A DNA stretch of 64,000 nucleotides from the human T2T-CHM13v2.0 reference genome, Homo sapiens, in the NCBI RefSeq assembly GCF_009914755.1, contig NC_060925.1; one strand, 5' to 3'. Every line of letters begins with the position of its first letter. Position 1 is the stretch's first letter. The notes below the pieces were generated by a model. The model ran no database searches and was not told where the DNA came from. It saw only the letters and a list, made by a program, of their open reading frames with translations. This document shows, one piece after another, positions 1-64,000 of the stretch. Made by a program: the position numbers and the translations under genes.

Positions 1-174
1 ATTGTTTATTTCCTGTTGGTTTGGTTTAGTTTTTCACTGAAACAAGAGAAGTCTACCAAGTAAGATGAGGTAGATAGCCCTGTTGGCCACAGCTAAGGGT
101 AACCTGAGGGCTGGTGGAGAATCAATCGAACGCAGTCAGCAGCTGATTCTTGTTATTTATCTTTCTGTTATTTA

Positions 175-365
175 TTTAAGCTATGATTTATTGAGCACTT
201 AATGGGCATTACTTTATTTAATTCTCACAATTACACTGTGATGGGCGAACTGAAGCTCAGAGGATAAATACTTCTTTCAAGGTCACACATCTAGGGAGTT
301 AAAAAGTTTGGGATTTGAAGCCAGGTCTGCCTGCCTTTGAATTCAGTGCATCTAGCTACAAGTGC
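175..365 (-). mobile_element. MIR SINE fossil
   Basis: Reverse-complement MIR core: ttattgagcactt...ttaattctcacaa...gaactgaagctcagagga...caaggtcacac...gggatttgaagccaggtctg. Confidence 0.75.
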
Positions 366-599
366 AGCAAAGCAAATAGTATGCACATGACTAGGGTTAG
401 CTGGGGACAGGGCCACTGTGTAAACGGACATGTTAGCCTGGTAGATGTCACACTGGGGCAAAAGGTGGGAGGTGACTTCGCTGTGAGGTGAGTTCTCCAA
501 CAATCCTTCTGTTCAAGCATCTCAGACAGATTCCCAGCACCCCAAGCCCAAGGAGGTAGACTAGTCATTTACAGAACAGATTTTCAAAAATGTGTTTTT

Positions 600-1180
600 C
601 CTTAAAAACTCCTTTACTATAAAAGGTTAAATGAATTTACACCCAGGTTAAAAAAAATCTGAAGTTTTCTACTTACCTCTGCCTCTCCTCCCTGTCCTTC
701 TGGGCAATTAATGTTGTCAGTTTTAATGTATTCTTGTGGAGTTCTTGCCATGCATTCAGAATTGTAAGTAACTATTAGTTAAGGTCACCTTCAGGAGCAG
801 AAAAAACAAAAAGCAAAAGTAAGTATTTGCATATCCTTTTATGAATAACATAATTGTATCATACTATGTGCATTGGTCTACCATTTACTTTGTTCACTTA
901 GCAATACATCTTGAAGATCTTTCCATGATGGCACATGTAGCTTTACCTCATTTTAAGTTTTCCATGGTTGACCATTGGATGAATATACAATATTCGTAGT
1001 TGTAAATACATAGTTTACTTAATACTATATATTACTAAAGATGTGGATTATTTCCTCTTTTTTTGCTGTTATAAACAACGATGCAATGATCCGCAAGTGA
1101 TTTTTCTGCTCCTGAAAACATATTCAAACTGTTTGCATTTATAAATGCAACCTATCTCATTGATTGGTAGGTTGACCTCA
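600..1180 (-). mobile_element. Old L1 (L1ME-like) 3' fragment
   Basis: AT-rich, with L1M 3'-end motifs such as ttcacttagcaatacatcttgaagatctttccatg and ttttgctgttataaacaacgatgcaatga. Confidence 0.55.
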
Positions 1181-1199
1181 AGGATAAGATTGCAGATTT

Positions 1200-1458
1200 T
1201 AACTCAGCTTGGACCCTCCTCTGAGAAGCCATCCCTGATGGGTCCCATTTACTTGAGATCGTCACTTCTTCCTTGTATTCCCTTTGCACTCTGCACACAC
1301 TTTAATCACTGATCTTATCACTCTGAAGTGTCATTATTTATACACTTGTGTTTTTTTCTGCCAGATTGTGAATTCCATGAAAGCAGGGACTGTGCTTTCT
1401 GAGTCTCTAGCCAAGCACCTGCCACATGGTAAGATCAATAAATATTTGTTAAATTTAG
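1200..1458 (+). mobile_element. L2 3' end
   Basis: ccagattgtgaattccatgaaagcagggac...cctgccacatggtaagatcaataaatatttgttaaat is the L2 terminus. Confidence 0.7.
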
Positions 1459-1695
1459 CTGATTATATGTGCCTAACACTCCATTGGCCCCCTCACAAGT
1501 TTTAAAGGCATGGTTTCCCTCTCTCTGTCTCTCTCTTTCTCTCTCCTATACCAAGTCACACATATAATAAACATACAATGTGTATGCTCCCATAGAGAAA
1601 CTAAACTATCCTGTAAAATGCTTGAATTTACCAGTGATTAGAAAAGACATGAATGGAGTCTTTTTTTCTGTCTAAAGGAGTTGTTGTTTACTCTC

Positions 1696-2091
1696 TGTAT
1701 TAGTTTCCCAGGGCTGCTGTAACCAGGTACCACAAACTGGGTGGCTTAAACAACAGAAACTTATTGTTTCACAGTTCTGGAGCCTGGAAGTCTGAAATCA
1801 AACAGCAAGCTTGATTCCCTCTGATGGCTGTGAGGGAGGGATCTGTGAAGGATGCAGCCTCTCTTGGTGGCTTGTAGAGGGCCTTCTCCCTGTGTCTCTT
1901 TCCTCTCTTCCTGTCTGTCCACATTTCCTCTTCTTGTAAGGACACCAGCCATAGTAGATTAGGGTCCATCCTAATGACCTCATTTTAACTTGATTACCTT
2001 TGTAAAGATACTTTCTCTAATAACATTCTGAGGTACTGAGGAAATTCAACATAGGAATATTTTGAGGGGGTCACAATTCATCCCAAGAACA
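1696..2091 (-). mobile_element. MLT1B/C MaLR solo LTR
   Basis: TG...CA termini (tgtattagtttccc...caagaaca); gggtggcttaaacaacagaaa and taaggacaccagcc MLT1 motifs; 5-bp TSD ctctc/ctgtc. Confidence 0.85.
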
Positions 2092-2939
2092 CTGTCCTTC
2101 TGAAAATTGTTTTAAAATCACATCAAGGAACTGCCGATCAGCAGGAGTCTCCTGGGACTATAAAAATGAAAAAGAAATGTCTTTGGGTATGTGACTGACA
2201 GTTGGCCAAGGCGGGTGAAACATTTCCTTCCCAGTCAGAAGTTTGAGGGTCACCCTTGCCCCCATCCTGGGCCCAGCATCTGGAGCTCAAGTTCTCTCTG
2301 CCCTGGAAAGTAGAAGGTGCTCTACTCACTGCTAATTACACTGCCTGCCATTCCCTGAGGCCTTTAAAATATTTCTCTGATGATATGGAATCTGAGCTCC
2401 TGACTGATAAAAGCTTTGAGTTTCACAAGAGCTTGGTTCTCCAGGTACTTTTTCAGCACAGGCTAATATCTATGTGTCATCTATTCAGCCTCGTTTAGGA
2501 TGAAGCTCTATCAGGAGGCCTAACTTTGGGTGTAAGGGGGACTTCTGCCCTAGGAGTGGGCATGGGCCCCTCCTCGGAGGTCCTACACTCCGTGGGATTC
2601 TCTGATCCAGCTCCAATGCAGATGTAATTGTCTCTCTATTCAACTGTCTCTGCCACTGGCTTATCTCTGTCTTGCTCACTGTGTCCCCTTAACAGCTGAC
2701 ACTGGGACAGATGATCTTTCTGGACTAGTCAGCAAATCCCAACTGCTTATGCCAGAAACCTGCCTCCTGAGACACAGCATGGCTTTGGCAAACTGGGCCA
2801 ACTGGGGTGGGGGAGGGGAGCCCAGGGTATATAGAAAGGGAGTCGGGGGAAGGGCTGCATATGAGGGAGTGTGATTGGGAGTTTGAGGAGGAGAACCTGG
2901 TGGAAATGGACACAAAAGTCTTCCAGAAAGGGTCAGTGG

Positions 2940-3360
2940 ACTCATTCATTCATTCATTGATTCATTCAACAACTATTTTTCAAGCACATGCTATGTGGCA
3001 GACACTACACTTGGCACTAGGAATGATGTAGTGAATAAAATGAAATGCCTGCCTTCATGAGCTTACATTTTAGTATGGACAGGAACAAAAATCAAATAAA
3101 TTAATGTACAAATCCTATGTCTAGCACGACACTATAAGTGTTTTATGATGAAACCCGAAGCAGGGCAAGGGTGTGCTCTTTTAGATAAGTCTAAAGGGAA
3201 GGCTCAGAAGAAATATTTTAGCAAAGACCTAAATGAAGTGATGGGGAAGCCATGTGAATACCTGGGGAAGAGCACGCCAGCCCATGGGAAGAGAAGCACA
3301 AAGTCTCTGAGACAAGTATGGGCTGGCGTGTCAGAGCCACAGAAGGAATCCAGTGATGGG
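2940..3360 (-). mobile_element. L2 3' fragment
   Basis: (cattcatt)n tail followed by caagcacatgctatgtggcagacact...gagcttacattttagt. Confidence 0.7.
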
Positions 3361-3444
3361 GAGAAAAAGTCAGCAGCCCATGAGAGCAGCGCACAGAGCT
3401 AACTCTCCTAGGGTTCATTGTTTTTGTTTGTTTGTTTGTTTGTT

Positions 3445-4010
3445 TTGCTGAAATGTATTGAAATCTTACTATGTATCAGGTTTTAAGGACTTTAGATTTA
3501 TTAGCTCATTTATTTCTTCAAAAAACATTATGAGATAGGTATTATTATCATCCCTATTTTATTTTATTTTTTTAAATTAATTAATTTATTTTTTGAGACG
3601 GAATCTAGCTCTGTCGGCCAGGCTGGAGTGCAGTGGCATGATCTCAACTCACCCCAACTCCACCTCCCGGGTTCAAGCAATTCTCCTGCCTCAGCCTCCT
3701 GAGTAGCTGGGATTACAGGCGTGCATCATCACACCTGGCTAATTTTTTTTTTTTTTTGTATTTTTAGTACAGACAGGGTTTCACCATGTTGCCCAGGCTG
3801 ATCTCAAACTCCTGACCTTGTGATCTGCCCACCTCAGCCTCCTAAAGTGCTGGGATTACAGGCGTGAGCCACCACACCCAGCCTATCATCCCTACTTTAT
3901 AAATGAAGAAATTGAGGCACAGATCGATTACACAGCTTGCCCAAGCATACGGCTAATAAGCGATTGGGCCTAGATGCCCACTCCAGGCACCTCATAACCA
4001 CTACACTGTC
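3445..4010 (-). mobile_element. MIR interrupted by an Alu
   Basis: MIR core tattatcatccctattttat / aaatgaagaaattgaggcacag...cttgcccaag on either side of the Alu. Confidence 0.75.
3563..3883 (-). mobile_element. AluS, full length
   Basis: Dimeric Alu with poly-T tail; 17-bp TSD tatcatcccta(t/c)tttat at 3546-3562 and 3884-3900. Confidence 0.95.
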
Positions 4011-5619
4011 CTTCGATTTGAGCCTTAACCTTGTTAGAGCAGCTATCGCCCCATTGCCCCCTCATCTGTGCTTCCGGGAGGAGCTCTTTTTTCAAGGAGC
4101 AGCCAGTATTCATTCATTCACTCAACCAAGGTTTGTTAAGCTCCACTATGTGCACACAACGGTGCTGGGTCCATGGGAGAAAGAAGTGAGGAAGACAGAG
4201 GAGTAGTCAGGAAGACAAGTAAAGATCCACAGAGGAGGTAAACGCACGATGTTATGAGGACCGTATCCACGCTCGGGTAGGTCAGGAGTCACAGAAGCCT
4301 TTCTAGAGAAAGGTGATCTGCAGCCAGGTCATCCAATGCCCCGGGGGACAGGGCATGAATCAGCCCTTCTCCCACCTCCCCTCTCACTGGGAGAACCTTG
4401 TATGCGGCAAACCCCACAGCTGTCTATATGCCCCGCCAGTGCATACCACTTGCCAACGAATCCACTCTTCATTGTCCACAAATCACCAATCACTATTCTC
4501 CTTCCTAAAACATGCCTGCTTTCCTCCTATCCTCGCACCCATCCCTACCCACTGCTGGGATTGCAGGTGTTGGAGCAGCTAAGAAGTGGCTCCTCTCTCC
4601 AAAGAAGAGTGCTGGAGAGCTGCAGCAGCTTTGAGGGATGTGTGTCAGGCTTTACTCCCTGGCTGAGAGAGGAGTTTGGATGCAGTAGCAACCCCCCTGA
4701 AGTCCCAGCGTGAGTGCAGCTGTGGTAGAGTGATGAAGGGTTGCAGAAGGCCCTGCCTACTCATCAAACCAGTCCTAAAAGGGAGAAAAGCAGGCAGGAA
4801 GGAACCATGAGGCCTTGGAAGCACAAGAAAGGGAAAACCAACAGCTGGGCTCAGGAGAACCCCCGCAGCCTGGCCAGCCCTGAGGCCTTCTCTGCCAATA
4901 ATAAATCTAGGGGTGCCGCAGTCCACAAACTCTGGCCCTTACTTTCTTCCTCAGAGGGGAAAAGGAAAGGTGAGGAAGTGGGTAGCTCTTAGAAGACTGT
5001 TTTGGTTTCTAAGTAAAAAAGAGTTGTTTTTGATGTCTGCCCAGAGATAGAGCCAGGTCCCAGGGGGCTGGATTTTGTGGTTCCAGTAAAAGGAGCCATG
5101 TTGACATGGAATTCTTGGATTGGCCTCATTTCATTAAAAACAAGCAGCCAAACCAAATGGGAAATGGAATTCAGCAGAGAAGCATGTGCTGACTCCCCCT
5201 CACCATCCCATCCTGCCCCACAAATTTGCCTTTCAATGCCAATCAGCACATAACTTAGGTTTCCTAACCAATGTTCTAGCATCAGGGATTTTGCTGGCAG
5301 GTCCTTGAGCTCACAGGACGTGCAGTTTGCTCCCAATGGGCTGTTTCTTAGCAGGGTCAGCCTGTGCCCATGACCTTGTCACTTCTCAAACTTCCTGTCC
5401 TTTAGTAGGGGAAAAAAAGTACAAGGCAAAGAGATGATTGGAACCAGACCAGCTGTCCTAAGAAGGTGTCCCATAATTCGTAGATCTCTGTAGTTTTGGA
5501 CTTGTACTTCCTGCCTTCTCTGTCCTAGAGTGGGACCTTAGGTGATCACTTTTCATAGCCTGCTTCTATGGTTAAAAGTCAGGCCAGTTTCCTGTGCATC
5601 AATCATTGAAGATGGAAGA

Positions 5620-5830
5620 TGGATTTCCAACCAATCAGCTCTGTGAGTTTAGACAACTTGCTTAACCTCTCTGTGTCTTGATTCCCTTGGCTGTCAAATG
5701 GAGACAAAATGCCTCTATTAGGTTTCTAAAAGGATTAAATAAGAACATATATGTAAAATGGTGAAGACTTGCTGTCCATACACATAAGCATCCCATAAAT
5801 TGTAATGGTAATTATTGATTTATTATTAAT
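5620..5830 (+). mobile_element. MIR
   Basis: agctctgtgagtttagacaacttgcttaacctctctgtgtc...aaatggagacaaaatgcct...ggattaaataaga. Confidence 0.7.
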
Positions 5831-6071
5831 ATCATATTAGTCAACCAATGTATTAGCCAAGCTTCTTTTGATTATAAAGAGCTAAAATAAGAACTAAAAT
5901 CTAGCTCAAGAGAAAGGTGGTGATGGTAAAGGCAGGGAGGTAGATTATTGTAAGGGTACAAATTAACTCATAGGATAGGGGGCAGGAGATAAAGTTGAGT
6001 TTCAGGTGATTTGGAATCAGGAACTGAAAACCTGGCACTAAGACTCTTTATTCTCCATCCTAGAGTGTCTT

Positions 6072-6255
6072 CTAGACCAGCGCGGTCCAACAGAACCATC
6101 TGCAATGATGGAAGTATTCTATATCTGCACAGAGGATCTGAGTTAAAAATTTCTAATAATTTAAGTAAATTAATTTAAATGTAAACACATTAACTTAAAT
6201 CAATTAATTAAAATTGTTATTTAAATAAAATAGGTACATGAGGCTACTGTATTGT
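6072..6255. mobile_element. MER3 (hAT-Charlie MITE), internally deleted
   Basis: ctagaccagcgcggtccaacagaaccatctgcaatgatggaagtattctatatctgcac...ggctactgtattg. Confidence 0.7.
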
Positions 6256-7454
6256 CCATCCCAGTTCCAGACCTTTCTCCTCCCTCCTTCTCTGGCCCCA
6301 CCCCAGCTTCCTTTGCATCCTCATTGGCACGAAGCCTACCACAATTATGAGCTCTGCCTTTACTGCCTCACTTCTCAGCCCAGGGCCCACCATCAACTCC
6401 AGCGCCTCTTGTTTTGGGTTCTAAAACCTAGGATAGTAATTTGACTTCATTCATCTTTTCATGCCAGGCAGCAAATTAAAGGCCACTTTATGTAGGGAAC
6501 TCTTCAAGGTCAGGGCTTCGCTCCCAGACCATTGGGTCATGGAGTTTTGTCCTGTTTCTCCAAGGGCTGAGTGGGGATTTCCCCCAGGAGGGGCTGAGTG
6601 GGGCAGGCAGCTCTGGTGCACTGTACTTTTCATCTCAGGATGGCAGTCATCCAGTGGTTGGCATCGATGGCTTGCTGGTTCAGGAGCTGTACCGCTAAGG
6701 ATAGGGAGTGTGCCTATGCCTTTCCCGGCTTCTGCAGTGATTCAGGCCCTGTTTGTGACGAAAGCCCAAAGATCCTTTGTTAACTGGTGAACCTTGGAGG
6801 AAGCTGACTGAGCACGGACAGCAGGCTGCCCAGGGTGCTCCATGGAGCCACATCTGAGCCTGTGGGTGCTCCTGTGACAGCTCGATGATGACAAACCAAA
6901 GAAAACAGCAGGTTTGAAAAAAAAATGTTTTTGTTTTCCTCCAGACTCCTGGAGGCACCAAGATGACATAGCTTAATATTGGTGAGCCAGAACAATGGCA
7001 GACTTGGGGACCTCTGTGTCATTGTCAGCTATTGGCTTCACCCTGTTGATTGAGCTTGACAAGCCTTCTCGCTCAAGCAACTGACTAGTGCCGGCAAACA
7101 GCTGGTATGTCTAGTCTTTGTTTTTAGGCCTTTTAATTTGTCTGATTCTTTGAATAAATGGAATCAATGGGTTGTTTAACTTATTAATCAAGCATCAAAC
7201 ATTATTAAAGGGACAGCTACATGCCCCAAACTGTGCTTGGCTTTGTGGACAGATATAAAAATAGATCCTTATTGAAAACTGAGTGTAGTAATTCCCACCT
7301 CTCATGGTCGTCAGGAAGATGTGAAGACTGATCATAGAGCCAGAGAAGGAGGGAAGTGGGGTTTCTCATCCCTGCTCCCACTCCTGCCTGCTTTCCCACC
7401 CCGTATATACTCTTTGCACAGCAGCAGATTGATTGGTTGCATAAGTACTCCATA

Positions 7455-8020
7455 AGGTCACATTCCTGCTAAAAACCCTCTAATGACTCCCCACTGTACA
7501 TAGAATAAAATCCATTCAAGATGGATGCAAGACCCCAACCCACCTCCATGATCCCAATTCCTGTAATTCTTTCCCTTACTCACCCCACCATGGCTGCACT
7601 GGCCTCTGACCACTCCACTCCTTTGCACCAAGCTCAGGCTTACCCTGGGCCTTTGCACTGACAGGTCTCTCCTCTTGGAATATTCTTTTCCTAGATTTTT
7701 TACACGGTTGGCTTTTCTTGCTATTCGTTCACATCCTCAGAGAGTGCTTTCTTGATCATCCAGTTGAAAGTATCTTCCCTGCCACTTTCAATCATACTCA
7801 CCTTACTTTATTTTCATTGTGGAGCTTACTGTTCACTACCTGACATTCTCTGGGTGGTGGTGGTAGTTGTTTGCTTACTTTCCATATTCCCCAATTAGAA
7901 TAGCCTCTTCAAAAAAATCATCAAAGCAGGACTTCATCTTGTTTGCCTTATAGCTTTGCAACTCCTAGAGCTGCACAAAGCACAGATAGGTCCTCAGTTA
8001 TTGTTTCATGAATAAATGAT
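7455..8020 (+). mobile_element. L2a 3' region
   Basis: ctaaaaaccctctaatgactcccc...gggcctttgcact...ttgtttcatgaataaatga. Confidence 0.7.
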
Positions 8021-8334
8021 TGACTTAATGAGAAGACTGACTGATGGTTCAGAGCAGCGGTTTTGCAAAGATCTAGGGTTGTATATTGTGTTTAAATGTA
8101 TGGTCTAGATTTTTGTTTTTGAACAGAATAAAGGATTAGTCCTCTAATATTCCTGAGTGCAGGTTTGGACCTTTCTGGGCCTAAATTTCCTCTGCTATAA
8201 CATGGTGATTCCCCTATCACCAACTGAATGTGGCTACTCAGAAGTATGCCTGATTCACTTTTGAAAAATGCTTCGGAAAGACCAATTCTGTACTGAGTAC
8301 AAAGCCAGAGACGGCCTTAGACTCGTGCTCAAAT

Positions 8335-9390
8335 ATCCAGTTGCTTCCTGAACTTCAGCATTTGGATGCTTTGCAGGCTCCTCCTACGGAGTGTGTCTGA
8401 AACTCAGCTGCACATCTTCCCCACTCCACCCAGACCCATTCCTCCTCCTTCGTTTCCTGTTCCCATGAGTGGCACAGTCACCCTTCCAGGGTAATGGCCA
8501 GAAACATAGGCCTGATTCTCAATGCCCATTTCTCTCTCTAACTTCAGGCTGAATTGGTCGATTCCACCTCCTGTCATCTGAATCCATCCAATTCTGTCCT
8601 TTTGTCTCCATCCTCCTACTCTTACCATTGTCCAGGCCCCTTTTATTTCTTGCTTAGGTTACCTACACAGCTTCCTTACTAGTAACCTTGCCTGCATTCT
8701 TTCTAATTTCCAATCTATTCTCCATACTACAAATAACATTTAATTAAAAATTGAATCACAGCATCTTTTCTTCAGTGGTTCCCCAAGGCCCCTGAGTGAA
8801 AGTCAAAACTCCTCAACATGGTTTATGAGGCCTTAACATTGCTTACTTCATCCATCTCACTTCTTGCAACTTCCCTCTTCCACTTCGTCCTTATCTTCTT
8901 TAAAAAAAATTTTTTTAAGAGATGGGGTCTCACCCTGTTGCTTAGGCTGGAATGCAGTGGTGGAATCATAGCTCATTGCCGCCTTCAACATCTGGACTCA
9001 AAGGATCCTTCAGCCTTAGCCTGCTGAGTAACTGGGACTACAGGTGCACACAACCACACCTGGCTGATTTTCAAGTTTTTTTTTGTAGACAAGGGGTCTC
9101 AATATGTTGCCCATGCTGGTCTTGAACGCCTGGCCTCAAACAATCCTCCTTCCTTGTCATTTCAACGTGTTAGGATTACAGGCATGAGCCACCCCACCCG
9201 GCCCCATTCTCAATTTTTTTTCTTTCCTAAATACTATGTGTCTTTTTTATTGTCAGCACTGTTATTCATGCTGTTCTCTCTGTCCAGAACATTCTTGCCT
9301 GTCCCTTTGCCAGATGCCTAACAATTCCTTCATTCTTGCACAGGTGTCAGGATTTCAGTCCCCCGACTCTGACACAAGTTTCCCTTCTCA
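8335..9390 (+). mobile_element. L2 fragment interrupted by AluJ
   Basis: atatccagttgcttcctgaacttcagcatttggatg...caatctattctccatac...gtcaaaactcctcaacatgg; continues after the Alu. Confidence 0.65.
8910..9203 (-). mobile_element. AluJ
   Basis: Dimeric and diverged, with J-type atcatagctca and ctcaaacaatcctcct. Confidence 0.9.
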
Positions 9391-10517
9391 GCAAACCATA
9401 AATAATTGCTGAGACTAGTGGTACTACTACTGCTATTAATAAAATTAAGAGGGGTATTAGACATAAGATAGCCGCCTGGGGTTTAAGCAAAACAGAAGTG
9501 TGTTTCTTTCTCATAAAACAGACTGGAGGTTGGGGACTATTTGGGAGGTCATTTCTCCTTTTTTCTCCAGTTTCACCATCCTTTGGGAGTGGCCTTGCCA
9601 CTACGGTCCCAGATGGCTCACTATCACATCTAACATTCCAGCCATCCACCCCGTATGATGGAATAAACAGAAGTAAAGAGAGCAAGCCCTTTTTCCTTGC
9701 TCCTGGAGATAAAGCAATCTATGATTATAACAGAGAAGGGTAACAGGACAACTTGCCAATATTCATAGAGCACTGGCTAAGTGCCTTTTCTAATTCAACC
9801 CTCTCAATTACCCTATGGGGATAGACACTGTTATTATCCCCACTCCCTTTCAAGCAGATGATGTTTTATCAACAAGCCGACTTTGCAGATCTGAGAAATA
9901 ATATGAAGGGCTGGCCAGCCTGGGTAGACCATGTGATAGCAATTCTTTCTCAGAAAGTTTTCATGTGATGTGCACATGACTTTTATGTTTGTTAATAAAC
10001 ACAGCAAGAATTCCAGCACTCCGTGTTCTTTTATAGCTATTATTTCAAATTCGGTGCTATGATCATCTAAATTATATGTGCATGTAGTTAAAGAGCCAAA
10101 AAGTTCTACATACTTTGGTTCAAATGTCAGTGATTACTTCCCCGTTCCCCACAGCTTCCCCAAATCTCCGCAGCGCAGTTTCCCATGGTCCAGAGACAAC
10201 CACCTCCAATATTTTTGCTGATTCATTTTGTTATTCACCTCGTATCATGCTTATATTGCTACTTTGTGATTTCTCAGTTTAGGCATTATCTTTTGGCTTT
10301 GCACCATGAAAGATGAGGATTTAGCTCTGCCATCAGCGGCCTGCACCATGTGCAACATACAAATACGCTTTCCCCCTCTTCTATCTAATATAGATGTAAC
10401 TCGATTTCAGCCAGAGCAGTATTTTTATAGCTGGTCATCTAGTACGCTAGACTTGTTACTTTTCTCACACATTATTTTGCTTGTTTTCTTTGGAATTATT
10501 TTCTTATTTTTAAAGTT

Positions 10518-10783
10518 TGGCTCATGCCTCTAATCCCAGCACTTCGGTGGGGGGACTGCTTGAGTCCAGGAGTTCGAGACTAGCCTGGGCAGCATACGAC
10601 AACAACAAAAACTAACCAGACATGGTGGTGCGCACCTGTAGTCCTGGCTATTCAAGAAGTTGAGGTGGGAGGATACCTTGAGCCCAGGAATTCAAGGCTG
10701 CGGTGGGCTGTGATCTTGCCACCACACTCCAGCCTGGGCAACAGAACAAGACCCTGTCTCAGAAAAATAAATAAATAAATAAA
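10518..10783 (+). mobile_element. AluJ with short 5' truncation and left-arm deletions
   Basis: tggctcatgcctctaatcccagcac...tgagcccaggaattcaaggctgc...gaccctgtctc followed by an (aaat)n tail. Confidence 0.9.
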
Positions 10784-12589
10784 GTTGCTTCATTTTCTGT
10801 GTACTTATCTCTAAGTAAGCCTCAAACCTGTCCACAGTGACAGAAATACTTTCCCAACATTTCCACATATATTTGGTATTCTATCAATTTCAACTTTTTG
10901 AGGCAATCTCTCTGGGGGCCTTCTAACTAGCTTGGGTCTAGACAGGTGGCCCCTATGCTGGGTGCTCGGCTGTCACCCCAGGATCTCTGCACCATTGTCT
11001 TGGGCCTTCCCTGGGCCTCTCTCCTAGGTTGGAGTGCCTTACTTCTGGGTCCCATGCTTTCTTCTTTCTTGGAATCTTTTCATTTTGGAGCGTAAGAAAG
11101 AGGACAAAGGAGGGTTTTGTTTGTTTTGAGCCCATGGCACATGTTTAACCTACGATCTTTAATAGGAATTCTTAGCCTTATGTCAGAGATGAAGCAATTG
11201 AAATTTAGGATTATTAAGCAGTTAGGAAGTTGTCGAGTTGGTCTAGTAAGATATGTCTTGGGTCAGAGCTTCCGTCACACTGTTTTCTTATCTATCTTCT
11301 CTGTTGAGCCATGAGCTCTCTTAAGGCAAGGACCAATCCTATCTGTTCCCTTTTGTATCTCTAGTAGCAGGCTGTCCTAGGCGCTCAACTAAGGTTTCTT
11401 GAGTGAATGTGTTGGGTCTGATTTTGGAGGACATTGTTTGTTCCATCCTAACGGAATAAAAATCCCAACATTTTGTTTTTAACCTGCCAAGCCCAAATTA
11501 TCTGTACCTGCTGTAATTATCTCCCACTGCCCCAGGCGCCCCCTCCCCCACAGTTTTGTGCTTGTTGTCATCTTAGAAGACAGATAGACATCTGCCTGCA
11601 CCTGAAATGGCTCAAAAAATTTCCTTGGGAAGGTCTCGCCTTCATTCTTAAACCACAACATACACTTCCAATGTTTATTTTTGTGAGACACACAATAGTA
11701 TAATCACAAAATATTTTTTCCCTAAAGAACAACTTACTCAAGTGAAGGCAATGCTATATTTATGACTTTTTTTTTCCTGTTTTTAGGATACCTCATGGAA
11801 ACTTGACAGAACAAAGGATTTATTTTTTATTAGGTTAAATCTGCTTCTTGGGTACTGTTTGCTTGCTGCCCATTAAGTCTGGACATCTCAATTTGAAAAA
11901 AAGGCACTTGGATTAATAAAAACAACCTGAAACAGATCCCTTTAGTGGGGTGACTCTGTATTATGTTAAAACGTAATGTGACAAACACGGCTGCAGCACC
12001 CTCCCAGAACCCAAACCTTCCAAGCTAAAAATAGCCCTTGGTCTTTCCCTGCAACTCAAAAACAGGAACAGCATAACTTGTTTGCCTCATTATGTGTTCT
12101 GCCCAGGGATCCAGCCCTCTCACATCCTGGCTCTTGCATACTTTCACAAATTCTAATCTGCCCATTACAAATCCAACAGGCCTCATGGTAGGAAGTGAAT
12201 TCTGCACAAACACAACTGCCCTAGGTCCTTAAACAATGCACTGTTCACCCAGGGGCTCACAGGAGGGAATAATAACTTTAACCACCACTTAGGGGAGGCA
12301 TCTCTTAATATTTGTCTGGTTCTATGGGCATGAAGATAGGCACGCTATGTGTTTTAACCTTTTCCATCCTTACCATCTATGAGGGTAAATCTTATTATTA
12401 TCCCTATTTTATAGATAAAGGAAATGAAGGCTCAGGAGATAAAAGAACTTGCCCACACTCACCCAAGACAGTGTAGGAGTGGTGGCCAAACCCAGCTGGC
12501 TTTCACATTAATGAGCATCACAGCAAACTACCTCACCATAATGCCATGGCCAAGTGAGTGGGACCTCCACTCAGAAGTGAAGGGAGATG

Positions 12590-12908
12590 GGCTGGGCATG
12601 GTGGCTCACACCTGTAATCCCAGCACTTTGGAAGGCAGAGGCGGGTGGACCACCTGAAGTCAGGAGTTTGAGATCAGCCTGGTCAACATGGCGAAACCCC
12701 ATCTCTACTAAAAATACAAAAGTTAGCCAGGCATGGTGGCACACGCCTGTTGTCTCAGCTACTCGAGAGGCTGAGGCAGAATTGCTTGAACCCGGGAGGC
12801 GGAGGTTCAAGCCTCTGCTATCAAGCCTGAGCCGAAATCCCACTATTGCACTCCAGCCTGGTGATGGAGCGACACTCCGTCTCAAAAAAAAAAAAAAAAA
12901 AAAAAAAA
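12590..12908 (+). mobile_element. AluS with a 20-nt replacement in the right arm
   Basis: Full dimer plus long poly-A; degenerate TSD agaagtgaagggagatg / aaaagtagaggaagatg. Confidence 0.95.
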
Positions 12909-12924
12909 GTAGAGGAAGATGAAG

Positions 12925-14500
12925 GAATGTCTAACTCTAACTACTATTGGCCCATGAGAATAAAGGCAGAAGCTATAGATGCTCAGAGTTGGGAGGGATT
13001 ATGTAGATCATCTATCCTTGGGTATCTTTTTTTCTGCAGCAGATCTGACAAGTTCCCACACAATTCCACGGGAAAATCATCGGCTTTGGATTCTTGACCC
13101 TCTGTGGAGGGAGAGGGAGGGCAAGTGGAAGTGGAGTGAATCAGTAGAAAGGAAAACAGTGCTGCAGGACAGAGAGGAGACTCTTAGAGAAGTGCTCTCC
13201 AGGGGAAGGCAAGATGGGAGAAACGAGCTGGCCTGAGAGGGGAACAGGGATGTGCCCTCTGTAGAAACAGGAGGAAAGGCCCAGCATGTGGGCACAGGCC
13301 AGTTAAGTTGGAAGTTTTGTTACTAAGAAGATGAGGTGGTTTCTAGGTGGTTGTTTCTCTTTTTCTCAGTGAACTGCAGGTGAAGGCCATCAGCTGCAAG
13401 TGAGGAAAGGAGAGAAGATACAGGAAGTTTGAGAAGACAGAGGGTGTGAAGAGTTTTGGAAGTGGAGATACTGAGAAAGTGTTTGTCCATCAGTGGCTTG
13501 AGATTTGTGTCCATATATGTCAAAGGAATCCCATCATCATGATCAGTGGATTCTGCAAAAACATGCAGCTGCTTGGGTGCAAGCATGATAGCTGGAAAGC
13601 TGGAGCTTGGCATGTGAGGTTGTTGGACAGAGTTTGCAGGGCAGTGGTTGTAAGAAAGAATCATGACTCTAAGCTGGGTTGAGAGTGAGGTGTCTGATGA
13701 AAAAGTGGTAGCGCTAATAATAATCAAAGATCTCTATGAGATCTGCATACATATTGCACTGGAGGACCAGCAAAAGTGAGCTGGGAGTAGAGGCTGGTAT
13801 ACTTGAGGTTGCAATTTCAGTGGTGGTGCATTTAGTGTGGCTTGCAATATGGAAGGGCATGACCAAGGAAGAAGATAGCTAGGTGGGTGGGGGAAAAGGG
13901 CATCAGTATGAGCTGGCTGAAGAACAAGCAGCTGAGATATTGGATGGATAAGCCAACTGAATTTTGAAGCAACCAAGAATGGTGGCAATTGAAAGAAATG
14001 AGACGATGGTAAAGTCATTCATGAAAGGAGTGAGACAGGGTGGGCAGGAGATGGCAGCAACTCAGAGGCGCAAAGTCCGATGACATATACTTCAAAGGAA
14101 GAGGGGTTGAAGAAGGGAACGAATGGCTTAGAAGTGGCAATCGGAGGCCAGGTGCACACCTGTCCCATCTCCAGATACATGGGGAGGGTATGAGAAGAAA
14201 AAAAAAGCCAACCTGCTGTTAAGTAGCTGCAATGGAAGTTTTAGGACAAATCAGGCACTAGACGGGGTAAGCGGTGAGGGAAACATTCTGAGAAGGGATT
14301 AAGAATAGAGAAGAGGAGGCTGCTGAGAGGCTGGACAGTGTGGGGGAGATTGGTTCAGATTACCAGATGTGCAGAGCCACCATGGGGCTAAGGGTTGGGG
14401 TGATGCCAGATGACTTGGGATGGGAACTTGACCTTCTGGAGGTGACTGAGGTGAACAGGGAGGTGGGACATGGTGGGATTAGTGCTGATGATCTCATAAG
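12925..14500 (-). mobile_element. L2 internal ORF2 fossil
   Basis: ORF 13323-13727 contains SSLAADGLHLQFTEK, resembling the recalled L2 ORF2 linker SLSADDLASYFTEK; purine-rich + strand is typical of antisense L2. Confidence 0.55.
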
Positions 14501-14729
14501 AATCTGGTTTTGTAGCAGGAAGTTTAATGACATCAGTTTATTTCACTTCTCTGATTGCAACCCTTTACTAGCTTCTCATTGCTCTTTGGATCAAGTTCAG
14601 ACCCTCAGCACTATCAACAAAGTCAAGCATGGTCTGGCCCTTTCTGCCTCCCCAGCCTCACCTCTAAGTCTGCCACAGCATTGAAATGAACCCAATTGCA
14701 AGTTTTTGTTGCTCGCTTGGTATTTCAGG

Positions 14730-14955
14730 CAATACAGCATAGTGGTTAAGCACAGTGATTCTGGTTCCAAACAATCTGGGTTTGAAACCTGGCTTTATCA
14801 CTTTCTCACTATATGACCTGGGGCAAGGTATCTGATTACTCTGAATCTGAGTTTTTTCATTTGCAAGATGGGGTAAATAATAGGACCTACATTAGAGAGT
14901 GGTATACTTGCAAAAGCACTTAGATCTGCCTATCTGTCATGTGGGTTAGTTGTAA
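14730..14955 (+). mobile_element. MIR, near full length, inside an L2
   Basis: acagcatagtggttaagcacag...tgggtttgaaacctggct...tgacctggggcaag...aagatggggtaaataatagg. Confidence 0.8.
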
Positions 14956-16000
14956 TAGTCATTCCTTTCACAGGCCATCCTCTTAGCAGGGAATACTCAT
15001 GCCATTTTTGCAGCCCCCACTCCACTCCTCCCTCTACCCACCTACTCAAGGGTCACCTGAGACATCCCTTCCTGCAGAGTTTTCCTTGGCCTCCTAGAGG
15101 GGTCTCAGGCTCCACCACTGCACTCCTGTAGCTGCCTGTTCCCCCATAATACCACTGTGCCCTTGTTGGATGCAACCTTCCAGCTTATTCACCACACTTC
15201 TCAGGGCCTACCATTCTTCCCAGCACACAGTAGGTATTCGTAAATACTTGTCAAAATGTTATCAGATCTGCTACAGAAAAGATACCCAAGAATAGACAAC
15301 CTTCACAATCCCTCTCAACTCAGAGACTCTATAGTTTGTCAAATGATAGAATAAATGGATGACTCCTCCAGAGAGAGAGAGACAGTGGGTCCCAGGCTGA
15401 GGGGGTGTGGGGCTCTGCAGACATTTGTGGAGCACAAGCAATGTCATCTCAGTCCAGATCGGCCTCAGCACACAGTAGGCCAGCCCTCTATTTACACACA
15501 GAGCTTGTTTCCTTAGGGAAACTTCCACAGCTTCTATTGCTCTTTTTTTAAAAAAATGAATGTTAATTTGGGAATAAAAAAATTCTACCCTGAAAAAAAT
15601 CTGCAAATCATTGGTCTACCACATGCTCTCTGAACTCTCTTCCAGCTCAAAAAGCTGTAGTCAACTCAGCAAACACTCAACCTTTGCATATGAGGACCCT
15701 GAGGGATAGAATTTATTCCTTTAGGATTTATTGATTCAGATATTGACAAAAGTTTCTATGAAGTCAGTAGCACAAGCCAAATGAATTTTATTCATCTGTA
15801 AGCATACAAAACATGGTGTATGCATATTGCATATGAAAAACATATTTTTTCAGCCCATGGGCAATTCTTGGTGTGCATGTGGACTCAGGGCCTGCCTGCC
15901 ATACTGAGAACACCAAGGGCAATGTTCCCTGGTTTGGAAACCTGGAACCAGGCCTATCCCTAGTTTCTAAAAACTGAAGCTCTCTGTTTTCCAAGGGGGT

Positions 16001-16354
16001 TGTATTAGTCTGTTCCCATGCTGCTAATAAAGACATACCTGAGACTGGGTAATTTATAAAGTAAAGAGGTTTAAAGGGCTCACAGTTCCACATGGCTGAG
16101 GAGCCCTCACAATCATGGCGGAAGGCAAAGGAGAAGCAAAGACACATCTTACATGGTGGCAGGCAAGAGAGCTTGTGTGGGGAAACTCCCATTGATAAAA
16201 CCATCAGATCTCACGAGACTTACTATCATGAGAAGAGTATGGGAAAAACCACCCCCATGATTCAATTTTCTCCACCTAGCCCTGCCCTTGACATGTGGGG
16301 ATTATTACAATTCAAGGTGAGATTTGGGTGGGGACACAGAGCCAAACCATATCA
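16001..16354 (-). mobile_element. THE1 (THE1B/C) MaLR solo LTR
   Basis: tgtattagtctgttcccatgctgctaataaagacatacctgagactggg...gggacacagagccaaaccatatca; about 354 bp, typical THE1 length. Confidence 0.93.
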
Positions 16355-17665
16355 AGGGGGAATAAAGGCCCATGGCTAATTCCAGAGGCCTGACCGTGAG
16401 AGAATGATGGCTGCCTCTCAAATTTTGGCTCAGATTGAACAACTCACCCTGACCTCTGACGCTGCAGGGTTGCTGCCCAACACCCTTGCAGTGGCTTGTT
16501 TCAACAGACATGGAAGGGACCAGAACCACTGCAGCCTGACTGCAGACAGGCACTGTCTGAGCTAGGATCAGCTTTCTGTTATGGCAGAGGGAGAGCTTGA
16601 AGAGAAAGCATAAATTAAGAAGCAGCCTCTGGGGTAAAAAATTTAGCAGTCTCTTACTGACAGGCCTAAACCAATCTGCTGGTTTAACAACTGTCAGCTT
16701 CTCTTGATAGATATCAGTAGCCTCCAGTGATCAGAGGTAGATGGGGTGAGGTGGGGCCATCCATCCAGTCCTGTTAACCTTGCTACCTGGAGGTATGTTG
16801 TTATGAAGTCAGGTCTTAGACCAAATTCTGCCAATTTTGTATTTATTGGCAAGTTAGGCACAAAACCCACAATCATTTCTTTTAAGTGTGGGAAGAAGGG
16901 ACTCCCACAGGCACCCTGCATGAAATATTCACTCCAAGAGAGACCAAACGACCAGGTACCCAGGTCAACATTCAAGTCCTGCGGGAAGAGGGAAGCATGG
17001 AACTCAGGGGGCTTAGGACCTTGAGGGTACAACTATGATGAATTTTTTTAATGTTCATACCCTGTTTTGCAAAGAAGCTGAGCTGCGAAGTTTTTCTAGC
17101 TAAGCTACCTTCAGCACTGCTCTTTCTCCAGCAACGAATACTTATTTTTTACATTCCTGATGCTAATTAATAAACTCCTAGTGTAGATTTTTATATCTGA
17201 AAAGCTTCAAGCAGTCTCCTCTAGAGTGTGGATTTCTGAATAGGGTACTTTGAATATCACCTAACTACCTTGAGATTGTATATTAAAGTTACTATACACA
17301 TTCATATTATACTTTTTTGAAATGCATATTTTTAAACAAATTGTCACACAGGCAAAATGATTAGAAACACAAAGATGAAAGGGACCTGAGAAACTCTCTA
17401 GTCCAGCTGGGTTTTTTCATTCATTTATTCATCCATTCATACAACAGTTTTGGAATACCTATATTACGCCAGGCACTGTTGCAGGTACTGGGATTAGAGT
17501 GGTGAACAGGAAATAAATTCCCTGCCATTCTGGAGTTTCTATTCTAGTGGAAAAGGCTGATGATAAATAAAGAAAATATAAATATATTATTTAATGCCTG
17601 GTAGTGATAGTTTCTATGAAGAAAAAGCAATGTCAGGGCTAACATAGCTCTGTTGAATAGAAATA

Positions 17666-19154
<1,489 letters not shown>

Positions 19155-19844
19155 TATAATGAAAGCCACTTATGTTAATTTCAAATTTCCTAGCAGCTGT
19201 ATTTAAAAGAGTACAGAGAAAGAGGTGAAATTAATTTTATTGATGTACTTTATTTAACCTAATACAGCATATCCAAAATATTATCATTTCAACATGTAGT
19301 AAATATAAAAATTATTAATGAGATATTTTACATTTTTTTTTTCAAACAAAGTCTTTGAAATCAGTGTGTGCTTTATACTTACAGCACATCTCCATTTGGA
19401 CTAACCACATTTCGAGTGCTCAGTAGGCACAAGTGGTTAGTGGCTACTATGTTGGATAATAGAGGGCTAGTGAGTGAAAAGACAGTGGTCATATTTTAGA
19501 TAGGATGATCAAAGACTGTGTCTCAGAGGAAGGTGACATTTGAATGCAGGTCTGAACAAAGTAAAGGAGCAAGCTGTTTGGGTATCTGGAGAAGAGAGAC
19601 TACAAAGAACAAAGGCTGAGCAGTGTGAATAAATTTGGCATGACAGACAAATAGCAAGGTGTCTATTTGTGGCCTCAACTAGTTATCCCTTTTGCCCTTC
19701 TCCTTTCCTTACCTTCTCCTTGGAATGCAGATGCAGAGTCTGGAGGTGCAACAGCCATCTTTCAACCCTGAGGACAAGCAGACGCTCTGGAGTTAGACTG
19801 TCCCCATCCAATCCCAGGTCTGCTTTTGCTAGCTATTTCATTGC

Positions 19845-20130
19845 CTCTCAAACTATCAGTGGCAAAGAAGCGGTTGTTTTCTCCCAATCCACTGCAGACC
19901 AATAATTTTGTAAAATAAAATAAAGCAAATTACTTAAAAAGAATGAAGTTTTAAAAAGAAATGAACATATGAAATACAACGCCAACTTAAAAAAAAGTTT
20001 ATTCAACTTACTTAATAAAATTACTCTATCAAATTGCTACAAATCACTTATACTAAATTTCTGTACTCATTTTTTAGCAGACCACTGACAAGCAGTTATG
20101 TCCAAGGTCAAAACTTTCAGGAGCACTGAG
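19845..20130. mobile_element. hAT-Charlie family DNA transposon fossil
   Basis: Charlie-like termini ctcaaactatcagtgg... and ...aactttcaggagcactg around an AT-rich core. Confidence 0.45.
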
Positions 20131-20499
20131 TTAGTTATATTACTGTAGGTTAGTTTTTTAATCCATCTAAGCCTCAGCATCCTAATTTGAGCAATGGGAA
20201 TTAGTATCTCTTTCAGAAGCTTTTTTTTTTTGTTATAGATTAAATATACAAACCCCTGTGAAAGCTAGCCCAGCGATGTCATTAAATGTTAGCTATTACT
20301 AGTTATCACATGCTTGTCTCCCCAGTTGGCTGCAAGCCCCATAAGGACAAGGACAACTTTATAAACTCAATACTCTGTGGTGCCTGCACAGTAGATATGC
20401 AATAAATTATGGTGGAATTATTGAAAAATACTTTGAAATCCTTAGGTAAAGACCTTTGAAAATAACTTCTACAATTTTCATGTATTCATTCATTCATTT

Positions 20500-20690
20500 C
20501 CAATGTAGCATAATGAAAGGATAACAATATTGGGCAAGCTCTAATTTCAAATCTGGTTTCTTCAACTCACTATTGGGCAAACCACTTTACCTCTTTGAAC
20601 TTCAGTTTTCACGTCTCAAAAATAAATAATATTCATTCTATTAGGCTGTTGTGAGGACTAAATGAGATAATATATGCAAAATACCAGAGT
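20500..20690 (+). mobile_element. MIR
   Basis: ttgggcaaaccactttacctctttgaacttcagttttc...gttgtgaggactaaatgagataatatatgcaaa. Confidence 0.75.
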
Positions 20691-21321
20691 GTCCTTAAAT
20701 GGAAGCTATTGTTCCTGCTCTGCAGAGAGGGCCTGTTAGTGCAGATAGCTGTGCTGAGTGCTGACCAGGACAGAGCCTGGCATTTCTGGCTTGGTGAGCA
20801 TTCCTGAACCTTTTATTGGCAGCACTGGAAGATTCCAGCAGCTGGGAGCAAACTAGCACCAGTGTCCAGCAGAGACATAAATTGGGGCCCCACCCCATCG
20901 GGCCCTGTTCAGGCCCTGCCCTTCCTAGAGGTTAGTTTTAAACACTCCCTTTGACTGTGGGTGGTGAGAGGTGTCTGCTTTGAAGTCAGCAGTTGTACCC
21001 AAAGTCCTTTCTGCTTAAGAAAAAAAACAAAACCCAAACCTATCCCCAACATGGCCTGACACTCTAAATAAAAGTCTGACAGTGCTCACCGCTTCTTTAG
21101 GGCCAGAGGTATAGAAACCCTCTCTAAAAATGCAAGGTCCTGAGGGAGAGCCTAAGGTACTCGGGCCACAACCCCTTAATTAATACAGTGTATGTGCCAA
21201 ACTCTATCTCATTTGAGCCTTACAACACTGCTTGGAGGTAGACTAATGTATGTATCTTTTCATTAGTTTATTTTTTAAAATGTGTTAAAAGGCACACAGC
21301 ATAAAATTTATCATTTAACCC

Positions 21322-21600
<279 letters not shown>

Positions 21601-22005
21601 TAACCATTTTTTAGTGCTTTGTGAACTGTGCATTCACTGTTGTCATCCATCCATCTCCAGAACTCTTTGTAGTTTACAAAACAAACTCTATACCTGTTAA
21701 ACAACAATTCCCCATTCTCCTCTTCCCCTAGCCCCTGACAACTACCATTCTTCTTTCTGTCTCTATGAATTTGACTGCTCTAGGTACCTCGTATAAGTGG
21801 AATCATGCAGTAATTGCGCTTCGACTTATTTCACTTAGCTTAATGTCTTCAGTATTCACCCATGTTGTAGCATGTATCAGAATTTCCTTTTTTTTTTTTT
21901 TAAAGCTGAATACTGTTCCATTGTGTGTATATATCACATTTCGTGTATCCATTCATTCATTGATACATACCTGGGTTGCTTCCACATTTTGGCTATTGTA
22001 AATAA

Positions 22006-22413
<408 letters not shown>

Positions 22414-22864
22414 CAGTAATTATTTTCTAAAGTTTTTGAAGAACCACCATACTGTTTTCCATAGTGGCTGCACCATTTGTATTCCCACCAACAGTGCACA
22501 GGGATTCCAATTTCTCTACATCCTTGCTGACACTTGTTATTTCCTGTTTTGTTTTTTGATATAGCCATACTAGTGGATGTGAGGTGATATCTCGTGGTGG
22601 TTCTGACTTTATGGTTTATTCATTTTTAATCACCATTTTGTATAAGGTAAAACCGAGACTTAGAAATATGAGATAACCTAGCCAAGATCACTAGCTTAAT
22701 CTGCAGAGAGACCAGCCTGCACTCTACTCTGTTCCTGGGGCAGTTCTAGATCCGAGCTGCTAAAGCCCATGAGCCTAGAATGTGGCCCTTGCTGTACCCA
22801 ACCAACCTCTCTCCCATGTCTCCTGCCAGCCCACCCTCCACCTATCCCATTCTACAAACATCTG

Positions 22865-23120
22865 TGGAGGCAGTGGGAAGGAATGGGTGAGCCCGAGGAC
22901 TCTGGAGCCTGACCATGTGCTCCGAGCAAGCATGGCTCTGGGACTCACACTGACTATAGAATCAAGTCAAGTCAAGTCAAGTCACAAACCTTGCTATGCC
23001 TCACATTCCTCATCTGCAAAAAGTGCTTGATAAGAGCACCCACCTCGTAGGGCAGCTGTGAGGAGAGATGAAACATAAGAGAACCCTTATCACAGTCACC
23101 TGCAGAGCTTTAGAAAATGC
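22865..23120 (+). mobile_element. MIR with an internal (AAGTC)n expansion
   Basis: ggactctggagcctgacc...caagtcaagtcaagtcaagtcac...gcctcacattcctcatctgcaaaa. Confidence 0.7.
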
Positions 23121-23611
23121 TGCCTGTCATGAGCCCCAGCATAGAAGGTGACACTAGGCCTGGGAGATTCAACCAGGAACCCAGCATAGAGTCAGCATCC
23201 CTGTCCTCCTGCAGCTCCCAGCGCAGTGTGGGAGACAGAACTTCACTGAATATTTACAACAATCTGTGCTCAGCGGCAGTGGTGAGAAGTGCTGAGAAGG
23301 ACTGGTCTTTCTCACAGTCTCCGGGAACAGGACAGGTTCTGCCCCTGTTTTCATTCCTGCCAGCCTTCCATTTACATAACAGGTAGAACAGCAACTCTGG
23401 GTCCTACAGCATGGAACTGAAGGGAAAAGGTGAAAAGATTTGCTCTGCTATTTGCATTTTAAAATTCTAAACTCCTTGTTGGCTAATTTGGAGTGTTCTA
23501 AACTAATAATCATCTTTATTTATTAAAGTAGAATTAATTGACACTTTCTTTTAGACAAACACAACTGTAAGCAGTTTTTAAAATTATTTTCATTAAAAAA
23601 AAATACTTGAG

Positions 23612-25640
23612 TGGGAAGTCCTAGCCAGAGCAATCAGGCAACAGTAAGAAAGAAAGTGCATCCAAACTGGAAAAGAGGAAGTCAAATTGTCTCTGCCAAT
23701 GATATGGTCTTATACCTCGAAAACCCTGAAGACTCTTGAAAAAGACTCCTTGATTTGATAAATGCATTAAGTAGGGTCTCAGGTTACAAAATCAATGTAC
23801 ATAAATTGGTAGCACTGCTATACACCAATAACGACCAAGGTGAGAATCAAATCAAGAACTCAATCCCATTTACAATAGCTGCAAAAAACAAACAAAAAAA
23901 CAACTTTAGGAATATACTTAACCAAGGAAGTGAAAGATCTCTACAAGGAGAATTACAAACCGCTAATGAAAGAAATCATAGATGACACAAACGAATTGAG
24001 AAAATCCCATGCTAATGGATTGGAAGAATAAATATCATGAAAATGACCATACTGCCCAAAGTGATCTTCAGATTCAATACAATTCTTAACAAAATACCAA
24101 CATAATTTTTCACAGAATTAGAAATCATAATCCTAAAATTCATATGGAACCAAAAAGAGCCAAAATAACCAAAGCAACCCTAAGCAAAACAAACAAACAA
24201 ACAAACAAAAAACAAATCTGGAGGCATCACACTACCAGATTTCAAATTCTACTACAAGGCTATAGTAATCAAAACAGCATGGTACTGGTATAAAAGAAGA
24301 CACATAGAGAACAGAATAGAGAACCCAGAAATAAAGCCAAATACCTACAGCCAACTGATCTTCAACAAAGCAGACAAAAGCATACCCTGGAAAAAGGAGA
24401 CTCTATCCAACAAGGGGTGCTGGGAAAATTGGATAGCCACACACAGAAGAAAGAAACTAGATCCCTATCTCTTGCCATATACAAAAATTAACTCAAAGTG
24501 GATTAAAGACTTAAATGAAAGACCTGAAACCATAAAAATTCTAGAAGGAGAAAACCTGGGAAAAACCCTTCTGGACATTGGCCTAGGCAAAGAATTTATG
24601 ACTAAGACCCCAAAAGCAAATGCAATAAAACAAAAAATAAATAAATGGGACTTAATTAAAATAAAAAGCTTCAGCACAGCAAAAGAAATAATCAACAGAG
24701 TGAATAGACAACCTACAGAATGGGAGAAAATATTTACAAACTATACATCTGAAAAAGGACTAATATTCAGAATCTCTAAGGAACTCAAATCAGCAAGAAA
24801 AAAAATGAAGAATCCCGTTAAAAAGTGGGCAAACAACATGAACAGATATTTTTCAAAAGAAGATATACAAATGGCCAACATCACTAATTATCAGGGAAAT
24901 GCAAATTAAAATCACCACGAGATACCACTTTACCCCATTTAGAATGGCCATTATCAAAAATTAAAAAAAAATAGATGGTGAGGATGTGGTGTAAAGAGAA
25001 TGCTTATACACTGTTGGTGGGAATGTAAATGTATACAATCTCTATGGAAAAAAGTATAGAGATTTTTCAAAGAACTAAAAGTAGATCTACCATTTGTTTC
25101 AGCAATCCCATTACTGGGTATCTACCCAAACGAAAAGAAGTCATTGTATAAAAATGACACCTGCACTGGTATGTTTATTACAGCACAATTCACAATTGCA
25201 AAGATATAGGATCAATCTAAGTGCCTATAAACCAATGGATAAAGAAAATCTGGTATATCTACCATGGGATACTACTCAGCCATAAAAAGAATGAAATAAT
25301 GTCTTTTGCAGCGGCTTGGATGGAACCGAAGGCCATTATCCTAATCAAAATAACTCAGGAAGGGAAAACCAAGTACCGCATGTTCTCATTTATAAGTAGG
25401 AGCTAAGGCATGGGTATACAAAGGCATACAGAGCGTTATGATGGACATTGGAGACTCAGAAATGGGGAGGGTGGTGGGGGGGTGAGAGATTTAAAAAAAA
25501 TCACCTATTTGGTACAATATACACTCTTTAGGTGACAGGTATACTGAAACCAAGACTTCACCACTTTACAATTCCTCCATGTAACCAAAAACCACTTGCA
25601 CCCCTAAGACTATCGAAATAAAAATAAATAAAAAATTAAA
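23612..25640 (+). mobile_element. 5'-truncated L1PB-type element (decayed 3' part of ORF2 plus 3'UTR)
   Basis: ORFs [12 protein letters not shown] and [14 protein letters not shown]...EWEKIF match the L1 ORF2 RT/C-terminal region; 3' end catgtaaccaaaaaccacttgcacccc...gaaataaaaataaa; multiple stops and frameshifts. Confidence 0.92.
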
Positions 25641-25909
25641 ATACTAAAAAAGTGCTCAAGTGATGCCTTTTAAGAGTACAAACAAGGCATTGAGGGGAGG
25701 ATTTGAGGGTTTATGGAGATTATCGTCTGAATACACATCAGCTCTGTGAGGGCAGAATTGTGTCTGCGTGGCTCAACATTTTACACACAGGGTATATATA
25801 ATAATATGGGCATAATAAATAATACAATAAATAATTGCTGAATGAAGGGTCTCAGCCAACCAATATTTCTCACACCTATTATATACCAAGCAGTACCATT
25901 ATTGACTGA

Positions 25910-26120
25910 CATTATAAAAGCATCCACTTATTTGGGTACCGTGTGTTCAGCACAAACAAATCTAAGCCGTACAACTCCATGAGGTAGGAAGTATTATCCC
26001 CACAAGCGCTAATAAAGAACTTGAGTTTCGAGGATATTATTAAGTGTTTGGCCTCAGTTCGCATAACCAGCAAGTGGCAGAGTCAGCATTAGAACCTATG
26101 TCTCTTTCATGCCATCACCG
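25910..26120 (-). mobile_element. MIR
   Basis: atgaggtaggaagtattatcccc...agcaagtggcagagtcagcattagaacctatgtct. Confidence 0.65.
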
Positions 26121-27474
26121 AACTTGCTGGACTTCTCAACTCTGCTTGCTTCCTTGTGTATCATTAACCCCTATTCATGCAGATCAGCCTGTGCTGAGGA
26201 AAAAGGAATGAGCATTGTACCTTTTTCTTCTCTCAATCAGTTTAGAGAGGTGCACACATTTTTTTTTTTCCTCCACTCATAAAGAATCTCAGAATTCTAG
26301 GGCTGGAAGAAAATGTGGAAGATTCCTCTCTTGGTGCTGAAGGCTTGAGTGGAATTTGCAGAAGCCCATTCCGGGAGCTCTAACTAGCTCTTTGGTAAGT
26401 GCAAGGGGCAGAGTCTGCCCTTGCCTGCCTGTCTGTCTGTCTGCCCGCCTGCCTGCCTGCCTGCGGTCATTGCTGGCCTTGCTAATTAGATCCCCTTTCA
26501 TCTAAGGAGCTTCAAGATCCTTTCTCCACTTAACTTGTTAATCTTCGCCCCATCCCTCTGATACGGATGACAAGCTTAATTAGTCCTAGACAGAGACAAC
26601 ACAGAGCCAGGAGACAGCGGCAGAGCCAAAAGAAAAACACTGGATAGTTTATTCCTCCTTCTCTCCTGGCTCATTGTCTCTCTTGCTGAAAAACATGTTT
26701 TCAGCTTTGTTTTGAATTGGCTTCTGCCCTGTGTTTTGGTAGCCCAATTCTAAAAATCAAGCCTGGTCAATTTGACTCTTAATGCACACATTTGGGCGTG
26801 CAAAAATATCGCATTGCTTTCTTTTTAGCTTTAAGTTCAGCTCAATCCAACATAAGCCCTCTATCTCTCTGGGCTGATGGGAGATTCGGTCTCAGCTGTC
26901 ATTGATGCTAACTGCATCTCTAGAAGCAGTATCAGTTCTAGGGCCCATAAGCAGAGAAAAACTTCTTAGTGGTCGCTGCAGGCGTGGATCCCCGCTGGCA
27001 GTAGCTAAAATGTGCATCATGTATGCTTTGAGGTCCCAGTGCTCTATTGCATGAGAAGGTGAGTGTAGTCAGCCATGCTAGGTGTGCAATGGCCACTCTA
27101 TGTGGCACTGCCAGGAAAGGACGCTTCAGTGCCCTGGTGGCCCCTCAGATCACTATCACCTCTGTGCCTCAGAGAAACTGCCTCTGCCACTTAAGTCTCT
27201 CTCCCCCACTCCAGGACACACTGCACTGTCTTCTTAATGAATTTTGGCTCTTACAAGAGCCAGGAAGAGAAATTGTCTCTCAGCAGCTTTGGTTCAGCAC
27301 ATGCCCCTGAGGCAGAGGAAACTGGAGGGGCCCAGCAATCCTCTTGAGATGTATGTAGAGAGAGGAGGGCAAAACCCCAGATCTGTCTTTTTTATTCTAC
27401 GGCAGAGAAAACAGAACAAAACATCCCCTGAATTTTCCTACCATCAAAGCAGTGTCCCCAAAGAGGAAGCAAGT

Positions 27475-28100
<626 letters not shown>

Positions 28101-28169
28101 AGGGTTAACTGTATTTAAAAAAAATCCCAGTCCACTCTCTTTGCCCTCTGTAAACTGCAGCCACCTCCT

Positions 28170-28390
28170 TTTAGGCTTTGGAGTCTACAGACCAGATTCA
28201 AGTTTCTGCTTCAACGTTTCCTAGATGTCTGGCTTTAGGCAAGCTATTTAATATCTTCGGGCTATAGTGTCTCCATCCATAAAATGGTGCTAACAATAGG
28301 GTCTATCTTGGAAGGTGTTGAGACAGTATTGCTGAAACACTGAGTACAGTGACTGAAACACAGTAAGTGCTGCATAAGGAAAGCTATCTC
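28170..28390 (+). mobile_element. MIR
   Basis: ggctttggagtctacagacc...taggcaagctatttaat...ccataaaatggtgctaacaatag. Confidence 0.7.
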
Positions 28391-28711
28391 CCACCCACTC
28401 CAGCCCTGATTAAATCTAACTCTGCCTCGAAGGCTGAGCACAGAGGCCCCTTTTCCTAGGAAGCCCTCCCTGAAGTTTCAAGCTTGGGTTGGGGGCATCA
28501 GCTTGCTATTTTCCCAATCATAACACTTAACACACTGGATTGTGAAGGTCAGCTTAATTGTCCCTGTTCCTCATGAAAATATCCATGAGGCAGGTCACCA
28601 GTCTCATTTGTCTTCCTCACAGTTGACCGTCAGAGGTGGGCAGGTGGGTTATTACAGAAAAGACAAGAAAGCAGAGCTGGATGGATGTAGGAAAGTGAGA
28701 ATACTTTAAGG

Positions 28712-28918
28712 CAGGGTCTCAGCCTATGCACTATTGACATTTGGGCCAGATAATTCTGTTGTAGGAGTTGCCCTGCGCATTGTAGGGGGGTTAGCAGCAT
28801 CCACGCCTCTACCTACTAGATGCCAGTGGCACCTGCCCCCCAGCTATGACAACCAAAAATATCTCGACACTGCCAAATGTTCCCTTGGGGACAAAATTGT
28901 CCACATTGAGAACCACCG
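28712..28918. mobile_element. MER20 hAT MITE
   Basis: gcactattgacatttgggccagataattct...ctagatgccagtggcacc...tgacaaccaaaaatatctc...ttgagaaccaccg. Confidence 0.9.
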
Positions 28919-28944
28919 GCTCAGAATGACTCTAAGGCTTAAGT

Positions 28945-29117
28945 CAGTGGTTCTCAAATCAGCGTACATTGGAGTCTCCTGCATTGGAGTCTGAGAAACA
29001 CAAATTGCTGGGCCTCATCCCCAGAATTTCTGGCTCAGTGTGTCTGGGGTGGGGCCTGAGAACTTGCATTTCTAACGAGTTCCTGGGTGCTGGTTGGGTG
29101 CCAGTTGGGAACCACTG
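28945..29117. mobile_element. MER5A hAT MITE
   Basis: TIRs cagtggttctcaa / ttgggaaccactg; gtctggggtggggcctgagaacttgcatttctaac. Confidence 0.88.
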
Positions 29118-29657
29118 TCTTAAAGGCCAACAAGGCTATATTCTCAGTAACATTAAGTGAGTACTTTTTGGTCTCAGGCTAGAGCTGGCACAGTAAAGAG
29201 AAATCCTACAGACTTGGGGTCCTGAGGAACACATTTACATGAGACTTCCCTGAGTATGTAGGCATCCAGGAGATGGCAGGGAGGGAGGCAGGCATCAGCC
29301 TGGAGTCAGGAAAGGCCCCAGTGGGCAAGGGCAAGGTGATGGGAGGAGCCCTAACCCCTACCCCCACCAGTCATACCCACAGAGAGTCCCAGCGTTCGAC
29401 AACATTCATTCAATAAAGATTTGCTGAGCACAGCTAGGTGCCAGGTACTCTTCTGGGCACTGGGAACCCATGAAGGACACAGTAGAAAAACATCGCTGCC
29501 TTCGTGTAACTTGCTTTCTGATGTGGTGAGACAGGAAATAAGAATGCGAAATAAATCGTGTAACCTGTTAGAAAGCAATATGTTTATGAAAAAAATAAAT
29601 GAGAGTAGCTGAGACTGGAGGTGGCAGGGTGATTACAATTCTGAATAAGATGGCTAG

Positions 29658-30260
29658 CAGTGGTGTGCTGGTAAATGCTTAACAACTGGCTCTCTGGGGG
29701 AAGAAGCCCTGATTTGTAGAAATGGCCAGTTTCAATGGTGGAAATATCCTTGCCATGGAAGATCAAAGCTATAAATTTTATTTATTTATTTAGAGACAGG
29801 GTCTTGCTCTGTTGCATAGGCTGGGGTGCAGTGGTGCAATCATAGCTCACAGCAGCCTTGAACTCCTATGTTCAAGTGATCCTCCCACATCAGCCTCTAC
29901 CTCGGCTGGGACTCTAAGTACACATCACAATGCCTGGCTTATTTAAAACTATGAATTCAACATCATTAAACGGGAAATTGGGAGTGCACATTAGCACAGT
30001 ATTGTGTAGTATACCTACCATATGGATGCAATAGATTTAAATAACCTCAAGTATAGGTAATAGTAAAATGTAAAATAATTAGACGGTGATGAGTTTCGAG
30101 TATTTGAAAAATCTGGGCTGCTAATACAATTTATTTAGTTATAAATTCACATAATTTAGTTTTCGCTAATGTCTGTGTTTACTAACCAGCTGGCAAATTT
30201 CCTGGAAATTTAACCATCAGCTCTTGTGAACTGGGACTAGCCAGCCCTGGCGTACCACTG
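29658..30260. mobile_element. MER63 (hAT-Blackjack, MER63B-like) inside an L2, carrying an Alu monomer
   Basis: TIRs cagtggtgtgctgg / ctggcgtaccactg; gtaaatgcttaacaactggctctc. Confidence 0.82.
29778..29944 (-). mobile_element. FRAM or 5'-truncated AluJ right monomer
   Basis: Right arm only; TSD aaagctataaatt (29765-77) / aaaactatgaatt (29945-57). Confidence 0.85.
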
Positions 30261-32574
30261 GTGATTGCGGAAGGCCTTGCTGAGAAAGGGACATCTGAAC
30301 AGGAAACTGAAAGAGGTGCGGTGAGGGAGTAAGACCCGGGGACATCTGGCGACCAGCACTCGCTTCCTGCCTGGGAAAAGCAGCATCTCAGGCTGGTGTG
30401 TCCACACATCCATGCTCTTGTCCCTGCTGTCCCCTGAGCCTGGACAATCTCTGTCCTCCTGATATGCTTAGTGACAGCCTTTAGGGCCAGACTCCCAGAT
30501 GACTGATAGGGTAGAATTCCTTATTTCTCCCAGGCCTCCTTACTTCCTTTCTGGAAAAACAGGTGGATATGAAGGTGGTATGATTAAATGAATGACCACA
30601 AGTAAACAAGCAGTGTTCTTCTGCGATCCCATAACACATTGAGCCCAGTTGTTTTTAGCTCTTTACATTATTATCCTGTTCCTCTGTCCGTATCTGCCTC
30701 CCCCAGCACCCCATGTAGCCCTATGTCAGATGCATGAAAACACCTGGCTCATAGCTGACGTTCCATGAGAGCTTAGTTATTGAATGGGTCACTGTGACCT
30801 TAACCTGGGCTGGTTTAAGGCATGAGTGGGTTTTAGTGATCGCCCTTCTGTTGGGTGAAGTCCACAGGCTGAGGCCCTTCTGCTGCAGCAGCCTCGTTAG
30901 CATGATGGCCCACCCCCTGGCCTGTGCAAGTGAGGCCAAGGAGAGTCTACCCAAGCAGGCCCCAGCCCCAGCTATTCTATTCACAACACCCACCACCTGT
31001 TGGGCCATGGCTTGGGGCTTTATTGAGGCTGTGTTACCTAACCCTTGCAGCAACCCAGCAGGTGGGGGTCCTTATCCTCATTTTACCTATGAGGAAAATG
31101 AGAGGAAAGAAAAATCACCCAGGTAGTAAGTGACAGGGCTTTCCCTTAGCTGCATAGGTTGGGGGAAGAGCTGGTAGAATATTCTGTAGAATATTAACTG
31201 TAATAATACCAGGCAGCATGGGTAGATGCTCATTAGCACTGCAGCCACGCTTGGGAGCCCAGCAGAAGAAATTAGTGATTCCACTTGGGGCAGGTGGCCA
31301 CTTGGACACCATAGAAACCACAGCCTGAGCTCTGACTTCTGGGTGGAAAAGGTGTGGGGGCTCTGGGCCCTCCCACTGGAAGGTGGGACCTCAGAAGCGA
31401 GGATTTTCATGAAGCTGGCTCAGGATCCGTCCCCAAGTGCCTTGGGCCACTATCATTTATTTATTTATTTATGCACCAAAACAAGCTGAGGTAATATTTT
31501 TTAAATGTTAACTTATTTCCCCTGGTGTTTTCCTCGTAATGCAATATGCTGGTCTGAGTCCACACTTCAGTGGAGGGGGTGTCAGGAAAGAAGGCACAAA
31601 TAGTGCCCCGCCCCCTCCGTCTTTCTGTTTTGCTTTCTAAAACTTTGCTCAATGGAACAAAGAGGATTAGGGTATCTCCAAAATGTCTGGGGAAAAACCG
31701 TAAAGAGAGACAAAAGATTACCCCCATCTAGCTGGGTTTGAGGAGGTAGAGGGCGAAGTTAATGAGGGTAGCTTGGGCCAGTCTAACACGGGGAGTCCCC
31801 AGGCACTGCAGGTCCCCCAGAAAGCTTTGGGAACCCCGGGGCAGGAGTGCTCTACCTCTTTCCTGGGAAGAACCCTGGGGGAAAGCAGGAAGACCCCATG
31901 AGGGAGTGGCTGCAGACCCAGAGGAGTCCCTTGCTCCAGCCTGGCATGGAGGGAGCAGAAGGATCCTCTGCCCTTGTGAGGCATAGAGATGATAGACGGC
32001 CCTGCCAGACCTCAGGGGCTGTTGGGACAGGAACAATGCCTGTGGGCACTGCTGCCTTAGGACCAGCGGGATACTGGGAGTCTCATCAGAAGCCTAGGTG
32101 GACCAGTGAACTAAGAACCAGCTCCCGTGCCTCTGCCCCGAGTCCTGGCATGACATGACTCACTGAGATTTAGCCACAATCCCAGGAAAGAGGTGACAGA
32201 AACCTCAAATTGATGACATTTCAGTTTCTGTTACCCTGGGAGTATAGTGGCTTCAAGTAAAAATTAGGTCAAGTTACAGAGTCATAAACTACAGAAAATA
32301 TTTACCAAGCCCCTAAGACTTTAGGCACTGGGGTTGGGGGTGGGGAAAAGCAGTAAACTGGGGACCTGTCAGCGGTCCCTCTGTCAACGTTCCTGAATTA
32401 GAAGTTATGCCAGGGCTTGGCTTCTATAGACGGTCGTCTGTACGCACAGTAGTACCACTGATGTGTGTTAGGCACTGACTTTATGCCAGTCCTTGCACCA
32501 GGGATAACCTTCATCCTGTTTTAGACAGGTCCTTGGGGCTAAAAGACTAAGCACTTTGTGCAATACCACGTGGC

Positions 32575-33024
32575 TGTTTTGGGTTGAATTGTGTCCCCCA
32601 AAAAGATATGAAAGTCCTAAACCTGGTACCCGTGAGTACGACCTAACATGGAAAAGCGGTCTTTGCATATCATAAGATATGTTTGTTAGGGTGGGCCTAA
32701 TGCAATATGACTGCATTCTTATAAAAGGGGGGAATTTGAAGATAGAGACAGACATGCACTCAGGGAGAATGCCATATGAAGACGAAGGCAGAGATCAGGG
32801 TGATGCATCTACAAGCCAAAGATTGCCAGCAAACCACGAGAAGCTCGGAGAGAGGCACGGGACAGATTCTCCCTCATAGCCTCGGAAGGAACGGACCCTG
32901 TCGACACTCTGATCTCAGATTTCTGGCCTCCAGAACTGTGAGACAATAAACTTCTGGAGAGCTTAAATAAATTTAAGCCACCAATCTGTGGAACTTTGTT
33001 ACGGCAGCCTAGGATACTAATATA
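32575..33024 (+). mobile_element. MLT1C solo LTR
   Basis: tgttttgggttgaattgtgtccccc...ctacaagccaa...tggcctccagaactgtgagacaataaa; TSD gtggc / gtggg. Confidence 0.88.
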
Positions 33025-33275
33025 GTGGGTGACAATCCCACAAAGGGAAAAGATGACTTAAATACTCCTTCTCAACCACTGACACAAGCCAATGGTCCTG
33101 TAGGCACAATTACAGCTAACAAATATTTTGGATGTGTTTAAAGCACGGGCTAGTTATGAAGTTGAGGAAGGGATGGTTACCATGACAATAAATTTCTGAA
33201 TGGCTTAAATAAATTTAAGCCACCAATCTGTGGTACTTTGTTACAGCAGCCGAGGATACTAATACAGTGGGTGAC
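32942..33275 (+). repeat. 92-bp direct duplication (32942-33033 and 33184-33275) flanking a 138-bp templated insert (33040-33177)
   Basis: Manual alignment gives 8 mismatches in 92 bp, ungapped; the insert matches 34924-35061 with 13 mismatches in 138 bp. Confidence 0.95.
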
Positions 33276-33803
33276 TCCAGAGGCTGTGACTTAAGCCATG
33301 GAGTCGTGAGCCGCACGGCTAACCACTATGCTGCTGTGCAGCTGGATTCTACAGAATAGAATGTCTCTTTTCTCTCTGCTCCATTAACCCTTCTTTAGTT
33401 CTTCCCATGTCCTTTGCACTATTTTTAATTGAAATCATCTCCACCCTTTCATCAAAGACCTCACCCAAGTACCCTGTGATTCTTCCTTTCTGGGTCATTG
33501 GGAGTTCCAGAAACACCCCTTGTACTCTCGGACCCCAGGAATGTAGCTTATGCTGCTCCCTGCCTGAAATGCTCTCTACCGTCTGCCAATGGCCATCTAT
33601 TAAATCTGAATCATCCTTCAAGTCAGATTTACTGGCTCCCTCCTCTACCATCAATAGCATTAAAACACCAAAGTCTTTGCACACTCAGAATCGTTGCTGG
33701 GAATGGACATAGCTGACTTCTTAAGTGCCTTGGATACTTCTAGAAGGTCCCATAACAGCAGGTGCTTTAAAACTTCCCCTGTAGACTGTATTCTGTAGTC
33801 TTT

Positions 33804-34144
33804 TTTTTTTTTTATTATACTTTAAGTTTTAGGGTACATGTACGCATTGTGCAGGTTAGTTACATATGTATACATGTGCCATGCTGGTGCGCTGCACCCA
33901 CTAACTCGTCATCTAGCATTAGGTATATCTCCCAATGCTATCCCTCCCCCCTCCCCCCACCCCACCACAGTCCCCAGAGTGTGATATTCCCCTTCCTGTG
34001 TCCATGTGATCTCATTGTTCAATTCCCACCTATGAGTGAGAATATGCGGTGTTTGGTTTTTTGTTCTTGCGATAGTTTACTGAGAATGATGATTTCCAAT
34101 TTCATCCATGTCCCTACAAAGGACATGAACTCATCATTTTTATG
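33804..34144 (-). mobile_element. Young 5'-truncated L1 (L1PA2-like), 3'UTR
   Basis: Near-consensus 3'UTR; reverse complement reads gctagatgacGAGttagtggg, so not the Ta ACA diagnostic; perfect 12-bp TSD tctgtagtcttt at 33792-33803 and 34145-34156. Confidence 0.93.
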
Positions 34145-34923
34145 TCTGTAGTCTTTAAAGTCTGTAGACTTTAACCTGGAGTTCTTTACCCCTTCTTTCT
34201 CTTCTGGTTTCTCAAATTTGCCTGCCCATGAAAAAAATATCTTCAAATGACTCTATACTTGGCATATATCTACCCTATTAACAGATTTTTTTCAGTCCAG
34301 ACAAGAAACCCTTATTCCACTTCCTTCCTATCTCCTTCCTGTATTTTAACAAGGTTTTGTCATCTCCTTGTGCTAGCCTCAGCAGAGATGATTTGGCTGG
34401 ATGAGCATTTTATTTTGGCATTTGAAGATGGTGTTGGTGGAGCCTTCCATCCATAGACTGTAAAAAAATACAAACAGCACAAAACCATCCAGTTTTAGGT
34501 CCTGGATCCTCTCCAGTTTCAGATTAAGGCAGAAACCCTGCTCCTCCAGGATTGCAGCGTGACCAGTGCCCTGAGAGCAGACGAGTGGGGAGCCAGAATG
34601 ACAGTGGCCGCCTCTGCACAGTGGAACACTGGCCCTTGACAGCTGTAGGGGTCTGGAGGAGCTGCTGGCCTGGCGCTTTGCAGGGCTTGTGCTGAGAACT
34701 CTTCTCCTTTTTTGGAAAACAAATCAAATCCTGCAAGGAAACCTCAGCCTGGACAGATTTTCCTTGAGAACAATCCACTCTGATGTGTGCCTCTCCTTGG
34801 TGGCTTTCTGCCACAACCTTTGAAAGTTAAGGCCACTTCATGCTGCTGTAGGCCACTTCTCTGAGGAGCCCCAGAGTCGCTGAATCTTGCAAGTGCTGAC
34901 TGAAAGAAGCCTCCACTTGCCTA

Positions 34924-35061
34924 ACAAAGGGGAAAGATGACTTAAATACTCCTTCTCATCCACCGACACAACCCAATGGTCCTATAGACACAATTACATC
35001 TAACAAGTATTTTGGGTGTGCTTAAAGCATGGGCTAGTTATGAAGGAGAGGAAGGGATGGT
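34924..35061 (+). repeat. Donor copy of the 138-bp segment duplicated at 33040-33177
   Basis: Ungapped, about 91% identity by manual alignment. Confidence 0.95.
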
Positions 35062-35136
35062 GGGAGCTTTCTTATTTGCTTTTAAAATTCTGTATTTGAC
35101 AGGAATACTCTGTGCTGGCATAACAACGGGACTCTA

Positions 35137-35499
<363 letters not shown>

Positions 35500-36040
35500 T
35501 CATGGACTAGCCCAGAGGTTGTCTGGTAGTCATTAGTCTGATAGGGTGGTCCTGCCACTCTCATTGTATATTTCCCTGCTCAGGGTCTCACTCAAACCTC
35601 TGTATTCCAGTTAAAGGAAAGGGGGAAACAAAAGTGTTTGCCCAAGGTTCTCACATCCCATTAGCCCAATACTGGTAGCATAGCCACCTCCAGTTGCAAG
35701 GGATATCGGGAAATGTAGTCTCCAGTGGCATGCCTATGTGCCTAGCTAAAAATAAAAAAATTCTATCACTAAAGAACAGATATTAATGGACATGTCCTGG
35801 TCTCTGCCACCCTTTCTTTCACTTATTCACCTACTCAAGGAATTACTGAGTGCCAGTCATATTTTTGACACCGTTTTTACTCAGTTGCTTATAATCCAGC
35901 AATGTATATGAACACATGCTCAGCTAAAGTCACATTGTGCTGCATTCTCTAATAATTCAAATGCTATGGATCTTCAGGGAAGGAAGGGCTCATTTCTGTC
36001 TGGAGAGATTTGTCCATTTGTTTACAGATTTATTGAGCAC

Positions 36041-36631
36041 TGTGGTCAGCAGCCTGAAGATGGCCCCCAGTCATCTCCACCTCCCAGAATTCACATCCTT
36101 GTGCAATCTCCTTTCCTTGAATGTGTGCTGGACCTAATGACTCACTTCTAGCAAATAGAATACAACAAAAGTGACAAAATGTCACTTTTGAGATTAGGTT
36201 ACAAGAGGACTGGGACTTCCACCTCACTCTTTCTCAGACTTCACTCTGGGGAAATCCAGCTGCTGTGTTTTGAGAAATATTATGGAGAAACTTCTGCGGC
36301 AAGGAAATAATATCTTCAGTCAACAGTCAGCAAGGATCCTAACGTCTGCCAGCACCATGTGATTGAGCTGGAAAGTCGATTTTCTGAGGACTGCCAACAG
36401 CCACCCAAGTGAGCTGGGAAACAGATCCCCCTGCAGTTGACCCTTGAGGTGACTGTAGCCTGACAGACACCTTGATTACAGCTTTGTGAGAGATCTGCAC
36501 CCTAATCACCCAACTAAGCTGCACCTGTACCTGAATTTCTGACTCAGAGAAACTGTGAGATAATAAATATTGTGATTTTCAAATGCTAAGTTTTGGGGTA
36601 ATTTGTTATGCAGCAATAGATGACTGATACA
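36041..36631 (+). mobile_element. MLT1F-type solo LTR inside an L2 tail
   Basis: tgtggtcagcagcctgaagatggccccc...gtaatttgttatgcagcaatagatgactgataca; TSD agcac / agtac. Confidence 0.85.
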
Positions 36632-37056
36632 AGTACCTACTGTTTTCAGGTAGTATGCGAGGCCATTAAAATGTGAAAAATGAATGATGCTTCATTTTGT
36701 CACTGTGTCTTGGGAGAGGGGAAGACAGCAATATATATACAAACATGGTGCTTATGATAGAAGGTGGTCAATCCAGTGATAGAGAGGTGCTGAGTGTGAA
36801 ATAGGAGCACAAAGGAAGAGCCCCTTATCCAGAGGAGGAAGGGAGATGAGGAGAGACATCCTGGAGAAAACAAATATTTTCAGAGAAAATTGAGGGAGGG
36901 GTCATTCTATGGAGAGGGGACAGAGTGACTAATGCCTGGAGGGGAAACGGTACAGAATCTGCTTGGGGATGGAGCACTATCATTTTTGTGTAAAAGAGGT
37001 AAAGGAAGATAAGGCTGGAGAAGTAACTAGAAACTAACCTAGTCTCATGCCAGCAA

Positions 37057-37369
37057 TTTATTTCTATTTATTTATTTACTTTGAGATGAGGTCTCACTTT
37101 GTCACTCAGGCTGGAGTCCAGTGGTGTGATCTCGGCTCACTGCAGCCTCCGCCTCCTGGCCTCAAGGGATCCTCCCACCTCAGACCCCAAGTAGCTGGGA
37201 CTACAGGCGCCCACCACCATGCCTGGCTTATTTTTTTTTTTGTCTTTTTTGTACAGATGGGGTTTTGCCATGTTGCACAGGCTGGTCTTGAACTCCTGAG
37301 GTCAAGTGATCAGCCCACCTTAGCCCCCCAAAGTGCTAGGATTACAGGCATGGGCCAGCATGCCTGACC
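37057..37369 (-). mobile_element. AluJ
   Basis: Dimer with J-type ctcaagggatcctcccacctcag. Confidence 0.92.
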
Positions 37370-37726
37370 CACTAATTTATTTTTAAATATCAGTATTATG
37401 AAATCCTGCCTTGAGTGAAAGGAGGTAAAAACAAGAGTTAATGAAGGAACTGGCGTGTTCTCAATAGTCCAACACCTGAATTTTAAGAAACCAGTTTCAA
37501 TTACCTATAAAACACTGACAAGTGTAATTTGTTTCATTGTTTTGCTCATAAAATTTGAGCCAGGAACAGTTGACATATTTCCATGGAATAATTGTGGTTC
37601 CTATTGAGAAACCAGCTTAGACAAGTTGTTTGATGGTTTTACAACTGGGAAATTGACCCTTTCAGCTTCAGGGTCTCATGAGTCAATATTTTGAAAATCT
37701 GAGGAGAAGTTTGGGAAGAATTGTAT

Positions 37727-38060
37727 GTTTTGTTGTTGTTGTTGTTGTTTGTTTGTTTGTTTGTTTGTTTTGAGACAGGGTTTCACTTTGTCACCCAGGC
37801 TGCAGTCAATGGCGTGATCTCCGCTCACTGCAGCCTTGACCTCCTGGGCTCAAGCAATCCTACCACCTCAGCCCCTCAAGTAGCTAGGACTACAGGTGAG
37901 TACCACCACACCCTGCTAATTTTTTTGTGTGTGTATTTTTTGTAGAGACAGGGTTTTGCCATGTTGCTTAGGCTGGTCTCAAACTCCCGGCCTCAAGTGA
38001 TCCTCACTGCTCAGCCTGCCAAAGTGCTAGGATTCCAGGCGGGAGCCACTGAGCCTGACC
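37727..38060 (-). mobile_element. AluJ with a (ttg)n/(tttg)n tail
   Basis: Dimer with J-type gcagccttgacctcctgggctcaagcaatcc. Confidence 0.92.
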
Positions 38061-38067
38061 TGGTTGA

Positions 38068-38170
38068 TTGTTTTTTTCCTTCCTTTCTCCCTTTCTCTCT
38101 CTTTCTCTCCCTCTCTCCCTCCTTCTTTCCCTCCTTCCTTCCTTTCTTTCTCTCCCTCCTTCCCTTTCTT
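38068..38170. repeat. Polypyrimidine low-complexity tract
   Basis: About 100 nt of almost pure C/T. Confidence 0.9.
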
Positions 38171-38503
38171 GCAATTTTTCAGAATATTGAAGGCTCCAAT
38201 AATATTTCTAGACTCTAAACCTCAGCTTGGCAAGGCATGAAGAGGAAACAAAAGCATTCCTCTCTCCCCTGAGGGAAGGATTAGCTCTAAAGATTTTTAA
38301 ACTAGCTCTCAGAAGGTTCTCTGGATCATTACTGCTTACAAGTGCATCTAATGACTCAGTAGATAATGAGGTTATTTGAATGAAGATGACTACAATACTA
38401 TGCTTGTGGGTATGATTGGCCTAGAATAGGAGAAATTTTAAAAATTAACCTTTAAACTTAAAATATTTTACAATATCACTTCAAAATGATTTTCTGTATC
38501 TAA

Positions 38504-38848
<345 letters not shown>

Positions 38849-39354
38849 TAAAATCCACAATTATTAATATGAAATAAATTCTCAGGCGCCCCCTTGCCTG
38901 TGGTGCACACAATTCCTTGAAGCTGGGGTCTGTGCTGCTGCTCATGCTTGTGGGAGCAGGGGTTTTGAGCAGACTCCTAGAAACAAAATATCACCTGCTG
39001 TGTTGGGTTTTGCTGGAGGCTGCATACTCCCCTTCCAAATGGAATTGGGCATCCCTCTCATATGATGAAGTTATTTCTTCCTCTGTCCCCCATACATGAG
39101 TGTCTTGTGCTGCTATTATCCCCTGCAGGAATGATACTAAAATATTATCAACCAAAAAGGCAAATGCATTGGCCAATCAGAATGGACATAGTGCTTGCTG
39201 GAGAAGCATCCTGGGGTCTCTCTTCTACGCCAGTTATTATCCGTTTAGTAGGGAGATCTGGGGGCTCCAGAGCAGGAACTAGGTGACAAGGTATTTCTTA
39301 GGGGCTCAGGGGCTCCTAGGGGGCTCAGATTTGTACAAGTTGAATAATTTTGTG

Positions 39355-39626
39355 GTTTTGTTTTTTGTTTTTTGTTTTGAGATAGGGTCTCACTTTGTTG
39401 CCCAGGCTGGAGTGCAGTGGTGTGAACATGGTTCACTGCAGCCTTGACCTCGTGGGCTCAAGCAATCCTCCTGCCTTGACCTCTTGAGTAGCTGGGACTA
39501 TAGGTACGCACCACTCTGTGTAATTTTTGATTTTTTGATATTTTTTTGTAGAGACAGGGTTTTGCCAATACCTGGGTTCAAGCGATCCGCCTACCTCTGC
39601 CTCCCGAAGTGCTGGGATTACAGGCG
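39355..39626 (-). mobile_element. AluJ, 5'-truncated, with a left-arm deletion
   Basis: Right arm intact; gggttttgcca joins cctgggttcaagcgatcc; ends at ttacaggcg. Confidence 0.88.
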
Positions 39627-40679
39627 ATTAATGTTTTAATGTCTGTCTTCCCCATCAGACCGTAAGCAGCTTGAGGGTATGAGCTCTATTTTAGTAGTCT
39701 CTAGTGTCTCTACTACCTAACACAACGTCAACCCCTAATAGGCACTTAGAAAATATTTACTGTGCAAAATCGAAATATGCCTGTTTAAACATTTGGTATT
39801 TATTGGGGACTCTGCCTTAAGCTAGATACTGCCCTAGACGATTTAGGGGACGTAAACAGAATTAAGAGTCGGCATTTATCTTTGATGAGTTTTCAGTCTA
39901 GTTAGCAGACTCTAGTAGAAACTGTCTTGTTCATCTTGGTTGCCCGGCGCCTGACTCAGTGCTTGGCACAAAGCAAGCACTCAGTAAACATTTGTTGTAA
40001 ATTCACGTGTCTGGGCTAGAAGGGTTGCTTCAGACTGGTCATTCTTTGTCTACCCCTCCAAATCTGCCAGCCCAGCAAACTCAGCTCCACAGAATTACTC
40101 CCAGTGATCCGACAAACTATTACGGTTAGCCAGGAACAAAAGCCACTAGGAAAATAATGCATCACTTTTCATCTGGATGTTTCCAAAGGAACTGAAGTAT
40201 TAAAGTCACAGTTATCCCAATCAGATCATCTTTTCAAAGGAATTACAGGGTTGTGAGCCAACAGCAACCACATACACCTTTGCAGTAATCAGAACCAGCG
40301 TTCTCGATGCTGAAAGCAAAATCAAGTAAACAAGGTTGTGTTGTGGACTTCCTTGACCCAGACTTTCAGGAAGGAGCTGACACACTGCCCAGACTTGCGC
40401 TCACCCACATCGCTCAGAAGCCAAACAAACTCGAGAAGCTCGTGTTTTCCCAGCTGTATGATGCACTCACTTCACCAAGTGACTGGCCAGAAAACAAGAA
40501 AAAGAAAAAAGAAAAATCCCTCGTTCAGACCAGTCAGGGGAATAATTGCTTCAGCTGGCCTTTACTTTTTATTTTCATGAAGTATCAAGAAATCTAAAAA
40601 TGGAGGAAGTTAGATCTATGACTTTTAGTCACTGAAAAGGAAAGAAAATATTATTTTTTCTTTTAGAGAGCTGATCGTG

Positions 40680-42135
<1,456 letters not shown>

Positions 42136-42448
42136 CTATATTCACTTGGCTCCTTAATTTTCACACTTGAAAAATCTCTACTGTGAATCATTCATGTCTT
42201 CTCCACATCCCTCTGCCTTTAGACCATTTTGACACCTCTACCAGAGATTTTAGGATTTCCTGCTTAAATGAAGCTTGAAAACTAGGTATAAAACTGAATA
42301 CTCAGTTATTAATATTGTTAATAATGGGGTTATTGATATAATAGTATTAAAAACATCCATTATTATTAAGTTCATAACCAAGAATTGTCTTTAGTTTTTA
42401 GAATTATTTCAAGCTACAATTTGATCATCTTATAATAGGGGTAAGACC

Positions 42449-42749
42449 TTTTTTTTTTTTTTTGAGATGGGGTCTTGCTCTGTCTCCAAGGCTGGAGTGC
42501 AGTGGCATGATCTCTGCTCACTGCAATGTCTGCCTCCCAGACTGCCTCAAGCAATTCTCCTGCCTCAGCCTCCAGCGTAGCTGAGATTACAGGCATGTAC
42601 CAGCACACCCAGCTAATTTTTATATTTTTAGTAGAGACGGGGTTTCACCGTGTTGGCCAGGCTGGTCTCAAAATCCTGACCTCAAGTGATCTGCCTGCCT
42701 GGGCCTCCCCAAGTGCTGAGATTACAGGCATAAGCAACTGGGTCCAGCC
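42449..42749 (-). mobile_element. AluS
   Basis: Full dimer with poly-T. Confidence 0.95.
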
Positions 42750-43324
42750 CAGTAATGCCATTTTAACCTCAAATTTTATTTTCCTTTTATTCTATTTCTT
42801 CTTTTATATAGTGGAAGAAATCTCAGCAGGAATTTTGATCACCAAAGATCCTTTACTAAAGCTAATCCCTTCAAAAGAACTGAAATACATCCTAATGTAC
42901 CCTAAATAATTTCCTCCTCAAAGTTTGGCTCTTTCTAAAACATCCCTTGGATTGCCATTTGACTTCCTGTTACATTTAGACAGAAACATAAATCTTGTAA
43001 TAAATATATTGCTTTAAGATGTATCCAGGCCTCTCAAAATCAGCTCTTTATTATTCTTGATTGCTATTCTTTGCCTTTTCCATCTCTTTCTAGAACTGCA
43101 GGGCCCCAACATACGTATCTTAAAAATAGAAAATACGGTCTACAAAAGACAGCTGGGGTGGGAAGTGTAGCGATCATCCCTTTGCCATTGCCTATTTTTT
43201 CTCTTCAGCCTCACTGGCAACATATTTAATTTGCTTTTTGTTATGAGCCTTATCCTCTTTTTTTTCTGTATTTTGTTCTTCAAATGTACTTCTCTTTGAA
43301 GCTATTTATTATGGACTGTATTTT

Positions 43325-43692
43325 CTTTTTTTAAAAAATTTTCAACTTTTATTTTAGATCAGGGGTACATGTGCAGGTTTGTTACATGGATATATTACAT
43401 GATTCTGAGATTTGGGGTGTGATTGATCCCATCACCCAGGTAGTGAGCATAGTACCCAATAGGTAGTTTTTCAACCCTTGACCTTCTCTCTCTCTTCCCC
43501 CATAGTAGTTCCCAGTGTCTATTGTTGCCGTCTTTCTGTCCACGAATACCCAGTGTTTAGCTCCCACTTATAAGTGGGAACATGGAGTATTTGGTTTTCT
43601 ATCCCTGCATTCATTTGCTTAGGATAATGGCCTCTAGCAGCATCTATGTTGCTGCAAAGAATATGATTTCATTGTTTTTTATAGCTGCGTGT
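43325..43692 (-). mobile_element. L1PA15/16-type 3'UTR
   Basis: ggggtacatgtgcaggtttgttacatgg...cccatcacccaggtagtgagcatagtacccaataggtag...ctcccacttataagtg. Confidence 0.85.
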
Positions 43693-44141
43693 ATTATCTT
43701 CTTATTCACACAGTTAGGTGAAATCTGATTAATAGATTAATAACTTTGAATTCTAAACATCTACTTGTGATTAAGTGAGAGAGGTTTGTCTTTGCATGGT
43801 CTGTGTGTAAAGGTTTTCCAGGTACATGTGTAATAAGCAAGGCAGTGTTATAACTAGTCTTTTAAAGAAGAACAAATGATTATTGGTAGAAGCACTATTT
43901 CCACAATATCATTCTTGATTACTTGACATTTTTATCTGTTCATGAAAAGAGATCCTGTAAAGCACTTATCTCCAAATCTTTGCCCGTATACCCTTCCATA
44001 AAATTTGAAAATGGTATATACTTTCATCCATCTTTTAACTTAAATATCTAAAAATTTTATGATACATTGAGATGGTTGCAAAGGAGGTAATTTCTGAACA
44101 TATTATAAATAGTACCATTTAAAAATAAAGCTCTTATATTA

Positions 44142-44532
<391 letters not shown>

Positions 44533-45205
44533 TTAAAATTATATAAACAAGCTCTTTAATATACATTTTCATCATTTTTCTCCATTTCACTTCTACACAG
44601 AAGTTCATTCTAAAATAATAATGCTTGAAAACCTTTTATTTATCATTCTACTATACTTTTCTACCTCTACAACAAAACAAAAAAATACATATGTAAATTA
44701 AATGCTGCAAGTGTTTTAAATTTTTTCTGAATTTAGTTATGATTAGCACAGAATTAACCAAAACAACAGAGGAATATTATAAATTTTATGCATAATTATT
44801 AAACTTAAAAAGTAAGTTTTTATTAGAATCACATTTATTGGTAAGCTGAGTGGCACTTTTTCTCAACTGCTTCTTGCATCCCATGAGTGAATTATTTATT
44901 GCTAGAATGAGACAGGGTGTAGTATCCATTCTATTTCTATTTGTTATTTTTACAGATAGAAACATTGAGAAGCTGTGTTCACATAAGTAAGTAGGTAGGA
45001 ATGGAATTCATAGCATTGACACTCAAGTTTAAACTATTTCATAGATATAAGACGAAGATAACATAGCCATTTACCATAAAGATATTTTAAACGATCTATC
45101 AGCTGACAATTCAGTTACGTCCTTCCATTCTGTTGAAAGCAAAGAATTGAACACCACATGACTTGCACATAGATTTATTTCCCAGTCATTAGAAATTAGG
45201 AGTGC

Positions 45206-45602
<397 letters not shown>

Positions 45603-46129
45603 TGGGGTTGTTCCTTTGTAGCACAGAGATTTCTCCACCTTGGAGCAGTGCCCCAGGGTAAGTCTGGCCAGCAGTGAGATGTGATTTTCTTCTGTGAGGT
45701 GGGAGAATGGACCTAATGAGGGAACAGGAGGGAGAGGAGGACCATAAGGAGGAGTCGTCACACATATTTACTTTTGGAAAGTATACTTATCATAGTTGAG
45801 GATCTGTAATTGATTCTTTAAAATCCTTTGGAAAGCCCTCAAATAGTATACCAATTCGAAAACTGCTGTTATAAAGATTTCTGCCAAGTATCATCATTTG
45901 TTAACTTGACAATAGAGCTTTTTTTTTTTTCTCAGAAGACCTATTAATATCTGTAAGAGCCAACATTCTTGGAATACTCCCTGGGAAATGCTACTTTAAA
46001 GGTTTGATTAATAAATCTTAATTGGCTCCCCAATTAGATAATAAAATCTACACCTGTGAGCCAGAGGTTGTTGAAGTTGTAGGAGAACATATATAATGAT
46101 GATGATGACCATATTGATAGCTATTATTG

Positions 46130-46630
46130 ATTATGTTAGTTTCAAATAGCAGAGACCTAACAAACACAGGTGAATACCAGCAATGAGGTACTTGTCTCAC
46201 ACAACAATAAACTCCTGGCCAGGTGGCCCTGGAGTAAAACAGAAGCTCAACAATGTCATCAAGCACCCTAGCTCTTTCTCTCCTGCCACTTCATCAGCCT
46301 TAGCCTGTGAACCTTGTGCTTGTTGCCTCATGACATCAAGATGGCTGTTCTACCTCCAGCCTCGCAGTTAAGTTCCAGGCAAGAAGAGAGAGGGGGGCAG
46401 ACAGAGAGAGGAGCAAGGACTTGCTGCTCAGAAGCTTTGCCTTTTTATTTGGAAAAGTCAAGGACAGGTATTTATGTCTCATTGGTCATAGCTGGGTTTT
46501 GTGGCCAACCCCAGCTGCAGGGAAGCTGGGAGTTTGGGTATTTCCTCTTTGACCCTTGCTAGTAGAGAAAAGCAAAGAAGACGGTGTTTGAGAATAGATG
46601 TTGAATGAACCAGTTTACAGGATCTGTCAC
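46130..46630 (-). mobile_element. Old MLT1 (J/K/L-type) LTR
   Basis: ctcaacaatgtcatcaag...catcaagatggctg...tatgtctcattggtc...cagctgcagggaagctggg. Confidence 0.55.
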
Positions 46631-47479
46631 ATCCTTCTATTCTGAGCTAGACATTTTACACATATTATGTTTATTATAACAATCCTATGTGATAGGCTTA
46701 TTATCCCCATTTTTCAGACAAGGAAATGAAAATTCACTGAGGTAAAGTAACCTCACAAGGTACCATAACTGATTTGTGTGAAAAAACTGGGATTGGAACA
46801 GTTCTTCTGATACTAAAGTCTGTGCTTTCCATCTCTGACCACCGCATGGGCCATTTTGCTCTACATCCTGATACATTCCATGTCCTTCATAGTGCGAGAC
46901 CTAGAAAGTTCTGTTGGAGTGCAGAGACTCCCAAAGCCTGTGCCAAGTGCAGAGGAGTGGGGTGGGAATGAGAGAATAGGAAAGGCTTCCTTTGCCCCTC
47001 TTCCCCTCTCCCACGTACCTTAATCTTGACAAAAGCGGGTCACGGGAGGGAAGGGCAGGGAAGGAAGCAGCAGCTCTCCACTGGGAACAGGCCACCGGGG
47101 CTCCTTTTCTGACTCTGACTCTGGATTTTTAAGTCACCTGGACTCTGCAGGCCTCAGTCTGTCCACCTTGCTCTTCAGAGTGCATTTCCGTGATTTAAGA
47201 CAGTGGAGAGACTGCAGAATTGTGGTCTAGTGAGAAGTGAGTGTGATCACTCCTGAGGCAGCGTCCCCATGCTCTGGAAGCTGTACCTGAGAATCCACCT
47301 GGCACAAGACACCTTTCCTGCCCCTCCCCTCCCCTCAAGCCCACCATGGGCTCAGAGATAATTTCATTTCAGGGGCTCTGGGCTGTTGTGACCTAACAAG
47401 TCATGACTGATGAAGCAAGGGAGCTCCAGAAACTCCACGTGAGGGCACAGACCTCCAAAACTTTCCGGAATTCAACTGC

Positions 47480-48575
47480 TTCTCACCAGTGTTAGTCTGG
47501 TCCAAGCCAGCATTGTCTTCCACTTAGATGACTGTAATGGCCTTCTATTGGTTCTCCCTGCAGCCACTTTGCCCTACAGCCTATTTGCCACAGAGCATCC
47601 AGGGTGATCACATGAATGCCTCAGACAGGCCGTGATGTCCTCTGCCTCAATCCAACAGCAGCATCCCTTTTCTTTCAAAGTAAAAGCCAAAGTTTTGACA
47701 AAGGGCTTCTAAGGCCATACACAATCTGCATGCTGTTCCTCACCTTCCCTGCCCCTCCCCCCGTACCTTTCCAACCTCACTTTCTACCTCTTTCACTCTC
47801 TAAGACATCTTCCTGCCTCAGGGCCTTTGCACAGATTATTCTTTCTGTTGAGATCATTCTTCTCTCAGAGATTCAACTGGCTCTCTCATCTCCTTGAAGG
47901 CTTTTCTCAAAATGCCACCTTCTCATTGAGGCCACAGCAACTATCCTGATTTAAAAATTCCACCCTCCACTTCTTCCCCCAACACAGCCAATCCTCCTTA
48001 CCCTCCTCTGCTTTTTCCATGGCACTCATCCCTTTCTAATATGGTATGTAACTGATTTATTTATTTAGCCTATAGACTGCTTCCTGCCATGTGGCAGAAA
48101 CAATAACACTCACCAAATATTCCATGTGCTTCCTCACATTTGCTAGTTTTTTTGTTGTAGGCGAGGCCATGTGATTAGTCCTGAGAGAAAGCATTGTGAG
48201 TCATTTCCAAGCTGCAGTACCTACAAGCCCATGGGAAGTTCTTCGGTTTCTCTTTCCTCTGCCATCACAACTAAGGAACCTCAGATGAAACCTCTTGGGC
48301 CCCTGAGTCACTGCATGGAAGACAATTGCCTTGTAGAATCACAATGGATTTTGTGTAAAAGAGAAATAAATAAAGCATTGTTTTGTTAAGCCACTGATAC
48401 TCTGCACTTATTAATACAGCATAACTTAGACTTCCCTGACAAATATACCCCATTAGAATATAGGGTCCATGAGACCAGGATTGTTGTCTGTTTTGTTCTC
48501 TGATATATTTTGAGCACATGGATCAGTGCCTGGCACATAATAATCCCTCAGTAGATTTGTTGAATAAATGAATAG
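47480..48575 (+). mobile_element. L2a 3' region with an MLT1J-type LTR inside (about 48090-48440)
   Basis: cctgcctcagggcctttgcac; ends cagtgcctggcacataa...ttgttgaataaatgaat; LTR part gggcccctgagtcactgcatgg...gttaagccactga. Confidence 0.7.
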
Positions 48576-49039
48576 ACTTCTGGACACAGGCCAGCATCCC
48601 TGACCCAGTCCAGTTTCTAGCTTCCTCTGGTTTGTAACAAATTCCCAGGACCTATGCTTGAAAGCTCCTTATAAGTAGGGAATAAATCGCAGTCATCTTG
48701 TATTGTCCCCAGTTTCATAAGGCCTTGTACATTGTTACTATTCAGTAAATATGGACTGTCTGACTGAATGACTGATAGAAATAACTGAGTACTAGCCCAA
48801 CTCTCTCCTGCGGTCCTCAGGTTGAAAGCTCTCAGCAGGAGAAGGAGGATGGCCAGTTCTAGTTCACGTACTACTACAGTTTCAGCACAGAATATTGCTT
48901 CACCAAGAAAACTAAGGCTGTTTTGCCTGATCCCCTTCAGTGCCTCACTCTCTGACCTAAAATCTGCCCTCTCTCTGTCCCTGTGCTCATGCCTTCACTG
49001 CCCTCATCCTGTTCAAGGGCAGTCCTTGTGACTAAGCAG

Positions 49040-50530
49040 GGTGCACTATTCTTTTCAGATTTCTACCTCCCATTCATACCTCAGGCCAATATTTTCTGAC
49101 CTCTAACACCACAGTTGTACTGAGCTTCCTCTCGGTGATGGCACCCAAGACCTCCTGATTGCCAAACGCAGTGGGATTTTTTTTATGGTGTGATGCACTG
49201 GAGACCTTCAGCTAATCTCCTTGTCACCTGCTACTACTTTGGCTCCCATGGCACCATCCTTTCCAGGTTCTGCTTACATCTCCTTGGCCATTCCTGTGCC
49301 TCCGTGGGCTTTTTTTCCTCTGCTCAGTCCTTCAGGGTCCTCCAGGATTCCTCCTCAGCTCACTGCTCTGGGCACTTGACACACTTTCCTCATGGTTTCA
49401 ACAACCTCCTGGATACTGATGATTGCCAAATCTTTGTCTCCAGCCCCAGTCTCTCTCCAGAACTTTAGATGATTTACATATGTGCCACCTGGACAGACCC
49501 ACCTGGAGGTCCCATGACTTGGGTGTCTCTTATGCACCCTCTCATATCCTCTTGGCCTCATTTCTGAGTCCATTAGTGGCTCTGGCAAGCGGTTCTACCC
49601 TGGCTATGACTCAATTTACACAGACAGTAACTTTTTTCAACAATTGGCTTAGACCACGCTTCGTGCCTTGGGGCTTCTCTGATGCCCCTGGATGCCTAGT
49701 CATTCTGGTTGCCTGTGGAAATGCCTAACACTTGGGCGTGTGCAACCCAGATTGGGGGTGGGGGTTGGGATAACACTTCATGTGGAATCAGGATTACTGA
49801 AGTACAAGAATCAGTGGATAACCGCTTCTCCCTCTTATCTCTCTCAGGTGGACAGTCCTGAAATGCAGCGTAAATGCTTCTTGGAGGCCCCAGGGGTCCA
49901 GCATCACTGTCCTGTGGCAGTGACCAATATGATACACATCCATTACTGGCTTTCCATTTTTCCATTTTCCTTTATCCCACCCTCCCTGATCCCTCTCTCC
50001 TGTTCTTGGGATCACTTCCCAGATAAATGACCCATGCAAAAACCTTTGTCCCAGGCCTTCCTTTGAGGGAATCAAGGATAAAATATCCTTTAGGCCCCTC
50101 TATCTCAATATGTCTAAAGCAGGACTCTTCATCTTGCCCTCAATCCAACTCTTCTTCTTCTACTCTTACCCCAATCAGTCATCAAAGCTAAAAACTGGAG
50201 ACTCACCTTTTCCCTCTTTTTCATCTTGATTTCAAGTCAATCCTGAATCTGCCCCTCTACTCCTTTCCTCAGACCACCTCACCTAAGCTGCGGCCTCCTC
50301 TCAGTTCTCTCTGCCTCTCCTCCAATCCTCTCAAATCCATCCTACACCCAACCGCCAGCGTGAAATATCTCAAGCGCAAATTTTTGCCACGGTGTCCTTT
50401 ACTTAAGCCCCATCAAAGGTTCTGCTGGTAGGATAAAACCCAAGCACCTTGTTATGACATGGGGCCTCCTGGAACCTGCCCTTTGCCCACCTCTTCAGCA
50501 TCATGGCTGAACTGCTTATGCTTTCCAGCA
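49040..50530 (+). mobile_element. L2 RT-region fossil interrupted by an LTR16
   Basis: gacctcctgattgccaaac...ccatggtttcaac...ctcaatatgtctaaagc. Confidence 0.6.
49580..50085 (+). mobile_element. LTR16-type ERVL LTR
   Basis: gggatcacttcccagataaatgacccatgc...aggccttcctttgagggaa is the LTR16 3' signature. Confidence 0.65.
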
Positions 50531-52723
50531 CCGTTCCCATTGTGCACTCACCAGAGAGGAAGAAAATGCTCATTTTGAAGAGAACTTTTATGTTGTCTGC
50601 TGTGGAGCATCCCAACAGCATAGCTTCTATGAAGACAGTGTTGGAAGAGCTATTCTCTAGACTTTTGCATCTACAGGGTCTTTCTGGACTCATAGCTTCA
50701 CAATACACAGATCACAGGACAGTCAGGATGAGGGCTGGAAAAACTACTGGAGGTAGAGTCAGCACACCTGTGTTCCAGGCCTGCTGTGACACTTGCTAGC
50801 TGTGGGACCCTGGGTAAATTTCCTGGTTTCTGTATTCACAAAGTGGGAAAATGCCATCTAATTGCCACAGGGTGTGTGATGAGCACATAAAAGTAATAAT
50901 GATATTGATGATGATCATGATGGCTAACATTTATTGAGCACTTACCAGCAAGGCAATGGCAATAAAGAAGGTACCCGGTAAGCAGTTCATGGCTCTGCTG
51001 CTAACTTAGTAATGTTTTCTCAGTAAGTCATTTCCTGTGTCTTGATTTCAGTCTCACCCTGCAAGCAGTGGAGTTGAACTAGTTCAGGGCTTTTGACTGG
51101 GAGGTCACTAATATCCTTGATAAGATAAAGTTCTCAGTTTATGAGCTAGCACACTGAGCTATTGCCTGTCCTAAAGTGGGCTGAGCATCCATCAGTTTTT
51201 AGCTCTGACATGCTCATTGGGATGCACACAGTGTGTTGAAGGTAACCTCACCAGCCTCCTTCCCCTGTGTATTGGGGAGAAAAGAAATGACTGTGTCCTG
51301 AGCAAGAAAGTTAGAGATGCTGAATCTCTTGCACTTTTTTTTTTTTTTTTGCCCAGCACACAGTAACAATGAGGGTAATTCTGCCAAAAAACAACTTTTC
51401 TTGGCATGCATTGTGCTGTTCACATCCATGGAATTTATTGTCATATCACTGCCAAGTTGGACAAATTATTATCAGAGCCAAGTCAAATCCAAGGACAGCT
51501 TAAGGCCTGCCATCTCTTTGCATGATGTCCAAGCTTCTCTTGTGGCCTCCTCACCCCCTGTGGCTTCTGCACACCTTCCTGAGGGCCTGGTAACAAGGAA
51601 GACGGATGCTGGTACTCTGATCCTTCACCACTCAGCTCTAAAATGATGCCTTTGCTATAACTGGAGGGTTTTGTTTCATTTGTTCATTTGTTTCCTCCCA
51701 TCCTTCAATACATTATTATTTCCCTGTTTGAAGTGAAAATGTGATGGAGTAAATATATTGACTCTTTTCTCTGTTCTGTTACTACCAAAGTCACACTCCC
51801 CATTTTTGACTCATTTCTTTTCATATTTGATTATTTTCTGACTAGTTTCTGATCATATTTACATGATTTTCAATAATCTGCTGCTTCCTACATAATTGAG
51901 TGGACAGAATAAAAATCCCAAAGTGGGTGTGAATTGGAAGACAGTTATCCAGCCATGGTGAGGGGAGTGAAAATGCATCCATGCCAAAGAAGACACAAAC
52001 TGGGCAGAGTGATTGTCCCCTTATTTCTCCGAAAGCCAGGGGTTTGTAGAAGAGCATTCCTGGGTGTGTTTCCTGATGGGGAGAGCTAAGGGCAGAGAAT
52101 CTAGGATAACACTTGGCCTTCATCCATTCCATGACACGTCACACCTTTGGCATCTATTTGGCTGTTGGTAGGAAGGGGGAAAGGTGAGATGAAGAAAGAG
52201 GAGATTTGCCACCTCTGACTTCCCCTCATGACTCCCAGGTCATATTAGCACTAACACTAGTTATATTTTAAAGTGTCTTATTTGTTTATGTCACAAATAA
52301 TGATTGAGAGCACACTATGTATATGCCAAGCTCTGTACTAGACACTGGAGACACAATGCAAAGCAGCCATACTCCCTGCTCTTTGAGGTATTCACAATGT
52401 GGTACATGCAATAAGACAATCAGATGTGGAAAGTGTCCAGTGAGTTCTGTAGAATATGGCCCACTTAGATCTCTTATTTACAGTATTGTGGCTGGTATAA
52501 TTTAATTATTTGAGTAATTATTTGTTAGTGTTGGTCTTCCATTTTTGACTAAAAATCCCATAAGGACAAGGATTCCATTACCACTGTAAGTCCTAGCATA
52601 ATGCCTAGCCTATGAGGAAGAGCTCAATAAACATTTATGAAGAAGGAAAGGAGAGGAGAGGAGGGAAGAATGGAGGGAGGGAAGGAGAAGGTGGGATGAA
52701 ATAGAAAGAAAAGAAAGAGAAAT

Positions 52724-52873
52724 CAGTTGTAGTGGTTCACTCCTGTAATCCCAGTGACTTCGGAGGCTGAGGCAGGAAGATTGCTTGAGCCTCATTGCTT
52801 GAGGAGTTTGAGGTTGCAATGAGCCGTGATTGCATCACTGCACTCCAGTTTGAGTGACAGAGTGAGACCCTGT
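52724..52873 (+). mobile_element. FRAM/FAM Alu monomer
   Basis: cctgtaatcccag...ggaggctgaggcaggaagattgcttgag...cactgcactccag...gtgagaccctgt. Confidence 0.85.
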
Positions 52874-52997
52874 GGAGAAAGAAAGAAAGGCAGGAAGAAA
52901 GTAAGAAATAAGGGAAAGAAAGAATGAGAAAGAGGAAGAAAGAAAGAAAGAGAGAGAGAAAAGAAGAAAGAAAGAAAAGAAAGAAAGAAAGAAAGAA

Positions 52998-53068
<71 letters not shown>

Positions 53069-53147
53069 GAGGGGAGAGAAAGAAAGAAAATGAGAGATAG
53101 GAAAGGAGAGGGAAGAAGATGGAAGGGAAGGAGAGGAAAGGAGAAAG
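52874..53147. repeat. (GAAA)n microsatellite within a polypurine tract
   Basis: Pure gaaa run at about 52997-53067 inside about 270 nt of nearly pure A/G. Confidence 0.97.
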
Positions 53148-55481
53148 GTAGATTAGTGTCCTGGAAGAAGGGTGAAAGGACACTGTGAATAAACTCTGGG
53201 CGTGTAGAGGGAAGCTGGGTACTGAGAAGGCAAGGAAATGGATCTAAGTGAGAGGAGGTCAAGGCGGCAGGCACTAGGTGTATAGGAAGTGGATGTTTCA
53301 TCTGGGAAAATTCCATGGCAGAATAAAGGCAGGTGGCTGTGCAGAGCCTGGGAACTTGTCATAAAGTGCACTCTCTGTCTGGCTGGGAGGGGTCCTGACT
53401 GCGGAGAGCCACACCTCTGGCTGCACCTGGGAATCCCTGACCTAGGGCTGATGCTGTGCCAGGTGGGGCAGAGAACTCTGGACTCTGGACTCAAACAGAC
53501 CTGATTTGCCTCTAGCCTGTGCTGTTAATAACCTAAAGTTTCTCTGAAGAGCTGTTGAGGTGATGAGCTGTGCTGGAAGAACCTGGCCAATGCCTTCTGG
53601 TGGAGGCAGGCCTGGGCTCTCTTCATAAAGAAGCATTTTGTTTTAGCTAATTGATCCCTATGGACCATTGTTCTAGTTTACTATTTCTCGTCCTTAGCTA
53701 TATTCACACTATAATTACACCTTTCTCACCGTTTCTTAGAAGCCTTCTATTTCAAATAGAACTGTGGTCTTACCTATAAAAACCACATTTCCCAAATACA
53801 GATTGTGATCGATAGTCACAAGGGCACTTACAGGGAAAACTCTGGAAAAATGAACAGCACTGCCAAAGGGTGTAATATGTGCACAGCCTCATGCTGAGTG
53901 CTTGCATTGCAATATTCCATCCAGTCTTTGTAGCAGCCCTGAGGGGCAGGTGCTATTGTTATCCCCAGTTGACAGGGAAGGAAATGAGGCCCAAGCAGGC
54001 TCCAGTCACCTCTCCGCAGTCTCTCAACCACATGTGGTGGAAACAGGACCCACAAGCAGGGCTGACTCTCTTGGTCAGGCCTAGACACTCCAGCCCCAAG
54101 CCAGGCCAAGGCGATGCAGGCCCCAGTGGCAATGAGCTGCGGTTTTAGAAGAAAAGTCGACAAACGATTTCTACCCTAATCGTTACATCTATTTTTAAAG
54201 CTTCTTTCTTTTATTTTGATAAGTGGTTGTCATTTTTCATAGACTATAAGTATGTAAAGTTTTATTTAATTAATTTCGAAAGTGAACTTTTAAAAAAGAA
54301 GTGTTCTGTAATGGTTTAGCGGACATATGGATACAGGGATAGTGAAGATGAATACAGGTGATGATCTGGGGAAACTCAGGCCGCCCTCAGGGCTGATTTT
54401 GATCTTTGCTATTGGACTCTGTGACACTGTCAGTCTGCCAACCCTCATGGGACATGCCACTGGGGTTTGTTGCATCTTACTGGGCTTTGCCTAATCGGTC
54501 TTGCCTGTGTGGGTCTGTCTGGTCTCTCGGGTCATGGCTGTGCCCCATCTTGACAGAATAAATATCAGGAACTAGGTAAAAGGTGATTTGGCAAATATCA
54601 GGAAATGAAATATCTTCAGCTGCAATTGGCACAGGACACACAAGGGCTTGCTGGGAAGCGACATGAAAGATGAGGGTCCCCTCTGTCCTCTGCACAAGAC
54701 CTGGGGCAAGGGCAAGTCAGGAGAGGCATGTACACACAGAGAGAGGATCTCTGGAGGGAAAGGGCTGTTGTATTTACCAGGAGGCTGCAGCCTCAGAGAT
54801 TTCCTGCTGTCACAGTGAAAGCAACCTGCTTCAGGCCTGTATAACTATCGTTCTGACCTTTACGCTTTCTGTAGGCATGAAGCCTCATACTTTCTAGGTA
54901 CTCATTAAAATTGTTCTGAATTCACTCCCCTTGCCACTGCACTTGGGAGAGAACATTCTACGTAGAGGACCACAATTAGAGTTGATTAGGCACCCAGCTC
55001 TGTTCCTCCACTACCGAAAACTAGATATGCAGCAATCTACTTCCTAATGATTACTGGGAGTTTCTTTTGCATAACGCAGTTCTCCCAGGACCACTCCCTG
55101 AGTGAATGGATAATCAGGTCCCAGACCTGCAAGGCTTTAACCAGTTCTTGGACAAAACTATATAAACCTATCATCTCCTAAAGTATCCCTGCTGCTTCTC
55201 ACTCCCTACCCACCCCATAGCTGACTAGGTGGAAAAACTATTTTTGTGCAGTCCACTCAAAAGCAATAGTCCTCTTATGTTAAAGATTGTTAAGCTGTAA
55301 GATTTAACAACATGTCAATAATGCCAAATAACTTGGCTTATTGATATGAAAGTCGTATGTCCCTTGTGTTTGTGTTCAAGGTAAGGAGAAGTTAATAGAC
55401 TGAGCAAATATTTTTGAGCAGATAATTTCTGCTGCTTTAATAAACAGTATGTTTAAGAATGAGGGCTTTAGAATGACACTA

Positions 55482-55768
<287 letters not shown>

Positions 55769-56449
55769 GAATCACACTAATTTTAGTTCAAGTTTCTGCT
55801 CTGCCAATTAGCTGTGGCAATTTGGGCAAGTTACTTTCCCTCTCTGAATCTGTTTCTTTATCTGGACATGGGAACACTGTCCCTGGGGTCCCATGGAGCA
55901 GAGACTCTTTTAGGCTCACTCTGGTAATGAGGTTTTGATGAGGCCTCATGAGGGTTAGGCATCCCATGAAAGCTGAGAGTAGGAACCATTCTGCGGAGCA
56001 GGGCATGGGGGCCTTTCAGAGACTGGAACTGGGCCCCAGGGCAGGAATGTGTGGATCTTTACTCTAGTGCTCACCACCCATGTGACTATTAATACCACTC
56101 TCCAAGTGTTGGCCTCCCCTTGATCTGCTTCTCTTTCCTTCATGAAGTAGTTTCTCTCCCTCACCCCAGGTATCCTTTCTCTCCCTCATGGCTTTGGCTT
56201 ACTCACGTCCATGACTTAACTCATGACCTCAACGCACTCAGGCTCGCCATGGACTCTCTGGCTTCTCATCTTTCAACTTCAGTTTCTACGGTGAAATAGA
56301 GGAAAACAGGTTTCCTCTATTTTCTCAACTTGAACTTTCTAAAAGCAAGAATTAATGTGGATAAAGCGTTTTGTTTTTTGATACCCTATGAACTGCTGGC
56401 TTGCCAATGGTTGCTGTTGGGCCCCGGGTGCATCCCTGATGCAGTCAGA

Positions 56450-56470
56450 GGTGTGTGTGTGTGTGTGCAC

Positions 56471-56502
<32 letters not shown>
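56450..56502. repeat. Interrupted (TG)n microsatellite
   Basis: Read directly from the sequence. Confidence 0.97.
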
Positions 56503-56959
56503 ATTTGAGGATAATCATATTGGGCAAATCAAAGCCACTGAGGGCAACCTGTTTGTTGAGTGCAGGTGACTGACATGTGCAGTAGCCAAAAAAAAAAAGT
56601 CTCCTAAGGTTGTAGTGAAGATTCAATGAGATAAAACTTGTAGAGGACTTAGCACAGAGCTAGGACACATAGGAAGTGCTAAAAAAAAAAAAGATAGCTG
56701 TTACTCATCTTCTTATTATGTAATTGTTGTTATCATTATTCTAATCTACAACAAGTGCAGACTTGGTTCCAGAGGCACAGGGTAATTTGCAGGCTGTTAA
56801 TAGAAGATGCACTGGGTAATGATTTTCTTCACACAACTAGGTCAACTTCACTAAAGACAGGGAGAGAGACGGGAAATAGAACCTCTCTATGTACACCATC
56901 AACGAATTAAAAAAAGTCCTCAGAGCAAACAAACATTAAGAGTTCCTCACAAAGTTTCC

Positions 56960-57535
56960 CTTTAAAACCACAAATACGATCCTGTGAGCCTACCTAACTC
57001 TTTTAAGGACTTCTCCTTTTTCTTAAAGAAAGACACAAATTCTTTATAAGGCCTTACGTATTCTGCACCCTCTCTCCCGCCGTGCGCGCCACAGACACAC
57101 ACACAGACACACACAGACACACAGACACAGACACACACACACACACACACACACACACTTCCCAGCTTCCTTCTGCACCACAAACACCCTGCTTGGGGAG
57201 CTGCAGCTACGTTGACCGGCTGGCACTTCTGGGACAGCACACCTTGTTCGTGTTGTACACAGGGCTCCACGCCACGCTGTTCGGCCTAGGACACTCTTCT
57301 CCGCACTTCCCCAGCCCTTTCCTTAGTTAACGTCCACTCACCCTTTGTCTCTGTTCAAACAGCAGAGAACCTTTCCCTAGCCCATGGTCTTTTATGATAC
57401 ACACTCAGAGAATCAAATGCATTTTCTTCAGCCCATTATTTTACTGTAATCTGTGTCTGCTTCTCTGACCAGACTGTCAACCTACAGTCCCAAGACCATG
57501 CAGGCACTAAATAAATACCTTTTGATTAAATGAAT
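56960..57535 (+). mobile_element. L2 3' fragment containing a (CA)n
   Basis: Ends accagactgtcaa...gcactaaataaatacctttgattaaatgaat. Confidence 0.55.
57090..57157. repeat. (CA)n/(CAGA) compound microsatellite
   Basis: Read directly from the sequence. Confidence 0.97.
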
Positions 57536-58652
57536 CAATAATGGTTTTGCTACCAAATGCAACTGCCTGTCTCAGAAGCTACAACACTGGAAGGTAAAAA
57601 CATTCAATATTATGCCATTATTAAAAGTTAAAAACACACATGCAAAGTTTACCAAATTTGACTGTGTTCTATGCTCAAAGGAAATAACAACACATTTTTA
57701 AAAACTGTTCTTATACAGGCCACATTCATTAGCCAGAATGCAATAAATTTAGAAATTAACAGGGAGCCAAAAAAAAAAATCTATACTCCTTAACTATAAA
57801 AACACACTTCTAAAGACCTCTTGGTTTAAAGAGGAAGTAAACCACTGAGAACTAGACCACAATGAAAGTAACACACATCAAAACTAATGGAATATGGCCA
57901 AAGCAATTTCCAGAAAAAAACCTCTAGTCTTACATTTATTTATTAGAAATATAAAAAAGATTGAAAAGCAAAACAAAATAAAGCCAAGTAAATAGTAAGA
58001 AATAAATTAATATAGAAGCAGAAATTAATGAAACAGGAAAAACCTCAGCAAAATTGATCAATAAAACCACAGATTTGCCTTGTATTAAGGTAAAAATTAT
58101 TTGGCTAGAATAGTTAATAAAAAGAGAAAGCAATACTGCCTATTGCTTAACAGGCAATATCAGGCATGAAAAGGGATATGTACAGATATAAAAGATCACT
58201 TAAAAGGAGCATTATGCACAATTTTATAACAAGGAATTTGAGACCCAGACGAAAAGGATTTTCTAAGAAAATATAAATAACCAAACTTTGGGAAGAAAAC
58301 ATTAATAAACCATTCAAGAAACTGAACTGTTATTTAAATGTGTACCTCCTTCCAGTCCATGCAAGGGCATCAGGCTCAAAAGGCTTATAGGCAAGTTCTC
58401 CTAAAATATAGATGAACAAATAGTATGTTCATGACCTTACATGTATAGAAGGCCTTCTTAAGTCATAAAAACAAAGAAAAAGGTGAACAAATTTGACACA
58501 TCAAAAGTAAAAACTTATCAATGACAAAGACTTCATTAACAAAAGTTATGGTCTAGGAGAAAATATTTGCATTTGCAGATGTATATGTGTATGTGTATAC
58601 ATACACATACATAATGCAAACACATATAACAGGCAAAAGAATGGTATCCTGG

Positions 58653-58978
58653 TGTTATTGACTGAATTGTGTTCTCTCTTGAATTCATATGTTGAAGCAC
58701 AAACCCCCAATGTGATTATATTTAGAGATAGGGCTTTTAAGAGGTAATTAAGGTTAAATGAGATCGTAAGGGTTGGATCCTAATCCAATAGGACTGGTAG
58801 CCTTTTTAAAAAAAATTTCGTTTTTTGTAGAAATGGGGTATCCCTATGTTGCCCAGGCTGGTCTCAAACTCCTGGGCTCAAGCAATCCTCCCACTTTGGC
58901 CTCTCAAAGTGCTGGGATTACAGGTGTGAGCTACCATGTCCATGCAGCCTGATGGCCTTCTAAGAAGAGGAAGAGACC

Positions 58979-59015
<37 letters not shown>

Positions 59016-59225
59016 TCCCTCCCTCCTTGCAAACACTAAGGAAAGGCCCTATGAGAACACAGCAAGAAGGCATTGTCTGCAACCCAAGTAACAAACCCTC
59101 ACCAGACACTGACCCTTCTGGCATCTTGAATTTGGATTTCTAGCCTCCAGAACTGTGAGAAATTTTTGTTGTCTAGCTACCCAGTCTATAGTATTTTGTT
59201 ATGGCAGCCCAGGCTAACTAAGACA
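58653..59225 (+). mobile_element. MLT1A0-type solo LTR with a FLAM and (CT)n inside
   Basis: tgttattgactgaattgtg...ttgttatggcagcccaggctaactaagaca; perfect 5-bp TSD cctgg at 58648-52 and 59226-30. Confidence 0.9.
58805..58948 (-). mobile_element. FLAM / Alu left monomer
   Basis: Left arm only; degenerate TSD ctggtagcctt / ctgatggcctt. Confidence 0.85.
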
Positions 59226-60847
59226 CCTGGATATATCAACCTATAAGAAGAAAAAAAAGAGACAAAAAACAAACAAACCAACCTGATTTAAAAAGTCAAA
59301 GATATGAACAGGATATTCACAGGATGTTTATGGTCAATAAACATAAGAAAAAATGCTTAGCAATACTAAAATACCTTTTTAACAACCATCAGATTGACAA
59401 ACTCTGTAAACAATTTGCTAATCTCCAGAATTAGCAAGCATGAGGAGAGATAGAGTGTAAATTGGTAACAGTGACTTTCGAGGTAAATATGGGACTATCT
59501 TAAAATATAAAAATGTGTGTAACCTAAAATCCCACAATTTTATTTCTCTATATATATTCCTGGAAAGCAACAGACACATACAATATGCTCACCAAGGCAT
59601 TATTTCTGAAAGCAAAAGCTTTGAAAGAATGAGGGGCTGGCACTGGCAGCGTGGTCAGAGAGAGGCTGGACCCAGAGGGGCTGAGAGGTGAGCCATGGAG
59701 AATGCCAGTGGGTTACCATATCAGGGTAGGGTTGCCCCAGAGATAGGGCTCAGCACTGACTGTCTGGGTTAGGATAGCTAGGGAGCCATAGCCAGGCCAC
59801 AGAGCAGCCATGGCACCCACAAAAGCTAAGCCAAGATTGAATAAGGCAAGGGCAGCACCCCGTTCCCAAACCCAGAGAGGAAATGACTAGTTACCAGCCT
59901 TGGACTTCAGGTTCTGATGCCTGTAGAAGAAGCAGCAAGCAGGCAGACAAGGAACATTACCCTGAAAAGCAGAGGAAGGACAGGGCCCAAGGACTCTAGC
60001 TCTTCCATCTGTCCAGTAAGCAGCAATAGCCATGCCAGCCCCCTTAGACCCAGGAACCATCACAGGGAGGAAACCAGGAGGAAGAAAGGCTGTCAGAGAG
60101 ACACAGCATCTTCTCCAAGAGACATGGTACAGCATCTAAAAGGAACTGCTTAAATGATCATGTTAGACTACTCTTTAAATCAGGCTGACTCTTGAGCATA
60201 TTTTTTTTCCTCCCACTCCCCAGGGGGTGATTTGGTGAGGAAGACCGAATCAGCATAGAAAGATCATTTTTGTTTGAATATCTGAATTATGAGGTGAGTG
60301 CATTATGTCATCCTAATAACCTCTGCTTTTTATTTTTCTTTCATGAAAGAAATTTCAAAGTTCAAAGAGAGAAGGCATTAATATTTCTCAAGATGCATAA
60401 TGTGATTTTATAAAAACAAATTGCAGAAAGCTGTAGGATTTCAAAAGTGGATCCCAAAGATGGTCACGCCCTTTCAGTCCAAGAGCCACACCTCAAGAGG
60501 GAAGTGGGGCACAGGCACAAAGGCTGGCAAACCCTGAGGATTCCTGGGAAGCCAGCCTTGGCTTGTACCAGGGAGGGTAGGTATTCTTATATTGATTGCA
60601 GTACTCTTTGTGGTGATGATTAGCTGTGTGTTGATCTTCTTGAATAAAGAAAGAGAAGGGAATTTCAAAATGAACTTGAAAAACATCAACCTTGGAATAA
60701 AATAGAAATAATAAAATAAGAATAATTTGAATCACAATTAGTGCACATCTTATATGCATTATTACATTTTATCATCACTGTAGCCTTACAAAGATAGCTA
60801 TTATTATTATCTCCCATTTTACAGATGGGGAAACTGAGGGTTAGAGA

Positions 60848-61431
60848 TGAGTTGTCTGCAAATATGGCCATGAATTCCTCCATCCCAATATGCAAATGCC
60901 CTTTCTTCCCACTGAGTGTTGGAGTCTATTTCCCCTCCTGTTGAGCCTTGGCTGGCCTGTGGTGGCTTTCAACAAAAGAATGAATTGGAAGTGATGACAT
61001 GCTCGTTCTGGCTTACGTCTTAAGAACGCTGGCAACTTCCATTTCCGCTCTCTTTGAAGCCAGTTGCCATGTCAGGAAGTCTGAAAAACCTGTTAAGAGA
61101 GAAAGGCCACATGGACAAAGGCCACATGGAGAAAAGGGTCCAATTTTTATGAGAGACTAAGAAGGAAGAGGGGAAGACCCAGCCAGCCCCCGGCAATTTC
61201 AGCTACCCAAGACATGAAGTGTCAGATACGTGAGTGAGGCCTTCTTGGTAACTGGAAACCTAGCCAAGCTCAATGATGAACGCAGCCATGTGAGTGACCC
61301 CAGCTGACACAATGTGGAATACAAGAATTGACCCAGTACACCCAAAGGATTCTAGTAAATAATAAAATAGCCATTGATCAGGCCACTACGTTTGGAAGTG
61401 TTTCATTATGCAGCAAAAAATATCCGAAACA
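60848..61431 (+). mobile_element. MLT1G/H-type solo LTR inserted in a MIR
   Basis: TG...CA ends; perfect TSD agaga; MIR core cccattttacagatggggaaactgaggg before it and cttgcctatggtcatac after it. Confidence 0.8.
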
Positions 61432-61839
61432 AGAGATTAGAAGCTTGCCTATGGTCATACAACTGGTAAGTGGTAGAGCCAGGCCTTGAGGCCAGGTCTT
61501 CCTGACCTCAGTGTCCAGGCTCTTAACAGCTGCATGGCCAAAGACTATAAATCATTAAAGATATGGAAATTATTAGCATAGGTCTACTAAATCATGGAAT
61601 ATGAGAGCTGAGGAAAGAATAAGGATGAGAAGAAGGAACACACTGAGAGTGGAGAAGATGAGCTTCCAGGAGCTTGAAACAAACCTTTTATTCCCATATT
61701 TATTGAGCATCTATAATGCTTGAGGCAATTTTGTAGGGGCTCTGAGAGATTCAGAGGTGAATGCCATAGGGTAAATGATCTCAGGAAGATAGCAATCTAA
61801 TTAGGAAAAACAAAAATGCATAAAAATCATACCATATAA

Positions 61840-62460
61840 AGTAAAATGGTAGAGCTGCTATAGAACACAGTTTAGCAGTTCCTCAAAAAATGTTTCCCTT
61901 TAAAAGGAATGGGAAAACCTGCAATTACTTTTGTACCAACCTAATATTATATGATCCAGCAATTCTCCTTTGAGCAAAAGAGTTGCTTAAACAAATATCT
62001 ATACATTCATTTTCAGAGCAGAATTATTCGCAATAGCCAAAAAAGGGGCAAGTAACCCAAAGTCCATGGACAGATGAGTGGATAAACAATATGTGGTGTG
62101 TGTAGACAATGGAACATTATCGAGTCTTTAAAAGGAAATTTCGGACACATGGGTGAAGCTCGAGAACATTATCCTAAGGGAAATAAGCCAGTCAAAAAGA
62201 ACAAATCCTGTATGGGTCCACTTATAAAACGTACCTAGAGTAGTCAAATTCATAGAGATAGAAAATAGAATGGTGGTTGCCAGGGGCTAGGAGGAGCGGG
62301 GAATGAGGAGTTAGTGCTTAAAGCGTCCAGACTTGCAGTTCAGGCAAATGAAGGTGTTCTGGAGATGGATGGTGGTGATAGTTGTACAACAATGTGAATA
62401 TACTTAATACCACTTAGCTGTACACTTAAAAATATGTATATTTTACCACAATAAAAAGCA
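61840..62460 (+). mobile_element. L1MB-type 3' end
   Basis: atatgatccagcaattc...cctagagtagtcaaattcatagaga...gttctggagatggatggtggtgatagttgtacaacaatgtgaat. Confidence 0.85.
61891..61946. mobile_element. MADE1 (Hsmar1 MITE), left TIR missing
   Basis: aatgggaaaacctgcaattacttttgtaccaacctaa followed by TA. Confidence 0.8.
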
Positions 62461-62473
62461 ATCGATTTTTAAA

Positions 62474-62768
<295 letters not shown>

Positions 62769-63192
62769 TAGATTTTTAACTATACAGAAAACAAATGCTA
62801 GACAAGGCAGAGAGTTGTGAAGAGAAGAAAGCCAGGTAGGGAACAGTAGCGAGGGCTCATCACAGGCTCATCATGGGCCAAGCACTCAACTAGACTTCAC
62901 ACATTTTTCGTTTCATCTAGGCTTCTCAATGACCCAGAAACGTTGATAGTATTACCCCAGGTGATATCAGGAGGTAAGTTTATGGATTTAATTGTCCACA
63001 AAATGTGTCATAGACAGTTACAAATTGGTTCAAAAGTTTTAGATAAAGTCAAGTGTGATAAATCCAGAATAAATTATTTAAGGAACTATAGAAATGAGGA
63101 GTGGGGGAGGCTAGGTATTTTAAAAATTTAAAAATTAATTCCACAGAGGAAAATAATGGCCCCGCACCAATTTTCTTTTAAAAGTTTGTTAT

Positions 63193-63312
63193 GGCTGGGC
63201 GCAGTGGCTCATGCCTGTAATCCCAGCACTTTGGGATGCCAAGGCAGGAGGATTGCTTGAGGCTGGGAGTTCAAGATCAACCTGGGCAACATGGCAAGTC
63301 TCCCTCACTAAA

Positions 63313-63354
<42 letters not shown>

Positions 63355-63365
63355 ATGAATAAAAA
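63193..63365 (+). mobile_element. FLAM / Alu left monomer with a (taa)n tail
   Basis: Left arm only; TSD taaaagtttgtt on both sides. Confidence 0.88.
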
Positions 63366-63369
63366 TTAA

Positions 63370-63900
63370 AAGTTTGTTTTTTCATATTTCAGAAATAGTG
63401 AACAATTAAACATTTTATAACTATAGAATGTAAATAGGAAGATAAAGCCATACATAACCTCATCTCAGAGGTAAATTGCTAATATTTTGGTATATATCCT
63501 TCTAGTCTTTTCTCTGCATATGTATACAGATATTTTTTCCAAACTGGAAAACACCTGTAATGTGTATTTTTATATCCTGACTTTTAAATCTTCGCATATA
63601 AGGGAACTATTTTCTTACATTACTAAATATTCTTTAAAACATGATTTGTAATGATTTGCCATCATAAGGACAGGCCCAAATTTTACTAAACCACTCTTAT
63701 TTAGAGAGTTTTCTTTTCTCTCTTAAATAACACTGCAATGACATCAGTATACATACATCTTTAACCATAATCTCTAATTAGTTCCTTAGAAAGTATCCTA
63801 GAATCACACCAAGTGTTTTAATGCCACTGCCAGAGACAAAAAATTGGTCCAGAGAGACCTTGTTTTTGAACCAGAATGGTGAGTATACTTCTTATGTAAA
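63370..63900 (-). mobile_element. Old L1ME-like 3' fragment
   Basis: aatattttggtatatatccttctagtcttttctctgcat; taaataacactgcaatgacatc. Confidence 0.55.
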
Positions 63901-64000
63901 GATGCATCTTTGGGTTATGCTCTTAAAAATTATCTGTGCCTCTCTTGGTCTATGATAGTTCAGATAAATAAATATATAACTTATTTATAGGTCAGCTACA

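What the first reader, a model, noticed from the sequence alone, without database searches (positions are those of the whole stretch)
32942..35061. Fossil templated insertion: A-B'-A' duplication that captured 138 bp from downstream
Seen: segment A (32942-33033) is repeated at 33184-33275 with 8/92 mismatches. Between the copies, 33040-33177 matches 34924-35061 with 13/138 mismatches. Both pairs are about 9% diverged and ungapped. A includes the MLT1C end, its TSD and flanking DNA, so the event postdates the LTR. There is no poly-A, TIR or short TSD, which argues against retrotransposition or DNA transposition. Removing the later L1PA2 puts the donor about 1.3 kb from the break. Inference: this was one replication or repair event with two template switches (FoSTeS/MMBIR or polymerase-theta end joining), fixed in the germ line, probably in the simian lineage.
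Basis: partly seen in the sequence, partly recalled or inferred. Interest (0 to 1): 0.8.

Follow-up and report, generated by a model that had tools for sequence, protein, structure and literature searches.

The report
Ancient break repair copied nearby DNA
An old repair scar in non-coding human DNA, where a break at the edge of an ancient retroelement was patched by copying 138 bases from about 1.3 kb away and re-copying 92 bases of the break site; it is real but belongs to a class already catalogued in hundreds of copies.

Summary
A (32942-33033) and A' (33184-33275) differ at 8 of 92 positions. B' (33040-33177) and B (34924-35061) differ at 13 of 138. Both pairs are ungapped and have sharp ends.

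In the whole T2T genome, B has only these two copies. A' is the only full-length match to A. A holds the last 83 nt of an old dispersed LTR, its 5-nt TSD and 4 nt of flank. A and A' share a 12-nt insertion absent from 8 of 8 other LTR copies. A young L1 piece, 96-99% identical to other copies, entered later; without it the donor lay 1,295 bp away.

The class is known: Pace et al. 2009 (PMC2671141) list 824 proximal "repair-mediated duplications" in human, with a 147-bp median and a distance peak near 1.2 kb. This locus is not in their table. Their ±30-bp rule for overlap of the TE (transposable element) fragments would exclude it.

The unusual feature is the 92-bp host duplication, against their reported 4-21 nt. 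No primate outgroups were available, so one event versus tandem duplication plus deletion, and the dating, remain untested. Interest is low.

The parts
32576..33024 (+). It is the host element whose 3' edge was broken.
   Evidence: 3446 first-look candidates; 39 scored dispersed copies at 71-79% identity, aligned from query positions 34-47 to about 480-488; 8 of 8 fetched copies end at the same terminus.
32571..32575 (.). 5' copy of the LTR's 5-nt target-site duplication (GTGGC). The 3' copy, GTGGG, is at 33025-33029 and again at 33267-33271 inside A'.
   Evidence: sequence read directly; 4 of 5 nt identical.
32942..33033 (+). A: 92-nt host segment, made of 83 nt of LTR end, the 5-nt TSD and 4 nt of flank.
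   Evidence: the only full-length genomic match is A', at 91%.
33034..33039 (+). Filler 1 (AATCCC). Its first 3 nt, together with the last 3 nt of A, repeat the first 6 nt of A (GACAAT).
   Evidence: P=0.034 under random fillers. A 9-mer match at 32176 is judged chance.
33040..33177 (+). B': 138-nt acceptor copy of the downstream donor.
   Evidence: the only second copy of B in the genome, 91% identity, E=1.4e-46.
33178..33183 (+). Filler 2 (TACCAT). Its last 5 nt are the reverse complement of the last 5 nt of B' (ATGGT-T-ACCAT).
   Evidence: P=0.040 for this junction, 0.078 for either junction.
33184..33275 (+). A': second copy of the 92-nt host segment. It continues into the unique downstream DNA.
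33276..34923 (+). Intervening DNA between the break site and the donor: 1648 bp now, 1295 bp before the L1 insertion.
   Evidence: One search shows 34600-35166 is single-copy apart from B'.
33801..34144 (-). Later insertion: a 5'-truncated young L1 3' end on the minus strand, with a 13-T run at its left end. It is flanked by the TSD TCTGTAGTC(TTT) at 33792-33800 and 34145-34153.
   Evidence: TSD read directly; 39 other copies at 96-99% identity, 668 first-look candidates.
34924..35061 (+). B: the donor, single-copy DNA in the same orientation as B'.
   Evidence: No Rfam family and no unusual RNA fold.
32961..32978 (.). AT-rich palindrome inside A (33201-33222 in A'). It was created by an insertion of about 12 nt private to this LTR copy and predates the A duplication.
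   Evidence: the insertion is absent from 8 of 8 other copies. DNA hairpin of 7-9 bp, -5.6 kcal/mol for 32950-32990, z=-2.67.

Best explanation
This is a neutral germline scar of one break-repair or replication-restart event, most likely in an early anthropoid ancestor.

The event. A break or stalled fork occurred at the 3' edge of an old LTR. A free 3' end first picked up a few nucleotides (filler 1). It then invaded single-copy DNA about 1.3 kb downstream on the same chromosome, in the same orientation, and copied 138 nt (B'). It dissociated, picked up another 6 nt (filler 2), and re-engaged the broken locus 92 nt behind the point of departure. That stretch was therefore copied twice (A and A').

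The net result is a 242-bp gain: a 92-bp host duplication flanking a 150-bp insert. [quoted passage not shown] This amounts to a sub-kilobase germline version of a 'cycle of templated insertion'.

What is shown: the architecture, the uniqueness of the donor, the shared private characters of A and A', the absence of transposition marks, and the order of events (LTR, then this event, then L1).

What is inferred: that it was a single event, that DNA synthesis rather than fragment ligation made B', which polymerase or pathway acted (SDSA, MMBIR, or polymerase-theta joining of a failed SDSA intermediate), and the date. It has no evident function.
For: Architecture and statistics.

Donor uniqueness: B has 2 of 2 genomic matches, itself and B'. 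This holds with 324/105 nt of flank added, and the match stays exactly 34924-35061.

A' derives from A:
- It is 91% identical to A, against 71-79% for 39 other LTR copies.
- It shares the 9 nt beyond the LTR terminus and a 12-nt private insertion lacking in 8 of 8 other copies.

Decay since the event:
- Both copies have decayed. Using those 8 copies as outgroup, 3 differences are derived in A and 2 in A'; 3 lie in the private insertion and are unpolarised.
- The two pairs show equal divergence, 8.7% vs 9.4% (Fisher p=1.0).

No poly-A, TIR or short TSD is present.

Match to the known class (Pace et al. 2009, PMC2671141; Results, Methods and Table S1 read):
- 824 proximal duplications in human, with mean 162 bp and median 147 bp.
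- The donor-acceptor distance peaks near 1,200 bp.
- Fillers of 1-68 nt; none of 39 inspected proximal cases had poly-A.
- 20 chimeric acceptors with two donors.

Mechanistic precedents:
- Tandem duplications of about 100 bp to 10 kb, with occasional templated insertions at the joint, arise when polymerase theta joins failed SDSA intermediates (PMC8654963, passages).
- Cancer 'cycles' of templated insertions re-replicate a host segment (PMC7025897, passages).

Weak hints that the fillers are templated: GAC+AAT repeats the start of A (P=0.034), and ACCAT is the inverted copy of the adjacent ATGGT (P=0.040 for that junction).
Against: - No outgroup sequence could be examined, so simultaneity of A' and B' is not shown.
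- Equal divergence has little power: the pooled value is 21/230 with a 95% CI of 5.7-13.6%.
- Neither joint shows clean microhomology. Both have 6-nt fillers, which also fit ligation-type end joining.
- The filler hints are post hoc. The palindrome statistic reaches 0.078 when either junction is allowed.
- The 92-bp host duplication lies outside the 4-21-nt TSD range reported for the catalogued class.
- A 138-nt copy from 1.3 kb away is long and distant for typical polymerase-theta templated insertions (own knowledge).
Confidence: 0.72

Rival explanations
1. Two events. First, a roughly 1.5-kb tandem duplication of the whole A-X-B segment, whose joint is B'/filler 2/A'. Later, a roughly 1.3-kb deletion removed X from the first copy, with joint A/filler 1/B'.
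For: It gives exactly the observed order A-B'-A'-X-B and the same equal divergences. Tandem duplications of this size, joined with fillers, are well documented (PMC8654963).
Against: - It needs two rare events in the same 1.5 kb.
- The deletion would have to carry a 6-nt filler of the same length as the duplication joint, which is a coincidence under this model.
- The single-event class is known to be common, with matching insert size and donor distance.
- There is no direct test here.
Confidence: 0.13
2. Staggered break plus fragment capture. Two nicks 92 nt apart on opposite strands gave long overhangs that were filled in, producing the A/A' duplication. A free 138-bp DNA or cDNA fragment from the neighbouring region was then ligated between the blunt ends by classical end joining, with untemplated nucleotides at both joints.
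For: - Fill-in of complementary 3' protrusions gives tandem duplications in an NHEJ-dependent way (PMC8355091, abstract and passages; 43-nt overhangs were tested there).
- 6-nt fillers at both joints fit end joining.
- DNA or cDNA patches at breaks are documented (PMC5110952, passages).
Against: - The donor is intact, lies in cis 1.3 kb away and is in the same orientation. This favours copying from a nearby template over capture of a free fragment. In Pace et al. the proximal class is the one without retroposition marks.
- Class 2 templated insertions are described as lacking target duplications and coming from distant, transcribed regions.
- No transcript evidence for B was examined, and no RNA family or structure was found.
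Confidence: 0.1
3. A mobile-element event or coincidence. Either B' is a retroposed or transposed element with an unusually long target duplication, or A' is an independent LTR fragment.
For: The overall insert-flanked-by-direct-repeat shape resembles a target-site duplication.
Against: - No poly-A or poly-T, no TIR, and no TTTT/A-type site at the joints.
- B has only two copies in 3.1 Gb.
- No Rfam family and no unusual fold were found.
- A' shares 9 nt of non-LTR flank and a private 12-nt insertion with A.
Confidence: 0.02

Closest known systems
[quoted passage not shown]
   Same: - A non-TE sequence with exactly one other genomic copy is inserted into a TE.
- The donor lies on the same chromosome within 5 kb. 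Here it is 1.3 kb at the time of the event; their histogram peaks near 1.2 kb.
- The insert size is 138-150 bp; their median is 147 bp.
- Filler nucleotides are present and there is no poly-A.
- The event is of primate age, with divergence like their 'All primates' rows.
   Different: - The host site is duplicated over 92 bp, against their reported TSD range of 4-21 nt.
- The locus is absent from Table S1: no chr1 row at 67.7-68.2 Mb, and none of the 14 MLT1C rows in the <5-kb sheet is on chr1. My hg18 position, about 67.85 Mb, is an estimate from recalled gene coordinates.
- Their pipeline required the TE fragments to abut within ±30 bp in consensus coordinates and discarded donors within 50 bp of the acceptor. 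Structures like this one were therefore excluded by design.
Cycles of templated insertions (PCAWG; Li et al. 2020, Nature, PMC7025897)
   Same: Copied templates are strung into one host locus, and the string returns to the host and re-replicates a host segment. Each template gains one copy.
   Different: Those events are somatic, in cancers, typically involve several chromosomes, and were called at structural-variant scale. This one is germline, fixed, sub-kilobase, and has a single cis-proximal template.
Tandem duplications from polymerase-theta joining of failed SDSA intermediates (Kamp et al. 2021, PMC8654963)
   Same: A direct host duplication (theirs range from about 100 bp to 10 kb) whose joint can carry templated insertions, with 'patchwork' fillers from repeated abortive synthesis.
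   Different: - That work was shown in helq-1-mutant C. elegans.
- Their inserts are short and come from break-flanking sequence. Here the insert is 138 nt from 1.3 kb away.
- The genetic dependence cannot be tested on a fossil.
FoSTeS/MMBIR serial template switching
   Same: Several templates joined in one replicative event with copy-number gain, and the switches stay close together in cis.
   Different: Microhomology at the joints is the usual hallmark. Here both joints have 6-nt fillers and at most a 3-nt GAC overlap. The scale is far smaller than the CNVs for which the models were proposed.
Templated sequence insertion polymorphisms, class 2 (Onozawa and Aplan 2016 review, PMC5110952)
   Same: A patch copied from elsewhere in the genome at a presumed break, with an intact donor and end-joining features at the joints.
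   Different: Class 2 events are described as derived from distant, often transcribed regions via RNA, and as lacking target duplications. Here the donor is 1.3 kb away and a 92-bp host duplication is present.

Membership tests
Repair-mediated duplication (Pace et al. 2009) | An insertion of at least 50 bp interrupts an annotated transposable element | tested here: met
   A 150-bp insert lies between two copies of the LTR's last 83 nt.
Repair-mediated duplication (Pace et al. 2009) | The inserted sequence is found at only one other place in the genome | tested here: met
   The whole-genome search returns B and B' only. The tool warns that counts are lower bounds.
Repair-mediated duplication (Pace et al. 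2009) | The donor is on the same chromosome, more than 50 bp and less than 5 kb from the acceptor | tested here: met
   Start-to-start spacing is 1884 bp. The distance from break to donor was 1295 bp before the L1 insertion.
Repair-mediated duplication (Pace et al. 2009) | No poly-A/T tail; joints show filler, microhomology or deletion | tested here: met
   No A or T run at either end; 6-nt fillers at both joints.
Repair-mediated duplication (Pace et al. 2009) | Pipeline rule: the end of TE fragment A lies within ±30 bp of the start of TE fragment B in consensus coordinates | tested here: not met
   The two LTR fragments overlap by 83 nt; the rule is read. This is a screening rule, not a mechanistic criterion, and it explains why the locus is missing from Table S1.
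Repair-mediated duplication (Pace et al. 2009) | An empty orthologous site in outgroup species | not testable with these tools
   No primate genomes are held; one search states that the genome has no relatives here.
Cycle of templated insertion (PCAWG) | A string of copied templates returns to the host chromosome and re-replicates a host segment | tested here: met
   The A-B'-A' order, with A and B each present twice; the definition was read.
Cycle of templated insertion (PCAWG) | All junctions arose concurrently on one derivative chromosome | tested here: inconclusive
   The junctions are on one chromosome, and the divergences are equal at 8/92 vs 13/138. Simultaneity needs outgroups.
FoSTeS/MMBIR | Microhomology of about 2-5 nt at each template switch | tested here: inconclusive
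   Both joints have 6-nt fillers. A possible 3-nt GAC overlap exists between the end and the start of A. About 9% later divergence blurs the joints.
Polymerase-theta end joining signature | Fillers templated from sequence next to the break, either direct or as inverted 'snap-back' copies | tested here: inconclusive
   GACAAT repeats the start of A (P=0.034). ATGGT-T-ACCAT is an inverted copy (P=0.040 for that junction, 0.078 for either junction). Both tests are post hoc.
L1-mediated retroposition (processed copy / class 1 TSIP) | Poly-A tail, a TSD of 5 bp or more (typically 7-20 nt, recalled), and a TTTT/A target | tested here: not met
   None of these is present at the insert. For contrast, the nearby L1 piece shows all of them.
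Simple tandem duplication | Copies abut head to tail | tested here: not met
   150 bp, of which 138 are copied from elsewhere, separate A and A'.

The most novel reading that the evidence does not exclude
This locus would exemplify a systematically overlooked germline class: proximal templated insertions that also re-replicate tens to hundreds of bases of the host site, i.e. sub-kilobase 'cycles of templated insertion'. The only genome-wide screen of repair-mediated duplications excluded such events by design, through its ±30-bp TE-fragment rule and its 50-bp donor rule. If they are numerous and their fillers are enriched for direct and snap-back copies, they would link primate germline RDs to polymerase-theta joining of failed SDSA intermediates rather than to clean SDSA.
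Probability: 0.15. Interest if true: 0.4.

Novelty: new member of a known kind. Interest (0 to 1): 0.2.

Why it matters
Taken alone it matters little. It is a neutral scar in intergenic DNA between two predicted lncRNAs, and I found no sign of function: no RNA family and no unusual fold.

Its value is as a clean, fully resolved example of how germline breaks are patched by copying nearby DNA. It also points to a blind spot in the published catalogue, since events that duplicate more than 30 bp of the host element could not be found by that screen. A relaxed rescreen of complete primate genomes could show how often repair re-replicates the break site, and which end-joining signature the joints carry.

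Tried and rejected
1. Dispersed repeat for B. Rejected: there are 2 of 2 genomic matches, with and without flanks.

2. Independent LTR fragments for A and A'. Rejected by the shared flank and the private 12-nt insertion, and by 91% identity against 71-79% for other copies.

3. B as a small-RNA gene or retroposed RNA. The Rfam scan of 32400-35600 at E≤1 gave 5 matches, all sub-threshold and all inside the Alu at 35166-35454, with none in A, B or B'. RNA folds of B and B' on both strands had z from -0.52 to +0.61.

4. A local template for the fillers. k-mers of 7 nt or more were searched over 28-40 kb on both strands. Filler 2 had none. Filler 1 had a 9-mer at 32176-32184, which I judge chance given about 24 kb searched against 4^9 possibilities.

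5. Extending either repeat with gaps or into the flanks. No extension was found.

6. Looking the locus up in Pace et al. Table S1. It is not there. My hg18 coordinate is an estimate from recalled gene positions, so I widened the search to 67.7-68.2 Mb.

8. Primate orthologues: no tool holds them. The own genome 'has no relatives here'.

9. Date from a molecular clock. The result depends wholly on the assumed rate: 22, 32 or 49 Myr for 2.2, 1.5 or 1.0e-9 per site per year. I therefore relied on the empirical table comparison instead.
Full report
**Observation**

A (32942-33033) and A' (33184-33275) differ at 8 of 92 positions. B' (33040-33177) and B (34924-35061) differ at 13 of 138. Both pairs are ungapped, and identity drops to background immediately outside each block.

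Between the blocks lie two 6-nt fillers: AATCCC (33034-33039) and TACCAT (33178-33183).

Across the whole 64-kb window there are 13 direct-repeat families of 60 nt or more within 6 kb. Only these two are neither Alu-like nor a simple tandem array.

**Is B a dispersed repeat?**

No. A search of the window's own 3.1-Gb assembly with B returns two places only: B itself, and B' at 91% identity (E=1.4e-46). With 324 nt of upstream and 105 nt of downstream flank added, the result is the same, and the match to B' still spans exactly 34924-35061. The tool warns that its counts are lower bounds, but nothing else was even a first-look candidate.

B matches no Rfam family. The 5 matches at E≤1 in 32400-35600 are all sub-threshold and lie in the Alu at 35166-35454. 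B and B' also do not fold unusually as RNA (z from -0.52 to +0.61).

**What A is**

A query covering 32540-33060 finds 3446 first-look candidates. Of the 40 scored, 39 are dispersed copies at 71-79% identity. They align from query positions 34-47 to about 480-488, which places an old LTR at about 32576-33024.

The 5 nt before the LTR (GTGGC) and after it (GTGGG) are its target-site duplication, 4 of 5 identical.

I fetched eight other copies and aligned their 3' ends with A and A':
- All eight lose similarity right after the LTR terminus, while A and A' share the next 9 nt.
- A and A' also share an insertion of about 12 nt that all eight lack.
- So A' is a copy of A, not an independent LTR fragment.

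In the genome-wide search with A, only A' matches the full length. The other 27 hits cover only positions 25-34 to 68-91, at 82-93% identity.

Using the eight copies as outgroup, 3 of the 8 A/A' differences are derived in A and 2 in A'. The other 3 lie in the private insertion and are unpolarised. Both copies have therefore decayed since the event.

I could not test the family names MLT1C and L1PA2, because no repeat library was at hand.

**Order of events and geometry**

The masked stretch 33791-34147 is a 5'-truncated L1 3' end on the minus strand. It has a 13-T run and a 9-12-nt target duplication, TCTGTAGTC(TTT), at 33792 and 34145. It is 96-99% identical to 39 other scored copies, so it is much younger than the repeat pairs, which are 9% diverged.

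The insert has no poly-A or poly-T, no terminal inverted repeats and no short TSD.

**Joints**

Neither joint shows clean microhomology. There are two hints that the fillers are templated:
- The last 3 nt of A plus the first 3 nt of filler 1 (GACAAT) repeat the first 6 nt of A.
- The last 5 nt of filler 2 (ACCAT) are the inverted copy of the last 5 nt of B' (ATGGT), separated by one T.

I tested both against 20,000 random filler pairs:
- A 6-mer of the first kind near any of the four breakpoints occurs with P=0.034.
- A 5-bp inverted repeat of the second kind occurs with P=0.040 at that junction, or 0.078 at either junction.

Both tests were framed after seeing the data, so these are hints and not evidence of a pathway. 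A 9-mer spanning filler 1 recurs at 32176, which I regard as chance.

**What it is**

The order A-f1-B'-f2-A'-X-B is what results if a 3' end leaves the locus at the end of A, copies B from about 1.3 kb downstream, and re-enters 92 nt behind its point of departure.

Pace, Sen, Batzer and Feschotte 2009 (PMC2671141; I read the abstract, Results parts 1-2, the Methods section on identification, and parts of Table S1) found 1,136 insertions into TEs with a single other genomic copy. Of these, 824 had the donor within 5 kb. For that proximal class:
- Mean size is 162 bp and median 147 bp.
- Donor-acceptor distance peaks near 1,200 bp.
- Fillers are 1-68 nt.
- TSDs are 4-21 nt in a minority of cases.
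- None of 39 inspected proximal cases had a poly-A tail.
- 20 acceptors were chimeras of two donors.

This locus fits on size, distance, donor uniqueness, fillers and age.

It is not in their Table S1. None of the 14 MLT1C rows in the <5-kb sheet is on chr1, and no chr1 row lies at 67.7-68.2 Mb. My hg18 position rests on recalled gene coordinates.

The reason is probably methodological. Their script required the two TE fragments to abut within ±30 bp in consensus coordinates, and here they overlap by 83 nt. It also dropped donors within 50 bp of the acceptor.

**The one unusual feature**

The 92-bp host duplication lies outside their 4-21-nt range. Precedents exist elsewhere:
- 'Cycles' of templated insertions in cancer genomes re-replicate a segment of the host chromosome (PMC7025897, passages).
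- In helq-1-mutant C. elegans, tandem duplications of about 100 bp to 10 kb, with occasional templated insertions at the joint, arise when polymerase theta joins SDSA intermediates that failed to anneal (PMC8654963, passages).
- Fill-in of complementary 3' protrusions by Pol alpha-primase gives small tandem duplications through NHEJ (PMC8355091, abstract and passages).

I therefore file the locus as a new member of a known kind, with a long host duplication as its particular trait.

**Rivals**

Tandem duplication plus deletion. A 1.5-kb tandem duplication of A-X-B, followed by deletion of X from the first copy, gives the same map and the same divergences. It needs two rare events, and it needs a deletion joint that happens to carry a filler of the same length as the duplication joint. 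I give it about 0.13, but only outgroups can exclude it.

Staggered nicks plus fragment capture. Nicks 92 nt apart, filled in, with ligation of a free fragment, also fit the fillers. The intact, cis-proximal, co-oriented donor favours copying instead. I give this about 0.10.

Retroposition, transposition or coincidence are effectively excluded.

**Date**

Pooled divergence is 21/230 = 9.1% (95% CI 5.7-13.6%), and the two pairs do not differ (Fisher p=1.0).

A molecular clock gives 22-49 Myr depending on the assumed rate. I therefore compared the value with Table S1 itself:
- The first 54 rows labelled 'All primates' (present down to marmoset) have mean 9.40%. They are 54 of the 513 primate-specific events named in the text.
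- The first 30 of 289 rows labelled HCOR (catarrhine-specific) have mean 6.56%, and only 4 of 30 are at or above 9.1%.

These are partial, non-random samples of the table. They suggest the event is at least as old as the catarrhine stem and probably predates the split from New World monkeys.

**Function and verdict**

The locus lies in intergenic DNA between two predicted lncRNAs and away from the annotated silencer and enhancer (hub annotation). I found nothing suggesting function.

The finding is real, carefully observed and correctly interpreted in outline. It is an instance of a catalogued process, so I score interest at 0.2. The boldest reading still open is that long-host-duplication events form an overlooked germline class, because the published screen could not see them. 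I put that at 0.15.

Noticed in passing
window 32958-32980 (and 33200-33222 in A'): This LTR copy carries a private insertion of about 12 nt, absent from 8 of 8 other genomic copies. The insertion is an inverted copy of the adjacent ATTTAAGC(CA) and creates an AT-rich palindrome with a 7-bp stem in A and a 9-bp stem in A' (DNA fold -5.6 kcal/mol for 32950-32990, z=-2.67). It looks like an older short inverted template switch. It predates the A duplication and lies inside the re-copied segment. Whether it helped stall a fork is speculation.
   Followed up: partly
window 33792-34153: A young, 5'-truncated L1 3' end on the minus strand, with a 13-T run and a 9-12-nt target duplication at a TTT/AAA site. 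It is 96-99% identical to 39 other scored copies. It is an ordinary retrotransposition that postdates the finding.
   Followed up: yes
window 35166-35454: An Alu element gives sub-threshold Rfam matches to SRP RNA and to the Alu-derived families mir-1268, mir-3135 and mir-619. All are below their gathering scores. This is ordinary.
   Followed up: no
window 52860-53140: A degenerate tandem array with spacing of about 8 nt: 17 overlapping 106-nt copies at 60-77% identity (family D1). It sits next to an Alu-like segment at 52802-52873.
   Followed up: no
window 41766-42080 and 44146-44453: Two Alu-like elements 2373-2380 bp apart are 79-87% identical over 105-190 nt (D9 and D11). This is probably just two Alus of one subfamily and was not examined.
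   Followed up: no
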